Shown here one piece after another: positions 1-64,000 of a stretch of 64,000 nt of DNA. Source of the stretch: Clostridiales bacterium (lineage in GTDB: Bacteria > Bacillota > Clostridia > Christensenellales > Aristaeellaceae); contig JAIKYG010000003.1 in the NCBI GenBank assembly GCA_024683475.1, forward strand, positions 10,447 to 74,446, in the 5' to 3' direction. How positions within the stretch are numbered: the stretch's first letter is position 1; the number at the start of each line of letters is the position of its first letter. The translations under genes were made by a program, and so were the position numbers. The notes beneath the pieces were generated by a model that did not search any database, was not told the origin of the DNA, and saw only the letters and a list, made by a program, of their open reading frames with translations.

Positions 1-1
1 G

Positions 2-766
2 GCTTCGGGTCTGAGCTTTATCGAATCCGACAGCGGCGTGCTTGCGGCGGGGAAGAAAACGGTCGAAACGGAAGAAGCTCAAACGGATGCGTTTGACACC
101 GCCGGAGATGAGCCTCTTATATTGTTCAGCAAATCCGATCCGAACGCGTACGCAATAGGCGGAGACAATATGGTCGTTTCCGCAAAAGTCAGCTTTTATA
201 CTAAAAATGTCGATGATTCGAAAGATAAACTGAAACTGATCGCATCCTCTTACGACACCATCCTCGAAGATGAAGTCTATGAAAACAAGGACGGCAAAAG
301 CACTGTTTCCGGAAAACTCAGAGTAAGAAAGGACGAAGCTCAGGAGTTTCTTGGCGCTTTAAGAGCGGAATTCGCAAAAGCTGAAATAACCGTAGAGTCC
401 CACGACTTCGATTCATCTTACGTCGATGCCAGCAGCCGCATATATGACCTTGAAGACCTGATCGCCTCGTTAAAAAACAGAGTCGATATGGCTGAACAGG
501 ATGAGATCGAACTGCTGCGCCGGCAGCTGACGGATGCCCGCAATGAACTGGAAAGCATCAAAGCCGAAGCCGACGAGTATCTGCTGGACAAGGAATACAT
601 GACTGTGACATACAGTTTCACAAATGTACGTCCGTCAGTACTTCTGGGCAGTACGGGCAGAACCGTCATATACGGTGCGGGCTTGATTCTCGTTACGATC
701 GCTCTGACCGTGCTTATAACCCTGCATATATCCGCCGCTTTCAGAAAAAGAAAACTGTTTGCATAA
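2..766 (+). CDS. DUF4349-like protein with coiled-coil and C-terminal TM helix (5' end probably outside window)
   Basis: The frame is open from nt 2, and the track ORF starts at an internal GTG at 38. It has a coiled-coil segment (DLEDLIASLKNRVDMAEQDEIELLRRQLTDARNELESIKAE) followed by a hydrophobic C-terminal helix (VIYGAGLILVTIALTVLITL). This layout resembles DUF4349. Confidence 0.5.
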   Translation, partial: ASGLSFIESDSGVLAAGKKTVETEEAQTDAFDTAGDEPLILFSKSDPNAYAIGGDNMVVSAKVSFYTKNVDDSKDKLKLIASSYDTILEDEVYENKDGKSTVSGKLRVRKDEAQEFLGALRAEFAKAEITVESHDFDSSYVDASSRIYDLEDLIASLKNRVDMAEQDEIELLRRQLTDARNELESIKAEADEYLLDKEYMTVTYSFTNVRPSVLLGSTGRTVIYGAGLILVTIALTVLITLHISAAFRKRKLFA

Positions 767-806
767 AAAAGGCCCGTATCCAACAGGATACGGGCTGTTT
801 TTTTTA
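765..806. terminator. bidirectional intrinsic terminator between convergent genes
   Basis: Hairpin GCCCGTATCC-aaca-GGATACGGGC is flanked by an A-run upstream and a T-run (8 T) downstream. Confidence 0.75.
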
Positions 807-1286
807 TTTACACAGTGAGCAGTCTCCGGGACAGGCTTTGGATGAGTGCGAACAGCTGCCTTCAAGGATTATTTTATCGCCTTCCACGTACATCTGGCAT
901 TCATCGGAATCGGATTCTTTTATGGGCTTAAAGCCATATCTGGCAAAGAACCTCATATAAGCACGGGGTACGAGCGCGTAAACGGACGCGGCGTTCAGTT
1001 CCTGGGCTTTATACAGAAGCATCCTCGTCAAAAGATCACCGATATAGCGGCGTCTCTGTTCGGGCAATACGCCAAGGTAATCTATCCGAAAATGGTTATC
1101 GCTGTCTATCCTGAGCCTGCCGGAGCCGACCGGGACATCGGATTCATCAAAAGCGAGAGCATACATGGCCATCTCGTCGAAAGCGTCTTTTCCGATGCTG
1201 AATTCCGGCGTTCTCTGACGTATGTCAAATATGGTATCGCAGGGTTGATTGCTGTTTATATATTTTCCTCTGTACATATGTGTCAC
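804..1286 (-). CDS. GNAT family N-acetyltransferase with C-terminal Cys cluster
   Basis: Acetyl-CoA binding core LGVLPEQRRRYIGDLLTRML (Q/RxxGxG/A-like) and the ARYGFKP tail motif are present. The last 17 aa are CSHSSKACPGDCSLCK. Confidence 0.7.
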   Translation of the reverse strand: MTHMYRGKYINSNQPCDTIFDIRQRTPEFSIGKDAFDEMAMYALAFDESDVPVGSGRLRIDSDNHFRIDYLGVLPEQRRRYIGDLLTRMLLYKAQELNAASVYALVPRAYMRFFARYGFKPIKESDSDECQMYVEGDKIILEGSCSHSSKACPGDCSLCK

Positions 1287-1337
1287 CTCTCATATTGAGA
1301 TTATAGTTAATACACGGTTTAGTTTCAATACGGTGGA

Positions 1338-1366
1338 TTGATTTTTAACTTGAATAATACTATAAT
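1338..1366 (+). promoter_or_regulatory. sigma-A type promoter for the DUF1292 gene
   Basis: TTGATT (1338-1343), a 17-nt spacer, then TATAAT (1361-1366). RBS AAAGGAG lies at 1374-1380. Confidence 0.55.
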
Positions 1367-1389
1367 TATCAAAAAAGGAGATTGTGATT

Positions 1390-1707
1390 ATGGAAAACGA
1401 AGAACTGGATCTTGTTGTGTTTAAGGATGATCAGGACAACGAAATAACCATGGAAGTGCTGGACTACTTTTTCTACGAGGGCGAAGAGTACGCCATGCTT
1501 ACCGAATACGATCCTGACAGCAAGTGCGCTGCCTGCGACGCCGAAGGCTGTGCGGGGTGCGATAAGGAAGGCGAAAAAGTGGACGTCACGTTCATGAAGG
1601 TCGTACCTGTGGGCGATGACGAGGAAGAATTCCTGCCTATCGACGAAAAGCTCGCCAACATCCTGCTCAATATGGTGAATACGATCGAGGACGAAGACGA
1701 CGAATAG
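1390..1707 (+). CDS. DUF1292 domain-containing protein
   Basis: Acidic small protein with the typical DUF1292 pattern (LVVFKDDQDNEITMEVLDYFFYEGEEYAMLTEYD). ATG 1390 lies 9 nt after GGAG. The GTG at 1384 used by the track is only 3 nt from the SD. Confidence 0.75.
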   Translation: MENEELDLVVFKDDQDNEITMEVLDYFFYEGEEYAMLTEYDPDSKCAACDAEGCAGCDKEGEKVDVTFMKVVPVGDDEEEFLPIDEKLANILLNMVNTIEDEDDE

Positions 1708-1714
1708 GATCACG

Positions 1715-2551
1715 CTGAAGGTACCTGCAAAGATCAACTGGTCGCTGTTTATAACCGGAAAGAAAGCTGACGGATATCATGAACTGGATATGCTCATGCA
1801 AACCGTCAGCCTTTATGATACATTGGAAATATGCAAAACTGATGTTCCGGTTTTCGTATGCGACGGCAGTGTGCAGCCCGAACCCGAAAAAAACCTTGCA
1901 TGGCGGGCATATATGGCAATATGCTCACATATCGGGATCCGGCTGAATGCCGGGATCGAACTCAAAAAGCGTATCCCTTCGGCAGCCGGGCTCGGCGGCG
2001 GGAGTTCCGATTGCGCGGGCGTGTTGATGGCACTGAATAAGCTTTACGATCTAAGGCTTTCGGTAAAAGAGCTTGAAGGTATGGCTGTCAGGCTCGGAGC
2101 CGATGTGCCTTTCTTTCTTGAAGGCGGTCTTTGCCGAGTAAGAGGCATAGGGGAATGCGTGAAAAGACTGGAGTGTTCGTTTGCTTACCCGCTGCTGATA
2201 GTCCACTGCGGAAGCGGGCTGTCTACTCCGGAAGTATATAGGAAATTTGATGCCATGTCAGACGGACGCAACGATGTGTCGGTTTTGAGCATGGAAGTGA
2301 TATATAATTCTTTGTCTTCAGGCGCCGCAGGCAGACTTAAGAAACTTGAATTGAACCAGCTTGAAGCGCCTGCGGTGAACATGATGCCCGAGATCGATTC
2401 AGTAAAACGCAAAATGTATGGCAGCGGCGCCGTGTTTTCTCAGATGAGCGGCAGCGGCAGCGCCGTATACGGAGTGTTCGAGACAAAAGAAGCGGCCAAA
2501 AAGGCCGCCATAGAGTTTTTCGATCCGTATATATGCGAAACGGTATCATAG
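1715..2551 (+). CDS. ispE: 4-diphosphocytidyl-2-C-methyl-D-erythritol kinase
   Basis: GHMP kinase motif PSAAGLGGGSSDCAG is present. The conserved IspE N-terminus (KVPAKINWSLFITGKKADGYHEL) lies upstream of the first ATG (1790) in the same open frame. The only plausible starts are CTG 1715 (AGGA 5 nt upstream), ATC 1709 or ATA 1679. Confidence 0.8.
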   Translation: MKVPAKINWSLFITGKKADGYHELDMLMQTVSLYDTLEICKTDVPVFVCDGSVQPEPEKNLAWRAYMAICSHIGIRLNAGIELKKRIPSAAGLGGGSSDCAGVLMALNKLYDLRLSVKELEGMAVRLGADVPFFLEGGLCRVRGIGECVKRLECSFAYPLLIVHCGSGLSTPEVYRKFDAMSDGRNDVSVLSMEVIYNSLSSGAAGRLKKLELNQLEAPAVNMMPEIDSVKRKMYGSGAVFSQMSGSGSAVYGVFETKEAAKKAAIEFFDPYICETVS

Positions 2552-3361
2552 TCTGAATTCATTCTCTTGCGTCGTTTTGTGACATATTTCTTTTAGCGTT
2601 TTTATAAGTCCTTCATCCGCGCGTGTATTTGGCAATTCTTTCATCAGTTTATTTCCAGTTGCTGTGTCACGTCCCGCATACTCGTGATCGCAGGGAATAA
2701 ATGTGTTATTCCTTATATCCGATCCAGTCAATGTCTCGAACCAGACCGCGGCGCCAAGATATCGTCCGTAGTCATAAGACAGATGGAATCCGTCCCTGGT
2801 CAGCGCGAGCCCGCCCTGCTCGGGATCGAAAGCTTTCAAAGCGCGCGCTGTTTCGACAGCCTTGCCTGTGGGTATGATCGGCAAATTGAGCTTTTTTGCT
2901 GCACCTTCGTATGCCTCTGTCAAGGCAGCATACATTTTCGGCCGGGAAGAGTCATAATTGACAAAAGCGTGATGCGTGGAGTTGTATTCGTACGCCCAGG
3001 TTTCATTTATGATAAGCTTAGCCTTCGGACAGAGTAAAGCGATATGATCTGCAAGCTCGGCGATATATGGGAAATACGTATCCGCCTGTCCGCTGAAATG
3101 ACTGGCCTGCTGAAGCGTGATAAAATCCCAATCGGCATCCTTTAACGCTGTGGATATCCTGCACCTGCCCATTGATAAATTGTTTACTTGGTAATCATAC
3201 GCGGCCTCATTGGAGACCATATTGTTATAGTGAGTCTCCAAAGAGCAGCCGCCAATATACATGTTTCCCGCGTAAAGCTCAATTCCAGCGTTTTTGAACA
3301 GATCAGGCAGATAACGTTGACAATCTACAGAAAAGCTGTTTCCGATCGAAAGAATATTCAT
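2546..3361 (-). CDS. DUF4886 / SGNH-hydrolase-like protein
   Basis: N-terminus MNILSIGNSFSVDCQRYLPDLFKNAGIELYAGNMYIGGCSLETHYNN matches the DUF4886 pattern. I chose the internal ATG at 3361, which removes a low-complexity extension and the overlap with the next gene. Confidence 0.65.
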   Translation of the reverse strand: MNILSIGNSFSVDCQRYLPDLFKNAGIELYAGNMYIGGCSLETHYNNMVSNEAAYDYQVNNLSMGRCRISTALKDADWDFITLQQASHFSGQADTYFPYIAELADHIALLCPKAKLIINETWAYEYNSTHHAFVNYDSSRPKMYAALTEAYEGAAKKLNLPIIPTGKAVETARALKAFDPEQGGLALTRDGFHLSYDYGRYLGAAVWFETLTGSDIRNNTFIPCDHEYAGRDTATGNKLMKELPNTRADEGLIKTLKEICHKTTQENEFRL

Positions 3362-3489
3362 ATCCGTCTCCCCAAATTGTAAATATGACATCGATATTTT
3401 ATCAAATGGGAATATTCTTGTAAAGCTATTATAACAGCATTTTGGGGACATGTTATGATATAATTTCAGTGTATATGAAGGGGGAGTGG

Positions 3490-4194
3490 ATGATGAAGAG
3501 GTTTTTAAGTATATTGCTGATCGTGTTGCTGTTGATCGCAACATTTACGTTTGCCGACGCGGAGAACGTCAAGCTTGCCTATAAGGGAGGTTCCATCAAA
3601 CTTCGCACCGGTCCCGGCAAGGGTTACGGCTATACCCAGTATCTCAAGGACGGCGCCTACATCACCGTGCTTCAGAAGGGCAGCACCTGGTCCAAGGTCA
3701 AGACTACCGGCGGAAAAACGGGCTATATCAAGAGCCTGTATATTTCCGGTATCGGCAATATGTATGCTGACGGTACCACTTACTGGAAATCGTTTAAGAT
3801 GGGATATACTACGGGTTCCGTTCATCTCAGAGCCGGCGCCAGCACTTCAGCCGATACGATCGCTTATCTATCCAAAGGCACGAAAGTCAAGGGCTTGGGC
3901 AAGAACGGATCGTTCTATCTGGTCGAGCTCGCTGACGGCACTCAGGGCTTTGTGAGCGGCAAGTACATAGGCCAATCGTCCTCGGGCGGCAGCACTGCTC
4001 CGAAGACTTACGCTAAGGTTACCGGTACCTGGGTCTATATGAGAAAAGGTCCGTCGGTGGATTATGCTGACATCATGCTCATCAAGATGGGTTCGAAGGT
4101 CACCGTCGTAAGCACCGCGAACTCCAAGTGGTGGAAGATCTCCTATAAAGGAAAGACCGGTTATATGTGGAGCAAGTATCTCAAGCTCGTCTAA
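3490..4194 (+). CDS. secreted protein with tandem bacterial SH3 (SH3b) domains
   Basis: Signal peptide MMKRFLSILLIVLLLIATFTFADA. There are three repeats of the pattern G..LR.GP.......L.KG..V.V......W.KV...GKTGY. RBS GAAGGGGGAG lies upstream of 3490. Confidence 0.75.
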   Translation: MMKRFLSILLIVLLLIATFTFADAENVKLAYKGGSIKLRTGPGKGYGYTQYLKDGAYITVLQKGSTWSKVKTTGGKTGYIKSLYISGIGNMYADGTTYWKSFKMGYTTGSVHLRAGASTSADTIAYLSKGTKVKGLGKNGSFYLVELADGTQGFVSGKYIGQSSSGGSTAPKTYAKVTGTWVYMRKGPSVDYADIMLIKMGSKVTVVSTANSKWWKISYKGKTGYMWSKYLKLV

Positions 4195-4202
4195 AACCAC
4201 AG

Positions 4203-4232
4203 AAAAAGACCGTCCGAAAGGACGGCCTTTTT
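4203..4232. terminator. bidirectional intrinsic terminator
   Basis: AAAAA-GACCGTCC-gaaa-GGACGGCC-TTTTT lies between convergent genes. Confidence 0.8.
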
Positions 4233-4239
4233 ATTATAA

Positions 4240-5517
4240 CTAAAACTTTAGTCCGCTTATGTCAAGCGTCGCGAAGTAGTCATGCTTTGTTTCGGCCCTT
4301 CTTACGAGCTTAAAGCTGCCGTCGCTGCACATGAGGACTTCAGCGGTCCTGAGACGGCCGTTATAATTGTATCCCATGGCGCGTCCGTGCGCTCCGGTAT
4401 CATGGATCAAAAGATAATCGCCGACCTGCACCTCGGGCAGCGGCCTATCTATGGCGAATTTGTCGTTGTTTTCGCAAAGAGAGCCGACCACATCATATAC
4501 TTTCTCGGGTTTTTCGTTCTCTTTACCCGCAACTGTGATATGATGGTAGGCGCCATACATAGCCGGGCGCATAAGATCCGCCGCGCAGGCGTTCACGCCG
4601 ATATAGTGCCTGTATGTATCCTTAAGGTGTATAGCTTTCGTCAAAAGGCAGCCGGCGGAACCGGTCATGTATCTGCCGAGTTCACAGCAGATCTTGACGT
4701 TGCCCAAACCTGCGGGGATCAGCAATTCTTCAAAATGCTTTTTTATTTCATTGCCAATCAGGGGCAGGTTCGCGGGTTTGTCCTCGGGGTGATAAGGGAT
4801 ACCTATTCCTCCGGAAAGATTCAGCATGAATATCTCGCAGCCGTGTTTTTCCCTGATATCTATCGCAAGCTCCATGAGCGTTTTGGCAAGACCGGGATAA
4901 TAGCTGTCATCAGTGGTATTGCTGACCAAAAACGCATGGAGACCAAACTGTTTTACGCCAAGTTTCATGCAGCGCCGGACAGACTCATGGATCTGAGGCA
5001 ATGTCATGCCGAATTTGGAATCCTCCGGACTGCTCATGATCACGTTTCCGTTAGATATCTCGCCGCCGGGATTGAACCTTAAGCAGATCTTTTCCGGGAT
5101 GCCGCATTCCGCTTCGATATAGTCGATCATTCCGATGTCGTCCAGATTGATGATGGCTCCCAGCTGTTTCGCCAACGTGTATTCTCCCGGCAGCGTCTGG
5201 TTGGAGGAAAACATGATCTGTTCGCCTTTGAAACCCATGGCTTTTGCCAGCAAGAGCTCGCACTCCGAAGCGCAGTCTACGCCGCAATCCATGTTCTGCA
5301 TAATGCTGATAATGCCGGGCGTGGGGCAGGCTTTGACCGCGTAATACTCCGTAAACCCCTTATTCCAACTGAACGCAGCTTTTATTTCCGCAGTCCGGGC
5401 GGTTATTTCATCCTGAGAATACACATGGACGGGAGTAGGCGTTATGCGCTCGATCTCCTGGATTTGGGACAAAGTCAGATTGAACATGGTTATCTGATCC
5501 TTTGATGAATTTTTCAT
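4240..5517 (-). CDS. lysA: type III PLP-dependent decarboxylase, diaminopimelate decarboxylase family
   Basis: PLP-lysine context YAVKACP, the ELGRYMTGSAG motif and the GSLCENNDKF motif match the Orn/DAP/Arg decarboxylase fold. The exact substrate cannot be proven from sequence alone. Confidence 0.65.
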   Translation of the reverse strand: MKNSSKDQITMFNLTLSQIQEIERITPTPVHVYSQDEITARTAEIKAAFSWNKGFTEYYAVKACPTPGIISIMQNMDCGVDCASECELLLAKAMGFKGEQIMFSSNQTLPGEYTLAKQLGAIINLDDIGMIDYIEAECGIPEKICLRFNPGGEISNGNVIMSSPEDSKFGMTLPQIHESVRRCMKLGVKQFGLHAFLVSNTTDDSYYPGLAKTLMELAIDIREKHGCEIFMLNLSGGIGIPYHPEDKPANLPLIGNEIKKHFEELLIPAGLGNVKICCELGRYMTGSAGCLLTKAIHLKDTYRHYIGVNACAADLMRPAMYGAYHHITVAGKENEKPEKVYDVVGSLCENNDKFAIDRPLPEVQVGDYLLIHDTGAHGRAMGYNYNGRLRTAEVLMCSDGSFKLVRRAETKHDYFATLDISGLKF

Positions 5518-5624
5518 AATTATACACCATTTTTGCATTTAGTCAATTATTATGCAGAAAGAGTTAACGAAAATGTGGATGAAATATAAGCCGGAATGTG
5601 TAATAATAATCATGAGGTGATATT

Positions 5625-6548
5625 ATGTTTATAGCAGATTCTCATTGCGACACGCTGTCCGGACTCAGGCACGGCAGAGAGCTGAACAAAATGATGATAA
5701 ACCGGGAAAAGATGCAGGCAGGCGGCCTCTGCATGCAGACATTTGCACTGTTTACCGGTTCAAAAGGCACAGCCGGCACGCCTTATCAGGATGGTATCGA
5801 TATGCTGGGCAAAAGAGAGACGCTCGGTGTTCCAATCTTTAATGCAAAACTGCCGGATCTGCCTCCCGAGTATCCCTGCGGTGTGATCTCGATTGAGGGC
5901 GGTGAAGCGCTGGAAGGCAAGATCGAAAGGCTTTACGAATTCTACAAGCTTTCCGGCATCAGAATGATAGCTCTCACCTGGAATTTCGACAATGAGATCG
6001 GAACTCCCGCGAAGCTCGGAGTCAAACCAGGATTGAAACCGTTCGGTCTACAGCTGCTTACGGAGATGGATAAACTCAAGATATACGCGGACGTTTCCCA
6101 TCTGAATGAAGCCGGATTCTGGGATATTTTCGACAATATGGAGCTGCCGCCCATTGCCAGCCATTCCAACAATAAGGAACTGTGCGATGTGCCCAGAAAC
6201 CTGAACAGAAAGCAGATAAAGGCGATAATCGACAGAAAAGGCTATATAGGAATCAATTTCTATACGGCATTCCTGACGGAAAAAGGCATCTCAACTCTCG
6301 AAGACGTTTACAGGCATATCGATTCCATAATGGAAATGGGCGGGGAAGATGTGCTCGGTTTCGGCTCTGATTTTGACGGGATAGACGCATGGCCGGAAGG
6401 ACTGGGCGACGCTTCCTGTTATCCGAAACTGATCGAATGCCTGCTTAGTCACGGATACAGCGAACTAACGGTTCAGAAAATCGCGGGGCTCAATTTGTGG
6501 AACCTGCTGAAGAAGGCTGACGATTTAAGACAGTATAATGAAGCTTAA
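5625..6548 (+). CDS. membrane dipeptidase (peptidase M19 family)
   Basis: N-terminal DSHCDT metal motif and the FGSDFDGI motif; about 300 aa. Confidence 0.8.
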   Translation: MFIADSHCDTLSGLRHGRELNKMMINREKMQAGGLCMQTFALFTGSKGTAGTPYQDGIDMLGKRETLGVPIFNAKLPDLPPEYPCGVISIEGGEALEGKIERLYEFYKLSGIRMIALTWNFDNEIGTPAKLGVKPGLKPFGLQLLTEMDKLKIYADVSHLNEAGFWDIFDNMELPPIASHSNNKELCDVPRNLNRKQIKAIIDRKGYIGINFYTAFLTEKGISTLEDVYRHIDSIMEMGGEDVLGFGSDFDGIDAWPEGLGDASCYPKLIECLLSHGYSELTVQKIAGLNLWNLLKKADDLRQYNEA

Positions 6549-7347
6549 ATTCGTTTGCGCCGTACTGACAGTATGCCTTTTTGCCGGAGCGATGTTTATC
6601 GACGGGAACTCACAAACGCATGATACACACGAAAACAAAACGTATACCGTGCTCGCGTCGTGTTTTCCCGTATATGCTTTGACCGAAGCCGTTATCGGCG
6701 ATGTGCCCGGGCTGTCGGTACAAATGCTGACGCTGCCCCGGCAGGAAGGCTATTCTGAGTACGAACTCTCCGACTGGGAAAACGCTTACGCCGGGTCTGC
6801 GGATATATTTGTTTGCCTCGGCAACGGATTTGAAAGCTTTGACAGATCGATCCTTAATGAAGATTGCATAATAATCACATTGCTGGCAGATGAAGAACTG
6901 CTGAAAACGGAGCCGCTGATAAGCAGTAATCATCCTCAGGATGCCACGTTTCCGTATATAAACTATATATATCTCTCTGTCGATGGAAGCCGGAAGCTGC
7001 TGTCAAAGCTTTCCGAGGCGTTCATAAGCGTGGATCCTCAGTATGAAGAAATATACGAAGTCAACACGAAACGCGCTGCAGAACGGATCGAAAGAATTGA
7101 ATACCGGGCGATACCGTTTAGTCACAAGATCGCCATAGAACCGGCATTTGCCTATATGATAAACGAAGCGGGAATAAGCGCGGAATCTGTGTTGTTTGCG
7201 GATGAAGAAATGACGCTGCCTGATGATACCGTCGATATGCGCGGGAAGCTTAACGCCATGCTGGATATGGACAGCTCTTTTACATTTGAAAACTACGTGA
7301 ATGCCTTTCGCGAAAACTATAGTTTACTCTACGAGGCTGTTAAATGA
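6538..7347 (+). CDS. ZnuA/TroA-fold solute-binding-like secreted protein (orphan, degenerate metal site)
   Basis: It has a signal peptide. VLASCFPVYALTEAVIGD...ADIFVCLGNGFESF resembles cluster-A SBPs. The usual (D/E)PHxYEP segment reads EGYSEYELS. It overlaps the upstream gene by 11 nt and the downstream gene by 4 nt. Confidence 0.4.
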   Translation: MKLKFVCAVLTVCLFAGAMFIDGNSQTHDTHENKTYTVLASCFPVYALTEAVIGDVPGLSVQMLTLPRQEGYSEYELSDWENAYAGSADIFVCLGNGFESFDRSILNEDCIIITLLADEELLKTEPLISSNHPQDATFPYINYIYLSVDGSRKLLSKLSEAFISVDPQYEEIYEVNTKRAAERIERIEYRAIPFSHKIAIEPAFAYMINEAGISAESVLFADEEMTLPDDTVDMRGKLNAMLDMDSSFTFENYVNAFRENYSLLYEAVK

Positions 7348-7787
7348 AAAAAGTCGTGATATACACTGACGGAGCCTGCTCGGGAAATCCGGGTCCCGGC
7401 GGCTGGGGAGCGGTGCTCATATACGGCAAGACCCGCAAGGAGATAGGCGGCGGTGAAGCTGAGACCACAAATAACCGCATGGAACTTACAGCGGCTATAA
7501 AGGCGCTGGAATGCCTTAAACAGCCTTGTCAGGTCGAACTGTATTCAGACAGCAGTTATCTTGTGGACTCCCACATAAAGGGCTGGATTTTGTCTTGGGA
7601 AAAAGAAAACTGGACACGCAAAAAAGGCAAAGAACAGGTGCCCAACAGCGACCTGTGGCAGCGCCTGCGTGAACTTGAATCCATCCACGATGTATCATGG
7701 CTGAAAGTCAGCGGTCACGCGGGAGTTGAGGAAAACGAAAACTGCGACAGGATCGCTACGTCATGGGCTAAACAGTTTAAAGAATAA
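7344..7787 (+). CDS. rnhA: ribonuclease HI
   Basis: IYTDGACSGNPGPGGWGAVL, TTNNRMELTA and SDSSYLV motifs are present. Confidence 0.9.
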   Translation: MKKVVIYTDGACSGNPGPGGWGAVLIYGKTRKEIGGGEAETTNNRMELTAAIKALECLKQPCQVELYSDSSYLVDSHIKGWILSWEKENWTRKKGKEQVPNSDLWQRLRELESIHDVSWLKVSGHAGVEENENCDRIATSWAKQFKE

Positions 7788-8876
7788 TCATTCCTGCGTT
7801 TCTTTGTTCTCGGGTTCGTCAGCAGCTCCCAATCGCACTTTTGTCGCCGCGTAACGCCGTCTGTTTTCGTTCATTGCCGCGTAGTGCCTGCGTGTCGTAT
7901 TGATATCCGAATGACCAAGCACATCAGCCACAAGGTAGATATCACCTGTTTCGTTGTAAAGGTTGGTACCGAATGTGGAACGGAGTTTATGGGGGCTGAT
8001 GCGTTTTTTGAGCGGCGCGGCGACCTGTGCGTATTTTTTTACCATGTTTTCGATGGAACGTATGCTCATGCGCTTTTTCTGCAGTGAAATATACAGCGCG
8101 TGTTCGTTTTCGTCTATGCTTTCATCGTGTATCCTCAAGTCGATATAGCGTTTAACGGCTTCTAATATCTCATCAGGCAGATAGAGGATGACCTGATTGC
8201 CGCCTTTTCGCGTGACAAGAAAACTGGAATCTTCAAGGTTGATATCTTCGACATTCAATCCCTGAAGTTCGCTTACGCGGATACCTGTGCCGAGAAACAT
8301 TGAAATAATAGCCGTATCCCTGACGGCGGTTATCTCATGGAACGCTTTCTGGCGTTTTGTGAGTCCGTCCCCATTTTCAACAGAATTTAACATTCTGTTA
8401 ACTTCATCGATATCAAGCCTGAGGATGGGTTTTTCGTGGCGCTTGGGCGGGTCTATCAAGGAAGTGACGTCTGAACTGATCTTGCCTTGGCGATACATCC
8501 ATTTGAAAAAAGAACGTATCGAATAAAACTTTCTTTGCTTGCCGAGTTCCTGGTTTGAGACCATAACGTCATTGTCATTAAAGTAAAGACCCAGGAAGTC
8601 CATGAACATGGAAATATCTCTGGCTGTGATCGCCTGAAAATCTGCGCTCGTCCAGGCGATAAGTTCCTTGCCGGAAAATCTAGGATTTTCTTTCTGAAGA
8701 TAAGTAAGGAAAAGCCTGAGATCGTGAGCGTATGCGTAGCGCGTCAAAGGCTGCGTGGAATCTCCAAGCGCAAGTATATAGTCATAAACATCATTCGGAA
8801 GTTCGGAGACGATCTTTCTGGTCACTTCGGTGATATGATATCTTTTAGTCTGTGCAAACGGCTGATTCTGCGTCAT
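7788..8876 (-). CDS. tyrosine-type site-specific recombinase (XerC/XerD-like)
   Basis: Catalytic signature HKLRSTF ... LGHSDINTTRRHY is present. The start is chosen at ATG 8876, behind GCAGGAGA. Confidence 0.8.
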   Translation of the reverse strand: MTQNQPFAQTKRYHITEVTRKIVSELPNDVYDYILALGDSTQPLTRYAYAHDLRLFLTYLQKENPRFSGKELIAWTSADFQAITARDISMFMDFLGLYFNDNDVMVSNQELGKQRKFYSIRSFFKWMYRQGKISSDVTSLIDPPKRHEKPILRLDIDEVNRMLNSVENGDGLTKRQKAFHEITAVRDTAIISMFLGTGIRVSELQGLNVEDINLEDSSFLVTRKGGNQVILYLPDEILEAVKRYIDLRIHDESIDENEHALYISLQKKRMSIRSIENMVKKYAQVAAPLKKRISPHKLRSTFGTNLYNETGDIYLVADVLGHSDINTTRRHYAAMNENRRRYAATKVRLGAADEPENKETQE

Positions 8877-8959
8877 AGCGGTCTCCTGCTCTGTATTTAT
8901 TCGTAAAAGCTGACTTTTGCGCATAAATAAGTATACCGCCCTATTGGGCGGTTGTCAAG

Positions 8960-8991
8960 AAAAAACCCGCAGGAATTGCTTCCCGCGGGTT
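8960..8991 (-). terminator. intrinsic terminator after asd
   Basis: On the minus strand, ACCCGCGGGAAGCAATTCCTGCGGGT is followed by a T-run. Confidence 0.7.
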
Positions 8992-8998
8992 TGAACGC

Positions 8999-10006
8999 TT
9001 ACTTGCTTATCAACAGCTCCAGTATCTCAACGGCGTTGGTGGCGGCGCCTTTCCTTATCTGATCTCCGCAGCACCAGAGACAAACGCCTTTATTCCCGTT
9101 TATAAGATCCCTGCGCACGCGTCCGACATATACAAGATCCTGATCGCTGACATCCAGCGGCGTCGGATAGTTCCTGCCGTTTATATCATCGGCAAGCACG
9201 CAGCCGGGTGCGTTTTTGATAGCGGTCTTTATTTCGTCGATCGACACTTCCCTGTCGAGCTTCAGCTGAACGCTGATGGAGTGCGAACGGATAACGGGTA
9301 TACGCACGCAGGTGCAGCACACTTTGAGTTCCGGAAGATGCATGATCTTTCGTCCTTCGTTCTGCATCTTCATTTCTTCGGTCGTATAATCGTTGTCAAG
9401 TTCGCTGCCGATAAACGGGATCGCGTTGGAAAGGATCTGACACGGGAATACGCTGTGCGTCTTCTCTTCGCCGTTGTATTCCTGCTTCATCTGGGTTTCG
9501 AGCTCCACTATCCCTTCACGCCCCGCTCCGGATACGGCCTGGTAAGTGCAAGCAACCATTTCCTGTATGCCGGCGATCCTGGCAATGCCGCTTATCGCCA
9601 TCAGCGTAACTATGGTAGAACAGTTGGGGTTTGCGATAACGCCTTTATGCCTGAACGCGTCGTCTCCGTTTATCTGCGGTATCACCAGCGGTACGTCGTC
9701 GTCAAGACGGAACGCAGACGAATTGTCGATAAAGACAGCGCCGCTGTTTACTATCGCGGGCCTGAATTTCTGAGCCATGGCGTTGCTGACCGCGCCAAGC
9801 ACGAAATCCATGCCTTCAAACGAGTTTTCGCACGTTTCTTCAACTATGATCTCTCTGTCTCCGCAATACACCTTTTTGCCTGCGCTGGAAGCGCTGGCAA
9901 GGGCTTTTACGGTTCCGAGAGGTATATTGCGTTCGGCAAGGACCTTAAGCATCTGCTGGCCTACGGCTCCGGTAGCGCCAAGTACTGCCACATTCCAATT
10001 CTTCAT
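8999..10006 (-). CDS. asd: aspartate-semialdehyde dehydrogenase
   Basis: VAVLGATGAVGQ NAD(P) fold and active-site IANPNCSTI are present. Confidence 0.9.
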   Translation of the reverse strand: MKNWNVAVLGATGAVGQQMLKVLAERNIPLGTVKALASASSAGKKVYCGDREIIVEETCENSFEGMDFVLGAVSNAMAQKFRPAIVNSGAVFIDNSSAFRLDDDVPLVIPQINGDDAFRHKGVIANPNCSTIVTLMAISGIARIAGIQEMVACTYQAVSGAGREGIVELETQMKQEYNGEEKTHSVFPCQILSNAIPFIGSELDNDYTTEEMKMQNEGRKIMHLPELKVCCTCVRIPVIRSHSISVQLKLDREVSIDEIKTAIKNAPGCVLADDINGRNYPTPLDVSDQDLVYVGRVRRDLINGNKGVCLWCCGDQIRKGAATNAVEILELLISK

Positions 10007-10018
10007 ATAAGATCTCCT

Positions 10019-11146
10019 TTACAATACCATTATAAAGCCTTTGTTCTGCTTGATATATTCGAGCGGGATATCGTCCAGCCTCGTCGGCAAAGTCTCTATC
10101 TGCTTATATTCTCCCGCGTCGATCGTCTGCCTGACGGAAAGCGCTGGATCATCGCAGTTCTTCGGCAGACGAACATAATAACTGTTTTCTGCGCCGTTAA
10201 CGACTTTGCCGTCCGTAAGCGTATCCGGGAACATGCACATTCGTCCGCCCGATATGCTGATAATATCCTTAACGATATTTGCGGCCGTGGGAAGGCTTCC
10301 CGCGCCCTGTCCGTTAAACCCGAAAAGTCCGGATTTCTCCGCCTTGTACCAGGCGTAGTTAACGTTGGAACATATGGACGCTTCAGGCGCCGAAGCGCAG
10401 AACATTCCGGGTAAGACCCGGGCTTCAAGCTCATTATTGTCATGCAGGCAGGCGTAAGCCGTCAGCCTTATCACCTTGCCGTTTTCTTTTGCGTACTTAA
10501 TGTCGGCTTCGTTTATGTTCGATATGCCGGAACAGATTATCTGCTCTTCGGAGATTTTAAGACCGTACGCCACAGCGCAGGACAGTATAAGTTTGCGGGC
10601 GGTATCGAAACCCTCGATATCGCTGGTGGGATCCTTTTCCGCATAGCCAAGGCTCTGGGCTTTCTTTAACGCCTCATCAAAGCTGATGTCGTTTGTCTGA
10701 AGCTGGTCGAGAGTGTAATTGGTAGTACCGTTCAGTATCCCGCCGAGTTCGCATACGCGGTCTATAAACTGCGTTTGCTGCAGGTTGGTCAGATAAGGGA
10801 TTCCCCCGCCGCACGCCGCGCTGAACAAAAACGCTTTATGATTATCACGGGCGGTTTGGTTAAGCTCCGAAGCGCAGGTGCTGACCAGCAGTTTATTCGC
10901 GGTAACTACATGCTTTCCTTTATTAAGGCACTCAAGCACGTATTTGCGGGCAGGTTCAACTCCGCCCATGGTTTCGACCACGAGCTCGATCTCCGGATCA
11001 TCTGAGATCTCGTAAAAATCCGTCGTCATCAGATCGTTCCATTTTCTCAGATCAAGGATGCGCTTGACTGAAATGTCGGTGCGACCGGAAAGCAGTTCAA
11101 AAACTCCTCTTCCGATGGTGCCAAAGCCTAAAATCGCTATTTTCAT
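10019..11146 (-). CDS. hom: homoserine dehydrogenase
   Basis: MKIAILGFGTIGRGV Rossmann N-terminus, GKHVVTANKLLVS, and the catalytic-domain pattern ...AEKDPTSDIEGFD. It lies 12 nt upstream of asd. Confidence 0.85.
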   Translation of the reverse strand: MKIAILGFGTIGRGVFELLSGRTDISVKRILDLRKWNDLMTTDFYEISDDPEIELVVETMGGVEPARKYVLECLNKGKHVVTANKLLVSTCASELNQTARDNHKAFLFSAACGGGIPYLTNLQQTQFIDRVCELGGILNGTTNYTLDQLQTNDISFDEALKKAQSLGYAEKDPTSDIEGFDTARKLILSCAVAYGLKISEEQIICSGISNINEADIKYAKENGKVIRLTAYACLHDNNELEARVLPGMFCASAPEASICSNVNYAWYKAEKSGLFGFNGQGAGSLPTAANIVKDIISISGGRMCMFPDTLTDGKVVNGAENSYYVRLPKNCDDPALSVRQTIDAGEYKQIETLPTRLDDIPLEYIKQNKGFIMVL

Positions 11147-11253
11147 ATTGCTTCACCAAACTTAACAGTATTGTCGAAGATAAACACTTGCCATTATACT
11201 TTATAGATTGTATCATAAATGAGGCCATTTTACAATACAAAGGATCATATTTT

Positions 11254-12126
11254 ATGTTTACGATAATGTATAATCCGTCTGCCGGAAAGAAAAATATCGC
11301 CTCTCTGCTTGAAAAGGTTCAAAGCGAGCTTGATAGCCGGCACATTGAATATACCGTGTTTAATATAATGGATAACCTGGAAACGGAACGGTATTCCTCT
11401 GTTCCCTCCGGTATCGATGATACCGTCTGCGTGCTCGGAGGCGACGGAACCGTTTTGCATACGTTTAATAAGCTACAAGGCGACAGCTTCAGGCTGATAA
11501 TCGTGCCGTGCGGTACAGGAAACGATTTTATTAAAACTCTCGGTCTTCCCAAGGATCCCATGAAGGCATTCCTTATGCAATTAGATGGCTCAGAAAATAA
11601 TATCGACTATCTGTTAGCCAACGGCAGACGCTTCATGAATGTTATGGGCGCAGGTTTCGACGTGAATGTGTTATGCAAGCTAAACGCATTCAAGCACAAA
11701 TTCAGCGGTCTTAAAGCTTACCTTATGGCGGTCATCCAGGCAGTAAAGGAATACTCCCCCGTCGAATTTGAGATCAGCGCAGACGACGGGGATGTTATCA
11801 AAAAACGGCTGTCGATAATATCCGCAGGAAACGGCAAGTATTTCGGCGGTGGTATGAAGGCGGTTCCCGGCGCCGTGCCCGACGACGGTTTTATAGACGT
11901 TGTGGAAGTCAGAGCCATCAAACGCTGGCAGCTTATGTTCCTGCTTCCTCTGTTTGTCGCGGGGCTGCATATAAAATGCGGCCTTGGCACGACATACAGG
12001 TGCAAGTCGCTAAAAGTGAGTTCTTCGAATATGACGTATCAGCTTGACGGAGAGATATTCAGCGGCGATAAAGTGGAAATAAAGCTTGTTTCGGGAAGGC
12101 TGAAGGCGAGCAAAGGAACGTTGTAA
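11254..12126 (+). CDS. diacylglycerol/lipid kinase family protein (YegS/DagK-like)
   Basis: MYNPSAGKK, GGDGTV and PCGTGNDF motifs are present. Confidence 0.8.
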   Translation: MFTIMYNPSAGKKNIASLLEKVQSELDSRHIEYTVFNIMDNLETERYSSVPSGIDDTVCVLGGDGTVLHTFNKLQGDSFRLIIVPCGTGNDFIKTLGLPKDPMKAFLMQLDGSENNIDYLLANGRRFMNVMGAGFDVNVLCKLNAFKHKFSGLKAYLMAVIQAVKEYSPVEFEISADDGDVIKKRLSIISAGNGKYFGGGMKAVPGAVPDDGFIDVVEVRAIKRWQLMFLLPLFVAGLHIKCGLGTTYRCKSLKVSSSNMTYQLDGEIFSGDKVEIKLVSGRLKASKGTL

Positions 12127-12129
12127 TGA

Positions 12130-12822
12130 TTATGACGCTTCCAGACAGTCGCTTTCAACAAGGTTGATTGCGGAAAACGCATTATCGCCCAGCATGTTAA
12201 GCGAGCCGTGCGGAGCGTTCAGCATGGTTTCCAAGACGTAATTGTAGGTATCGATTTTTTCACGGAGCTGTTTTGCGGTCTCGACTACGTCACGTGATGA
12301 TGATATCAGCTGCGCTGCGTCGTCGGTAAGGCAGTATATATGGTTAAGGATTATCCTGCCCAGTTCTTCCGAATATCTGATGTAGAAAACTTTCTTCTCT
12401 ATTCCCTCCTGGATCGCGTCGTTCACTATCTCGCTCATGAGGCTGACGCCGCTGATCTTTATATGGTCACGCAGCATCACGTTGCCTTCGATATACGCAA
12501 CGCGCAGCATTATGGCGATATATTCCTCCGAAGGGTCGTTCAGAAAACTGCAAAAAGAAAAAACACAGTTCAGCTTATCGATAGCGTGCAGATCCCCTTC
12601 CGAAATCGCTTTCATGCAGTTTTCGGCGCTGCTTTCGACACGCTGCTGGCTGATGGCGTCAAGCAAAGACAGCTTGCTTTCAAAATGATGGTAGAACCCG
12701 CCCTTGGACAGTTTGAGCGCGTCAAGCACATCCTGTATGGATGTGTTTTCATAGCCTTTCGTATAGAACAGTTGTTCGGCAGTCTGTATTATAGCTGCTT
12801 TGCGAATATCGCCCTTGCGCAC
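12130..12822 (-). CDS. TetR/AcrR family transcriptional regulator
   Basis: N-terminal HTH (TSIQDVLDALKLSKGGFYHHFESK). GTG start behind GGATGGTGAG. Confidence 0.85.
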   Translation of the reverse strand: MRKGDIRKAAIIQTAEQLFYTKGYENTSIQDVLDALKLSKGGFYHHFESKLSLLDAISQQRVESSAENCMKAISEGDLHAIDKLNCVFSFCSFLNDPSEEYIAIMLRVAYIEGNVMLRDHIKISGVSLMSEIVNDAIQEGIEKKVFYIRYSEELGRIILNHIYCLTDDAAQLISSSRDVVETAKQLREKIDTYNYVLETMLNAPHGSLNMLGDNAFSAINLVESDCLEAS

Positions 12823-12836
12823 TTAGCTCACCATCC

Positions 12837-12892
12837 AATAAATACATACCAAAGTCTGTATTTATTATACAAAACCGAACAAAGTCTGTCAA
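12837..12892 (-). promoter_or_regulatory. promoter of the TetR gene with overlapping palindromic operator candidate
   Basis: On the minus strand: TTGACA (12887-12892), 17 nt, TATAAT (12864-12869). A 10-bp perfect inverted repeat AATAAATACA/TGTATTTATT (12837-12846 and 12857-12866) overlaps the -10/+1 region. Confidence 0.6.
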
Positions 12893-12931
12893 TATGTTTA
12901 CGACAATTTAAGAAATTATTACAAAATTATT

Positions 12932-14395
12932 TCAATCATCAAACAACAGTTTCTCGGCAAAAATGTCTTCAAACTCTTCCTGCGCCGAAAGATCTATATA
13001 TGCGGTGTTTTTGCGCAGTTTCTCTGCAGTATTTCTGTACTCCTGGCTTAGGAGCATCATTTTCGCACCGTCGCCCGCCGCGTTTCCAACGGGCACTATC
13101 CGCCCGTTCAATTCTTGCGGAAGCAATCCTATATCACAAGCCGTATCGATGCTTATATACGTCCCGAACCCTCCGGCGAGATAGACTTTATCAATATCAC
13201 TTACGTTTATGCCGTCGCTTTCGGCCAGTATTTCCACGCTGGAAGCGATCGCCGCTTTGGCGAGCTGGATCTCGCGAATATCCTCCGGAGCGATATATAC
13301 GGAGTCGCATATGTAAAACTTGTCTTTCATCCTGCCCTTAAAATCTATCTCCTCTTTCTTGAGCAGGCACGCTACCGCGTCGACGATGCCGCTTCCGCAT
13401 ATGCCGCAGGGCTTTTCCCCGCCGATCGTGGAAAAAGCTATTTTACCGTCTTCAAGTTTTACATGGTCGATAGCGCCCGAAACGCCGCCGATACCGCAGG
13501 CGATATGCGCGCCTTCGAATGCGGGACCTGCCGCACATGAACAGGCGTATATGCGGTCGTTTCGCTTAAGCGCTATCTCGCCGTTGGTTCCGATGTCTAT
13601 TAGCATAACGGTTTCGTCTGTTTCGTCAAAACCGCACGCCAGCATAGCTGCGACGGTGTCCGCACCGACATAGCCCGAAATGCATCCGCCGAATACCGCG
13701 GGGATGCCGTAATAATCCCTGATATGTTCAGCTGTATAATCCGGGAGGTACGGGGCTTTCGATATACCCAGCGTACCGTAACTGCCGGTAAGATGCATGA
13801 TGGTCGTGTTACCGACAAGAGCGAGCTTTTTGATGACCTGATTTTCGAGACCGGCAGCCTTAAGCATTTCTTTGCTTAAGCACGTGACCGCAGTGTGTAT
13901 CTCATCCGCGAGCATGTCCGCATTTCCCGCTGCCGCATTCGAGAACATTATCCTGCTTATGACGTCAGCGCCGTGAGATCTCTGCGGGTTCAGCATTGAC
14001 CTGGACGCCAGGACGCGCCCGCTGTCAAGCTTGCACAGATAGGCGGCGACCGTGGTCGTACCTATATCCACGGCAACTCCCAGTCCCGATTCAGAATCGG
14101 TTTTGTACTGCCTTTGTGTGCCTTCGAGCTGTATTTGCGCAGCATGCTCCGCGCGCTGTATGGTGCAGTCGCCGTTTATTGTTGTCTTACAGCACAGACA
14201 GGTGCCGTCCGGGTCGGTAGCGATCATACCGGAGGCTTTTACCCTGCACTTTCCGCACTTCCCCTGCCCGCCGCAGGGCGCCTGAATGGAAACGCCGGCT
14301 TTTATGAGCGCGGAATACAGGGTCTCACCTATTTCTCCGCTTATTATTCTTTCAGCTTCGCCTTTTGCGTTTAGCAGCGTTATTTCGCACTTCAT
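12932..14395 (-). CDS. [2Fe-2S] ferredoxin domain + ASKHA ATPase (DUF4445, RACo-like reductive activase family)
   Basis: N-terminal plant-type ferredoxin motif CGGQGKCGKCRV is followed directly by the ASKHA phosphate-1 motif GVAVDIGTTTV and later IDIGTNGE. It is shorter than the roughly 630-aa RACo proteins, since no middle domain is evident. Confidence 0.75.
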   Translation of the reverse strand: MKCEITLLNAKGEAERIISGEIGETLYSALIKAGVSIQAPCGGQGKCGKCRVKASGMIATDPDGTCLCCKTTINGDCTIQRAEHAAQIQLEGTQRQYKTDSESGLGVAVDIGTTTVAAYLCKLDSGRVLASRSMLNPQRSHGADVISRIMFSNAAAGNADMLADEIHTAVTCLSKEMLKAAGLENQVIKKLALVGNTTIMHLTGSYGTLGISKAPYLPDYTAEHIRDYYGIPAVFGGCISGYVGADTVAAMLACGFDETDETVMLIDIGTNGEIALKRNDRIYACSCAAGPAFEGAHIACGIGGVSGAIDHVKLEDGKIAFSTIGGEKPCGICGSGIVDAVACLLKKEEIDFKGRMKDKFYICDSVYIAPEDIREIQLAKAAIASSVEILAESDGINVSDIDKVYLAGGFGTYISIDTACDIGLLPQELNGRIVPVGNAAGDGAKMMLLSQEYRNTAEKLRKNTAYIDLSAQEEFEDIFAEKLLFDD

Positions 14396-16235
14396 TGTCT
14401 TTTCTCCCGTCGGCTCTTGACTTATGCTGAGGAATGGATACCGTATCTCTTATCAAACACTTCGGAGATTTGCCGATCAGATCATATCTTCCCGCCTTTT
14501 TGAGCGCCTCAAGCACCAGGTCATGGTTTTCGGGAAGATTGTAGTGTATAAGCGCCCTCTGCAGCGCCTTGTTGTGCAGGTTTTTGGCCACATACACCTT
14601 TTTCATACTGCGGGGATCGCAGCCGGTATAGTACATGCAGGTAGACAGCGTTCCGGGCGTGGGATAAAAATCCTGTACCTGTTCTGGATGAAGGTGCGTA
14701 TCCCTGAGGTATTCCGCAAGCATGATCGCGTCCTTAAGCGTACAGCCCGGATGGCTGCTCATGAAGTAAGGCACTATAAACTGCTGTTTATTGTATTTGC
14801 GGTTTGCTTTTTCGTATTTATCCCGGAATTCTTCGAACACTTCCTTGCCGGGCTTGCCCATATAGTAGAGCACATTCGGCGATATATGTTCGGGAGCGAC
14901 TTTGAGCTGACCGCTAATATGATGCTGCACCAGCTCGTCCATAAGCGAGTTGTTTTTGTCCAACATCATATAATCATACCTGATGCCACTGCGTACGAAC
15001 ACTTTTTTCACCTTCGGAAGCGCGCGTATGGCTTTCAGTATATCGATGTATTCCTTATGATCGGCGTTTATGTTGGGGCACGGCTTCGGGAAAAGGCACT
15101 GCCTGTTTTCGCAGGTGCCGTGCTTTAACTGTTTATCGCAGGACGGGTGCCTGAAGTTCGCCGTAGGTCCGCCCACGTCGTGTATATATCCTTTGAAATT
15201 CGGCTGCTGTGTGAGCAGTTTTGCCTCGTCCAGAAGCGAATCCCTGCTGCGGGAGCTGACTATCCTGCCCTGGTGAAAGGTTATTGCGCAGAAACTGCAG
15301 GAACCAAAGCAGCCTCTTTCCGACACCAGGGAGAACTCGACTTCCTTTAAGGCGGGCACACCTCCGCTTTTTTTGTACATGGGATGCCATTTTCTTGTGT
15401 ACTTCAGAGCATACGTGTAGTCGATTTCCTTTGTAGAAAGGGGCTTGGCGGGTATGTTCTGTATGACATAATGGTTCTGATGCTTTTGCGCCAGCTTTTT
15501 GCCGCGGATGGGATCCTGGGTGTTGTATTCCAGCATGAAAGCGCGGCAGTACGCGGTTTTGTCTTTTATAACTTCTTCTGCGGACGGCAGTTCCGTGGCG
15601 TCGGACGGGAGATTCTTTGCCAGCACGCAGGTCCCGGGGATCCTGCAGGCTTCGTACGGCAGCCCGCTTTCGGCAAATTCGGCCACTTCAAGTATGGTCC
15701 TCTCACCCATGCCGTACATAAGGATATTGATGCCGCTGTCAACAAGCACGGAGGAACGCACCTTATCGTCCCAATAATCGTAATGGGCAAACCTTCTTAG
15801 AGATGCTTCAACCCCTCCGGCTGCGATAAATATATCGCCGAACGCTTCCCTTATGCGGTTCGCGTATACGATAAGCGCCCTGTCCGGCCGTTTGCCGCCT
15901 ATCCCGCCGGGCGAGTAGACGTCGTCGTGCCTGCGCTTTTTTGCGGCGGTATAGTTGTTGACCATGCTGTCGACCACGCCTGTTCCGATAAGAAAACCGA
16001 GCCTCGGCTGTCCGAAGCGCTTGAAGTCCTCGCAGGAATGATAATCCGGCTGCGGCAGCATGCACACCCTGTAACCGGCATTCTCGAGCACTCTCGATAT
16101 GATGGCATGGCCAAAGGAAGGATGGTCAACATACGCGTCGCCGCTTACATACACAAAATCGGGCTGTTCCCAGCCGAGGGACAGCATTTCAGCTTTTGTG
16201 ACGGGCAAAAACCCTTGTTTCAATCCTTCTGTCAT
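14352..16235 (-). CDS. ygiQ: YgiQ family radical SAM protein (UPF0313)
   Basis: N-terminus LPVTKAEM..LGWEQPDFVYVSGDAYVDHPSFG, radical-SAM cluster motif CFGSCSFC and a basic C-terminal tail. Its last 44 nt overlap the next gene. Confidence 0.85.
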   Translation of the reverse strand: MTEGLKQGFLPVTKAEMLSLGWEQPDFVYVSGDAYVDHPSFGHAIISRVLENAGYRVCMLPQPDYHSCEDFKRFGQPRLGFLIGTGVVDSMVNNYTAAKKRRHDDVYSPGGIGGKRPDRALIVYANRIREAFGDIFIAAGGVEASLRRFAHYDYWDDKVRSSVLVDSGINILMYGMGERTILEVAEFAESGLPYEACRIPGTCVLAKNLPSDATELPSAEEVIKDKTAYCRAFMLEYNTQDPIRGKKLAQKHQNHYVIQNIPAKPLSTKEIDYTYALKYTRKWHPMYKKSGGVPALKEVEFSLVSERGCFGSCSFCAITFHQGRIVSSRSRDSLLDEAKLLTQQPNFKGYIHDVGGPTANFRHPSCDKQLKHGTCENRQCLFPKPCPNINADHKEYIDILKAIRALPKVKKVFVRSGIRYDYMMLDKNNSLMDELVQHHISGQLKVAPEHISPNVLYYMGKPGKEVFEEFRDKYEKANRKYNKQQFIVPYFMSSHPGCTLKDAIMLAEYLRDTHLHPEQVQDFYPTPGTLSTCMYYTGCDPRSMKKVYVAKNLHNKALQRALIHYNLPENHDLVLEALKKAGRYDLIGKSPKCLIRDTVSIPQHKSRADGRKDNEVRNNAAKRKRRS

Positions 16236-16247
16236 ATCGTTTATACT

Positions 16248-19200
16248 CTATTTTACCTGCATCCTGTCGTATAGCGCGTTGAGCGCGTCCGCGCAGCTGA
16301 CGATGAGCTTTTCTATGGGCTGCCTGGGCTGCGTATACGCGATGATCCCTCTCTGTTTCGGCAGCAGTCTGAACCCGCTGTCCTGCTTAAGCGCGTCGAG
16401 CAGGCGCATTACGTCGAAATCGCCTTCCTGGGAGAAGCGCAGCAGCAGCATATCGTTTTTATAGTTCACGTTGTCTATGAACATTCTTTCGCAGGCGGTC
16501 TTGAGCAGGGATATGTTGATCAGGTTCATGACGGGCTTATCCGGATCGCCGAACCTGTCGATCAGTTCGTCGATCACGTCGTCCCTGATCTGCTTGTTAT
16601 CGATCTCGGCGATGCGCTTGTACATTTCTATTCTTGTGGAGTCGCTGGTCACGTAATCCGTAGGCAGATAGGCGTCAATGGCGATGTCGATCTTAGCGGA
16701 GACCTGCGTGCGCTGTGTGGTGCCCTGCATTTCCCTTATCGCTTCGTCTATCATCTTTACATACAGGTCGTAACCGACCGCAGCCATATGTCCGCTTTGC
16801 TCGGCGCCCAGTATGTTGCCGGTACCGCGGATCTCCAGGTCGCGCATCGCTACGCGGAAACCGCTGCCGAATTCGGTAAACTCCCTGATGGCATTCAGGC
16901 GTTTTTCCGCATCCTGCGTCAGTATCTTATTGGGATTGACCGTTAGGTAAGCGTAAGCGATCCTGTTGGAACGCCCCACTCTGCCTCTTAACTGATACAG
17001 CTGCGACAGGCCGAATCTGTCCGCGTCACAGACGATCAGCGTGTTCGCCCTGGGTACGTCTAGACCCGCCTCTATTATCGTGGAACACAGAAGCACGTCA
17101 AACTTGCCGTCATAGAAGTCCAGCATGACGTCTTCAAGGTTGTGCTCCCGCATCTGTCCGTGCGCTATGGCTATCCGGGCTTCGGGGACCAGGCGTTTGA
17201 GCCTGCTGAATACGATCTCTATCGACTGCACGCGGTTGTACAGCATGTATACCTGTCCGCCGCGGGAAAGCTCCCTGAGTATGGCGTCTCTGACCAGGCT
17301 GTCGGAGTATTCCACCACATAAGTCTGTATCGGGAAACGCTCTTCCGGAGGCGTTTTCAGTATGGACATATCCCTTATGCCGACCATGGACATATGCAGC
17401 GTGCGGGGAATGGGCGTCGCGGAAAGGGTCAGTACGTCCACGCTTTTCTTGTACTGCTTTATAGCCTCTTTGTGCGATACGCCGAAACGCTGTTCCTCGT
17501 CCACGACAAGCAGGCCGAGATCCTTATACTCGATATCCTTGCCGAGCAGCCGGTGCGTACCGATTATGAAATCGATCTCGCCGGTCTTAAGCTTGGCAAT
17601 GACTTCTTTCTGCTCGGACGGGCTTTTGAAACGGCTTAATGTGTCTATTTTGACCGGGAAAGCGCTGAAGCGGTTGAGCGCCGTGGCGTAATGCTGCTGG
17701 ACAAGAATCGTGGTAGGCGCAAGCAGTACAGCCTGCTTTCCTTCCATCACGCATTTGAATACGGCTCTTAACGCCACTTCGGTTTTGCCGTAGCCTACGT
17801 CGCCGCACAGAAGCCTGTCCATTACGCGGGGGCGTTCCATGTCGCGTTTGATCTCTTCCGTCGCCACGACCTGGTCCGGGGTTTCTTCAAACGGGAACGC
17901 ATCCTCGAATTCCTTCTGCCAGGGAGTATCTGGAGAAAAAGCGTAACCCGGGGCGGAAGTCCTTTCGGCGTACAGTTTTATCAGATCGCCCGCGATCTCT
18001 CTGATCGCTTTTCTGACACGGGATTTCTGTTTTTGCCATTCCCCGCCGGACAAGTGGTTCAGCTTGGGCGCTTCGCCTTCGGAGCCTATGTACTTTTGTA
18101 CTCGGTCCATCTGGTCGGTGGGAACGTACAGTTTGTCCGTTCCGCCGTACCTGATATTCAGGAAGTCTCTGCTTCTGCCGTCCACCGTCATGCGGACAGT
18201 GCCCAAATACTGGCCGATACCGTGGTTTTCGTGTACGACGTAGTCTCCCACATTCAGCTGGATGAATGCGGAAGTCTTGTTTTGCGACGCCGCGGAAACA
18301 TTCTTTTTCTGCTTCTTTCGGCCAAACAGATCGTCTTCCGAAAACACGCACAGCGGTATTTCCGGGACAGAAAAGCCTCCGGAAAGGTTGATCGCCAGTA
18401 TGACCGGCACGGAAGGCTTGAGGTCGGTCGCTTTAGCTTCAATAAACGGGACTATTACGTTTTCGTCAGACAGCGCTTTGCTGAGCCTGACTCCTCTCGC
18501 CTCGCTGCCGGCAAGCAGGAGGACATAGGCTTTCTGCTCTTTCAGACGCTGTATCTCGGCAGCCAATTCCTTGACCTTGCCGTTAAACCCGATCGATGAT
18601 ACCGTGTTGAACTTGATCAGCTTTTCGGGCGGATAGTCCGTTTTGCTTCTCAGCATCATGTCGATCGTTATGACGCAGTGCTTTGAAACGGATTGCCTTA
18701 TCGTTTCGTAAGGGTTGTTGATCTCCGCCTGGAAAGGCAGCGCTTCGCCCCGTTCGAGAGAAGACTTATAGTTGAGTTCGAAATCTTCGGTCAGGCTGCG
18801 CAGTCGCTCTTTGATCCTGTCGGCATGTTCGATGACCACAGCTGCCGTCAAATCATAATCCGTTATAAGTTCGGTGTCTTTGCACAGCAGCGTAAGGAAG
18901 GAATAGTCGTAATCCAGCAGCACGGAGTTTTTGAGCGAATCCGCGATCGCGGAGAAGTGCCGTTCGTGAGCGGAACGCACCGTTTCCACGGAAGGGCGGC
19001 TGTTGTCGTTTTCTGCCTGGATAATCTCCCCTGTTTCGTCTTCGGTAGGCTTGGTTTCCTGCAAAAACTGTTCGTAAGGCTCGAGCCCAAACTGCCTTTC
19101 GAGTTCCCTCTGGCGCAGCTTGTTCTGGTAATCGTTGCGCTTTTTTACCGCTTTATAGATCTCTTCAGCGGCTTCTTCAGCTTCCTGCTTTGTAAACAGG

Positions 19201-19886
19201 ATCTCCCTTGCGGGATAGATCACGGCAGACTTTACGGGAGTGATCGAACGCTGTGTCAGAATATCGAATTCCCTGATCGAATCGATCTCGTCGTCAAAGA
19301 ATTCGACTCGGATCGCGTTCGGAGAATTCACGGAATATACGTCAAGTATACCGCCGCGCAGGGAACATTGCCCCCTGCCCTCGACGAGTTCTATACGCTC
19401 GTAACCGGCTGAGACGAGCTTTTCGATAAGTGTTTCGGGTCGTATGATATCCCCGACATTAAGAAATATGGTGTTGTCGGCAAAGCGCTGCTTTGACATC
19501 TGCCTGAAGCGCAGGGATTCGGCAGGCAGCACAAGCACCCGGATCTTTCCGTTTATGAAATCGCCTATCGCTTCAAGACGCTGAAAGCTGAACTCCTTGC
19601 TCTGCGCATCGGCTCTGAAAAAGTTGACGTCATTATGCGGCAGAACGCGGGAAATGATGCCGAGAGAGTTAAAGTCGTCCGCGCGTTTTCTGGCGAGCAG
19701 CTCGTTTTCGCAGACCCAAATAAACCTCCGTCCGCTGTCTTCGCAAAGCGCGGATATGAGGCTCGTGGCGGCGGAGTCTTCGGCTCCGCTTACGCTTATT
19801 GTGTTGTACTCTTCGATACCGGAGCGCAGCTGCTCATAGGCAGCCTGCCGCTTTATAAGATCAAGTATCGAGCTTTTTGCTTTCAT
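16248..19886 (-). CDS. mfd: transcription-repair coupling factor
   Basis: About 1200 aa. Helicase motifs GDVGYGKTEVALRA and DEEQRFG are present, along with an RNAP-interacting/CarD-like segment (GDYVVHENHGIGQY). Confidence 0.95.
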   Translation of the reverse strand: MKAKSSILDLIKRQAAYEQLRSGIEEYNTISVSGAEDSAATSLISALCEDSGRRFIWVCENELLARKRADDFNSLGIISRVLPHNDVNFFRADAQSKEFSFQRLEAIGDFINGKIRVLVLPAESLRFRQMSKQRFADNTIFLNVGDIIRPETLIEKLVSAGYERIELVEGRGQCSLRGGILDVYSVNSPNAIRVEFFDDEIDSIREFDILTQRSITPVKSAVIYPAREILFTKQEAEEAAEEIYKAVKKRNDYQNKLRQRELERQFGLEPYEQFLQETKPTEDETGEIIQAENDNSRPSVETVRSAHERHFSAIADSLKNSVLLDYDYSFLTLLCKDTELITDYDLTAAVVIEHADRIKERLRSLTEDFELNYKSSLERGEALPFQAEINNPYETIRQSVSKHCVITIDMMLRSKTDYPPEKLIKFNTVSSIGFNGKVKELAAEIQRLKEQKAYVLLLAGSEARGVRLSKALSDENVIVPFIEAKATDLKPSVPVILAINLSGGFSVPEIPLCVFSEDDLFGRKKQKKNVSAASQNKTSAFIQLNVGDYVVHENHGIGQYLGTVRMTVDGRSRDFLNIRYGGTDKLYVPTDQMDRVQKYIGSEGEAPKLNHLSGGEWQKQKSRVRKAIREIAGDLIKLYAERTSAPGYAFSPDTPWQKEFEDAFPFEETPDQVVATEEIKRDMERPRVMDRLLCGDVGYGKTEVALRAVFKCVMEGKQAVLLAPTTILVQQHYATALNRFSAFPVKIDTLSRFKSPSEQKEVIAKLKTGEIDFIIGTHRLLGKDIEYKDLGLLVVDEEQRFGVSHKEAIKQYKKSVDVLTLSATPIPRTLHMSMVGIRDMSILKTPPEERFPIQTYVVEYSDSLVRDAILRELSRGGQVYMLYNRVQSIEIVFSRLKRLVPEARIAIAHGQMREHNLEDVMLDFYDGKFDVLLCSTIIEAGLDVPRANTLIVCDADRFGLSQLYQLRGRVGRSNRIAYAYLTVNPNKILTQDAEKRLNAIREFTEFGSGFRVAMRDLEIRGTGNILGAEQSGHMAAVGYDLYVKMIDEAIREMQGTTQRTQVSAKIDIAIDAYLPTDYVTSDSTRIEMYKRIAEIDNKQIRDDVIDELIDRFGDPDKPVMNLINISLLKTACERMFIDNVNYKNDMLLLRFSQEGDFDVMRLLDALKQDSGFRLLPKQRGIIAYTQPRQPIEKLIVSCADALNALYDRMQVK

Positions 19887-20448
19887 GCAGTTTACCTATA
19901 AACTGTCGGGCTTTATCTATACCGCCGTCGATATATTCGATTATCGCGAGCGCGGCGTTGTTTTCTGCTTCTTCCATCAGCGGCTTGTCTTCGCCCCAAG
20001 GCTGAGACAGAACGTAGTCCCTGAGCTCGATATGCCCCTCGGGCTTGCCGATGCCCACCCTTAACCTCGGGAAAGCGGTCGTATCAAGCTTTTCAACTAT
20101 GTCACGCATGCCGTTATGCGTGCCTGCGCTTCCGGAGGGACGTATCCTGAGATCGCCTCTGTTAAGGTCTATATCGTCGTATACCACGAGCAGATCTTCG
20201 GGCGGACACTTATACCAGTTCAGCACGGCTAAAACGGCTTCGCCGGACAGATTCATGTATGTCAACGGTTTTACGACAACGATTTTTTCACCGTTATGGC
20301 GGCCTTCCCCAATCAGTGCCTTGGCTTGTTTTCTGTCGGTCCAGATGCCAAGTTTTTCGCAAAGGCTGTCAACGACCCTGAAACCTACGTTATGATAGGT
20401 CTTCAGATACTTGAGTTCCGGATTGCCAAGCCCGACTATTACCAGCAT
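19861..20448 (-). CDS. pth: aminoacyl-tRNA (peptidyl-tRNA) hydrolase
   Basis: LVIVGLGNPELKYLKTYHNVGF and GTHNGMRDI motifs are present. Confidence 0.92.
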   Translation of the reverse strand: MLVIVGLGNPELKYLKTYHNVGFRVVDSLCEKLGIWTDRKQAKALIGEGRHNGEKIVVVKPLTYMNLSGEAVLAVLNWYKCPPEDLLVVYDDIDLNRGDLRIRPSGSAGTHNGMRDIVEKLDTTAFPRLRVGIGKPEGHIELRDYVLSQPWGEDKPLMEEAENNAALAIIEYIDGGIDKARQFIGKLHESKKLDT

Positions 20449-20539
20449 AATGCCTCCATATATGAAAAAGACATTTTATTTTACAACAAAACACATCTGC
20501 TGTCAAATAAAACGTCTTAATTTATCTGTGTTCTGATCG

Positions 20540-21355
20540 TTAGAAGAACAGCGCGTAGAGCATATAGATGATCGGGATGGAGAACAGCTCGCTGTCGATC
20601 CTGTCCATCATGCCGCCATGCCCGGGGATAAGGTTCGAGTAATCCTTTATTCCCGCTTCGCGTTTTATGCTTGACGCGGCAAGATCGCCTATGGCTCCGG
20701 CCAAGGAACTGAGCAGCGCCGCGAGAAGAACGACCCACAGCGGAAGCAGATTCAGTGCAAAAGCTTTGAGTATGTAGTATACTCCGAACCCTGACAAAGT
20801 TCCCATGACAATGCCGCATACCAGACCTTCCACCGTCTTGTTGGGACTGATGTGCGGAGCAAGCTTCGTTTTGCCGAATATCCTGCCGCCGAACAGGGCA
20901 AACGTATCGCTGACTACCGACGGCAGTATCGCGCTCAAAAACACTATCGGCCATTTCTCAACGCCCGACGCTGTTTTCACAGTAGAAACATACATTACCA
21001 GCATCAGCGGAGCGAGCGGATAATAGCAGACCCCGTAAGTGGCGAACAGGTCTTTTACTCCAAACTTTTTGCCGAGTATGAGGAGCGCGAATAAACCGAG
21101 CAGAATGACCGTCGCCGCGGGGAAAACGAAACTGCCGAGCCCCAGATATATCAGCAAAGCCCCGCCCACACAGATGAGATGCACTGCCCATACCTGGACA
21201 TTGTAGTCAAGCTTATTCAGTGCATTTTTCATTTCATGGCAGCTGCAGATACAGCACGCGACGAAGAACAGGATCCGCGTTTCTACCGAGAAGCAGATCA
21301 TGAACAGTGTTAGCGCGATAAAGACGATGGCGGATATGATCCTTGTACGCATCAT
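20540..21355 (-). CDS. cdsA: phosphatidate cytidylyltransferase
   Basis: Multi-TM protein with the CDS signature SSIKREAGIKDYSNLIPGHGGMMDRIDS. Confidence 0.9.
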   Translation of the reverse strand: MMRTRIISAIVFIALTLFMICFSVETRILFFVACCICSCHEMKNALNKLDYNVQVWAVHLICVGGALLIYLGLGSFVFPAATVILLGLFALLILGKKFGVKDLFATYGVCYYPLAPLMLVMYVSTVKTASGVEKWPIVFLSAILPSVVSDTFALFGGRIFGKTKLAPHISPNKTVEGLVCGIVMGTLSGFGVYYILKAFALNLLPLWVVLLAALLSSLAGAIGDLAASSIKREAGIKDYSNLIPGHGGMMDRIDSELFSIPIIYMLYALFF

Positions 21356-21367
21356 TGACCTCGATAT

Positions 21368-22270
21368 TTACAGTGCTCTTGCTATAAGCGCAGCAAGCTT
21401 TGCATTATTATATACCAGTTTTATATTGCTTTCAAGGCTTTCCCCACCGGTAAGCTTCTGTATCTTGTCGAGAAGATAAGGAGTGATCTCCTTGCCTTTT
21501 ATGCCCAGCTTGTTTGCTTCGTCGACGGCAGTTTCGATGGCTTTGTTTATGACGTCTGCCGGCATGGCGTATTCTTTGGGTATTGGGTTGGTCACCAGCA
21601 TTCCGCCTTTGAGCCCCAGGCGCATTTTGCAGTTGAAGGCGTCGGCGACTTCTTTAGGCGTATCCAGGCGGTAGTCCACTTTAAGCCCGCTTTTATCCGT
21701 ATAGAACGCCGGCAGCTCATCTGTGCCGTAGCCGATCACCGGGACACCTTTTGTTTCAAGATATTCCAAAGTGAGTTTGAGATCCAGTATGGATTTGCAG
21801 CCCGCGCAGACGACCATAACGGAAGTGTTGGCGAGTTCGTCAAGATCCGCAGATATATCCATCGTCTCCGTAGCGCCTCTGTGTACGCCTCCCACGCCGC
21901 CTGTGGCGAAGACCTTTATTCCCGCAAGGCTCGCGCCTATCATGGTGGAAGCTACGGTGGTGGCTCCGTCAAGACCCTTTGACAGCAGCACCGGCAGATC
22001 CCTTCTCGAGGCTTTTATGACATTATGGCCGCTTTTGCCGAGATATTCTATCTCGTCCATATCGGCGCCTACGATCAGCTTTCCGCCGATAATGCAGATA
22101 GTCGCCGGAACGGCGCCGTTCTCGCGAACGATCTTTTCCACGTTCAGGGCTGTTTCCACGTTCTTGGGGTAAGGCATCCCGTGGGATATGATCGTGCTTT
22201 CCAGGGCTACTACGGGCTTGTTTTCGCTCAGCACCTGGGATACTTCCTCAGATATCTTTAAAAACTCCAT
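21368..22270 (-). CDS. psuG: pseudouridine-5'-phosphate glycosidase
   Basis: VVALESTIISHGMPYPKN motif. I chose the internal ATG 22270 (MEFLKISEEV). The 67-aa upstream extension in the track is Arg-rich junk overlapping the next gene. Confidence 0.85.
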   Translation of the reverse strand: MEFLKISEEVSQVLSENKPVVALESTIISHGMPYPKNVETALNVEKIVRENGAVPATICIIGGKLIVGADMDEIEYLGKSGHNVIKASRRDLPVLLSKGLDGATTVASTMIGASLAGIKVFATGGVGGVHRGATETMDISADLDELANTSVMVVCAGCKSILDLKLTLEYLETKGVPVIGYGTDELPAFYTDKSGLKVDYRLDTPKEVADAFNCKMRLGLKGGMLVTNPIPKEYAMPADVINKAIETAVDEANKLGIKGKEITPYLLDKIQKLTGGESLESNIKLVYNNAKLAALIARAL

Positions 22271-22293
22271 TTTTGCATCTCCTGTTCTCTGGT

Positions 22294-23442
22294 TTATTTG
22301 TACATGTTCCTCAGCTTTTTGACTGTTTCGCAGATTATGTCGGCTGCGGCAAATATTTCTTCTTCGGTATTGTATTCGCTGAATGAGAAACGCACTGATC
22401 CGGCGGCGATCTCTTTGTCTATGCCCATCGCCATTAGTACATGGGAAGGATCGACCGAACCGCTCAGACACGCGGAACCGGTCGACGCGCAGATGCCCTG
22501 CAGGTCAAGATTTAGCATCAGAGCTTCGCCGTCTATTCCCTTGAAAGAGATATTGGATATCCCGCTCGCGCGCCTGGCAGACGCGGAATTCACAGTCGCA
22601 TCTTCGATCCTCGAAGTTATCAGGTCTTCGAGCAATCCGGCAAGTTTCCGTTTCCCGGCATTTATGGACGCTCGGTTCCTGATTATTTCGCGGCAGGCAA
22701 GCCCCAAAGAACAGATACCTGGAAGATTTTCAGTCCCCGCGCGTTTTCCCTGCTCCTGAGCGCCTCCGCAGATAAGTCTGGAGATATTTACACCGTTTCT
22801 GACAGTCAGTACGCCGCAGCCCTTAAGCCCGTGCAGTTTGTGCGCGCTAAGCGAGAGCATGTCTATATTGCTGTCAGACAGTTTATATTCAACATCGTAT
22901 ATCCCCTGCACCGCATCAGTATGGAACAGCGCGCCTTTTGAATGAGCTATCTCGGACAAAATATCGATGTCCTGCATAACGCCGGTCTCATTGTTTACGG
23001 ACATTATAGAGACAAGGAATACGTCTTCACTGATTTTGCTTAGAAGCGTATCGGCGGATACGACTCCGTTTGAATCGACGGGGAGATATATGACGTTATA
23101 TCCTTCTGTTTCAAGCTGTTTTGCGCAGGACAAAACGGCTTTATGTTCGATTTGGCTTGTGATAAGCGTGCGCCTGCGGTTTGACTGAGCATGCGTAGCA
23201 CCGTATAAGGCCCAGGTGTCGGATTCGCTGCCGCCGGAAGTGAAATACACTTCGTTTGCGCGGCATCCCAGAAGATCAGACACGATGCGCCTGCTGTCTT
23301 CTGTCAGTTTTCGGGCTTTCCTGCCTTCGGCATGTACGCTGGAAGGGTTGCCATAGCAGCCCTGCAATATGCGCGGCAGAGCCTCGAGTATCTCGGGGCT
23401 GACCGGAGATGTGGCGGCATTGTCAAAGTAAATTGATCTCAT
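22294..23442 (-). CDS. cysteine desulfurase (NifS/IscS family, class V aminotransferase)
   Basis: YFDNAATSP, PLP-lysine SAHKLHG and catalytic-Cys loop STGSACLS are present. Confidence 0.85.
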   Translation of the reverse strand: MRSIYFDNAATSPVSPEILEALPRILQGCYGNPSSVHAEGRKARKLTEDSRRIVSDLLGCRANEVYFTSGGSESDTWALYGATHAQSNRRRTLITSQIEHKAVLSCAKQLETEGYNVIYLPVDSNGVVSADTLLSKISEDVFLVSIMSVNNETGVMQDIDILSEIAHSKGALFHTDAVQGIYDVEYKLSDSNIDMLSLSAHKLHGLKGCGVLTVRNGVNISRLICGGAQEQGKRAGTENLPGICSLGLACREIIRNRASINAGKRKLAGLLEDLITSRIEDATVNSASARRASGISNISFKGIDGEALMLNLDLQGICASTGSACLSGSVDPSHVLMAMGIDKEIAAGSVRFSFSEYNTEEEIFAAADIICETVKKLRNMYK

Positions 23443-23484
23443 ATGCTGAAAGGGGGAGGATGTTTCCTCCCCCATATCCGTTAT

Positions 23485-25464
23485 TTATTTCTTCAGAGTC
23501 TCTTTTGCGAGCTCGCAGACATGCTCGGGAGTAAAGCCGTATTCCTTGAACAGGAACTTGTAGGGAGCGCTCTGGCCGAACCTGTCGATGCCAAGCACCT
23601 TGCCGTCAAGTCCGACGTACTTGTGCCAGCCGAGAGTTGCGCCCGCTTCCACGGCGACCCTTGCCCTGACCTTGTCGGGCAGCACGCTCTGCTTGTACTC
23701 CTCGCTCTGCTCATCAAAGAGTTCAAAGCTGGGCATGGAGACTACGCGGGCGTCAATGCCCTCTTCCTTCAGCTGAGCCTGAGCCGCAACACACACCTCG
23801 ACTTCGCTGCCGGAGGCGATCAGTATGCAATCGGGATTCTTTTTCTTGCTGTCGGAGATTATGTAGCCGCCTTTCAGCGCGTCTTTGCCGCTCTTTTCGT
23901 TGAGCTGGCAGTCCTGACGGGACAGTATCAGCGCGACGGGCCTCTTCTGAGTCAGCGCGGCGTACCAGCCCGCGGCAACTTCGTGACTGTCACAGGGACG
24001 GAACACGACGAGTCCGGGGATGGCCCTAAGTCCGGCCAGCTGTTCTACGGGCTGATGGGTCGGGCCGTCTTCGCCTACGCCGATGGAGTCGTGAGTGAGC
24101 ACATAAGTCACGGGCAGCTGCATGATCGCCGCGACGCGCATGGCGTTTTTCATGTAGTCAGAGAAGACGAAGAACGTTCCGCAGTAAGGCCTGAGTCCGC
24201 CGTGCAGCTTCATGCCCGCGCAGATACACGCCATCGCATGCTCCCTTACGCCGAAGTGGAGGTTCCTGCCACTTCTGTCTTCGGCAGAATAATCGCCCTG
24301 TCCCTTCATATAGGTCTTATTGGAGGGAGCAAGGTCGCCGCTGCCGCCGATAAGATTGGGGATCTTTCCGGCAAGACGGTTGATCACTGTGCCGGAGGAG
24401 TTCCTGGTCGCAGCTTTGCCTTCGAACGCCCAGTAAGATTCGTCATTCAGAAGATCCACGGGCAGTTTGTCGGAATGCCAAATATCCCATTCCTTGCGCA
24501 GTTCGGGATACTTGTCGCTCCACTTCTCGAACAGTTTCTCCCATTTTTCCTGGGCTTTCGCGCCGGCCTGCGCGGTCTTGGCGGTGATCTGATATACTTC
24601 TTCGGGAACCGCGAAGCTCATGGGTTCCTGATCGATCCAGTGCAGCTTTTTCTTGAGCGCGATGATGTTGTCCTCGCCCAGAGGTTCACCGTGGGCGCTG
24701 GCCATGCCCTGCTTCGGAGAACCGTAGCCGATGAGCGTGTGGCACACGATGAGGTTGGGCTTGTCGGAGAGCTTGGCAAGTTTGATCGCCGCGTCGACAT
24801 TCTCAAACTGGTTGGCGTCGGGAACATCTATTACGTTCCAGCCATAGGCGCGGAAACGGGCGGGGACGTCTTCCCTGAAGGCGATATCCGTGCTGCCCTC
24901 GATGGAGATCTCGTTGTCGTCATACAGCGCGATCAGCTTGTTGAGCTTGAGCGTGCCGGCGAGAGAGCAGGCTTCGTGGCTCAGGCCTTCCATCATGCAG
25001 CCGTCGCCGAGGATGACGTAAGTGTTATGGTCAACGATATTATAACCGCGGCGGTTGAACTTGTTGGCAAGCACGGTCTCGGCGAGCGCCATACCTACGG
25101 CGTTGCTGATGCCCATGCCCAGAGGTCCCGTGGAAGTTTCGACACCGTTGGTGTGAGCATACTCGGGATGTCCCGGAGTAAGAGAACCGAACTGCCTGAA
25201 CTGCTTAAGGTCCTCAATAGTCAGACCGTATCCGAAAAGGTGCAGCAGGCTGTACAGAAGCATGGAGCCGTGTCCGGAGGACAGTACGAAGCGGTCTCTG
25301 TCAGGCCACTTTGAATCTGCGGGGTTATGCTTCATTTCTCTGCCCCATACTGCGTAAGCCATGGCAGCAGCGCCCATCGGCATACCCGGATGACCGCTCT
25401 TCGCCTTCTGGACCGCCTCGGCGGAAAGGATCCTGATCGCCGATACTACCTTGTTCTCGTTCAT
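23485..25464 (-). CDS. tkt: transketolase
   Basis: SGHPGMPMGAAAMA, GDGCMMEG and GEDGPTHQPVEQL motifs are present. Confidence 0.95.
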   Translation of the reverse strand: MNENKVVSAIRILSAEAVQKAKSGHPGMPMGAAAMAYAVWGREMKHNPADSKWPDRDRFVLSSGHGSMLLYSLLHLFGYGLTIEDLKQFRQFGSLTPGHPEYAHTNGVETSTGPLGMGISNAVGMALAETVLANKFNRRGYNIVDHNTYVILGDGCMMEGLSHEACSLAGTLKLNKLIALYDDNEISIEGSTDIAFREDVPARFRAYGWNVIDVPDANQFENVDAAIKLAKLSDKPNLIVCHTLIGYGSPKQGMASAHGEPLGEDNIIALKKKLHWIDQEPMSFAVPEEVYQITAKTAQAGAKAQEKWEKLFEKWSDKYPELRKEWDIWHSDKLPVDLLNDESYWAFEGKAATRNSSGTVINRLAGKIPNLIGGSGDLAPSNKTYMKGQGDYSAEDRSGRNLHFGVREHAMACICAGMKLHGGLRPYCGTFFVFSDYMKNAMRVAAIMQLPVTYVLTHDSIGVGEDGPTHQPVEQLAGLRAIPGLVVFRPCDSHEVAAGWYAALTQKRPVALILSRQDCQLNEKSGKDALKGGYIISDSKKKNPDCILIASGSEVEVCVAAQAQLKEEGIDARVVSMPSFELFDEQSEEYKQSVLPDKVRARVAVEAGATLGWHKYVGLDGKVLGIDRFGQSAPYKFLFKEYGFTPEHVCELAKETLKK

Positions 25465-25477
25465 ATTATTGCTCCTT

Positions 25478-26977
25478 TTATAATGTTTTGAGAATGTCCT
25501 CAAATGGTTTCAGATCGAGTTCCTCGTTATCCTTTTCAAGCACTGCATACAATTCATTCAAGATCTTCTTCAGTCCGCCAGGCACTTCGCTTTCCGCATT
25601 CACAACCATAACGGGGTCATGCACGGAAAGCCTGAGCATGAACCATGCGCTGTCGACCTGCCCGTCTATGGAGAACAGCACCCTTACGCCTTCGCGATTA
25701 TCCACGGCGAGCCGCCATTCGGGGTTTTCCACAGTCTTGGACAGGATCGCTTCTATCACGTATCCCGCGGCTTTGCGGTAATCTTCCTGAATGATCGGAA
25801 GGCGTACTTCAACGCTTTCTACAGGCTCCTGCAATTCGTCGATAAGGGAAGTGAGCGTTTCTCCGCGCTTCTTTCTCCACATCGCTTCGCAAATGACTTT
25901 CGTCGCCAGGAAAACGCCGTCATCGATAAAAAAGTTCTCCGCCATCGCAGCATGTCCGCTGGTCTCTATAGCCGCCGGAACTTTTATGCCTTCCCCGCTG
26001 AGCCTTTCGGCTTCCTCGATCACGTTTTTATAACCACGTTTAAAGCGGTAATGGTTCCCGCCCCATTCGGTTATAAAACGGGTAAGACCGCTTGACGTAA
26101 CGGAATCGGTAACGAAAGTGAGATTTTTCTCGTCTTCCAGCATTATGGCCGCCACAAGCGCTATGAGGCGGTTGCGGTTAATCACTTTTCCGTTCTCGTC
26201 TACCAGCGCCACCCTGTCTGCGTCGGCATCAAGCAAAATGCCCAAGTCGGCTTTGTTTTCCAGCACTTTGCAGCTTAATTCTTTAAGGTTCTCGCTAGAC
26301 TCCGGGTTGGGAAGATGCGAGGCGAATATGCCGGTTGGTTCAAGGTTCAGGCTGCCCGTTGTATCCGCGCCCAGGCTTTCAAGCAGTTCAGCAAAGAACC
26401 CGCCGCTGCCGTTGGAAGCGTCCACGACGACTTTGAGCCCCAGCAGAGGCATTGGCGTTTCGTCCTCAAGGAAGTCTCTGACGCGCGAGGCAAGCCTTGC
26501 TTTATAAGCCGACATGATGTCCAGCGGTTTTACAAGACGCCTGGGCACTACCAGGGTCTGCGCCTTGTTCAGCACACACGTCAATTCGTCGGTCGTCAGA
26601 GCACCGTTGTATCCGTAAAACTTGAAGCCGTTCTTTTCTTCTCCGGAAGCGCTCGCGGTTATCATTATCGCTCCGTCGGCGTTGATCTCGTCAAGCTCCA
26701 GCGTCATTTGCATGGCGGGCGTCGTGCTCAGACCGCAGTCATATATATCCGTGTCCGCGCGGCTCAGGCCGTCGCATACCGCTTTGAGCAGTCTTTCACC
26801 GGACGGGCGGGAATCGCGGCCCACGCTGATTACCAGCGTGTCTGCGGGTTTCTTAAGCGTTTCGGAAAGCCACAGAGCAAATGCGTACGCTATCTGCGTA
26901 ACGACGGTATCGGTGAGTTCCTCCTGATTTGCCCTGATGACCGATCCTCTCTGAAGGTTCTTGAGTTTTATATTCAT
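25478..26977 (-). CDS. alpha-D-phosphohexomutase family protein (PGM/PMM-like, atypical active-site loop)
   Basis: Metal loop DADADR, sugar loop ETSGHAAM and phosphate loop LRLSVHDPV are present. The phosphoserine loop reads ITASASGEE (26642-26659) instead of TASH(N/L)P. Confidence 0.75.
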   Translation of the reverse strand: MNIKLKNLQRGSVIRANQEELTDTVVTQIAYAFALWLSETLKKPADTLVISVGRDSRPSGERLLKAVCDGLSRADTDIYDCGLSTTPAMQMTLELDEINADGAIMITASASGEEKNGFKFYGYNGALTTDELTCVLNKAQTLVVPRRLVKPLDIMSAYKARLASRVRDFLEDETPMPLLGLKVVVDASNGSGGFFAELLESLGADTTGSLNLEPTGIFASHLPNPESSENLKELSCKVLENKADLGILLDADADRVALVDENGKVINRNRLIALVAAIMLEDEKNLTFVTDSVTSSGLTRFITEWGGNHYRFKRGYKNVIEEAERLSGEGIKVPAAIETSGHAAMAENFFIDDGVFLATKVICEAMWRKKRGETLTSLIDELQEPVESVEVRLPIIQEDYRKAAGYVIEAILSKTVENPEWRLAVDNREGVRVLFSIDGQVDSAWFMLRLSVHDPVMVVNAESEVPGGLKKILNELYAVLEKDNEELDLKPFEDILKTL

Positions 26978-27107
26978 TCTATCTCCTTTCGTCCGCATCT
27001 TACCGACATCGGCGGGAGAATGCCTTCTCCCTCATGCACCATGCAAAACGTCACACCACATGGTGATTTGAAAATAATAGTGCCGGTTTCCCGTATTTCA
27101 GGGTGTT

Positions 27108-27773
27108 TCAGGTCTCTGTTCTCAGGCTGTCAAAATACCTGTATAGTGGCGTTAACAGCTCAAAATCGCTTATTACCTCCTGCGCGAGCTGAGGCGTAAG
27201 CGCGATACCGCTTGGCGAGATCTCCCTGTAAGCGTAGAAGCTTCTCAAAGCGTACCAGTCTTTCAGCGCTTCGGGTATCATTTCGGGCAATGCCATGCGC
27301 TTATAGCATCTTAAGCCAAAACCGAACCTTTCCTTAAGCGGAGATATAAGTTCCTCGAACGCGCTCGGGTCGTTGCGCATAACGCGCCTGTGTGCATCGC
27401 ACAGCGCACGGTTGTCCTCCCAAAAGCCCATGCCCCAGCCTACGTGATTGGCGGACATGTCCACATACAGACCCGGGATCGCCCCTTTGTTCTCGCCTTT
27501 ATGTACGCCTATCCACATATAATCCCTGTAAGGAGATTTATCTTTGGAGAAGCGGATGTCCCTGTTGATCCGTGACACCATTCGCTCGGGGCGACGTTCC
27601 AGCTCGGGATCTATCTTTTCGATCGTTTCATTCAGTTCGGAGGCGAGGTCAAGCAACGGCTGCCGGACGCTTCTCATGTACCAATCGTGGTTGTCATGAA
27701 AGAATTCGCGGTTATTGTTGAAGCTTATCGCCATCATAAACTCGAAGGATTCCGCAGTGAAGCCGTTAAACAT
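27108..27773 (-). CDS. DUF2461 (TIGR02453) family protein
   Basis: FNGFTAESFEFMMAISFNNNREFFHDNHDWY ... RINRDIRFSKDKSPYRDY matches the family pattern. Confidence 0.75.
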   Translation of the reverse strand: MFNGFTAESFEFMMAISFNNNREFFHDNHDWYMRSVRQPLLDLASELNETIEKIDPELERRPERMVSRINRDIRFSKDKSPYRDYMWIGVHKGENKGAIPGLYVDMSANHVGWGMGFWEDNRALCDAHRRVMRNDPSAFEELISPLKERFGFGLRCYKRMALPEMIPEALKDWYALRSFYAYREISPSGIALTPQLAQEVISDFELLTPLYRYFDSLRTET

Positions 27774-29043
27774 CCGTGTTCCTTCCCGCGCGCGGGCGTG
27801 TTTTCTTTTTCCCGGCCCTCCGTATCAGTGCGACTATCGCAGCGGCAGACAGTATTGCCGAGGCGCCGAATACGTATTCGGCAAGATTGGGCGTATTGAT
27901 AAGCCCGAAGAATACCATGTCCGGAATGCTGACGGAAGAGTCGGTATCGTCTGTCCCGTCAGGATCCGTATCATCTTCCGTATCTCTGCCGGGCGTTTCC
28001 GATTTCGCGATCGCCGTCAGAGCAAACGGATCGGCACGTAAACTGAACGCTGTTCCGCTGTCTCTTATCCCGCACAGCTCAAGCTCTATAGCTGCAGTAC
28101 CGTCTATCATGTCCGTGACTGTTATCGGAACGCTTATGAAATCCCCGGGTTTCAGCACTTCGGGCAGCTGAGCGCTAACGAATGCCAGATTCGCGCGTAG
28201 CTCCGGCATCCTATAAGATACGTTGCCTTTGTTTTCGATGTTCAGAGTCAGCCTTATCTGAGCGCCGTCCGGAGTTTCGCCGCTGCCCGCAACGACGAGC
28301 GCGACTTCTTCCCGGGTCACCTCAAAAACGGGTTTGTTCAGATCAAACACGTATTTCTGACCGGATATGGCGCTTTCGCATTCCGCATGAGCCCGGAGCC
28401 CCTCAAGGTCACTCACCTTGATATCGGTCTCGTACGCAAAACTGTCCTGCGCAGCCAGGCTGAAACCCTCGGGAAGGACGCTGTTATCCCCGATAAAAAG
28501 CCTGGCGTTATTTATATCCGTATATCCGGTGTTTGCGAACACTATTCGCACAGGCACGGTCTCTTCCATAGCCAGCGCTCTGCCCGGCGCCACACAGTAC
28601 AGCGATGCTTCGACTTTGTCTTCAAGCTGTGTGAGATAACACATGGTCTGAGACAATGACTCTACGCCGTCGGAAAGATACAATACACTGACGGTCAGGA
28701 AACCCTTGGACAACGATTCTTTCGAGATCGTTATTTCGCCATCATAAACCAGAGTTTCGCCGGCGTTAAGTTCTTCGGTGAGAAGCGAGTTAACGCTGTC
28801 TGCCCTGAGCCTGATATCTTTTATGATAGTCTCGTTATCGTTTTTTACCTTGACGGTGATGTTCGTCTTCCCGGGAGCGTGGAATTTGTCGTTTTCAAGC
28901 TGCGCCGAGACGTTGACTTGCGCATGCGCCGCAAGAAACGATATGCCGCACAGCAAAACGCACAGTATAAGAACGGGTCTCAATGCAGAAAAACCCCTTC
29001 CTATACATCTGATATATTGTAACAAATTCGATGATTTTGTCAA
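27766..29043 (-). CDS. secreted, C-terminally membrane-anchored protein with CARDB/DUF11-like beta-sandwich modules
   Basis: It has a signal peptide (LILCVLLCGISFLAAHA). Repeated modules include NITVKVKNDNETIIKDIRL, VRIVFANTGYTDINNARL and IRLTLNIENKGNVSYRMPEL. An acidic linker is followed by a TM helix (VFGASAILSAAAIVALI) and a basic tail. Confidence 0.6.
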   Translation of the reverse strand: MTKSSNLLQYIRCIGRGFSALRPVLILCVLLCGISFLAAHAQVNVSAQLENDKFHAPGKTNITVKVKNDNETIIKDIRLRADSVNSLLTEELNAGETLVYDGEITISKESLSKGFLTVSVLYLSDGVESLSQTMCYLTQLEDKVEASLYCVAPGRALAMEETVPVRIVFANTGYTDINNARLFIGDNSVLPEGFSLAAQDSFAYETDIKVSDLEGLRAHAECESAISGQKYVFDLNKPVFEVTREEVALVVAGSGETPDGAQIRLTLNIENKGNVSYRMPELRANLAFVSAQLPEVLKPGDFISVPITVTDMIDGTAAIELELCGIRDSGTAFSLRADPFALTAIAKSETPGRDTEDDTDPDGTDDTDSSVSIPDMVFFGLINTPNLAEYVFGASAILSAAAIVALIRRAGKKKTRPRAGRNTDV

Positions 29044-29060
29044 GGCAAACTCCGGCGGTG

Positions 29061-29819
29061 TTAGGCGGTTTTTTCGGGTATGCGGCTGCGCAATTTCTCA
29101 GCCTGAGCATGCGTTATGGTCGCGAGTGCCGAGAAATTGCCCTTGACGCATTCCTCAATAAACGCGCGGGCTTTTTCGTAATTGCCGCGTTCATAGTTTA
29201 TCTTCGCTATATAGTACAGCGTTGCGACCTGAGAAGGCTTGGAATTGAACGCCTTGGAAAAGTATTCGTATGCCTTATCCGTATCACCCTCGGCGTAATA
29301 CAGCTGGCCTAAATTGTCCAGTATTCCCGCATCTTCTTCGTCGTATTCCAAAGCCGAGAGATTGAACTCTTCCGCCTTGGAAAAGTCTCCGGTCTGCTTG
29401 CCTTTTTCGATGTAGAAAAAGCCGAGAGCAGTGTAGATCATCGACGTCATGCCGTTGGATCCGGCGATCTCCAGATTCTCTATCGCTTTATCAAGATCAC
29501 CCAGCTTCCACTGATTGATTGCGAAATTGATCCGGAGCTGCTTTTTCTCTTTCTGATCCATTCCGCCCATTTTTTCGCTCATCAAAAGCAGATCACGGGC
29601 CTGTTCGCATCTGTCAAAGCGCATCAACAGCACCGCGTAAGCCATAAGGATATTGGGTTCCCTGTATCCCGCGTCATACGCTTTCTGGTAAAGCTCCAAA
29701 GCCTTAAGATGCTTTTCGGTGCCTTTTTCGATCTCCCTTTTTTCGACCAGCTGATTGCCCTGTACATGCATGGTATAGGCTTTTCTGGCTACAAACCTCT
29801 CTGCAAATTTGCCAAACAT
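29061..29819 (-). CDS. tetratricopeptide repeat protein
   Basis: Several 34-aa TPR-like repeats, e.g. ALELYQKAYDAGY, ALGFFYIEKG and LGQLYYAEGDTDKAYEYFSKA. Confidence 0.7.
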   Translation of the reverse strand: MFGKFAERFVARKAYTMHVQGNQLVEKREIEKGTEKHLKALELYQKAYDAGYREPNILMAYAVLLMRFDRCEQARDLLLMSEKMGGMDQKEKKQLRINFAINQWKLGDLDKAIENLEIAGSNGMTSMIYTALGFFYIEKGKQTGDFSKAEEFNLSALEYDEEDAGILDNLGQLYYAEGDTDKAYEYFSKAFNSKPSQVATLYYIAKINYERGNYEKARAFIEECVKGNFSALATITHAQAEKLRSRIPEKTA

Positions 29820-29820
29820 A

Positions 29821-30969
29821 TCAAAACTCCAACCCTTTCCTGTCTATCTTTGCCTTGATGCGCGCCCGGCGCTTTGTCAGTTCCTCTATCTCGTCAGTGT
29901 CTGCGGTCTCAAGCAGTTTATTGCATTGTATCAAAGCGTCTTCGAATCGTTTCAGGCGGTGCTCATACAGCTTGCAAAGCTCGAATACCGGAACGATGCC
30001 AAGCTGACGCCGTTTTATCATGTTTTTAAGTATAAGCTCGCAGGCATCGTATTCGCCCCTTCGGCGTGCGAGTATATACAGTTTAAGATTTGCCTCTCCT
30101 CTGTACTTTGCGTTTCTTATGTCGCTGACGCTTTTGATCGGTCTTGGCAACGAAGCCTTCAGATACAGCTTTTCGGCGGCGCGAATTTCTCCGTGTTTTT
30201 CCATATGCCGCCCCATGGAGAAAAGGTCCAGCTGTTCATCCAGTTTCTCTGGAGACGAATAACACTCGTTCAGCTTGACGAGCAGCAAAGCAAGAGTGTA
30301 TATATCCTGTCGGTTATGCTCTATAACATCATTCAGCAGAGTAACGTCCTGCGTTTTTATGCTTTCGAAATACCTTTGAGGTATTTCTCCGCCGGGAATG
30401 TCGTCTCTTTCTGGCAGCCCGAGGATTTTGGTTTCTATGTAGCCCAGCCGGCAGGTTCCAAGTCGCAGCTTCCATACCGTTCTGCTTGGATAAAGCAGAT
30501 CGAGCTGGTTTACGCTATCGGTGTAATCATCGATCCGCTTTAATACCAGCCTGTCGCGGATCAGGGGCATATCGAAGCGTTTCCCGTTGAAATGGATCAC
30601 TGTATCACAGCTGTCAAAGTCCTGCTTAAGAGCCAGCAGCATCTCCGTTTCGCAGGAATAATCCGGCATCAGATACTGTTTGACCACGAACCTGTCGTCT
30701 GAGACCCTGCCTACGCCTATAAGGAAAGCAACAGTCCCGGCTCCTCCGCTCAGCCCTGTGGTTTCCGTGTCTATGAACAGAGTCCGTTCCGGATCGAAGG
30801 TTTCCCCTTCATACCCCATCAGTTCAAGCGCGGCAGCGTCCATATGCCGTAAACCGGCAGGCGCGGGGTAAGTTTCTTCGTAAAGCTTTACGTTTGCGGC
30901 AGACTGCTTTTGCGGAGCGGCTGCCGGTCTCTCCATCAGGCTTAGCTTCTTGAGCAGGCTTGAGCCCAT
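29821..30969 (-). CDS. RNase H-like (YprB-type DEDD) exonuclease domain fused to C-terminal TPR-like region
   Basis: ExoI-like motif LFIDTETTGLSGGAGTVAFLIG and a later HNRQDI motif are present. The C-terminal 130 aa are helical-repeat-like. Confidence 0.6.
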   Translation of the reverse strand: MGSSLLKKLSLMERPAAAPQKQSAANVKLYEETYPAPAGLRHMDAAALELMGYEGETFDPERTLFIDTETTGLSGGAGTVAFLIGVGRVSDDRFVVKQYLMPDYSCETEMLLALKQDFDSCDTVIHFNGKRFDMPLIRDRLVLKRIDDYTDSVNQLDLLYPSRTVWKLRLGTCRLGYIETKILGLPERDDIPGGEIPQRYFESIKTQDVTLLNDVIEHNRQDIYTLALLLVKLNECYSSPEKLDEQLDLFSMGRHMEKHGEIRAAEKLYLKASLPRPIKSVSDIRNAKYRGEANLKLYILARRRGEYDACELILKNMIKRRQLGIVPVFELCKLYEHRLKRFEDALIQCNKLLETADTDEIEELTKRRARIKAKIDRKGLEF

Positions 30970-30970
30970 T

Positions 30971-32416
30971 TCAGCTCTTTCTCCAGGCCGAGGGACATGC
31001 GAGTATGAGCAGCGGATAAAATTCCAGCCTGCCCGCGAGCATAAGCATCGCCATTATGATCTTCGAAAGCGAAGGCAACGAAGCAAAGTTGCCCATGGGA
31101 CCGAGTTTCCCGAACGCAGGTCCGATATTGGACAGACAGGCCACAGAGCCGCTTATGGATTCGGCTATATCGCATCCGCTTACGGCAAGCGTTATCACGC
31201 CAACAGCAGCCAGCAGCATATACACGTAGAAGAATACGGATATATGGTTCAGCATCTCCTCGGGAACGCTCTTGCCGTCGAGCTTGATGACCTTGACTTT
31301 TCGGGGCGAGAAGGCTTTGACGATCTCGCGGGAAGCGAGCTTTGTGAGCAGGATAACTCTTATGAGCTTAAGACCGCCCGCGGTCGATCCGGCGCACGAA
31401 CCGACTATCATCAGAATAAACAATATGGCTTTTGAAAGCGTGGGCCACACGTCGAAATCAGCCGTTGAAAAGCCGGTAGTGGAAATAATGGACGATACCT
31501 GGAAGAACGAATATCTGAACCCCTCGCCTATGCTGTTGTTATATAAAGGCCGAATGTTGTAGGCGATGATCGTTACGGCAATTGCGCAGAGACCAAAGTA
31601 AACGAGAAGTTCCTGGTTTTTGAACGCCTGACGGAATTCGCGGGCGATCAGCCTGAAGTACACGGTAAAGCTTACGCCGAACAAAAGCATGAATATGCTG
31701 GTGACGATGTCTATCGCGACGCTGTTGTAGTATCCTATGCTAAGTCCCCTGTTGGAAAAGCCGCCCGTGCCCGCGGTGGAGATAGCGTGGATAAAGCTGT
31801 CGAACCAGTCCATGCCGCAGATTTTCAACAGTATGAACAGCATGAACGTAAGCACGGAATATATGATGTAAAGCAGCTTGGAGTTATCGCCGACTTTGGG
31901 CAGAAGCTTTGAATAACTGGGACCCGAGCTTTCGGCTTTGGCCAGGGACGAACTCTGTCCGTTCATTCCGGGCAGCACGGCGGTGGTAAGCACGAGTACG
32001 CCCATGCCGCCTATCCAGTGGGTGGCAGAGCGCAGGAACACGACGCTTCGGGACAATCCGTCGACATCCGTGATCACGGTGGCGCCGGTGGTGGTAAAGC
32101 CGCTGGCTATCTCAAAAAACGCATCGGCTACGCTGCATACGCCGCCGAATACCAGCGGAAGGCTGCCGAAAAACGAGATCAGCACCCAGCCAAGCCCCGC
32201 CACGGCCATGCCGTCTCGAATGTACATGCGCGTTTCCTGAGGCTTTAGGAACATGACAAGCGGCAATCCCAGCACGAGCACTATAGCGAAAGTGATCAGG
32301 AATGCCACGGCCATACCGTCCGAGTATGCCAGGCTTACCGCAAACGAAGGCAGCAATAATGCGCCTTCCATCAGCATCAGCTTGCCCAGCGTTCTAAAAA
32401 CAAGAGCTTTATTCAT
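30971..32416 (-). CDS. trkH: TrkH family potassium uptake protein
   Basis: About 480-aa polytopic membrane protein with repeated selectivity-filter-like TTGF/TAGTGGFS/STTGFST segments. It lies adjacent to trkA. Confidence 0.88.
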   Translation of the reverse strand: MNKALVFRTLGKLMLMEGALLLPSFAVSLAYSDGMAVAFLITFAIVLVLGLPLVMFLKPQETRMYIRDGMAVAGLGWVLISFFGSLPLVFGGVCSVADAFFEIASGFTTTGATVITDVDGLSRSVVFLRSATHWIGGMGVLVLTTAVLPGMNGQSSSLAKAESSGPSYSKLLPKVGDNSKLLYIIYSVLTFMLFILLKICGMDWFDSFIHAISTAGTGGFSNRGLSIGYYNSVAIDIVTSIFMLLFGVSFTVYFRLIAREFRQAFKNQELLVYFGLCAIAVTIIAYNIRPLYNNSIGEGFRYSFFQVSSIISTTGFSTADFDVWPTLSKAILFILMIVGSCAGSTAGGLKLIRVILLTKLASREIVKAFSPRKVKVIKLDGKSVPEEMLNHISVFFYVYMLLAAVGVITLAVSGCDIAESISGSVACLSNIGPAFGKLGPMGNFASLPSLSKIIMAMLMLAGRLEFYPLLILACPSAWRKS

Positions 32417-32417
32417 A

Positions 32418-33779
32418 TTACTTCAGCACATCCCCCAGGCTCGCAACGCCCTGACGTTTGGTCATTATCACGACGCGGTCGCCCACTTCTATCACGTCGC
32501 CGCCGAAAGGAACTATGACCCTGTTGCCCCTTACTATAACGGCAACGAGCGTATCCGGGTCGACGGTCAGGTCGGTCAGCGTCTTGCCGAGGTAGCTTTC
32601 GCCTTCCTTAACTATGAACTCCATCGCTTCGGCCTGTCCGCCCATGATCTGATACATGCGCTCCACGCCGGTCTTTTCGCCCGCGACGCGCGTCCTTACG
32701 GCTCTGAGCATTATGTTGCAGGCGATCTGGCTGGGACTGATTATGCTTTCGAGCCCCATTTCGGTCAGAAGCTGGGAATAGTTCAGCCGATTGCTTTTAA
32801 CTATGATCCTGGCGTTGCTGGAATGCGTAGCGTACAGACCCGCCATAAGGTTTTCTTCATCCCTGTCGGTAAGTACAACGAACGCGTCCGTGTTTTTAAG
32901 CCCTTCGCTTAAAAGCATCTCCTGGTCCATTCCGTCTCCGCAGATGACGGTGGTGCTGTGGAGCAGCTCGTCCAGATGCCTTGCCTTTTCTTCGTTTTGC
33001 TCGATCAGCTTGGTTTTGACGCCGGCTTCGTCAAGTATAGAGCACAGATAGTAACCTATGCGGCTCCCGCCGACTATCATGGCGTCTTTCGCGGCCTTGG
33101 TGTTCTTGCCGAGACTGCGGAAAAATGCGGTGACAGAGGCATAATCGGCGCATACGAAAATGCTGTCCCCTTCTCTGATTATGAAATCGCCCTTGGGGAT
33201 GATCGCTTTCCCCTGCCGCATGATGCCGCAGAACAGCACTCTCAGGTTCGCCGTGCGGTTGCGGAAGTATTCGCTCAGCGGAATGCCCACAAACGGTTCG
33301 TCGCCGTTTACGCGCATCTCTACCATTTCAACAAGTCCCCTCGCGAATGTCTCCACACCGCTGGCAGTGAACGGGAAGCGCAGCATCCTGCTTATCTCGC
33401 GCGCGGTGGCGCGTTCAGGATTGGCAACGTAATCGATACCTAGTTCCTGAGTGACGAAGCTCATGCTTTTCAGATACTCGGGATCTCTTATACGGGCTAT
33501 GGTATACTTGGCTCCCATACGCTTGGATATGATGCAGCACAGCATGTTGCTTTCGTCGGAGCGCATGGTGGCTATCAGTATATCCGCGTGCTTGATATCC
33601 GCCTCCTCGAGAGCGTTTATCGAAACGGCGTTGCCCTTGACCGGCAGTACGTCCAGATCTTCCACTCTGTCAAGAGCGACCTGGTCTTCGTCGATCACCG
33701 TAACGTCATGGTATTCGGCTGCAATGGTCCGCGCAAGCATGCTTCCCAATTTACCGGAACCTGCTATCACTATTCGCAT
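32418..33779 (-). CDS. trkA: Trk system potassium uptake protein TrkA (tandem RCK/NAD-binding)
   Basis: MRIVIAGSGKLGSMLA and a second MIVGGSRIGYYL Rossmann motif are present. Confidence 0.9.
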   Translation of the reverse strand: MRIVIAGSGKLGSMLARTIAAEYHDVTVIDEDQVALDRVEDLDVLPVKGNAVSINALEEADIKHADILIATMRSDESNMLCCIISKRMGAKYTIARIRDPEYLKSMSFVTQELGIDYVANPERATAREISRMLRFPFTASGVETFARGLVEMVEMRVNGDEPFVGIPLSEYFRNRTANLRVLFCGIMRQGKAIIPKGDFIIREGDSIFVCADYASVTAFFRSLGKNTKAAKDAMIVGGSRIGYYLCSILDEAGVKTKLIEQNEEKARHLDELLHSTTVICGDGMDQEMLLSEGLKNTDAFVVLTDRDEENLMAGLYATHSSNARIIVKSNRLNYSQLLTEMGLESIISPSQIACNIMLRAVRTRVAGEKTGVERMYQIMGGQAEAMEFIVKEGESYLGKTLTDLTVDPDTLVAVIVRGNRVIVPFGGDVIEVGDRVVIMTKRQGVASLGDVLK

Positions 33780-33781
33780 AA

Positions 33782-34387
33782 CTATTTTCTGTTCTCCTTT
33801 TGTCTCACCGGGATAAGAGTCTTCGAGCTGCCGTTTGAGTTTATCGGCACTCGCTCGCGGACCTCCGGCAGGTGTTTTTTATCGTATTTCGCGTAATACT
33901 TCCGTTTTGCGGATAATACATATATTATCTTTATGATTGACCCGACGATCAGTATAGCGCACGCGGTCAGCCTGACATAGGTGTTGTAATTGACAAGCTT
34001 GAGTATGAGCGAGCGGCTCGGATCGTAAGCCAGTACGATGGTTCCTCCAACAAGCGTAGCGATCCCCGTGCGCATCCTGTGGGTCACTATGCCGAATATG
34101 CCGAGCAGACAGCTGAACGCAAGCACTATAAGCGTCAGAAAATCTCTTCTTGCTTCCGGTTCGCTCCATATGTCGCCCACAGTTTCGCCCAGCGTCGCTT
34201 TGCCCTGCTGTATCCGGTTAAACTCCACTTTGAGCAGTCCGTCCATCGCGTCCAGGCGTGTGAGAAAATCCCCCAGCGCCCAGATGAGCAAAACAAGCGC
34301 GCCGCACAGTACGGGTTCGCTTCCGGGCAGCGTTCGGGCTTTCAGCTTTTTTCTGACATATGCTTTTCTCGGGTCGTCGGTTCTCAT
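33782..34387 (-). CDS. hypothetical integral membrane protein (about 4 TM)
   Basis: Coding-like ORF, translationally coupled on both sides, with hydrophobic segments. No motif recognised. Confidence 0.5.
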   Translation of the reverse strand: MRTDDPRKAYVRKKLKARTLPGSEPVLCGALVLLIWALGDFLTRLDAMDGLLKVEFNRIQQGKATLGETVGDIWSEPEARRDFLTLIVLAFSCLLGIFGIVTHRMRTGIATLVGGTIVLAYDPSRSLILKLVNYNTYVRLTACAILIVGSIIKIIYVLSAKRKYYAKYDKKHLPEVRERVPINSNGSSKTLIPVRQKENRK

Positions 34388-34887
34388 CCTATCGTTAATG
34401 TGTCTATATATCGTGCTTGGTGGCCAGTTGCCGGCAGGAACACGTCCGTAAGATCAGCGGTGCGGATCTTTACGGAGAAGGTATTATCCAGCGGGTGGAA
34501 CAGCAGGTATTCCTCGCGTTTCAGTTTGCTGTCAATCAGGCATTCCGCTTTCAGATCCAAATCAAACAGCAATCCAAACGGGCTGACCGCGCCGGGATAT
34601 GTGCCAAGCAGCTGCCTGATATCTTCCTCTGATGCGAAGCTGAGCCTTGAATAGCCGGCGTTTTTGCTTACGACTCCCGTTTTGAAGGGAGTGCTGCCGT
34701 TCATCACGAGCAGGGCGTATGCGGAACGGTTCGTCGTAGTAAGCAGCAGGTTCTTGGGCATTTTCGCGCCCAGCAATTCCTCGGCGCGGGCGCATTCCTC
34801 TATGGAATACAGTTTATCATGCCTTGCCAGCTCGAAAGGTATCGAGAGCTCATTAAGCTTGTTAAGGACGGTCTCGGCGCGGGTCAT
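34384..34887 (-). CDS. YbaK/ProX-type aminoacyl-tRNA trans-editing deacylase
   Basis: Pattern ...IPFELARHD.LYSIEEC......GAKMPKNLLL......YALLVM.G...F. About 165 aa. Confidence 0.65.
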   Translation of the reverse strand: MTRAETVLNKLNELSIPFELARHDKLYSIEECARAEELLGAKMPKNLLLTTTNRSAYALLVMNGSTPFKTGVVSKNAGYSRLSFASEEDIRQLLGTYPGAVSPFGLLFDLDLKAECLIDSKLKREEYLLFHPLDNTFSVKIRTADLTDVFLPATGHQARYIDTLTIG

Positions 34888-35861
34888 GCTCTTCTCAGGT
34901 CTTTGCCCTGCAGCACCAGCCTGTCCCAGTAAGCCTTGTCCGAAAGGCGGGACATGATTCTTTCCTGATAGAGTTCCTTTATCTGAGGCTGCGTGAGGTT
35001 GGTGGCTATGACGGTTTTCAGTTTCCTGCCCATCCGCTCGTTTAAGAGCACATACAGGTATTCCTTGCTAATGTTGTTAAGCATGGGCTCGCTGCCCAGG
35101 TCGTCTATCAGCAGCACCGGGCAGGAAAGCATTTCGTCGAACACTTCGTCGGAATTCTCCAGGTGGAAATGCTTGGAGCGCATGTTCTCCAGCATCTGAT
35201 AGCTGGTCAGCTTTAATGTGTATACGCCCTTTTCCCGCAGACCCTTTTCGATGCAGTTCAGCAAAAACGTTTTGCCTAACCCGGTCTGTCCCTGCAGCAC
35301 GATGCCGGGCTTGTAACAGTTGGGGTAATCGTTCACCCAGTCCTTGCATGCCTGCATTACGCGCACCGCAAGCTGCCTTTGGGTAAGCTCCGGGGCGATC
35401 GGTTCGTCGGGGATCATGCCTGCGTCGAAGCGTTCAAAACTGTCTTCGTTGGCACCAAGATCCTGCAGCATTAGCTCATTGACTTTATCCTCAAAGCACT
35501 TGCAGGCTTTGGCAGGAATCGAACCGTATATGTATCCCGTATCACGGCATTCCGCACACTTGTAAGACGGAGCAAGCCAGTCTTCCTTAAAACCGTGTTT
35601 CACGAGCTCCGAGCGTATCCGGGTGTTCAGTTCACGGCCTGACGCTATCATTTCGCCGGATATTTCGCCGGCTTTAGCAGGCTCCAGAAGCGCCTGTTTG
35701 AGGCTCATGACAGGCAGTGCAGCGCGTTCCTTTAACAGCGCGTCTATCTCGGGGATGCTCTCCCTGATCTCGTTCTCGCGCTGATCTATCAGCTCTTCCC
35801 GCTCGTTTTTCAGTTTGTCAAAATACTTTTCGGCAAGTATTACGGCTTCCTGTCTGGTCAT
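34884..35861 (-). CDS. DnaC/DnaI-like helicase-loader AAA+ ATPase
   Basis: Walker A GQTGLGKTFLL and Walker B VLLIDDLGSE are present, with an N-terminal Cys-rich segment (CAECRDTGYI...CKCF). It lies next to a DnaD-domain gene. Confidence 0.8.
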   Translation of the reverse strand: MTRQEAVILAEKYFDKLKNEREELIDQRENEIRESIPEIDALLKERAALPVMSLKQALLEPAKAGEISGEMIASGRELNTRIRSELVKHGFKEDWLAPSYKCAECRDTGYIYGSIPAKACKCFEDKVNELMLQDLGANEDSFERFDAGMIPDEPIAPELTQRQLAVRVMQACKDWVNDYPNCYKPGIVLQGQTGLGKTFLLNCIEKGLREKGVYTLKLTSYQMLENMRSKHFHLENSDEVFDEMLSCPVLLIDDLGSEPMLNNISKEYLYVLLNERMGRKLKTVIATNLTQPQIKELYQERIMSRLSDKAYWDRLVLQGKDLRRA

Positions 35862-37292
35862 TTATTCACCCGACCTTTTTCGGTTCATCAGTTCGGTGTA
35901 ATCCGGCTTGAATTCGTCGGGATCGATATCCCGTTCGTCCATGGGGCGTTTTGTTTGCTCAGATGAGTGCGTAGAAGCAAAGCTGTCGTTATCGGCTTTG
36001 ATTTTTTCCAGAGTATTCAGGCCTTTTGCGCTCCAGGTCTTGATGAGTTTATCGATATACTTTATCGGGTTATCCGTTCCTTTTGCAAGCCCCGCCCCGA
36101 AAAGCACTGCTTCGGCCGGGATAAGCGCCGTCCAAAGCCGGATAAGTTTTATATCCCCCGCCGTGACGCGCCGGTCAAGCGCGCATTCCTCATAGACCTT
36201 GTTGAGCAGGTCCGAATAGTACTGCTGGGCGCTTCGCTCCTGTTCAACTTCTTCCATCGTGCTTATGCCGAGTTCTTTCCATTTTTCGAGACGCTTTTCA
36301 AGCTCTTCGAATGAGCGTCGATTGTTTTGGGAGCACCACTTTGCAGCTTCCTCGATAACTTCGAACTCGAAGCCCATCGCCGTAAACCTGGACATGGCGT
36401 CAAGCATCGCCGGAGTAGGCCTCGAGGCGATACCGAGATGGGTGATTATCTTTTTGACCTGTTCTCTGGCCGTGTCATTCGGATCGGTTTTCATGCCTTC
36501 AAGTATCTTGTCCAGATATCCGAAGGAAGGAGTTTCGCCGTTGACGGTCTTTTCGCAGGCTTTGATAATGTCTTCCTGGGAGAATCTCCATTCTTCGGTC
36601 CATTTTTTGACAAGTTTAAGCTCGTCCACCGATGGCTGCCTGCGCTGACCGAACTGTTTGAGCACGGCTTTTGCGGCTATGGAATAGGCTGATGACTTCA
36701 GCAGGAACTCCTGGGCGGATTCAAGATCGCTCACTCCGTTTTCGGCCCAGTTCACCGCGGTGTCGTTAAGCTGCTTGAACATTGTCCGCGTTCCGGGCAG
36801 ATGACCGCCGCGTTTTTCGACTTCCGTCCTGACCATAAACAGCGCAGTCTCCTGGGTTAGACCGTATACGTCGATCCAGTCGTTCGCCATGCGCAGTTCA
36901 TGCCCTTCCAGGATCAGGCCGGGCATAAATGTATGCAGTTCCCTGTAGTAAGAACGATTCCCGTAAACTCCCGTATCGTCATCTTCGGCAGAGTTCGAGG
37001 ATACTGGATCAATGAAACTGTAAGCGGGCGGGTTGTCGGCAGTCTTTTCGACGAGCCCTTCTCTCTCCCAGTGGCTGAATGCGTTTTTTATCGTCTGGAT
37101 GTCTATGTGCAGCACTTCCGACATCTTTTCCAAACTGTCGCACAGCGAAGGATACCTGCACACCATAAGGCCGTACAGGTATACCTTAACATAGTCTCCC
37201 GGGGCGGAAGGCATATTTTCAAGTATGAAAAGATTGTTTACGTTGGTTACGCCCAGCATTTCGCTGTTATCGGCGTATGAGCACAGCGGCAT
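35862..37292 (-). CDS. DnaD/DnaB(Bsu)-type replication initiation protein (DnaD domain-containing)
   Basis: N-terminal winged-helix-like region (FILENMPSAPGDYVKVYLYGL...) and a repeated DnaD-like C-terminal region (IKLIRLW, IKYIDKLIKTW). It is directly followed by the loader ATPase. Confidence 0.7.
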   Translation of the reverse strand: MPLCSYADNSEMLGVTNVNNLFILENMPSAPGDYVKVYLYGLMVCRYPSLCDSLEKMSEVLHIDIQTIKNAFSHWEREGLVEKTADNPPAYSFIDPVSSNSAEDDDTGVYGNRSYYRELHTFMPGLILEGHELRMANDWIDVYGLTQETALFMVRTEVEKRGGHLPGTRTMFKQLNDTAVNWAENGVSDLESAQEFLLKSSAYSIAAKAVLKQFGQRRQPSVDELKLVKKWTEEWRFSQEDIIKACEKTVNGETPSFGYLDKILEGMKTDPNDTAREQVKKIITHLGIASRPTPAMLDAMSRFTAMGFEFEVIEEAAKWCSQNNRRSFEELEKRLEKWKELGISTMEEVEQERSAQQYYSDLLNKVYEECALDRRVTAGDIKLIRLWTALIPAEAVLFGAGLAKGTDNPIKYIDKLIKTWSAKGLNTLEKIKADNDSFASTHSSEQTKRPMDERDIDPDEFKPDYTELMNRKRSGE

Positions 37293-37346
37293 CTGATGCT
37301 ACCTCATGATATGGATACTATATTGTACCACTTATATGAGTATATT

Positions 37347-38174
37347 TCAAGCTTGACGGTATTCTTCGCCGACTACCACTTCGCATGACCCGGTCAGCCT
37401 GTCCGTGCCTCTGAGAGTCAAAAGCGCAGATACGTTTTCGCAGAGCTTTTCGCGGGGTTCAAGCGTTTTGATCATCACTTCCACGCCAATGACTTCTATC
37501 TGGCATTCGGTCATCATTTCCCGCATGCCCTTGAGGGTCCCGCCGCCCTTGGCAAAGTCATCCGCGATAAGAGCGCGCTGACCGGCTTTGACCGCGCGCC
37601 TGGAGATCGCCATTGTGTCGAGCTTTTCGTTCTTGGAACCGGACAGGTAATTGATCTTGACTGCGCTGCCCTCGTAAGCTCTTGAATCTCTTCTCGCAAT
37701 AACCAAAGGCACGTTAAGCGCCTGGGCGATCATAAGGGCAAAAGGAATACCCTTTGTTTCCATGGTAAGCACAAAATCCGGCAGGTTATCGAAGTATTTC
37801 TGCGCGACGATCTCGCCCATCTGTCTTGTAAGAGCTGGGTCGCTTGCTACGTCCGACGTATACAGAAATCCTCCGGGCAGCAGCCTTCCGGGCATGGAAA
37901 GGATCTCGGCTATGCCGGAAAGCACACGCGCTGCTTCGCTTTTCGAATAATAGCTTCTGTACATAACGCCGCCCGCAGCGCCGCTGATGGTTTCCACGCG
38001 CCCTCTGCCCGATGTTTCGACAGCGCCGGTTATAAGATCAACGTCTTCGCTCACCGTGGATTTGGCTACGTCGAACATATCGCAGAATTCGGAAAAATTG
38101 TGCACGATGTTAGGCGTATTTGTCAGTATCCGGGTCATCAGGACCAGCCGTTCGCTTCGTTTTAAGTGCTCCAT
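37347..38174 (-). CDS. purR: pur operon repressor (Bacillus-type PurR)
   Basis: N-terminal PurR DNA-binding domain (KRSERLVLMTRILTNTPN...) plus a PRT-fold with LIADDFAKGGGT. Confidence 0.88.
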   Translation of the reverse strand: MEHLKRSERLVLMTRILTNTPNIVHNFSEFCDMFDVAKSTVSEDVDLITGAVETSGRGRVETISGAAGGVMYRSYYSKSEAARVLSGIAEILSMPGRLLPGGFLYTSDVASDPALTRQMGEIVAQKYFDNLPDFVLTMETKGIPFALMIAQALNVPLVIARRDSRAYEGSAVKINYLSGSKNEKLDTMAISRRAVKAGQRALIADDFAKGGGTLKGMREMMTECQIEVIGVEVMIKTLEPREKLCENVSALLTLRGTDRLTGSCEVVVGEEYRQA

Positions 38175-38338
38175 GATCGCTCCAATACGAACATTATTTT
38201 GGTAATTTGAATTATAATACGGATTTTGTTATTTTTTACACCTTAATTTGATTATTTTTCAAAATACCAATACAGTTTTAACCATTTTGCTTGCTATAAA
38301 ACTGCCTTACGAATATAATTATAGTAGTGAGGTGTATT

Positions 38339-39718
38339 ATGCAGAAAGCAACGAAAGTTTTCTTTATTGGCATCGGCGGCTCGTCGATGAGCGGGCTTGC
38401 CAGATATATGAAATGGAAAGGCTGCGAGGTATGCGGATCGGATAAATTCGCCAGCCATAAAACAGACGCGCTTGAAAGTGAAGGCTTCATAATCTTTATC
38501 GGTCACAAGGCTGAAAACGTGCGCGGCTGCGACTTGGTCGTATACTCTGCCGCCATCCCCGAAGACAATCCCGAACGCAGGTTCGCTTCCGAAAACGGCA
38601 TACCTCAGATCGAGCGCTGCGTTCTGCTTGGCGAAATAATGGAACGCTATCCCGCTTCCATTTGCGTCAGCGGTACTCACGGCAAGACCACCACGACCGC
38701 CATGCTTTCCTGGGTATTCCTGAAGTGCGGCGAAGACCCGTCCATACACATTGGCGGTGAACTGGAAATGATCGGTGGATCGACCCGTTTGGGGAACGGC
38801 AGCGCGTTTATCTGCGAAGCGTGCGAATATCATTCCAGTTTCCTGTCTTTCAAGCCCACCCAGGCTGTCATAATGAATATCGACGAAGACCATCTGGACT
38901 ACTATAAGGACATAAACGACATAGAGAACGCGTTCGAAAAGTTCGCAAGACTCGTACCCAAAGACGGCCGCGTGTTCGGAAACGGAGACGATAAAAGGGT
39001 CTACGCTCTGCTTGAGAGGCTTAACGTCAAGACTGTGAGCTTCGGCCTGGAGCCGCAAAACGTCATCAGAGCCGAAAACATCTACTATGACGAAAACGAC
39101 TGCCCTACTTTCACTGTCACCTATTTCGGACATCCGCTGTGCGAGGTCAGCCTCAAGGTTCCCGGTGAGCACAACCTGAAAGACGCGCTTGCTTGTGTCG
39201 CCGTGGCAAACGAAAACCAGCTTCCCATGAGCATGGTCAGCCAAGCGCTTAGTGAGTTTTCCGGCGTTCACAGGCGCTACGAGCTCACAAGCATTACGGA
39301 CGGCGTTCGTGTCTACACAGACTACGGTCATAACCCGACGGAGACCGAGACCGTGCTGAAAGTCGCGCGCGCCCAGACCTCCGGACGCGTATTTGCCGTA
39401 CTGCAGCCCCACACCTACAGCCGTACGAAGACGCTGTTTGACGGCTTCCTTAAGTGCTTTAACGACGCGGATCAGGTGCTTGTGCTTGACATAGACGGAG
39501 CCAGGGAAAAAGATCCCGGCGACATAAACAGCAAAATGCTCGTCGACGCCATGGTCGGCGCGGGTCTAGACGCCTATTACACTCCCGGATTCGACGATGC
39601 CGAAGCTTATCTAAGAAACAACTGGAAGGCGGACGATTCCGCAGTCACTCTGGGCTGCGGCAACGTTTATCTGCTCAACGAACAGATCGCCGCTCACGGA
39701 GACACAGCTAAGAGGTGA
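38339..39718 (+). CDS. murC: UDP-N-acetylmuramate--L-alanine ligase
   Basis: FIGIGGSSMSGLA and VSGTHGKTTTTAM motifs are present. ATG 38339 lies behind GTGAGGTG. Confidence 0.93.
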   Translation: MQKATKVFFIGIGGSSMSGLARYMKWKGCEVCGSDKFASHKTDALESEGFIIFIGHKAENVRGCDLVVYSAAIPEDNPERRFASENGIPQIERCVLLGEIMERYPASICVSGTHGKTTTTAMLSWVFLKCGEDPSIHIGGELEMIGGSTRLGNGSAFICEACEYHSSFLSFKPTQAVIMNIDEDHLDYYKDINDIENAFEKFARLVPKDGRVFGNGDDKRVYALLERLNVKTVSFGLEPQNVIRAENIYYDENDCPTFTVTYFGHPLCEVSLKVPGEHNLKDALACVAVANENQLPMSMVSQALSEFSGVHRRYELTSITDGVRVYTDYGHNPTETETVLKVARAQTSGRVFAVLQPHTYSRTKTLFDGFLKCFNDADQVLVLDIDGAREKDPGDINSKMLVDAMVGAGLDAYYTPGFDDAEAYLRNNWKADDSAVTLGCGNVYLLNEQIAAHGDTAKR

Positions 39719-39722
39719 TCAT

Positions 39723-40355
39723 ATGAAAAAAGTTCTCGTAATAACCATTTTGCTTGCGTTGCTGCTGCCTCAGGGCTTAGCTGCCACAAAAAAAGACGCT
39801 ACGCCTACGCCTTCTCCTTCGCCGACACCGTATTATCTGCCCACGCAGGCTCCGACACCGACTCCGATACCGATCATACCCTCGAATCAGTACGTTCTAC
39901 AGTGGAAAAACGATGCTCAGCGCGGCATGAACTATATGGTGCCCACCCACTGGGAGAACACTTCCACCGGAGAAAGGTACCGCGTGTACACGGAGCCGAC
40001 CGAAGACGGCGTCAGCGGTTTCAGGGCGGCGTTCGTCAACAAGAAACGCTCCCCCACCCCCGATGCCTCAAAAATGAAAGCCGAGCTTCGCAATCTCATG
40101 AAAGAAATGGAGAAGGTCTACGCGGACTTTGCGTGGAACGGTGAGATCTCCAGAGAATACTCCCTCGTGAAATTCAAGGGTTACTCCGGCTTTTATACCT
40201 ACACCGACGATAACGGAGAGCCCATGCGCGGTTTCGCCATAATCGCGACATACGACAGGCGCATATACTGCGTAAACATATCGGGACCGCTTTCACGCTT
40301 CGACGATATGAAAGGCATAATACTGAAAATAGTCGAGTCGGTAACAAGAGCATAA
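39723..40355 (+). CDS. secreted hypothetical protein with Pro/Thr-rich linker
   Basis: It has a signal peptide (VLVITILLALLLPQGLAA), then the linker TPTPSPSPTPYYLPTQAPTPTPIPIIP, then a roughly 150-aa globular part. It starts 4 nt after murC. Confidence 0.6.
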   Translation: MKKVLVITILLALLLPQGLAATKKDATPTPSPSPTPYYLPTQAPTPTPIPIIPSNQYVLQWKNDAQRGMNYMVPTHWENTSTGERYRVYTEPTEDGVSGFRAAFVNKKRSPTPDASKMKAELRNLMKEMEKVYADFAWNGEISREYSLVKFKGYSGFYTYTDDNGEPMRGFAIIATYDRRIYCVNISGPLSRFDDMKGIILKIVESVTRA

Positions 40356-40392
40356 AAAACTCCCCGGGAGATCCCCGGGGAGTCCGCTTTTA
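40355..40392. terminator. bidirectional intrinsic terminator (secreted-protein gene and rnpB)
   Basis: AAAAAA-CTCCCCGGG-agat-CCCCGGGGAG-tccgcTTTT. Confidence 0.75.
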
Positions 40393-40399
40393 TAAGCGT

Positions 40400-40740
40400 A
40401 AAAACGAGCGATGTCTGTAAGCCGAGTTCTGTATTGGACGGTCATCTGTCTGGGCCTGAAGTCGCCAGCAGGCTCTAGCGATATTTGTAAGCGCGGCGGG
40501 CCACCGTATGTCGCTTAACTGATCTTGCACCGGATGGGGTTTACAGAACGGACAAGTTGCCAGGCCGTTGGTGAGCTCTTACCTCGCCTTTCCACCCTTA
40601 CAGCCGTAAGGCTGCGGTATATCTCTGTTGCACTCTCCCTAAAGTCGCCTCCGCCGGTATTTCGCCGGCATCCTGCCCTGTGGTGCTCGGACTTTCCTCA
40701 AACGCTTTCACGTCTGCGACCGTCTGGCATCCTCGTTTTA
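40400..40740 (-). ncRNA. rnpB: RNase P RNA (bacterial)
   Basis: The minus strand carries universal motifs GAGGAAAGUCCGAGC (40685-40699), GUAAGGGUGGAAAGG and ACAGAACUCGGCUUACAG. P1 pairs AAACGAG.GAUG with CAUCGCUCGUUU. The ends are good to about 10 nt. Confidence 0.9.
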
Positions 40741-40748
40741 TACCATGG

Positions 40749-41456
40749 TTATTCCGAAAGGTACAGCAGCCTTCCGCAGTTGTCGCAGGTCACGCCTTCA
40801 CTCGCGCCTTTTATGTCACGCAGCGTGCCTACAGACAGAGTCATGAAGCAGCCGGTGCACTGGTTGTTTTCCAGCCTCGCTATAGGCGGGGTCACATGCT
40901 GCTTTATCTGCTTGTATCTTTCCAGATCAGAGGGATCCAGCTCGCTTGCCAGCTGATCCGCGGCATCCTTAAGCTTCTTCAGCTTCTGCTTGCCCTGCGC
41001 AAACTCCACGTCATATTCTTTCTTCACCCTGTCGTATTCCGCTTTGGTCTTGGCGGCAAGGCGCTTGATCTGATTCTGCGTCTGCTCGGCGTTCTCCGCA
41101 TCCTTCGACAGGCGGACAAGCTCCTTCTGGCACTGATCGAACGTGGCGGAAAGCCTTTCGACCAGCTTGATCTTTTCTTCAAGTTCGCTTTCTTCCAGCT
41201 TGCTTACGTCACCGATCTCCTCGACGGATTGTGCGAACAGCTTGCCGATGCGCTCAGTCTCCTCTTTCTGCACGTCAAGGCGGGTGAGCATTGCGGTTAT
41301 GTCTTCGTCGACTTTCGCAAAGCGCGCCTGCTGCTCCTTCAGGATCTCGGTGTTCTTTTGCAGCAGCCTGCGGTTGGCGGAAGATTTCATCTCGTTTGTA
41401 AATCTGTCCGCTTCCATGTCAGCCTGCATGTAATTCCAAAGTTTCGCAAGGTCCAT
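40749..41456 (-). CDS. coiled-coil protein with C-terminal C4 zinc ribbon (COG1579 family)
   Basis: Long coiled coil, then CTGCFMTLS...VTCDNCGRLLY. I chose the internal ATG 41456 (MDLAKLWNYMQ). Confidence 0.7.
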   Translation of the reverse strand: MDLAKLWNYMQADMEADRFTNEMKSSANRRLLQKNTEILKEQQARFAKVDEDITAMLTRLDVQKEETERIGKLFAQSVEEIGDVSKLEESELEEKIKLVERLSATFDQCQKELVRLSKDAENAEQTQNQIKRLAAKTKAEYDRVKKEYDVEFAQGKQKLKKLKDAADQLASELDPSDLERYKQIKQHVTPPIARLENNQCTGCFMTLSVGTLRDIKGASEGVTCDNCGRLLYLSE

Positions 41457-41524
41457 ATTATAAACTCCCAAAGTATTTTTTAGTATTATGCGCTTAGTTC
41501 GCGTGTATATCAAGCCGCAAAAGG

Positions 41525-42058
41525 TTAAAATTCGAGGGGCACCTTTCCTTTTTGCATGCAGTATTCCCTGGTCAGCCGCTTGCACTCGCCTACTGCGGCG
41601 TTTATGTCTTTTTCGGCCAACTGCCTCACATTCTCGAGCCCGTCGAAGCTTTTACGATTGGGCTCAATAAAGTCCGCAACGAATACTATGGCATCTTCAG
41701 AGCTCATTCCCGACGGACCGAGGGTGTGATTTCTTATCGCGCTCAAGATGCTTTCATCCTTGACACCGTATTTCTCCCGGGCCATGGCGGCGCCGGCTGG
41801 CGCATGCAATAGTTCATTGTTGTCGCTTTCGCCGGGATAGAGCTTTATGCCGTATTTGTCGATGATCTCCAGCATCTGGCTCCTGCCCATATACTTGGCG
41901 CAGTCGTGCAGCGTCGCAGCTATACGGCAAACATCAACGTTGGCCCCGTGCAGCTTTGCAAGCGCGACGGACGTATCTCTTACTCCCAGAGTGTGGATAA
42001 ACCTGTGTTCGGACAGATCTGTCTTAAGCAGGCTTAGCATCTCCTCTTCCGTCAGCAT
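41525..42058 (-). CDS. yqeK: bis(5'-nucleosyl)-tetraphosphatase, HD-domain YqeK family
   Basis: RFIHTLGVRDT...AATLHDCAKY HD motif. It sits in the conserved obg-yhbY-yqeK neighbourhood. Confidence 0.75.
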   Translation of the reverse strand: MLTEEEMLSLLKTDLSEHRFIHTLGVRDTSVALAKLHGANVDVCRIAATLHDCAKYMGRSQMLEIIDKYGIKLYPGESDNNELLHAPAGAAMAREKYGVKDESILSAIRNHTLGPSGMSSEDAIVFVADFIEPNRKSFDGLENVRQLAEKDINAAVGECKRLTREYCMQKGKVPLEF

Positions 42059-42348
42059 AGCTCTTCCAGTTTGATCTTGCTGTCTTTCCTCGCCTGCCTG
42101 TAAATGACGAATCGGCGTCCGATCACCTGCACGGGTTCCGCGTGAGTGCGCTCGCACACTTCTTCGCAGGCTTCGCGCGCCGTGTAGTCCGAATTCTGGT
42201 TGACAGATATCTTTATAAGCTCGTGGGCTTCCAGAGCGTCCCAGATCTGCTTGATGCTGTTTTCGCTGATGCCTTCCTTGCCGATGTTGTGTATAGATTC
42301 CAGCGTTGAGGCCATGCCTCTGAGTATTGCTCTTTGTTTGGTAGTCAT
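42052..42348 (-). CDS. yhbY: ribosome assembly RNA-binding protein YhbY (CRM domain)
   Basis: KQRAILRGMA....IHNIGKEGISENSIKQIWDALEAHELIK. 98 aa. Confidence 0.85.
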   Translation of the reverse strand: MTTKQRAILRGMASTLESIHNIGKEGISENSIKQIWDALEAHELIKISVNQNSDYTAREACEEVCERTHAEPVQVIGRRFVIYRQARKDSKIKLEELC

Positions 42349-42353
42349 ATCAT

Positions 42354-43622
<1,269 letters not shown>

Positions 43623-44264
43623 TTAAGTGTTCCTTTCGTAATCGCACAGCCCGTTTCTCAAGGGACAGTTTGGGCAATCCGGTTTTATGGCCTTGCAGCG
43701 CCGTCTGCCGTGCAGGATCAAAAGATGGTGCATATGCCGCCTCTCGCCTTCGGGAGTGATGCTCTCGAGCTGACGCTGCGTTTCGTCCGGAGTGTTGGCG
43801 TTTTCCACAAGCTCCATCCTGTGAGCCAGGCGGAAAACATGCGTATCCACGGGCAGCACATCCGCGCCGAAAGCCTCCATCATGACCACGCTGGCGGTCT
43901 TGCCGCCTACGCCCGGCAATGCCGTAAGCGCTGCCTTGTCGTTTGGCACCTGCCCGCCGTATTTATCATTCAGTTCCCGGCACGTATCAAGTATATGCCT
44001 GGCTTTGGAGTGGAACAGCCCGCATGTCTTTATTATCTCTTCCAGTTCTTCCTGAGACAGTTTCACCATGCTGGACGGATCAGGCGCTATACCGAACAGC
44101 ACTTTGGTCACTTCGTTAACCCGTTTGTCAGTGCATTGCGCGGAAAGCATTGTCGCGATGAGCGTCTCAAACGGATTCGTGAAGTTAAGCTCCGCCTTTG
44201 CGTCAGGATATTCTTCCGATAAAAGCGGGAGTATCCGGGCTATCTTTTCACGCGGCGTCTTCAT
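43623..44264 (-). CDS. nth: endonuclease III
   Basis: HhH-GPD motif (LPGVGGKTASVV) and C-terminal 4Fe-4S cluster C..(6)C..C..(5)C (CKAIKPDCPNCPLRNGLC). Confidence 0.92.
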   Translation of the reverse strand: MKTPREKIARILPLLSEEYPDAKAELNFTNPFETLIATMLSAQCTDKRVNEVTKVLFGIAPDPSSMVKLSQEELEEIIKTCGLFHSKARHILDTCRELNDKYGGQVPNDKAALTALPGVGGKTASVVMMEAFGADVLPVDTHVFRLAHRMELVENANTPDETQRQLESITPEGERRHMHHLLILHGRRRCKAIKPDCPNCPLRNGLCDYERNT

Positions 44265-45495
44265 ATACGTTTACCTTGGCAGTCAGCAGCTCCCAGGCGG
44301 CTTTGAGCTGCGGATCGTTCTCGAGCGTCGGTCCTTCTAGTAAAGTCTGCTGAGTAGTCTCCGCCGCTTCAACGACTAAGTCGGGAGTTACTCCTGTTTT
44401 GTGTATCGACTTGCCGTTCGGAGTGTAGTATGCGCTGGTGGTCAGCTGCATACCCGCTCCGTCGGAAGGAAACTGGTACTGCGTCTGCACTATGCCTTTG
44501 CCGTATGTAGTGGTCCCGACTATGGAAGCGATGCCGTAATCCTGAAGCGCCGCTGCGAATATTTCGCTGGCGGATGCGGTCTCACCGTTAACTATCACAG
44601 CCACGGGCAGCTCGACTTTGCCGTTCGTGGCTTTATATTCGATTTTATGCTGCTGTCTGTCCAGAGTATATACGATCACGCCTTCATCAAGGAACATGTC
44701 GCATACGTTCACGCAGATGTCCAGCTGCCCGCCGGGATTGCCTCTTAAGTCGACAATCATGCCGCTTAAGTTATTCTCCCGGGCGTATTCTACGGCGCTT
44801 TGCATGCCGGTCACCGCGTCGCCAAAAAAGTCATAAAGCCTGACATAAAGAATGCCGTTATCCAGCGTATGGTATTCGACCCTGTTCGTAACGACGCTTA
44901 AGCGCTGCACGTCCATTTCCAGAGTCTCTTCTCCGCGCGAAATGCCTATATGCACGCTTGTGCCCTGTTCGCCTTTTATGTGGGAGACGGCTTCGGTGAG
45001 CTCTTCGCTCGTCACGGCGCTTAACTGCATGCCGTCGGCGGATGCTATGATATCTCCCCTGAGAATCCCGGCTTCCTGCGCGGGGCTGCCGTCGAACACC
45101 CGGGTGACATATATATTGCCGTCGCCGAATATCCTCACTTCGACTCCGATGCCTACATACAGCCCGACCCGGTCTGCGTTGGTGGCGGCCATCTTTTCAG
45201 GGGTGTAATAGTAAGTGTACGGATCTTCAACCGCGTAAAACATGCCGTCTATCGCGCCTTGTATGAGCTTATCCGAGTCGAGTTCCTCATAGTATTGTTC
45301 CATGAGGATGTTATATACTTCATCAAGCCGCTGATAACGTTCGTCTGCCGTCGTGGGATCATTTCCGGGCAATCCGAGCGCTTTCCTGCCGTCTGCATTA
45401 ACAGCTATCGATATCATTGCGCTCACGCTCGCAACGGCGATAATCGTAATAACGCATATAAAAACGGTTATGGCTTTACGGGAATCCGAATTCAT
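44248..45495 (-). CDS. S41 family C-terminal processing peptidase
   Basis: N-terminal TM, PDZ segment (GSPAQEAGILRGDII), catalytic region LRGNPGG...ASASE and K in YGKGIVQ. Confidence 0.88.
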   Translation of the reverse strand: MNSDSRKAITVFICVITIIAVASVSAMISIAVNADGRKALGLPGNDPTTADERYQRLDEVYNILMEQYYEELDSDKLIQGAIDGMFYAVEDPYTYYYTPEKMAATNADRVGLYVGIGVEVRIFGDGNIYVTRVFDGSPAQEAGILRGDIIASADGMQLSAVTSEELTEAVSHIKGEQGTSVHIGISRGEETLEMDVQRLSVVTNRVEYHTLDNGILYVRLYDFFGDAVTGMQSAVEYARENNLSGMIVDLRGNPGGQLDICVNVCDMFLDEGVIVYTLDRQQHKIEYKATNGKVELPVAVIVNGETASASEIFAAALQDYGIASIVGTTTYGKGIVQTQYQFPSDGAGMQLTTSAYYTPNGKSIHKTGVTPDLVVEAAETTQQTLLEGPTLENDPQLKAAWELLTAKVNVYEDAA

Positions 45496-45499
45496 TATA

Positions 45500-46573
45500 T
45501 CAGTACCTCGGTTTTCTGTCCTTCCTTAGCTTGCCCATCAGCATCAGCAGCTTGAAGGTCATTGCGTCGTCAAACGTGCGCAGGTCAAGCCCCGTTATCT
45601 TCTGTATCTTGTCGAGCCTGTAGACGAGCGTATTTCTGTGGATGTACAGCTTTCTTGCTGTCTCGGAAAGATTCAGGCTGTTGTCAAAAAACGCTTCGAT
45701 GGTGTTGAGCATTTCCTCGGAAAAAAGTTTGGCCGTCTTTTTGTTGAACAGCGTCTGATGGAACTGCGCGGCCGAATCTTCGGGGATATCGCACAGGAAT
45801 CTTTCCAGGACCATGCTGGAATAGTTGAATATCTGACGTTTGGGCTGAAACGGGAGACCGATATTGATGGCTTTCTTAGCCTCCAGCAGGCTTTCGTGCA
45901 GCTGAGCAAGGCTGTGTTTGACGCCTCCGATACCGATCAGCGAGGTCTGCCCCGCTTCAGTGGTCAGCGTTGAGCACAGCGCCATGGCATACTGCTCGAT
46001 CTCACCGGGTTCCAAATCTTCGTTGAATTCCTTGATTATGGCTATAGCATGCTTTCCGACTTCGAAGACATAGTCTCCCTCGTTCTCGCTGAAAGCGTCT
46101 TTCAAAACTCCTATCAGGCTTTCGGCGGGCACCGTGGAAAACTGGGCGTAAAGCACGCATCTGTCGGCTTCCAGCTGCAGCTGCTGTTCGTTGGCTACGA
46201 CGAGTATCTCCGAAGCGTCTATCTCTCCTTCAAGGATCCGCCTCATTGTGGTCTCGCGCCCCGCGTCCTGGCTGAATTCCCTGAGTATCCCGCTTATCAG
46301 TTGAGAACAAACTCTTGCGATCGAGATCACTTCATCCGAACTGCCGGAAAAGCACAGGAACATCGGATCGGCATCCGCGGTCCCGATAAGCGTGAATGCG
46401 CCGTTTACAAACGGTTCATGCGGAGCAGCGAGCAGCTGCTCGGGAAGCAGAAGCTGCTTATGATAATCTTCCGGCAGTATCACCTGTCCGTCATTGTCCA
46501 GCAAAAGCGCGGGCATGGACAGAAGCGAGAATACCGAAGAGATCTTTGTCAAAATATGCTGGTTTAAATACAT
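45500..46573 (-). CDS. PucR/CdaR family transcriptional regulator
   Basis: C-terminal HTH ETARKLYIHRNTLVYRLDKIQKITGLDLR. ATG 46573 lies behind GGAGG. Confidence 0.8.
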   Translation of the reverse strand: MYLNQHILTKISSVFSLLSMPALLLDNDGQVILPEDYHKQLLLPEQLLAAPHEPFVNGAFTLIGTADADPMFLCFSGSSDEVISIARVCSQLISGILREFSQDAGRETTMRRILEGEIDASEILVVANEQQLQLEADRCVLYAQFSTVPAESLIGVLKDAFSENEGDYVFEVGKHAIAIIKEFNEDLEPGEIEQYAMALCSTLTTEAGQTSLIGIGGVKHSLAQLHESLLEAKKAINIGLPFQPKRQIFNYSSMVLERFLCDIPEDSAAQFHQTLFNKKTAKLFSEEMLNTIEAFFDNSLNLSETARKLYIHRNTLVYRLDKIQKITGLDLRTFDDAMTFKLLMLMGKLRKDRKPRY

Positions 46574-46629
46574 ACGCGCCTCCATCTTCGGAGCAATACT
46601 ATATCAAAAGACATTATAACCGCCGACGG

Positions 46630-46672
46630 CCTTTCTTGCAAGCAATAAGGCACGTCGGCGGCGGAATTTAAC
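46630..46672 (-). terminator. probable terminator after the ABC ATPase gene
   Basis: Long imperfect hairpin CCGCCGACG..GCCTT...AAGGC..CGTCGGCGG. The T-tract is weak. Confidence 0.45.
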
Positions 46673-46695
46673 CGAAAATATTAACTATTTGCGAT

Positions 46696-47817
46696 TTAGC
46701 GGTTGAGCAGGGTGGTCTCGGAATCCTTGTCGAAGAAGTGGAGACGGCTGGTGTCAAAGGCGACGGTGATGTCGTCATTGGTGCGGCTGGTGCTCCTGGG
46801 ATCGACGCGGGCGATAATGTTGCCTTCCTTGCCGGAGGTGGACAGGTAGAGGTAGGTCTCGGAGCCCATCAGCTCGGTTACTTCCACGTGTACCTTAACG
46901 GTGGCGTCGGCGAACATCTCGCAGGATTCCTTGCTGTCGGAAATGTTCTCGGGACGGATGCCCATGATGACTTCCTTGCCGATGCACTCGTCGGACAGCA
47001 GCTTCTGGAGCTTCTCCTCGGGAACCTTGATCTTGTTGTCGCCGAACACCGCGTACACCGCGCTGCCCTGCTTCTCAAGAGTCACGTTGAAGAAGTTCAT
47101 CTGGGGAGATCCGATGAATCCGGCCACGAACAGGTTGGCGGGATAATCGTACAGGTTCTGGGGAGAATCGCACTGCTGGATGAAGCCGTCCCTCATGACC
47201 ACGATGCGGGAGCCCATCGTCATGGCCTCGGTCTGGTCGTGGGTAACGTAGATGAAGGTGGTCTGCAGCTTCTGATGCAGCTTGGTGATCTCGGTTCTCA
47301 TCTGAACACGCAGTTTGGCGTCCAGGTTGGACAGAGGTTCGTCCATCAGGAAGACCTTGGGTTCACGAACGATTGCGCGGCCCAGAGCAACACGCTGTCT
47401 CTGACCACCGGACAGAGCCTTGGGCTTTCTGTTGAGCAGGTGCTCGATGTCCAGGATACGGGCGGCTTCCTTAACGCGGCGGTCGATCTCAGCCTTGGGG
47501 GTCTTGCGCAGCTTAAGGCCGAAAGCCATGTTGTCGTACACGGTCATGTGGGGATACAGAGCGTAGTTCTGGAAAACCATGGCGATGTCTCTGTCTTTGG
47601 GAGCTACATCGTTGACCAGTTTTTCGCCGATGTAGAGCTCGCCGTCGGAAATCTCCTCAAGGCCGGCGACCATGCGCAGGGTGGTGGATTTACCGCAGCC
47701 GGAAGGACCGACCAAAACGATGAATTCCTTATCCTCAATGTCGAGGCAGAAATCGCTTACAGCGGTAACGCCGCCAGCATAGACCTTGTAAATGTGTTTG
47801 AGACTTACGCTTGCCAT
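46696..47817 (-). CDS. sugar ABC transporter ATP-binding protein (MsmK/MalK/UgpC type), orphan
   Basis: Walker [10 protein letters not shown], signature [14 protein letters not shown] and a C-terminal MalK-like regulatory/TOBE region. ATG 47817 ([13 protein letters not shown]). No permease or SBP gene is adjacent. Confidence 0.9.
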
Positions 47818-47894
47818 AGATTGACCTCCTACTTTAAATACGGCAGTTATCCTGCCAACTGGGGACATTATAGCATCAAAATGTGCAAAATGCT

Positions 47895-47936
47895 ATCGTT
47901 AAAATTAACAAATAACGATAGCATTTTTTGAACCGA
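47895..47936 (-). terminator. terminator after araD
   Basis: 13-bp inverted repeat ATGCTATCGTTA...TAACGATAGCAT flanked by A/T runs. Confidence 0.6.
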
Positions 47937-47970
47937 AACGCAGACCGACTATTGCTGGAGGCAGGAATCC

Positions 47971-48666
47971 TTATTTCTTTTGCCCGTAATAGGCGTTTTT
48001 ACCGTGTTTTCTGTAGAAATGTTTATCCTGCACCCTCTGAGCAAGCTCCTCGCACTGGGGATTGAGAGTCTTGGTCAGATAAGCCATCTTTGCCACTTCT
48101 TCCAATACGGCTGCGGAGTATACCGAAGCCATCGCATCCTTGCCCCATGTGAAAGGACCGTGACCCTTCACAAGGCAGCCGGGCGTATACAGGGGGTCTT
48201 TGCCCGCGAACGCTTCGGCGATGACCGTCGCCGTGTTCGCTTCATACCCGGCGTCGATCTCTGCCTGTGTGAGCAGGCGCGTGACAGGCACGGTGCCGCG
48301 GAACTGATCGGCGTGGGTCGTTCCCAGACAGTCTATAGGTGTGCCTGCCTGCGCAAAAGCGGTCGCGAAAGTGGAATGGGTATGCGTGATGCCTCCTACA
48401 TCGCTGAAAGCCCTGTACAGTCCGAAATGTGTGGGCGTATCGCTGGAAGGATTCAGGTCGCCTTCCAGCTTTTTGCCGGTCTCTAACGACAGCACGACCA
48501 TATCCTGCCAAGTGAGCTTTTCATATTCGACTCCGCTGGGCTTAATGGCGAAAGCCGCGGTCATCCTGTCCGCCTGGCTCACGTTTCCCCAAGTATAGAT
48601 AACCAGTCCCCGGTGATAAAGCTCCATGTTGGCGTCATACGCGCGCTTCTTAAGTTCGCTAAACAT
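47971..48666 (-). CDS. araD: L-ribulose-5-phosphate 4-epimerase (class II aldolase fold)
   Basis: LVIYTWGNVS, GGITHTHSTFATAFAQ and the C-terminal FYRKHGKNAYYGQ are characteristic. Confidence 0.85.
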   Translation of the reverse strand: MFSELKKRAYDANMELYHRGLVIYTWGNVSQADRMTAAFAIKPSGVEYEKLTWQDMVVLSLETGKKLEGDLNPSSDTPTHFGLYRAFSDVGGITHTHSTFATAFAQAGTPIDCLGTTHADQFRGTVPVTRLLTQAEIDAGYEANTATVIAEAFAGKDPLYTPGCLVKGHGPFTWGKDAMASVYSAAVLEEVAKMAYLTKTLNPQCEELAQRVQDKHFYRKHGKNAYYGQKK

Positions 48667-48669
48667 ATA

Positions 48670-49257
48670 TTACTTATCCACCCTGTCCATGAGGTTGCTT
48701 TTGGTATTGATCAGCACTGCGGCAACGCAGGTGAAAACCATCTCGGGGATCATGTACGAAGCATTATATACTATACTGTAGATCGGCGATACCATGCCCA
48801 TATCGTTCGGCCAAAGCGCGTCCCAGATCCACCAGCCGGAGATGAAATGACACACGAGCCTGAGCGTGAAGGTGAAAACGATACCCAGTATAATTGATTT
48901 CGCGTCAGCATGCTTTTCCGCGGAGAATATACCGCTCAAGCCGATAACGGTATAAGCAATAATATAGTCTAACAGGATAATGCCGACCGCCATGAGAAAA
49001 CCGGTCGCGTACTGGACGTTATCCAGACCGAAAACAAGCTGCAGCAGGCTGTGGGCAAACGCAGTCAGCATTCCGATTACTGTGCCGTGACGTCTGCATA
49101 CGATTATAAGGGGCAGCATGGACAATGCGGTCACGCCGCCGCCGAAGCCCCAGAACAGCTTTTCGATCTTGAAGAAGCTGAGGATGTTGGCTATGGCCAG
49201 CAGCACGGCGCACTCAACCAGCACATTCGTGTTTTTGATGGATTTCAGAGAACTCAT
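48670..49257 (-). CDS. thiT: ECF-type thiamine transporter S component ThiT
   Basis: 195-aa, roughly 6-TM protein directly behind a TPP riboswitch. Confidence 0.7.
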   Translation of the reverse strand: MSSLKSIKNTNVLVECAVLLAIANILSFFKIEKLFWGFGGGVTALSMLPLIIVCRRHGTVIGMLTAFAHSLLQLVFGLDNVQYATGFLMAVGIILLDYIIAYTVIGLSGIFSAEKHADAKSIILGIVFTFTLRLVCHFISGWWIWDALWPNDMGMVSPIYSIVYNASYMIPEMVFTCVAAVLINTKSNLMDRVDK

Positions 49258-49277
49258 ACCGTTACCTCCATGATAAC

Positions 49278-49408
49278 AAAAAAGTATGCCCCATCTTATG
49301 CGGCATACGGCTGCGGTATTAGCTGCATCCCTACGCCGGCATAATCCGGATCAGGTTTTGGGGATTTCGGGCGATGCCCTCTCTCAGCCTTTCGGCTCTC
49401 CCTGCGCT
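49278..49408 (-). promoter_or_regulatory. TPP (THI-box) riboswitch with terminator expression platform
   Basis: The minus strand reads ...GGGAGAGCcgaaagGCUGAGAgagggc...CCCcaaAACCUGAUCCGGAUUAUGCCGGCGUAGGGA. It is followed by hairpin GUAUGCC/GGCAUAC plus U6 (49278-49308), then RBS GGAGGU. Confidence 0.9.
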
Positions 49409-49412
49409 GCAT

Positions 49413-49441
49413 ATTATATTTCTGCGCCGCTTATATTTCAA
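49413..49441 (-). promoter_or_regulatory. sigma-A promoter driving the TPP riboswitch-thiT transcript
   Basis: On the minus strand: TTGAAA (49436-49441), 17 nt, TATAAT (49413-49418). Confidence 0.6.
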
Positions 49442-49637
49442 GCTGTATTCTAAACTTAACAGATTCGGTGATGACATGACTGTAAGAGAATCAAAAAACT
49501 TAGTCAGAATAAACAGCATTTCTTGCAGAAGAAGTACATTATTTTGCCCGCCTATTGACTGTGCTGCGATTTATCGGGCGGTCGTTGTATTGATCCTAGA
49601 AAAACACGACTGATGTGGAAACGTTGATGTATAACAA

Positions 49638-49678
49638 AAAGCCCCAAATCACCGTATTGACCGGTTATTTGGGGCTTA
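49638..49678 (-). terminator. intrinsic terminator after tRNA-Thr
   Basis: On the minus strand: GCCCCAAAUaaccggucaauacggugAUUUGGGGC + UUUUU. Confidence 0.7.
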
Positions 49679-49751
<73 letters not shown>

Positions 49752-49832
49752 GCGCTGACAGCTTATTTATATTACCACAGAGGCTATAAGCTGTCAAGCG
49801 CATCAAACAGATTTAACAAAAATAGTTCTTAG

Positions 49833-52145
49833 TTACAGCTGCTTGCGGATTATCTTGCCGCTGGTCGTCTTGGGCAGTTCGTCCCTGAACACCACGATCC
49901 TGGGATACTTGTAAGGAGCCGTGCGCTGTTTGACGTAATTCTGGATCTCTTTTTTGAGCTCCTCGGTGCCTTCGGTGCCCTTTGTAAGCACTATGCTGGC
50001 TTTGACAACCTGTCCGCGAACGGGATCGGGTTTGGGAGAAACGCCGCACTCCAGCACGTAAGGCAGTTCCATAATGACGTTCTCGATCTCAAACGGCCCG
50101 ATCCTGTAGCCGGAAGACTTGATGACGTCGTCCACCCTGCCCACATACCAGAAATAGCCGTCCTCATCCCGCCAGGCGGTGTCGCCCGTATGGTAGTAAC
50201 CGTCGGAGGTATCTATGGCGGGCATGCCCTTTTCCTTGTCGTAATAGCCGGAGAACAGACCGTAGGGCCACGCCTTATCAACGCGTATGACGATCTCGCC
50301 GACCTCGCCCACCTGCACGCTTTTGCCCTGCGAATCCACAAGGTCAACATCGTAGCCCGGTACGGGTTTGCCCATTGAGCCGATCTTGGGCTGCATGCCT
50401 CTCAGGTTCGCGATCATTACGGTAGTCTCGCTCTGCCCGAAGCCTTCCATCACGCTCAGACCCGTGGATTCCTTGAACCTGTTGAAGACTTCCGGATTCA
50501 GCGCCTCTCCGGCGATCGCCGCGTGACGGATGCCGCTCAGATCGAAATTGCTCAGGTCCTGCTTTATCATGAAGCGGTACATCGTAGGCGGTGCGCAGAA
50601 GCTGGTTATGCCGTACTTTGCGAACATGGGCAGTATGTCGGAAGCGTCAAAACGGTCAAAGTCGTACACGAACACCGCGCACTCGTTCAGCCACTGTCCG
50701 TAAAGCTTGCCCCACATGGACTTTGCCCAGCCGGTATCGGAGATCGTCAGATGGAGTCCGTTCTCGCTGGTCTGCTGCCAGTAGCGCGCCGTGACAAAGT
50801 GTCCAAGCGGATATTTGTGGCAGTGTGTCGCGATCTTGGGATACCCTGTGGTGCCGCTGGTAAACACCATGAACAGCAGATCGTCGCCTTCAGGACGCTG
50901 TCCGTTTTGGGAAACATAGGTGGAACGGAACATGCGGAATTCGCTGTCGAAATCGTGCCAGCCTTCTCTCGTGCCGTCTACCATGATCTTGAGTTTGACC
51001 GTAGGCGACAGGGCGCACGCTTTTTCCACTTCGTCCGCGCAGCTGCCCAGAGACGTGCACATGACTGCGCTGACACCCGCGGTGTTGAACCGGTACGTCA
51101 GATCTTTTTCCAGAAGCTGGTTAGCCGCAAGCACGCCGACGGCGCCTATCTTATTGAGCGCCATCATGGCGATCCAGAACTGGTAATGCCGCCTGAGCAT
51201 CATGAGCACACGGTCGCCCTTCTTTATTCCCAAAGAGGTAAAGTAATTCGCGGCGCGGTTGGACAGCCTGGAAATGTCGGAAAAAGTAAACCTGGTCTCC
51301 ACCTTGTCGTGTGAAACGTGCAGAAGCGCCAGTTTGTCCGGCTTGGCTTTTGCCAGAACGTCGACCACATCGAAGGCGAAATTGAAGTGTTCCGTATTTT
51401 TATAGGATATGCTCTTAAGCGAACCGTCCTCGTTTTCATCGACATCGATGTACTTCGCCCAGATGCGCGCGCTGTCCGTTTCTTCTTTAGGCAGCGTCTT
51501 GACTTCCGCCTGCGCCAAAGCAGTCTCGGTCTTTGCGGAAAGCTCGGGCACGGGTTCGCCGCTAGGATTCAGCACTATCGCGTAGAAAAGGCAGTCTTCT
51601 CCGCCTACGGCGATCATTCCGTGAGGAGTGGCAGAATCGTAATAGATGCTGTCGCCTTCGGAAAGGATCTCCCAGTGGGTGCCTACCTGGACTTTAAGTT
51701 TGCCTTTTATGATTATGTCGCATTCCTGTCCGGCGTGACTGGTGAGCTCTATATCCCTGTACTGGGCTTCTTCGCTGTAGGCAGCGTTTACATACAGCGG
51801 CTCCGCGATGCGGTTTTTGAACTGGGCGGCAAGGTTGTAATAGATCATGCCGTGCGCCTGCTCGATACGCTGGCCTTCCCCGTTTCGCGTTACAGTGTAA
51901 TTGCTGAGGCGCGGGCTTGTGCCTTCGATGATATCCGTGACGTCGACGCCCAGCACCAGTGCGCAGCGGTAAATAAAGGCAAAGTTAAGATCGCTTCTGC
52001 CCTCTTCGCACATTACGTACTCTTCGAGGCTCACGCCCGTTTTAAGCGCCATATCCTCCCGGGATATGTTTTCGATAAGCCTGAGCTCCTTAATGCGCCC
52101 GGCCATCTCCTGCAGCTTAAACTCCAGCCCAGTCGTCTGTTTCAT
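49833..52145 (-). CDS. fusion protein: XRE-type HTH + cupin + AMP-forming medium-chain-type acyl-CoA synthetase
   Basis: aa 1-75 are an HTH_3 domain (IKELRLIENISREDMALKTGVSLEEY). aa ~110-215 are a cupin (SHAGQECDIIIKG...GDSIYYDSATPHG). aa ~250-770 are adenylate-forming (FTSGTTGYPK, YHTGD, SSGYRIGPFEIE, TTSGKIIRKQL). ATG 52145 lies behind GGGAGG. Confidence 0.85.
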   Translation of the reverse strand: MKQTTGLEFKLQEMAGRIKELRLIENISREDMALKTGVSLEEYVMCEEGRSDLNFAFIYRCALVLGVDVTDIIEGTSPRLSNYTVTRNGEGQRIEQAHGMIYYNLAAQFKNRIAEPLYVNAAYSEEAQYRDIELTSHAGQECDIIIKGKLKVQVGTHWEILSEGDSIYYDSATPHGMIAVGGEDCLFYAIVLNPSGEPVPELSAKTETALAQAEVKTLPKEETDSARIWAKYIDVDENEDGSLKSISYKNTEHFNFAFDVVDVLAKAKPDKLALLHVSHDKVETRFTFSDISRLSNRAANYFTSLGIKKGDRVLMMLRRHYQFWIAMMALNKIGAVGVLAANQLLEKDLTYRFNTAGVSAVMCTSLGSCADEVEKACALSPTVKLKIMVDGTREGWHDFDSEFRMFRSTYVSQNGQRPEGDDLLFMVFTSGTTGYPKIATHCHKYPLGHFVTARYWQQTSENGLHLTISDTGWAKSMWGKLYGQWLNECAVFVYDFDRFDASDILPMFAKYGITSFCAPPTMYRFMIKQDLSNFDLSGIRHAAIAGEALNPEVFNRFKESTGLSVMEGFGQSETTVMIANLRGMQPKIGSMGKPVPGYDVDLVDSQGKSVQVGEVGEIVIRVDKAWPYGLFSGYYDKEKGMPAIDTSDGYYHTGDTAWRDEDGYFWYVGRVDDVIKSSGYRIGPFEIENVIMELPYVLECGVSPKPDPVRGQVVKASIVLTKGTEGTEELKKEIQNYVKQRTAPYKYPRIVVFRDELPKTTSGKIIRKQL

Positions 52146-52386
52146 AGTTTCCTCCCAATAAAAAATCTCAGGACAGATCCTGAGACGGAAAAACCGCGGT
52201 ACCACTCAATTTCGTGTAAAACACGCACTCAAAACCCGTAACGCGGGCACACGGAGGGTTCTACTTGCCAAACGGCTTTCTTCCCCCGGCGGTAAAGCCA
52301 CACTGTTTCATCCGGGCGTCGCCTCGCACCATCCGGCGGCTCTCTTCAGCCTTATTGCTGGAACAGACTCTTTACCATTGCCATTA
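52146..52386 (-). promoter_or_regulatory. T-box riboswitch leader (specifier uncertain) upstream of the HTH-cupin-acyl-CoA synthetase gene
   Basis: Minus-strand elements are as follows. Stem I (52288-52382) has AG-bay AGAGAG and distal loop GGAUGGUGCGA. Stem II has a GAA/AGUAG S-turn. The F-box-like element is GCCCGCGUUACGGGU. Stem III is CGUGU-uuu-ACACG. The T-box sequence is AAAUUGAGUGGUACCGCGG (52194-52212). The terminator is UCUCAGGAUCUGUCCUGAGA+U6 (52160-52185). Confidence 0.85.
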
Positions 52387-52393
52387 TTTTGAA

Positions 52394-52422
52394 ATTTTAA
52401 CAGCGTATCGAAAAAATGTCAA
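52394..52422 (-). promoter_or_regulatory. sigma-A promoter of the T-box leader
   Basis: On the minus strand: TTGACA (52417-52422), 17 nt, TAAAAT (52394-52399). Confidence 0.65.
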
Positions 52423-52505
52423 GCAAAGATTGTGTATATTTTGCCCGTATAACGCGCGAAAATGGCTTGGACGCAAAATATTAACAAACTCGGTGAAGAT
52501 ATTTC

Positions 52506-52534
52506 TTGACAAGCAATCTGTCTGAATGTATAAT
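52506..52534 (+). promoter_or_regulatory. consensus sigma-A promoter of the tRNA-Ser pair
   Basis: TTGACA (52506-52511), 17 nt, TATAAT (52529-52534), 15 nt before the first tRNA. Confidence 0.75.
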
Positions 52535-52549
52535 AAGTGTTACCGGTTT

Positions 52550-52635
52550 GGAGAGATGGCCGAGTGGTTGAAGGCGCCGGTCTTGAAAACCGGTGATGTC
52601 GAAAGGCACCGGGGGTTCGAATCCCTCTCTCTCCG
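52550..52635 (+). tRNA. tRNA-Ser (anticodon UGA)
   Basis: Acceptor GGAGAGA/TCTCTCC, anticodon arm CCGGT-CTTGAAA-ACCGG, long variable arm, T loop TTCGAAT. Confidence 0.9.
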
Positions 52636-52652
52636 TCAGTTTCGTCCGCTTT

Positions 52653-52741
52653 GGAGAAGTACCCAAGTGGCCGAAGGGGCTCCCCTGCTAAGGGAGTAGG
52701 GTGGGATAACCGCCGCCCGGGTTCAAATCCCGGCTTCTCCG
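52653..52741 (+). tRNA. tRNA-Ser (anticodon GCU)
   Basis: Acceptor GGAGAAG/CTTCTCC, anticodon arm CTCCC-CTGCTAA-GGGAG, long variable arm, T arm CCGGG-TTCAAAT-CCCGG. Confidence 0.9.
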
Positions 52742-52744
52742 CTT

Positions 52745-52776
52745 CTCAGAGTCGAAAGACTCTGAGTTTTTTTTTT
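52745..52776 (+). terminator. intrinsic terminator after the tRNA-Ser pair
   Basis: CTCAGAGTC-gaaa-GACTCTGAG followed by T10. Confidence 0.85.
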
Positions 52777-52858
52777 GCCTTCGTATTTGCCTTCTCATCC
52801 GGTGCTGATTTGTTTATTTGTTACTACTTTATACGGGAAAATTGTATCAGGCGTGAGG

Positions 52859-52888
52859 TTGCGCCGTATGTTCAAAATGTGTTATAAT
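52859..52888 (+). promoter_or_regulatory. candidate extended -10 promoter for the giant secreted-protein gene
   Basis: TTGCGC (52859-52864), 18 nt, TGtTATAAT (52880-52888). RBS AAGGAGGAG lies at 52917-52925. Confidence 0.4.
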
Positions 52889-52928
52889 TATAATGTAGTT
52901 CAATAGCTTAAGCAATAAGGAGGAGAGT

Positions 52929-55900
52929 ATGAAAAAGCTTGTCGCTTTCCTGCTGGCTCTGATCATGCTTCTGAGCCTCGCACAGACTGTGCCCATCGCG
53001 AACGCGGACGCCCCCCACACCCACAAATGGACGAAAGTGGAAGGCGTAAACCCCACGTGCACCATTGATGGCTGGGCATATTATTATTGCAGCGGATGCG
53101 GAGAATACAGAGATGAATCGCTGCCCGCGCTCGGTCACGACTGGGCAATAAAAGTATATACGAGCTACGCCGACTGCACCCATTACGGAGTGTTCTATTG
53201 GGTTTGCGCCCGCTGCGGCGCGCACTCGGCTACCGGCAATGACAAACCTCTCGGCCATGACTGGGGCGAGTGGAAAATCATCAAATATCCCACTCCCGAA
53301 GAAAACGGCCTCATGGAACGGGAATGCCAGCGCTGCGGCATTACGGAGCAAAAGACCATCACCATGGACGACATCCCGAACAGCGGGCTCAGGATCGAGG
53401 CCTGGGTAGTCTACGATACCGAATATGAGATCGGCGAGATGGGCAACTTTATAGTTAAATTCATAAACACATCCGACGCGCCTACCCTTCTGACCGGCAT
53501 AGATCTTTCATTTGCCGACGGTTCTGAAGACACGATCGATTTCAATGCTGCGTCTCCGCTGATTCTTGCCTCCGGCGAATCCACGACCGTGAATGCTGCG
53601 TATTGGATGAACGCGGACAACAAGGCGCATGACGACGATGACTATATCGATATCGATGTCACGGGCAGAGGCAAGCCCAACGGCAAAAACGACGAAATAC
53701 AATCCAATACCGTTTCTATCACATTCAGACTGAAAACCGAGGAAGATCCCGAGGAAAAGCCCGACCTGCTGCTCGGCGTATCTCCAAGAGTCAACGGCAT
53801 GAACACTTCTACCGTCAAAGTCGGGGACACGGTTTATTTCGATTACAGCCTTACGAACAATACAGAGAACGAGCTTGAGATCGCCAACATCAGGGAGTGG
53901 TACGGCGAAGCCAACATCGACAATGCAGATCCCTTCAGCGGCAATTACCTGAAAGCCGGAGAGACCAGGACGAGCTCCGCTTCCGGCGCCAAGGAATTGA
54001 TACCATATGTCGTGAAACTGGAGGATTTTGTCGGCGGCAAACTGAAAATCAACTTCTTTGCCGTAGGCCGCGATTACATCGATCATCCTTCCAACGTACT
54101 GTATGACCTCGCCTATACCAACAGCGTTGTTATCGAGCTTACGCTCGAAAATTATAAACCCTCATTCTCGCTGCAGGCGGAACTGATCGACTATCCACCG
54201 TTCAAGCTTGACCAGGATTACGCCTCCATCAACGTAATAATCGAGAACACTTCCGACAAAGACTTTATCGTCACCAGGCTGTACTACTATTCCGATAATG
54301 CCACAGCCTACACTATTGATCATCCTTTCGGCGACCTCGTATTCAAGCCGAACGATGTGCACAATCTCACGGTCAGTTATCTGGTTTCCTCCGCCGACCT
54401 CTGGCACAGCGACGAAGACATAGTTATCACTTTCGGCGCTGAAGCCGCCGTGGTGGATTCCGAAAGCGAAATGCCGATCTACAGCAACGAGGATGACGTG
54501 GACATTCCCTGGTACGAAGATCCCAACCTGGTCTTATACAAGTACACGGAAGGCCACGAATATGACGGCTACGTATACTCCGCGGGCGATCCCGTCGTAT
54601 ATAAGATCTTCATCCATAACACTTCGAAAGACCGTCCGATCTACTGCGCGACGATCTACGACGAACCCGAAGGACACGAACGGGTAACCGTCGCATCCTT
54701 CGACGAGATCGCGCCGCTGCAAAGCAATGAAGGCGAAGAGATAATCTATACCTACTACCTGACTCAGCAGGATATAGATGACTCCGTACAATTGTCTGAC
54801 GGGAAGTATTATTTCCGGAATAACGTTTACGCCAGCTATTACGTAAACGCCGGAAAATCGGGCGATCTCACCTGGAGGGACGACTACTGCTACGTTCCCG
54901 TTGACAAATATGACAAGTCTGATGTGGAGATCATAAAGACCGAGATCAGCCATTATGACGAGAGCAAAGGCTACTACGGAGCCGGCGAAGAGATAAAGTA
55001 TACCATAACCGTCGTCAACAATTCGGATCATCCCATACATATTTTGGGTATATACGACAGTTATGACAGCGATGCTGTTGCCGCAGACATCATCCTGCAC
55101 GCCACGGAATCCTACTCGGCGGATTATAAGATAACCGTGACCGAATATGAAGTCTCCTGGTTCCCGTCCATTTACAACCAGGCCTGGGTCAAATACGAAG
55201 AAGACGTCGACGGCGAGCAAAAGGAAGACCTCCGGTATTCCAACATAGTCGAAAGCCCCATCGGTCCCAAGCCCGAAGAGCATACCGAAGGTGATTCTGA
55301 AGCGCCCACGGTGATCAAGACTGCCGAGAACATGCCCAAGAACGGCTCTTACTATCAAAAGGACGAGCTGATACACTACGTTTTCAGCATTACCAACAAC
55401 TCTGACGAGACCCTTTTCGACACGAAGATCACCGACGAGATGAAAGGCAAAAACGAGGACGCCGATATCTGGATCGGCGACGTTCTGCCGCACGAGACCG
55501 CTATGGGAGACTTCTATTACACGGTCAAAGCGGAAGACTGCGTCGGCTTCCTCTACAACGAAGGCAGTATGTCTTACACTTCGGCAGACGGCGAGAGCCA
55601 CGTGATCTACCCCATCCCCTGCACCGTCGAGACCGAGATCATAGACCCTGTTCCGGAGGCGCCCAATGTAGTATTGGTCAAGAGCGCGCCCTTTGCACCC
55701 AAGGATGGACCGTTCTTCGTCGAAAACGAATCGATAGAGTATTGGATCGACGCTTCCAACCTTTCCGACGACCCGATATACGATCTTGAAATATACGATG
55801 ACCTTTTCGACGTGAATGCTCCGCTTGTGACGGTGCCTTACCTTGCACCATGGTCCAGCACGATCACTTACAAATTCTGCCATATGGTCACCAAGGAAGA

Positions 55901-57638
55901 AGCCGAAAGCGAAACCGGTTCGCTGAACAACCAGGCATACGCATACTTCCATACCGAAGAAGAGTTCGCAGGAAACACTCCGGAGAAGGTCTACAGCAAT
56001 GCGCTTTCAGTGCCTGTGGGAGTCCCCGAGAAGCCTATGTTTGATCCCGAAAGCGTATATATGACAAAGGAAGTCCTGAACTCCCCGCTGTACGGCGACG
56101 CTTTCACATATAACGAGGCGATCTACTTCCTTATCACGATCTACAACAACAGCGATTACCCGGTAAGCGTTTCTTCGGTATACGATTTCTACTGGGGCAG
56201 CGATTTCGGCAGCAATAACTACCTTCCCGGAGGATTCATACCGCCGCACTCCGTTCTGCCGATCCCGTATTCGCATGTTGTCACCTGGGCAGAAGCAAAT
56301 TCCTCTGGTCACTTCCTCACCAACGCTGCAAACGCCTCCGTGATCGTCAACTTTGAAGACAAGGAAGAACAGTACGATCTCGTCTGCAGCCCGGTCACCG
56401 TGAAACTTGACTATATACCCGATCCGCCGGTGGTGCCCGGGGATCCCGTTGTCTTCAAAAAGGTGCTTGGCGACCCCGCAAAGGTCTACAAGGAAGGCGA
56501 GGATATCTGGTTCATCCTGTTCCTGTACAACACTTCGGGCAGCACCATCTATGACATAGCGGTGTATGACCAGTTGGTGCCCGGGTTCTATCTCGACGGC
56601 TTCAGCATTTTGGGAGACGGCGAGGTGTACTCGAAAGCCTTCAATTACTCCGTGACCAAGTTTGATGCCGAAGTCATCGGCAGCGTGACCAATATCGGCT
56701 GGTTCACCCTGTCCATGCCTACTCGCAACACTCCCACCACATTCTACACCAATGAGGTCACCGTGGCTTGCGGTAAGGATCCCGAACCGCCCAGGACTCC
56801 TTCTTCCCATCCTGACAGCTGCAAAGTGACGCTTGTCGGCAAGGGCGAGGGCGCATGGGAATACATGACCGTGTTCTGTGCCGAACACAACTCGGTCAAA
56901 GCCGGATTCCGCAAGCTGCTCGATGCATGCGAGACCGACGCAGACAGGACCGTTGCATATCAGGTGGGTCTCGATATGTGGACGAGAGCGCTCGAAAGAG
57001 AGTACGAGAAGCTGATCAAAAACGCCCCGTCCGAGGAAATCGCTTCGGCGCTCAACAACGACAGCGCCGTATTTGGCGGTTACCTTAAATCTGTCCGCAA
57101 CAGGTTGTCCGATGCCGGTCTTGATGAAAACGAGATCAACGCGCGCATCATCCGGCTCATAACCGACCGTGTGACCGAGCTGTGCTACACCTTTGGCGAC
57201 GGCAAGGACGAACGCAGGGACATCCTGACCGACAAGGTCCCGGAGATCAACCGCGTAGAGGCGAACGCTTGCTCTGCCGTGTACGACAACGCGCTGAGCG
57301 GTAGCTATACGGTTACTTTCAACGTGTGCAACGGCCACATCATGCTGCTCAGGACCATTGACCGCACTCTCGCCGCCACGCAGAACGATCCGGAGCTCAA
57401 GGCTGCGGGATGGATACGCGCCAAGAGCTACTGGCAGGCCAAGCTCACAACGGACTACGACACGCTGGCCAATCAGGCGGGCGCCGGAGTTTACGCCTTG
57501 AGTGAGAGAGCTGCCTTCCTTGCAATGGTCAAAACGCACGGCGCGCTTTACACCGCTGTTTACGGCGACGAAGCGCTTACCGAAGAACTCACGACTACCA
57601 TGATGCTGAAGCGCGCTTTGGAACTTGACGCCAGGTAA
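52929..57638 (+). CDS. giant (1569 aa) secreted multi-module protein: Cys-rich N-terminal modules, >=9 DUF11/CARDB-like modules, duplicated Cys/helical C-terminal module
   Basis: Signal peptide MKKLVAFLLALIMLLSLAQTVPIANA. There are three GHxW...C...CxxCG modules (aa ~27-135). A module signature x-Y-x-I-x-I-x-N-(N/T)-S-(D/G)...IYD recurs at least 9 times (examples: IKYTITVVNNSDHPIHILGIYD, IHYVFSITNNSDETLFDTKITD, IWFILFLYNTSGSTIYDIAVYD). The C-terminal roughly 315 aa are helical with paired Cys. There is no LPXTG, SLH or TM anchor. Confidence 0.85.
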   Translation: MKKLVAFLLALIMLLSLAQTVPIANADAPHTHKWTKVEGVNPTCTIDGWAYYYCSGCGEYRDESLPALGHDWAIKVYTSYADCTHYGVFYWVCARCGAHSATGNDKPLGHDWGEWKIIKYPTPEENGLMERECQRCGITEQKTITMDDIPNSGLRIEAWVVYDTEYEIGEMGNFIVKFINTSDAPTLLTGIDLSFADGSEDTIDFNAASPLILASGESTTVNAAYWMNADNKAHDDDDYIDIDVTGRGKPNGKNDEIQSNTVSITFRLKTEEDPEEKPDLLLGVSPRVNGMNTSTVKVGDTVYFDYSLTNNTENELEIANIREWYGEANIDNADPFSGNYLKAGETRTSSASGAKELIPYVVKLEDFVGGKLKINFFAVGRDYIDHPSNVLYDLAYTNSVVIELTLENYKPSFSLQAELIDYPPFKLDQDYASINVIIENTSDKDFIVTRLYYYSDNATAYTIDHPFGDLVFKPNDVHNLTVSYLVSSADLWHSDEDIVITFGAEAAVVDSESEMPIYSNEDDVDIPWYEDPNLVLYKYTEGHEYDGYVYSAGDPVVYKIFIHNTSKDRPIYCATIYDEPEGHERVTVASFDEIAPLQSNEGEEIIYTYYLTQQDIDDSVQLSDGKYYFRNNVYASYYVNAGKSGDLTWRDDYCYVPVDKYDKSDVEIIKTEISHYDESKGYYGAGEEIKYTITVVNNSDHPIHILGIYDSYDSDAVAADIILHATESYSADYKITVTEYEVSWFPSIYNQAWVKYEEDVDGEQKEDLRYSNIVESPIGPKPEEHTEGDSEAPTVIKTAENMPKNGSYYQKDELIHYVFSITNNSDETLFDTKITDEMKGKNEDADIWIGDVLPHETAMGDFYYTVKAEDCVGFLYNEGSMSYTSADGESHVIYPIPCTVETEIIDPVPEAPNVVLVKSAPFAPKDGPFFVENESIEYWIDASNLSDDPIYDLEIYDDLFDVNAPLVTVPYLAPWSSTITYKFCHMVTKEEAESETGSLNNQAYAYFHTEEEFAGNTPEKVYSNALSVPVGVPEKPMFDPESVYMTKEVLNSPLYGDAFTYNEAIYFLITIYNNSDYPVSVSSVYDFYWGSDFGSNNYLPGGFIPPHSVLPIPYSHVVTWAEANSSGHFLTNAANASVIVNFEDKEEQYDLVCSPVTVKLDYIPDPPVVPGDPVVFKKVLGDPAKVYKEGEDIWFILFLYNTSGSTIYDIAVYDQLVPGFYLDGFSILGDGEVYSKAFNYSVTKFDAEVIGSVTNIGWFTLSMPTRNTPTTFYTNEVTVACGKDPEPPRTPSSHPDSCKVTLVGKGEGAWEYMTVFCAEHNSVKAGFRKLLDACETDADRTVAYQVGLDMWTRALEREYEKLIKNAPSEEIASALNNDSAVFGGYLKSVRNRLSDAGLDENEINARIIRLITDRVTELCYTFGDGKDERRDILTDKVPEINRVEANACSAVYDNALSGSYTVTFNVCNGHIMLLRTIDRTLAATQNDPELKAAGWIRAKSYWQAKLTTDYDTLANQAGAGVYALSERAAFLAMVKTHGALYTAVYGDEALTEELTTTMMLKRALELDAR

Positions 57639-57649
57639 TCTAACGTACT

Positions 57650-57679
57650 GTCTGACCCCCGAACGGGGGTCAGACTTTT
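57650..57679 (+). terminator. intrinsic terminator after the giant gene
   Basis: GTCTGACCCCC-gaac-GGGGGTCAGAC + TTTT. Confidence 0.85.
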
Positions 57680-57767
57680 ATGTGCATTTTAATACTTCCC
57701 TATTGCCTTTTTGCCGGCGAATGATGTATCATATACACAGAAATCACATGCGAGAAGGAGACGGAAT

Positions 57768-58613
57768 ATGAAAAGCTTTCCCATAGGCGTTATCATCGAG
57801 TCTTTCAAAAAGCCCCTGATCGAGTGCCTCGACCTTACCAAATCCATCGGCGCTCAGGGTCTGCAGCTGTACGCAACAAAAGGCGAGACCGCGCCTGAAA
57901 ACCTGACCGGAGAAAAGCGCAAGGCTTTTCTTAATGAAGTCAAAGCCCGCGGTCTTAAGATCTCTGCGCTGTGCGGCGACCTTGGACACGGTTTCTGGGA
58001 TGCCGAGAGGAACCCCGAACTCATCCGCCGTTCCAAGCTTATACTCGAAATGGCAAAAGAACTGGAAACCGATATAGTTACGACCCATATAGGCGTAGTG
58101 CCGAGCGACCCGGATCATCCCCGTTACAAGATACTGCAGGATGCCTGCGGCGAATTGGCTGCTTACGCCGATTCTCTCAATGCCCATTTCGCGATCGAGA
58201 CAGGTCCCGAGACTTCTCTTACGCTCAAAAACTTCCTGGACAGCTTAAATTCCACCGGCGTCGCCGTCAACCTCGATCCCGCAAACCTGGTCATGGTCAC
58301 CGGCGATGACCCTGTCAAGGCCGTTCACAACCTTAAAAAGTACATCGTCCACACCCATGCGAAAGACGGCGTGAAGCTCAGGGACTGCGATCCGGAAGTG
58401 GTTTACGGAATAGTGCATAAAGATGCTCTCGTAACAGATGCCTCCTTCGAGGAAGTGCCTCTCGGAAAAGGCAGCGTGCCTTTCAAAGAGTATCTTGCCG
58501 CCCTTGAGGAGATCGGTTATGACGGCTTCCTCACCATAGAGCGCGAAGTCGGCCCCGATCCCGTCGGAGATATCTCCATGGCAGCCGATTTCCTGAGGAG
58601 TTTCATGAAATAA
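57768..58613 (+). CDS. sugar phosphate isomerase/epimerase (xylose isomerase-like TIM barrel)
   Basis: Pattern ...HFAIETGPE...VNLDPANL...HTHAKDG...GYDGFLTIERE. ATG 57768 lies behind GAAGGAGA. Confidence 0.75.
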   Translation: MKSFPIGVIIESFKKPLIECLDLTKSIGAQGLQLYATKGETAPENLTGEKRKAFLNEVKARGLKISALCGDLGHGFWDAERNPELIRRSKLILEMAKELETDIVTTHIGVVPSDPDHPRYKILQDACGELAAYADSLNAHFAIETGPETSLTLKNFLDSLNSTGVAVNLDPANLVMVTGDDPVKAVHNLKKYIVHTHAKDGVKLRDCDPEVVYGIVHKDALVTDASFEEVPLGKGSVPFKEYLAALEEIGYDGFLTIEREVGPDPVGDISMAADFLRSFMK

Positions 58614-58650
58614 CAAATTGTACAGGCTCCGAAAATTAACCTTGGCAGGC

Positions 58651-58892
58651 TTGACAATTATTCCCGATGGTTTAGAATAATGATATATTGCGAATGACGG
58701 AGAAAAATACCTCTGATGCCCCCACAGAGAGCGGCGGGAAGCTGGAAACGCCGCGGGTAAGCTAAGAGGGAGACCGCCTCCCGACGCGAAACGTGCGGGC
58801 ACGTTACAGCCCATAAAGCTCGCCGATATTCGGCGGAAACAAGGTGGAACCACGGGCAATACCGCTCGTCCCTGTACGGGACGGGCGTTTTT
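58651..58892 (+). promoter_or_regulatory. promoter + canonical T-box leader of thrS (Thr, ACC specifier)
   Basis: Promoter TTGACA (58651-58656), 16 nt, TAGAAT. K-turn GCG-AAU-GA / GA-CGC. AG-bay AGAGAG. Specifier loop GAG-ACC-G with ACC at 58773-58775. T-box AAGGUGGAACCACGGG (58841-58856). A 10-bp terminator stem plus U5 lies at 58863-58892. Confidence 0.9.
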
Positions 58893-58922
58893 GTATACAG
58901 ATCAAAATTGCGGAGGCGCGAA

Positions 58923-60860
58923 ATGATAATCAGTTACAAAGGCAGCAATTACGAATTTGAAGAAAGGATCAACTCGCTGGATATACTCGGCCAGATCGAC
59001 CCTGACGCAAGAAAAGCGGCTTTGGCCGTAAAGCTTGACGGCGAAGTCACCGAGCTCGCCGCTGCCGTAAAAGGCTCCTGTGAGCTTGTGCCCCTGTTTG
59101 GCAGCGATCCGGAAGGCCTGCGCATACTGCGCCACAGCGCCAGCCATGTACTGGCTCAGGCGGTAAAGCGCCTTCGTCCGGAAGCAAAACTCGCTATCGG
59201 ACCTGCCATAGACAACGGTTTTTACTATGACTTCGATACGGACGAACCCTTCACTCCCGAGTTCCTTGCTCAGGTCGAGAAGGAAATGAAGCACATCATA
59301 GGCAAAAACTCCCGTCTGGAAAAGTTCGTACTGCCCCGGGAGCAGGCTCTGGAACTTATGAAAGACGAACCGTACAAAGTCGAGCTCATCAACGATCTGC
59401 CCGAAGGCGAAGACATTTCCTTCTATCGCCAGGAAGGCTTTACTGACCTGTGCGCAGGCCCCCACCTTCCCAATCTGGGCAGGATAAAGGCGTTCAAGAT
59501 CACGTCCACCGCCGGCGCATACTGGCGCGGCAGCGAAAAGAACAAGATGCTTAGGCGCATCTATGCCACTGCTTTTGCTTCCAAGGAAGAACTGGACGCC
59601 TATCTTAAGCAGCAGGAAGAAGCCTTAAAGCGTGACCACAACAAACTGGGCCGTGAGCTTGAATACTTCACAACGGTCGATATAATCGGCCAGGGCCTCC
59701 CCATCATCCTTCCCAAGGGCGCACGAGTGATACAGAAACTGCAGCGCTGGGTCGAAGATACCGAGCAGAAGCGCGGTTATCTGCTTACGAAAACGCCGTA
59801 TTTTGCCAAGCGTGAGCTCTACAGGCTTTCCGGCCACTGGGATCACTATCGCGACGGCATGTTCATTATGGGCGATCCCGATGATGAAAGCAAAGAATGC
59901 TTCGCGCTGCGTCCCATGACCTGTCCTTTCCAGTATCAGGTCTATCTGAACCGCATGCGCTCCTACCGCGATCTGCCCATGCGCCTCGGTGAAACGTCCA
60001 CCCTGTTCCGCAATGAGGATTCCGGCGAAATGCACGGCCTTATCCGCGTAAGGCAGTTCACGATCTCGGAAGGCCACCTGGTGCTCAGACCGGATCAGCT
60101 GGAGCAGGAGTTCCGCCAGTGCCTTGAACTTGCGCACGAGATGCTCGATACCGTAGGTCTTTGGGAGGACTGCACGTTCCGCTTCAGCCAGTGGGATCCC
60201 GCCAACCCCAAGAACAAGTACGAAGGCACGAAAGAACAGTGGGACGAGGCTCAGGCGGTAATGGGCAAGATCCTCGACAATATCGGTCTTGAGTATTCCA
60301 TAGGCATCGACGAAGCCGCCTTTTACGGGCCCAAGCTCGACATCCAGTACAAGAACGTGTTCGGCAAGGAAGACACCATCGTGACTATCCAGATCGATAT
60401 GCTGCTTGCCGCGCGCTACGGTATGGAATATGTGGACAAAGACGGGCAGAAAAAGACGCCATATATCATCCACAGGACTTCCCTCGGCTGCTACGAGCGC
60501 ACGCTTGCCTACCTTATCGAGAAATATGCAGGCGCAATGCCTCTTTGGCTGAGCCCCGAGCAGGTCAGGATAATGACCATAACCGACAGAGCGGACGCCG
60601 CCGCCTACGCCCTCAAAGCCAAACTCGAGGCTGCAGGCATCAGCGCGGAAGTTGATGCCCGCAACGAGAAGATCGGCTTTAAGCTCAGAGAAGCGCGTCA
60701 CGACAAGCTTCCCTACATGGTCGTCATAGGCGACAAGGAAGCCGAAAACGGCACCGCTGCGGTAACAAAGCGCGGAACTCAGGAATCCGTAGTAATGTCC
60801 GCTGAAGATTTTATTTCCCAGGTCCTGGGCGAGATCGACAGCAAAGACAGAAGCTTCTGA
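58923..60860 (+). CDS. thrS: threonine--tRNA ligase
   Basis: TGS and editing N-terminal domains are present, with class II core motifs (FRNEDSGEMHGLIRVRQF, HRTSLGCYERTLAYLIE) and a C-terminal anticodon-binding domain. ATG 58923. Confidence 0.95.
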   Translation: MIISYKGSNYEFEERINSLDILGQIDPDARKAALAVKLDGEVTELAAAVKGSCELVPLFGSDPEGLRILRHSASHVLAQAVKRLRPEAKLAIGPAIDNGFYYDFDTDEPFTPEFLAQVEKEMKHIIGKNSRLEKFVLPREQALELMKDEPYKVELINDLPEGEDISFYRQEGFTDLCAGPHLPNLGRIKAFKITSTAGAYWRGSEKNKMLRRIYATAFASKEELDAYLKQQEEALKRDHNKLGRELEYFTTVDIIGQGLPIILPKGARVIQKLQRWVEDTEQKRGYLLTKTPYFAKRELYRLSGHWDHYRDGMFIMGDPDDESKECFALRPMTCPFQYQVYLNRMRSYRDLPMRLGETSTLFRNEDSGEMHGLIRVRQFTISEGHLVLRPDQLEQEFRQCLELAHEMLDTVGLWEDCTFRFSQWDPANPKNKYEGTKEQWDEAQAVMGKILDNIGLEYSIGIDEAAFYGPKLDIQYKNVFGKEDTIVTIQIDMLLAARYGMEYVDKDGQKKTPYIIHRTSLGCYERTLAYLIEKYAGAMPLWLSPEQVRIMTITDRADAAAYALKAKLEAAGISAEVDARNEKIGFKLREARHDKLPYMVVIGDKEAENGTAAVTKRGTQESVVMSAEDFISQVLGEIDSKDRSF

Positions 60861-60875
60861 TCTATCTTTGAAAAC

Positions 60876-60905
60876 GGCGCGGGATAATCTCTCCCGCGCC
60901 TTATG
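60876..60905 (+). terminator. probable terminator after thrS
   Basis: GGCGCGGGA-taatctc-TCCCGCGCC followed by a TTATGATT (weak) T-tract. Confidence 0.5.
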
Positions 60906-60921
60906 ATTGTATACAGTTATT

Positions 60922-61851
60922 ATGAAAGTACTCACCTGTACAATAACCGCAGAAGATGACAACAGGCTCGCGTGGCGCGTGGCAAGGTCGACGCTTGGGC
61001 TTTCCGCGCGCCAGCTTGCGCGGATCAAGGTCTCCAACGGGCTTAAGCTGGACGGCGTCAGCATCCACGCGGACGTTAGAGTCAAAGCGGGAGAGCTGTT
61101 GAGCGCTTATGTGCCCGAAGAGCAGCCCGAATACAGAGCTCCGTTTGATGACAAGCCGGTTAATATAGTTTACGAAGATGAAGATATCCTAGTGATAGAC
61201 AAGCCTGCTCCGCTTGCAACACAGTACAGCCACAAGCAGGAGGAAAACGCACTGGAAAACCGCCTGTCCTGGTATTTCCGCGACGACCCGAACTTTGTGT
61301 TTCGTCCGGTAAACAGGCTCGACAAGGGCACGAGCGGCCTGTTGTGCGCCGCAAAGAATCCCTGGTCACAGCATATGCTCACCAAAACGCTGCATACGGA
61401 TGCCTTTGTTCGCGAATACCTTGCCATATGCTGCGACGCGCCCGACCCGCTCGCGGGCACGATCGACCTTCCAATCGGCAAGATCTCCGAAGCCAGCGTG
61501 AAACGGATCGTCACTCCCGACGGAGCGCCTTCTAAAACAGACTATAAGGTATTATCGGTTTTCAATGATCTGAGCCTCGTGCATCTCAGGCTTCACAGCG
61601 GGCGTACCCATCAGATCCGTGTGCATATGAGCGCAATCGGCTGCCCGGTATACGGAGATTTCCTGTACGGCACCGAAGATACGGTCAATTTGGCCGGCAG
61701 ACAGGCGCTTCACAGCGCATATTTAAGTTTCATACACCCTCAGTCAGGCATAAAACTGAGCTTTTTCAGTCCGCTTCCGGCGGAACTTGCTCGACTTATC
61801 CAAAAAAATAGTCGGTGTTTTTCTGTAAAATTAAGTCAAATCCTATTATAA
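60922..61851 (+). CDS. RluA family pseudouridine synthase
   Basis: S4-like N-terminus, YEDEDILVIDKPA, catalytic NRLDKGTSGLL and GRTHQIRVH motifs. Confidence 0.88.
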   Translation: MKVLTCTITAEDDNRLAWRVARSTLGLSARQLARIKVSNGLKLDGVSIHADVRVKAGELLSAYVPEEQPEYRAPFDDKPVNIVYEDEDILVIDKPAPLATQYSHKQEENALENRLSWYFRDDPNFVFRPVNRLDKGTSGLLCAAKNPWSQHMLTKTLHTDAFVREYLAICCDAPDPLAGTIDLPIGKISEASVKRIVTPDGAPSKTDYKVLSVFNDLSLVHLRLHSGRTHQIRVHMSAIGCPVYGDFLYGTEDTVNLAGRQALHSAYLSFIHPQSGIKLSFFSPLPAELARLIQKNSRCFSVKLSQILL

Positions 61852-61933
61852 CTCTTGCAAAATATAGTTAAACGCTTTATAATAACAGTGTATACATTTG
61901 GTCATTTGTTATTTGGAGAATGGAGGGTTACCC

Positions 61934-62626
61934 GTGGCCGGCAGAATTCTCATCGTAGACGATGAACCCATTATCGTCAAAGGTTTGAAATATTCGCTAG
62001 AGCAGGATCAGTACGAGACGGACGCTGCTTATGACGGAGAGGAAGCGCTTGATAAATTCTTTTCCGGTCAGTACGACCTGGTGCTGCTGGACGTCATGCT
62101 TCCCAAGGTCGACGGCATAGAAGTATGTCAGCGCATCAGGGAAAAGTCCAACGTCCCCATCATCATGCTCACCGCCAAGGGAGAAGATATGGACAAGATC
62201 CTCGGCCTCGAATACGGCGCCGACGATTATATGACTAAACCCTTCAACATTCTCGAGGTCAAAGCCCGCATCAAGACCATTTTCCGCCGCACCGCGATGG
62301 CGCGCAAAGACGGAGGTCAGAGCGTTATCAGCGTTCGCGACATGCGCATCAACTTAAACAACCGTTCCGTCAGCATCTGCGGCAAGGAGATCAACCTGAC
62401 CGCGAAGGAATTCGACCTGCTCCAGCTGTTCGTATCCAACCGCGGCAAGGTCTTTTCCAGAGAAAGCCTGCTTGAGACCATATGGAAGTATGACTATCTC
62501 GGCGACCTTCGCACCGTGGACGTACACATCCGCCGTCTGAGGGAAAAGATCGAAAAGAATCCCGCCCAGCCCGAATTCATATTCACCAAATGGGGCGTCG
62601 GATACTATTTTACCGAAAAAGACTGA
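61934..62626 (+). CDS. OmpR/PhoB-family response regulator
   Basis: Receiver domain (RILIVDDEP...DLVLLDVMLPKVDG...MLTAKG) plus winged-helix (LTAKEFDLLQLF...GVGYYF). GTG 61934 lies 7 nt after GGAGGG. Confidence 0.9.
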   Translation: MAGRILIVDDEPIIVKGLKYSLEQDQYETDAAYDGEEALDKFFSGQYDLVLLDVMLPKVDGIEVCQRIREKSNVPIIMLTAKGEDMDKILGLEYGADDYMTKPFNILEVKARIKTIFRRTAMARKDGGQSVISVRDMRINLNNRSVSICGKEINLTAKEFDLLQLFVSNRGKVFSRESLLETIWKYDYLGDLRTVDVHIRRLREKIEKNPAQPEFIFTKWGVGYYFTEKD

Positions 62627-62671
62627 TACTGTCGCTCGCGGCTCGTTATCCGCGAAAAAAGGTGCATTTGA

Positions 62672-64000
62672 TTGGCCAAAAGTGTTAAGACCCATATAGG
62701 TTCCATAAGATACAAACTCATTTTCGCCTATCTTGCCGTTATAATCGTCGCCTTCCTGCTTTTAGGCGCGTCCATGACCGCAATGATGGGCGATTATATG
62801 TATAAATACTCTGCGGATCTTGCCCTGGAACAGATAAACGGTATATCCGCCGGGGTAGATTTTGCTTTGTCTGATTTTGACACCGCTAAGGCCTATGAGC
62901 TTGCCTCGCGCTGTTCTTCCCGCATAATCATAGCAGATCCCGACGGCGTGGTCGTATGCGACACTTCCTCTCTTGTTAACGGCTGCACGCTTGAACCTCC
63001 TTTCGATATCTCAAAAAAGGCTTCTGCACTGCTTAAAGCTGGAAGCGTAAGCAGCTTTTCTCCCGAAAGCGATTCATACGTCGTCCTGTCTGCCGTAAAA
63101 CTTGACAACGGTTTCATTTATTCTCTTTCCGATGCTGACGGCATTATTCAAAACCTGAAAAGCCTGTGTATAAGGCTGTGTATCGCGCTTGCAGGCATAC
63201 TGCTTTTATCCGTGCTTTTGGGTCTATTGTTCACGCGTTCTTTCACCCGTCCCGTCAAAGAACTGGACAAAGCCATAAAGAGCCTCTCGCAGGGCGATTT
63301 TACCGTGCGCGCAAAAGAGATCGGCAACACCGAGCTTACGCGCCTCGCATCCGCGTTCAACGATATGGCAGGACGCATGGAGATGCTGGACCGCAGCCGC
63401 AACAGCTTTGTTTCAAACGCCTCCCATGAGCTTAAGACGCCCCTGGCGACAATGAAAATAATGGTCCAGACCCTGCTGTACCAGGATGTGCCCGATCCTG
63501 CCATGAACAAGGAATTCCTCGGCGACGTCGATAAGGAGATCGACAGGCTCAACGCCATAGTCGTCGACCTGCTCACGCTGGTCGGTATGGATTCCGGGGA
63601 AACGCCTATTAAGAAGGAAGAACTCAGCCTGAGCAAAATGCTGGAGGAAGATGTAAAGCGTCTCTCCCCCCTCGCCCGCGAACGCGGTATCCAGCTTGAC
63701 ATTTCCATTCGCGATGATCTGTACGTCAGCGGTGACGAGATAAAGCTAGATCAGGTGTTCTATAATCTCCTGGACAACGCTCTCAAATACACTCCCCGCG
63801 GCAAAAATGTTTTGGTAGAGGTATACCGTTCCGGACGTCAGGCGATAGTAAAGGTCAAGGATGAAGGCATCGGCATACCCGAAGACAAGATCCCCCATAT
63901 TTTTGACAGATTTTACCGCGTTGACAAAGCGCGCGGGCGTGAAACAGGCGGCACCGGTCTGGGTCTGTCCATAGCCAAGCAGATATTGCTCGCCCACGGC
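62672..64000 (+). CDS. sensor histidine kinase (3' end outside window; not in the ORF track)
   Basis: The frame is open from TTG 62672 (AAGGTG SD 8 nt upstream) to the window end. It has 2 TM segments, a HAMP domain (RPVKELDKAIKSLSQGDF), H-box SNASHELKTPLA, N-box LDNALKYT and G-boxes DEGIGIP / GGTGLGLSIAK. Confidence 0.88.
   Translation, partial: MAKSVKTHIGSIRYKLIFAYLAVIIVAFLLLGASMTAMMGDYMYKYSADLALEQINGISAGVDFALSDFDTAKAYELASRCSSRIIIADPDGVVVCDTSSLVNGCTLEPPFDISKKASALLKAGSVSSFSPESDSYVVLSAVKLDNGFIYSLSDADGIIQNLKSLCIRLCIALAGILLLSVLLGLLFTRSFTRPVKELDKAIKSLSQGDFTVRAKEIGNTELTRLASAFNDMAGRMEMLDRSRNSFVSNASHELKTPLATMKIMVQTLLYQDVPDPAMNKEFLGDVDKEIDRLNAIVVDLLTLVGMDSGETPIKKEELSLSKMLEEDVKRLSPLARERGIQLDISIRDDLYVSGDEIKLDQVFYNLLDNALKYTPRGKNVLVEVYRSGRQAIVKVKDEGIGIPEDKIPHIFDRFYRVDKARGRETGGTGLGLSIAKQILLAHG

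Follow-up and report, generated by a model that had tools for sequence, protein, structure and literature searches.

A predicted valine T-box leader upstream of an HTH-cupin-acyl-CoA synthetase gene in a Clostridiales bacterium and its probable role in isobutyrate salvage

The locus and its leader RNA

The minus strand of the window, i.e., the whole 64-kb stretch of DNA that was analysed, carries a gene for an HTH-cupin-acyl-CoA synthetase that is preceded by a sigma-A type promoter, a T-box leader and a Shine-Dalgarno sequence (Table 1). The first-pass annotation had proposed this arrangement, and both promoter and leader proved to be real. A search with the T-box family RF00230 on the minus strand gave a significant match of 83.2 bits which covers the model at full length (positions 1-219), with E-values of 1e-18 for the region only and 1.6e-16 for the whole window. 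Promoters equivalent to that of the window (TTGACA-17-TGnTAnnAT) are kept upstream of orthologous leaders. The score of the leader lies below the Rfam gathering score of 93 bits, and for this reason a default scan of the window at the Rfam gathering cutoff reports no T-box, which is an effect of the threshold and not an absence. A second T-box in the window, situated directly upstream of the ThrRS gene (thrS) and featuring the specifier ACC (Thr), served as an internal control and also remains below the threshold with 86.2 bits; genuine T-boxes in this genome therefore score under the cutoff. An orthologous Val leader (L010) reaches 105.4 bits and thus exceeds it. The shortfall of the window leader is statistical, not structural.

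Table 1. Features of the leader and the downstream gene (positions refer to the window)
Feature	Position	Strand	Description and basis
Sigma-A type promoter	52394..52422	-	-35 TTGACA 52422-52417; 17-nt spacer; TG-extended -10 TAAAAT 52399-52394; 11/12 matches
T-box leader	52178..52387	-	full-length RF00230 match, sub-threshold like the thrS T-box of the window
Stem I	52289..52381	-	base helix GGUAAAG/CUUUACC without K-turn; specifier loop; AG bulge; distal loop (cmscan alignment)
AG bulge AGAGAG	52345-52340	-	part of Stem I
Distal loop GGAUGGUGCGA	52334-52324	-	part of Stem I
Specifier GUG (valine) with conserved 3' purine	52298..52301	-	GUG 52301-52299, G52298; matching alignment columns compared across 74 orthologous leaders
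Stem II (S-turn GAA/AGUAG) and Stem IIA/B region	52235..52288	-	F-box CGUUA 52243-52239; cmscan alignment
Stem III hairpin	52213..52225	-	CGUGU-UUU-ACACG; sequence, cmscan alignment, fold
T-box sequence and antiterminator	52181..52212	-	T-box sequence AAAUUGAGUGGUACCGCGG 52212-52194; helix UGAG/CUCA, 7-nt bulge UGGUACC, helix GCGG/CCGU
UGGU in antiterminator bulge	52204-52201	-	would pair with tRNA 3' end ACCA
Intrinsic terminator and U-run	52160..52186	-	9-bp hairpin 52186-52165, GUCUCAGGA-UCUG-UCCUGAGAU
Shine-Dalgarno and start codon	52143..52156	-	GGGAGG 52156-52151; ATG 52145-52143; sequence
HTH-cupin-acyl-CoA synthetase gene, 770 aa	49833..52145	-	ORF and domain search
HTH (HTH_19/HTH_3)	51918-52097	-	aa 17-76; domain match
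Cupin_2	51576-51749	-	aa 133-190; domain match
AMP-binding	50241-51353	-	aa 265-635; domain match
AMP-binding_C	49854-50090	-	aa 686-764; domain match

The leader had been credited with every hallmark of a T-box. This holds for the AG bulge, distal loop, Stem II, F-box, Stem III, T-box sequence, terminator and Shine-Dalgarno sequence, but the K-turn of Stem I is lost and the S-turn of the specifier loop is reduced. The AG-bulge residues AGAGA and the distal-loop residues GGUG..AG, which make up the platform of interdigitated T-loops for docking the tRNA elbow, are both present in the window and invariant in alignments of 5 and of 67 leaders. In the Stem II helix, the cmscan alignment flags three non-canonical pairs per strand. 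At the base of Stem I, Watson-Crick pairs (UGG...ACC) take the place of the K-turn or GA motif (UGA...GAG) found in most orthologues, and the closest relative examined (L081) features an altered K-turn as well, with UAG instead of GAG. The K-turn is found in many T-boxes, though not in all. Its mutation in the tyrS leader of Bacillus subtilis reportedly impairs antitermination, so the efficiency of the window leader could be altered by the loss.

The fold of minimum free energy of the whole leader is not distinctive (z = -1.0). As this measure is uninformative for a bistable RNA, terminator and antiterminator were folded apart. The antiterminator alone adopts the canonical form of two 4-bp helices separated by the 7-nt UGGUACC bulge, with -5.3 kcal/mol, and the T-box core TGGTACCGCG is exact in at least 66 orthologous leaders. 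The terminator hairpin reaches -12.8 kcal/mol (z = -4.75), which was equalled by none of 200 shuffled sequences. Both structures claim the CUCA at 52184-52181 in the 5' arm of the terminator and are hence mutually exclusive, so that a T-box sequence with a UGGN bulge of 7 nt competes here with an intrinsic terminator.

The replaced GA motif, the reduced specifier loop and the score below the gathering threshold would also be expected of a decaying leader that has lost its response in this genome and persists as a constitutive attenuator or leaky 5' UTR, and the altered K-turn of L081 fits such a course. Nevertheless, this is quite improbable, as the other conserved elements are all intact, among them an exact T-box core, the bulge with UGGU, the residues of AG bulge and distal loop, and the specifier with its purine, and the strong terminator still overlaps the antiterminator. 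The bona fide thrS T-box is equally sub-threshold, and a dead leader with an intact terminator of -12.8 kcal/mol would silence an otherwise well-conserved gene.

The specifier and the encoded ligase

The first-pass annotation had named no specifier; the assignment of GUG and the following G was achieved by comparing 74 orthologous leaders. Comparative data were used for this purpose because the column register of cmscan was off by one for the codon in the thrS control and is unreliable alone. The specifier column comprises GUA (65), GUC (6), GUG (2) and CUG (1), so a valine codon (GUN) is found in 73 of the 74 leaders and varies among these only at the wobble position, the lone exception being L073 with CUG (Leu). 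The base 3' of the codon is always a purine (62 G, 12 A) and the base 5' of it is U in 70, C in three and G in one of the leaders, while the helix immediately 3' covaries (GAAG/CUUC, GGAG/CUCC, GGGG/CCCU). Since the 5' neighbour varies while GUN and the purine hold, the frames UGU (Cys) and UNR are excluded, the latter of which would moreover yield stop codons; UGG (Trp) was rejected on account of the same variable neighbour. The UGGU bulge, furthermore, calls for a tRNA with the discriminator A73. This base is present in tRNA-Val, whereas tRNA-Cys and tRNA-Trp feature U73 and G73, respectively, and do not fit the bulge.

The prediction of a 770-aa fusion protein starting at 52145 was confirmed by four domain matches. 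Among the NCBIfam models, MbcS (NF047394) scores best with 428.9 bits, followed by an acetate-CoA ligase model. The equivalog cutoff of MbcS amounts to 850 bits; the protein is accordingly filed as a relative of MbcS and not as MbcS itself, and its substrate is assigned from family resemblance only, as the cutoff is not reached. The best match in the PDB is 3ETC, the enzyme MacsMa, with an E-value of 1.9e-180 and 49.9% identity over 515 residues. The equivalent of the pocket residue Trp259 of MacsMa (W456, in RYW), G570 (in EGFGQSE) and the motif YHTGD are present in the window protein and all three are invariant; W456 and G570 match the aligned residues of MacsMa and do not vary among 15 orthologues. 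The protein thus features the MacsMa-type acyl pocket, in which Gly occupies the position of Acs Trp414/416 and an alternate Trp is present. MacsMa has 2-methylbutyrate as its preferred substrate, and the acids it adenylates in vitro range from C3 to C8 (PMC10455477). MbcS is selective for isobutyrate and 2-methylbutyrate, which it activates from exogenous supply, and it feeds the synthesis and priming of branched-chain fatty acids (PMC10026030). From its sequence, the gene product is most likely an AMP-forming acyl-CoA synthetase for short branched-chain acids, of the MacsMa/MbcS type, with isobutyrate as the most likely substrate.

For the HTH-cupin module, the PDB offered only a weak match across both domains to 1Y9Q, an HTH_3 family regulator of Vibrio cholerae. 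Inspection by eye of the promoter regions of 75 Val-type and 43 Ile-type leaders revealed no conserved palindromic operator beyond the promoter and A/T-rich upstream tracts.

Orthologous loci and the proposed salvage of isobutyrate

The orthologue set comprised the best 80 of at least 569 relatives in species-representative genomes, the hosts being gut and rumen Clostridia. In other species, the leader co-occurs with the fusion gene as well: 74 of the 80 Val-type orthologues are preceded by an aligned T-box of their own. Among the remaining six, four start 27-40 nt after an Ile-type paralogue, and of these four loci only L030 shows an Ile T-box upstream of that paralogue. The leaders of the tandem paralogues feature AUC (Ile) in 44 of 44 cases. 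A UCN (Ser) frame is also self-consistent for these leaders; it was rejected on the grounds that their geometry is that of the Val leaders (codon, one nucleotide, 5-bp helix and GAG) and that AUC is invariant. A single position of the ligase domain cleanly separates the two types, namely A474 in the Val type and Gly in the Ile type as well as in MacsMa; the bulkier A474 would suit a smaller substrate, for instance isobutyrate.

In about 75% of the orthologous loci, the gene with the Val T-box is followed by genes for ferredoxin, VorB, VorA and VorC, and in about 65% by IlvE as well. Counted as same-strand genes downstream of the Val-type gene, a P-loop protein was found in 53 of 74, VorB in 49 of 65, VorA in 47 of 62, VorC in 44 of 59 and IlvE in 36 of 55 loci. 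Both VorB (558 bits versus a cutoff of 399) and the branched-chain aminotransferase IlvE (483 versus 307) pass their NCBIfam thresholds. The full arrangement is illustrated by locus L022, in which an Ile T-box with its ligase gene, a Val T-box with ligase, P-loop protein, ferredoxin, VorBAC and IlvE, and a Leu T-box with a LeuA-like gene form an array; a Leu T-box also precedes the LeuA-like gene of L001. Within the window itself, the ligase gene is solitary among unrelated housekeeping genes: tblastn of VorB, VorA, the P-loop protein, IlvE and LeuA against the 64 kb gave no match, and no second paralogue was found there either. The ligase gene of L081, which shares 80% identity, is solitary too. 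For this organism, the link to VOR is consequently an extrapolation, and the genes for VOR and IlvE would have to lie elsewhere in the genome.

Many rumen and gut anaerobes have been known since the 1960s to need or use isobutyrate, 2-methylbutyrate and isovalerate for valine, isoleucine and leucine, for which reason branched-chain volatile fatty acids are fed to dairy cattle. That rumen anaerobes turn isobutyrate into valine and 2-methylbutyrate into isoleucine belongs to the classical physiology of Allison and co-workers. AMP-forming ligases drive the conversion of the acid to acyl-CoA. For isovalerate, carboxylation leading to leucine is cited in PMC7356843.

Judged by RNA and protein sequence together with the conserved neighbourhood, the leader probably acts as a functional, transcription-attenuating tRNA-Val T-box controlling a branched-acid ligase that serves the salvage of isobutyrate to valine under valine shortage. 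With tRNA-Val charged, the terminator hairpin would form and transcription would stop before the gene. Once uncharged tRNA-Val accumulates, the anticodon of this tRNA would base-pair with GUG in the specifier loop of Stem I, and its elbow would stack on the platform that AG bulge and distal loop form. The free ACCA at its 3' end would in turn pair with UGGU in the T-box bulge. This pairing would stabilise the antiterminator and allow RNA polymerase to read into the ligase gene. The ligase would convert isobutyrate to isobutyryl-CoA, which 2-oxoisovalerate:ferredoxin oxidoreductase (VOR) would reductively carboxylate to 2-oxoisovalerate, and IlvE would finally transaminate this product to valine. 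Induction by uncharged tRNA-Val would fit a flux towards synthesis, not degradation, and the salvage of an abundant fermentation acid of gut and rumen would be turned on exactly when valine is short. The earlier proposals that a genuine T-box governs the acyl-CoA synthetase fusion gene and that the branched acyl-CoA made by the encoded enzyme is reductively carboxylated for amino-acid synthesis are supported, the former by the RF00230 match and the conservation of the leader, the latter by comparative genomics (Val specifier, likeness to MacsMa and MbcS, Vor and IlvE partners). The aromatic options raised at the same time, i.e., phenylacetyl-CoA and indoleacetyl-CoA, are unsupported, as the specifiers in the leaders of the ligase family are Val and Ile apart from the one CUG, and none for an aromatic amino acid was found.

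Alternatively, isobutyryl-CoA could mainly prime iso-branched fatty acids, as with MbcS of Staphylococcus aureus, and the Val T-box would then spare scarce valine from degradation. This seems unlikely, although MbcS with its documented role in priming (PMC10026030) is the best NCBIfam match and the gene lacks VOR and IlvE neighbours in the window and in L081. The VOR subunits downstream in about three quarters of the orthologous loci and IlvE in about 65% argue against it, since their products are a 2-oxo acid and an amino acid, not lipids; besides, no fab genes occur among the recurrent neighbours of the orthologous ligase genes, and neighbouring genes with Ile and Leu T-boxes of their own point to a regulon for amino-acid supply. 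Another substrate, such as acetate, propionate, butyrate, an aromatic or a 2-oxo/hydroxy acid, or a function chiefly as DNA-binding regulator, with the Val T-box mediating a general starvation response, has very little probability. The name 'acetyl-CoA synthetase', under which some orthologues run in source databases, the acetate-CoA ligase as second-best model, the C3-C8 range of MacsMa in vitro and an HTH-cupin module typical of XRE-family regulators would agree with it, but the acetate-restricting Trp of Acs is replaced by G570, the alternate Trp W456 is in place, Val or Ile specifiers track the paralogue type, and the operon partners are VOR and IlvE.

The HTH-cupin module itself deserves separate mention. 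Val-type and Ile-type paralogues differ cleanly at 13 residues, 11 of which fall in this module, while the ligase domains of both types are almost equally similar to that of the window protein (67% versus 65% identity), which hints at a sensing function of the module. Tentatively, and with the odds rather against it, the HTH-cupin-ligases may be bifunctional 'trigger enzymes' whose cupin/HTH module senses the cognate amino acid, 2-oxo acid or branched acid and then binds DNA or gates the enzyme allosterically. If so, two layers of control, tRNA charging via the T-box and metabolite sensing via the cupin, would act on a previously gene-less pathway which lets many gut and rumen Clostridia use cross-fed fermentation acids to make valine, leucine and isoleucine. 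The unexplained role of the HTH-cupin module and the CUG leader of L073 are two observations that count against the reading as valine salvage.

The genes behind the branched-acid route are still poorly defined in the dominant Clostridia. Here, the T-box specifier can be used as a built-in label: it marks one ligase paralogue for valine and its tandem copy for isoleucine, and it ties the ligases to the VOR-IlvE module across the best 80 of at least 569 relatives. This offers gene-level candidates for a cross-feeding pathway that shapes the amino-acid economy of the gut, corrects mis-annotations as 'acetyl-CoA synthetase' and adds acid-activating and ferredoxin-dependent carboxylating enzymes to the known T-box regulon. 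Additionally, a regulator-enzyme fusion is flagged as unexplained.

Comparison with known systems

The window leader shares its RNA family and its logic with the T-boxes of branched-chain amino-acid genes, e.g., ilv-leu of B. subtilis (a Leu T-box) and valS, ileS and leuS. Common to all are the codon in Stem I, the platform of AG bulge and distal loop, the UGGN bulge for the tRNA 3' end and the competing antiterminator and terminator, by which the uncharged tRNA of one amino acid induces genes that restore this amino acid. In contrast to the known targets, the controlled gene encodes an acyl-CoA ligase and not a tRNA ligase, an enzyme of the acetolactate (ilv) pathway or a transporter, and most relatives add a ferredoxin-dependent 2-oxoacid synthase and an aminotransferase, which amounts to salvage from a fermentation acid. 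Compared to typical T-boxes, the window copy is devoid of the Stem I K-turn, and the core of the ligase-leader family is GAGUGG, not GGGUGG. Targets of the acyl-CoA ligase or VOR type are absent from the T-box surveys PMC2494555, PMC3766115 (with supplements) and PMC7778990. In line with the assumption that such wiring had not been described, no earlier account of a Val T-box-ligase connection was found in full-text literature searches, T-box regulon surveys and the TBDB paper.

Among the enzymes, MacsMa of Methanosarcina acetivorans shares with the window enzyme the pocket Trp (Trp259, equivalent to W456), the Gly where Acs has Trp, and the motif YHTGD, but it is archaeal, has neither an N-terminal HTH-cupin module nor a T-box, and carries Gly at the position of A474. 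MbcS of S. aureus is the best-scoring curated family, yet its equivalog cutoff is far from reached; it lacks the HTH-cupin domain and serves branched-chain fatty-acid synthesis, unlike the valine role proposed here, and PMC10026030 and PMC13584741 make no mention of its regulation by a T-box. Regulators of the XRE family with HTH and cupin domains (1Y9Q) show the same HTH_3/HTH_19 plus Cupin_2 architecture as the N-terminal 200 residues of the window protein. In the window protein, however, a complete enzyme follows the module in the same chain, and binding of DNA or a ligand by the module is only putative. Reductive carboxylation of branched acids in the rumen (VOR, EC 1.2.7.7) requires three steps, i.e., activation, ferredoxin-dependent carboxylation and transamination, all of which are encoded in the orthologous operons. 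For the carboxylation, these operons supply VorB, which passes its cutoff, along with beta, gamma and ferredoxin subunits. For Prevotella, a paper from 2020 calls the reverse reaction 'not proven yet' (PMC7709123). While the classical work relied on labelling and not on genes, the present comparison proposes, on computational grounds, the genes, the amino acid specific to each paralogue and the regulator.

Leader RNA and its specifier

The start codon of the 770-codon ORF, which encodes an HTH-cupin-acyl-CoA synthetase fusion, is preceded on the minus strand by GGGAGG and a leader of about 240 nt. The first-pass annotation had placed a T-box leader at 52146-52386 behind a sigma-A promoter (TTGACA-17-TAAAAT), and both were recovered, the near-consensus promoter at 52422-52394 (minus). 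The leader matched the T-box model RF00230 with 83.2 bits (permissive filters; regional E-value 1e-18, 1.6e-16 over all 64 kb), which is significant though formally below the curated gathering score of 93 bits; a default Rfam scan of the whole window called no T-box. Likewise, a second T-box directly upstream of the threonyl-tRNA synthetase gene (thrS), with the specifier ACC (Thr) followed by G, reached only 86.2 bits and was missed by the default scan. The Rfam threshold thus under-calls T-boxes in this lineage, and since canonical representatives score below it in this organism, 83 bits are no argument against the authenticity of the ligase leader.

Folded alone, the T-box segment takes the textbook antiterminator form, in which two 4-bp helices flank the 7-nt bulge UGGUACC (-5.3 kcal/mol), and the terminator comprises 9 bp and a U-run (-12.8 kcal/mol; none of 200 shuffles folded equally well). 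Both structures use the same CUCA and are therefore mutually exclusive. The earlier statement that every T-box hallmark is present holds for the AG bulge, distal loop, Stem II S-turn, F-box, Stem III, T-box sequence and terminator, but not for the K-turn, as the base of Stem I lacks the GA motif and features Watson-Crick UGG...ACC where most orthologues have UGA...GAG. The lower bit score of the window leader is probably due in large part to this loss and to a reduced specifier-loop S-turn. The lost K-turn might suggest a decayed leader that is unresponsive to tRNA, against which stand the intact T-box core, specifier, platform and terminator as well as the thrS control, which scores just as low. 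As judged from its sequence, the RNA is a T-box family member in all structural respects testable, K-turn and curated score excepted.

The sensed amino acid, which the annotation had not named, was deduced from 80 loci of species-representative genomes encoding full-length orthologues of the fusion protein (the best 80 of at least 569 relatives), all of them gut or rumen metagenome-assembled genomes that, with few exceptions, carry a Clostridia label (Oscillospiraceae, Acutalibacteraceae, Christensenellales and others). In nearly all loci, the exact T-box core TGGTACCGCG occurs 75-120 nt 5' of the start codon. The triplet aligned with the window specifier is GUA in 65 of 74 leaders, GUC in six, GUG in two including the window, and CUG in one; it is followed by a purine every time (G 62, A 12) and preceded by U in 70 leaders, C in three and G in one. 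Valine is specified, since only the GUN frame (73/74) yields one amino acid throughout the leaders. Two other frames were rejected: UGU, because it would encode Cys in some leaders and Arg or Gly in others, and UNR, because stop codons would occur. Covariation in the helix just 3' of the codon (GAAG/CUUC, GGAG/CUCC, GGGG/CCCU) fixes the geometry, and the UGGU of the T-box bulge implies a tRNA with discriminator A73, which fits tRNA-Val and neither tRNA-Cys (U73) nor tRNA-Trp (G73). By alignment, the window specifier is GUG (Val).

Positions of features in the window and domains of the encoded ligase
Feature	Position	Strand	Remark
Ligase promoter, -35	52422-52417	minus	TTGACA, 17-nt spacer
Ligase promoter, -10	52399-52394	minus	TAAAAT, TG-extended
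T-box leader	52178-52387	minus	RF00230, whole model (positions 1-219)
Specifier	52301-52299	minus	GUG, followed by G52298
Shared CUCA	52184-52181	minus	antiterminator and terminator
Ligase ATG	52145	minus
HTH-cupin module	51546-52145	minus	aa 1-200
HTH_19/HTH_3	aa 17-76		Pfam
Cupin_2	aa 133-190		Pfam
AMP-binding	aa 265-635		Pfam
AMP-binding_C	aa 686-764		Pfam
tRNA-Thr(GGU)	49679-49751	minus	own TG-extended promoter 49797-49769
Hairpin + U-run	about 49677-49635	minus	by eye
TPP riboswitch	49311-49412	minus	65.3 bits; own promoter 49441-49413
Thiamine transporter ORF	48670-49257	minus	ThiT/YuaJ-type
RNase P RNA	40401-40735	minus	bacterial class A, 241.6 bits
tRNA-Ser transcription unit	52506-52766	plus	includes promoter
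tRNA-Ser pair	52549-52742	plus	anticodons UGA and GCU
tRNA-Ser terminator	52745-52766	plus
DUF7507 ORF	52929-57638	plus	1569 aa
thrS T-box	58685-58876	plus	RF00230, below gathering score
thrS ORF	58908-60860	plus

The ligase and its paralogues

The structure nearest to the ligase part is PDB 3ETC (E 1.9e-180, 49.9% identity over 515 residues), i.e., MacsMa of Methanosarcina acetivorans, whose substrate of choice is 2-methylbutyrate (PMC10455477). The NCBIfam model of S. aureus MbcS, which selectively activates isobutyrate and 2-methylbutyrate (PMC10026030), gave 428.9 bits and thus did not reach its equivalog cutoff of 850 bits. The window ligase shares the alternate pocket Trp of MacsMa (W456 for Trp259) and features G570 in place of the Trp that confines acetyl-CoA synthetases to acetate as well as an intact YHTGD motif, all of them conserved. 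The name Acs, used in some databases, was rejected on account of these residues; together with the nearest characterised enzymes they mark the protein as a relative of short branched-chain acyl-CoA synthetases.

All 129 fusion-type genes of the loci fall cleanly into two groups named by their leaders: the Val-type, including the window gene (63-80% identity to the window protein, GUN leaders), and the Ile-type (55-61% identity, AUC leaders in 44/44). This strict specifier pattern and the pocket residues disfavour the view that the ligase acts on another substrate. Both leader types have the atypical core AAUUUGAGUGG instead of the usual form with GGGUGG, which suggests that leader and gene were duplicated as a unit before the specifier switched, a mode of T-box evolution described before (PMC2494555). 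The single CUG (Leu; L073:5800-6000, a relative's locus) stands at the specifier position although the protein is Val-type (64% identity); one G-to-C change away from GUG, it could reflect either an ongoing switch of specifier or simply an error.

Thirteen residues separate the types, being at least 90% conserved within each and different between them. Eleven are located in the HTH-cupin module (window positions 11, 59, 60, 72, 73, 78, 94, 97, 100, 102 and 117) and two in the ligase domain (474 and 579). At position 474, the Ile-type has Gly, as does the 2-methylbutyrate enzyme MacsMa, and the Val-type the bulkier Ala (A474), which fits 2-methylbutyrate as Ile-type and isobutyrate as Val-type substrate. 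The ligase domains of both types are nearly equal in identity to the window protein (67% vs. 65%), and the module, which resembles XRE-cupin regulators, is as conserved as the enzyme part. The paralogues seem specialised mainly in the regulator-like module, and these findings argue for a function in sensing or DNA binding that is specific to each paralogue. Inspection by eye found no conserved operator near the leaders.

Gene neighbourhood and a putative route to valine

Clustering of the orthologues' neighbours and annotation of representatives revealed a conserved array, complete in locus L022, with three units: promoter, T-box(Ile) and ligase paralogue; promoter, T-box(Val), ligase, P-loop CbiA/ParA-like protein, 2x[4Fe-4S] ferredoxin, VorB, TPP beta subunit, POR gamma subunit and class-IV aminotransferase (IlvE type); and promoter, T-box(Leu, CUC) and LeuA-like gene. 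VorB, belonging to 2-oxoisovalerate:ferredoxin oxidoreductase (VOR), scored 558.6 bits (cutoff 399) and IlvE of the L013 representative 483 bits (cutoff 307). Where sufficient sequence follows a Val-type gene, the genes next on its strand include the P-loop protein in 53/74 loci, VorB in 49/65, VorA in 47/62, VorC in 44/59 and IlvE in 36/55, and this genomic context demonstrates a coupling of the Val-type ligase to VOR and IlvE conserved in most related species. The P-loop protein (about 220 aa, CbiA/ParA/NUBPL-like NTPase group; L022:8331-8993) is encoded between the ligase and the ferredoxin/VOR genes and could possibly deliver Fe-S clusters to VOR.

T-boxes are dense in these loci (144 cores in 80 loci). 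Leu leaders (CUC/CUG) mostly feature GGGUGG, with GAGUGG cores on the minus strand of L010, L018 and L021, and those examined precede LeuA-like genes (L001 8412-8650, L022 12774-13008). A T-box of their own is missing in five Val-type genes, four of which begin 27-40 nt past an Ile-type paralogue and are presumably co-transcribed with it. Among these tandem loci, an Ile T-box was found upstream only in L030; L006 and L074 run off the contig end, and neither fusion gene of L077 was found to have a T-box core upstream. Two loci (L046:1498-2997 and L077:1671-3176) encode, ahead of the tandem of Ile-type and Val-type genes, a third and distant AMP-binding ligase that consists of the ligase domain only (about 24% identity).

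In the window, the ligase gene is solitary with tRNA genes on its flanks, and tblastn of the 64 kb detected no vor, ilvE, leuA, second paralogue or P-loop gene; it is likewise solitary in L081, the closest relative examined (80% identity). Past the ligase stop codon (region 49635-49833, minus), tRNA-Thr(GGU) follows at a distance of 82 nt in the same orientation. As no terminator was detected between both and a hairpin with U-run only follows the tRNA, ligase transcripts may run through it. The TPP riboswitch, above its gathering score, precedes the thiamine transporter gene in an ordinary arrangement. On the opposite strand, a promoter that matches the consensus perfectly (TTGACA-17-TATAAT, 12/12) reads away from the T-box promoter and drives the tRNA-Ser pair. 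The 1569-aa ORF, with DUF7507 as sole Pfam match, possibly encodes a large protein of surface or repeat type and is unrelated to the T-box-ligase finding.

At the level of sequence, the data establish a complete, transcription-attenuating T-box with Val specifier before a branched short-chain acyl-CoA ligase relative. Uncharged tRNA-Val would stabilise the antiterminator, the ligase would convert isobutyrate to isobutyryl-CoA, and VOR would reductively carboxylate the latter to 2-oxoisovalerate, from which IlvE would form valine. A LeuA-like enzyme under its Leu T-box would draw leucine from the same 2-oxoisovalerate, and the Ile-type ligase would supply these VOR and IlvE enzymes from 2-methylbutyrate. 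Flux toward valine is expected because AMP-forming ligases are practically irreversible and because a catabolic route would have no reason to be induced in valine starvation. Classical rumen-anaerobe physiology includes the conversion of isobutyrate to valine and of 2-methylbutyrate to isoleucine, and such synthesis from branched acids in rumen anaerobes was reportedly described by Allison and co-workers. A related statement exists for leucine from isovalerate (PMC7356843), and the reverse VOR route was still called unproven for Prevotella in 2020 (PMC7709123). MbcS-like fatty-acid priming ("valine sparing") may apply where the gene stands alone, as in the window, but is disfavoured by the VOR/IlvE operons and the nearby Ile and Leu T-boxes in relatives' loci. 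The proposal of the first-pass annotation that the acid-activating enzyme feeds amino-acid synthesis gains strong comparative evidence from the Val specifier, the MacsMa/MbcS kinship and the downstream VOR and IlvE genes.

Comparison with known T-box regulons

The annotation had also known of no description of this wiring, and none was found in the literature searched. Such targets are not mentioned in the regulon surveys PMC2494555 and PMC3766115 (supplements of one covered), the TBDB paper (PMC7778990), the MbcS papers or full-text literature searches; the survey of Vitreschak et al. (2008) lay outside this coverage and might mention them in passing. TBDB-like databases probably contain these leaders without comment. 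The T-box and operon pattern labels individual genes by specificity and makes them candidates for a cross-feeding pathway of gut and rumen Clostridia that has long been known; it also brings to light a puzzling fusion of regulator and enzyme (HTH-cupin and ligase). The RNA mechanism itself is unsurprising and follows the logic of known T-box regulons, in which starvation for an amino acid induces its supply. What stands out is the target class, namely an acid-activating ligase and, in most relatives, a ferredoxin-dependent 2-oxoacid synthase.
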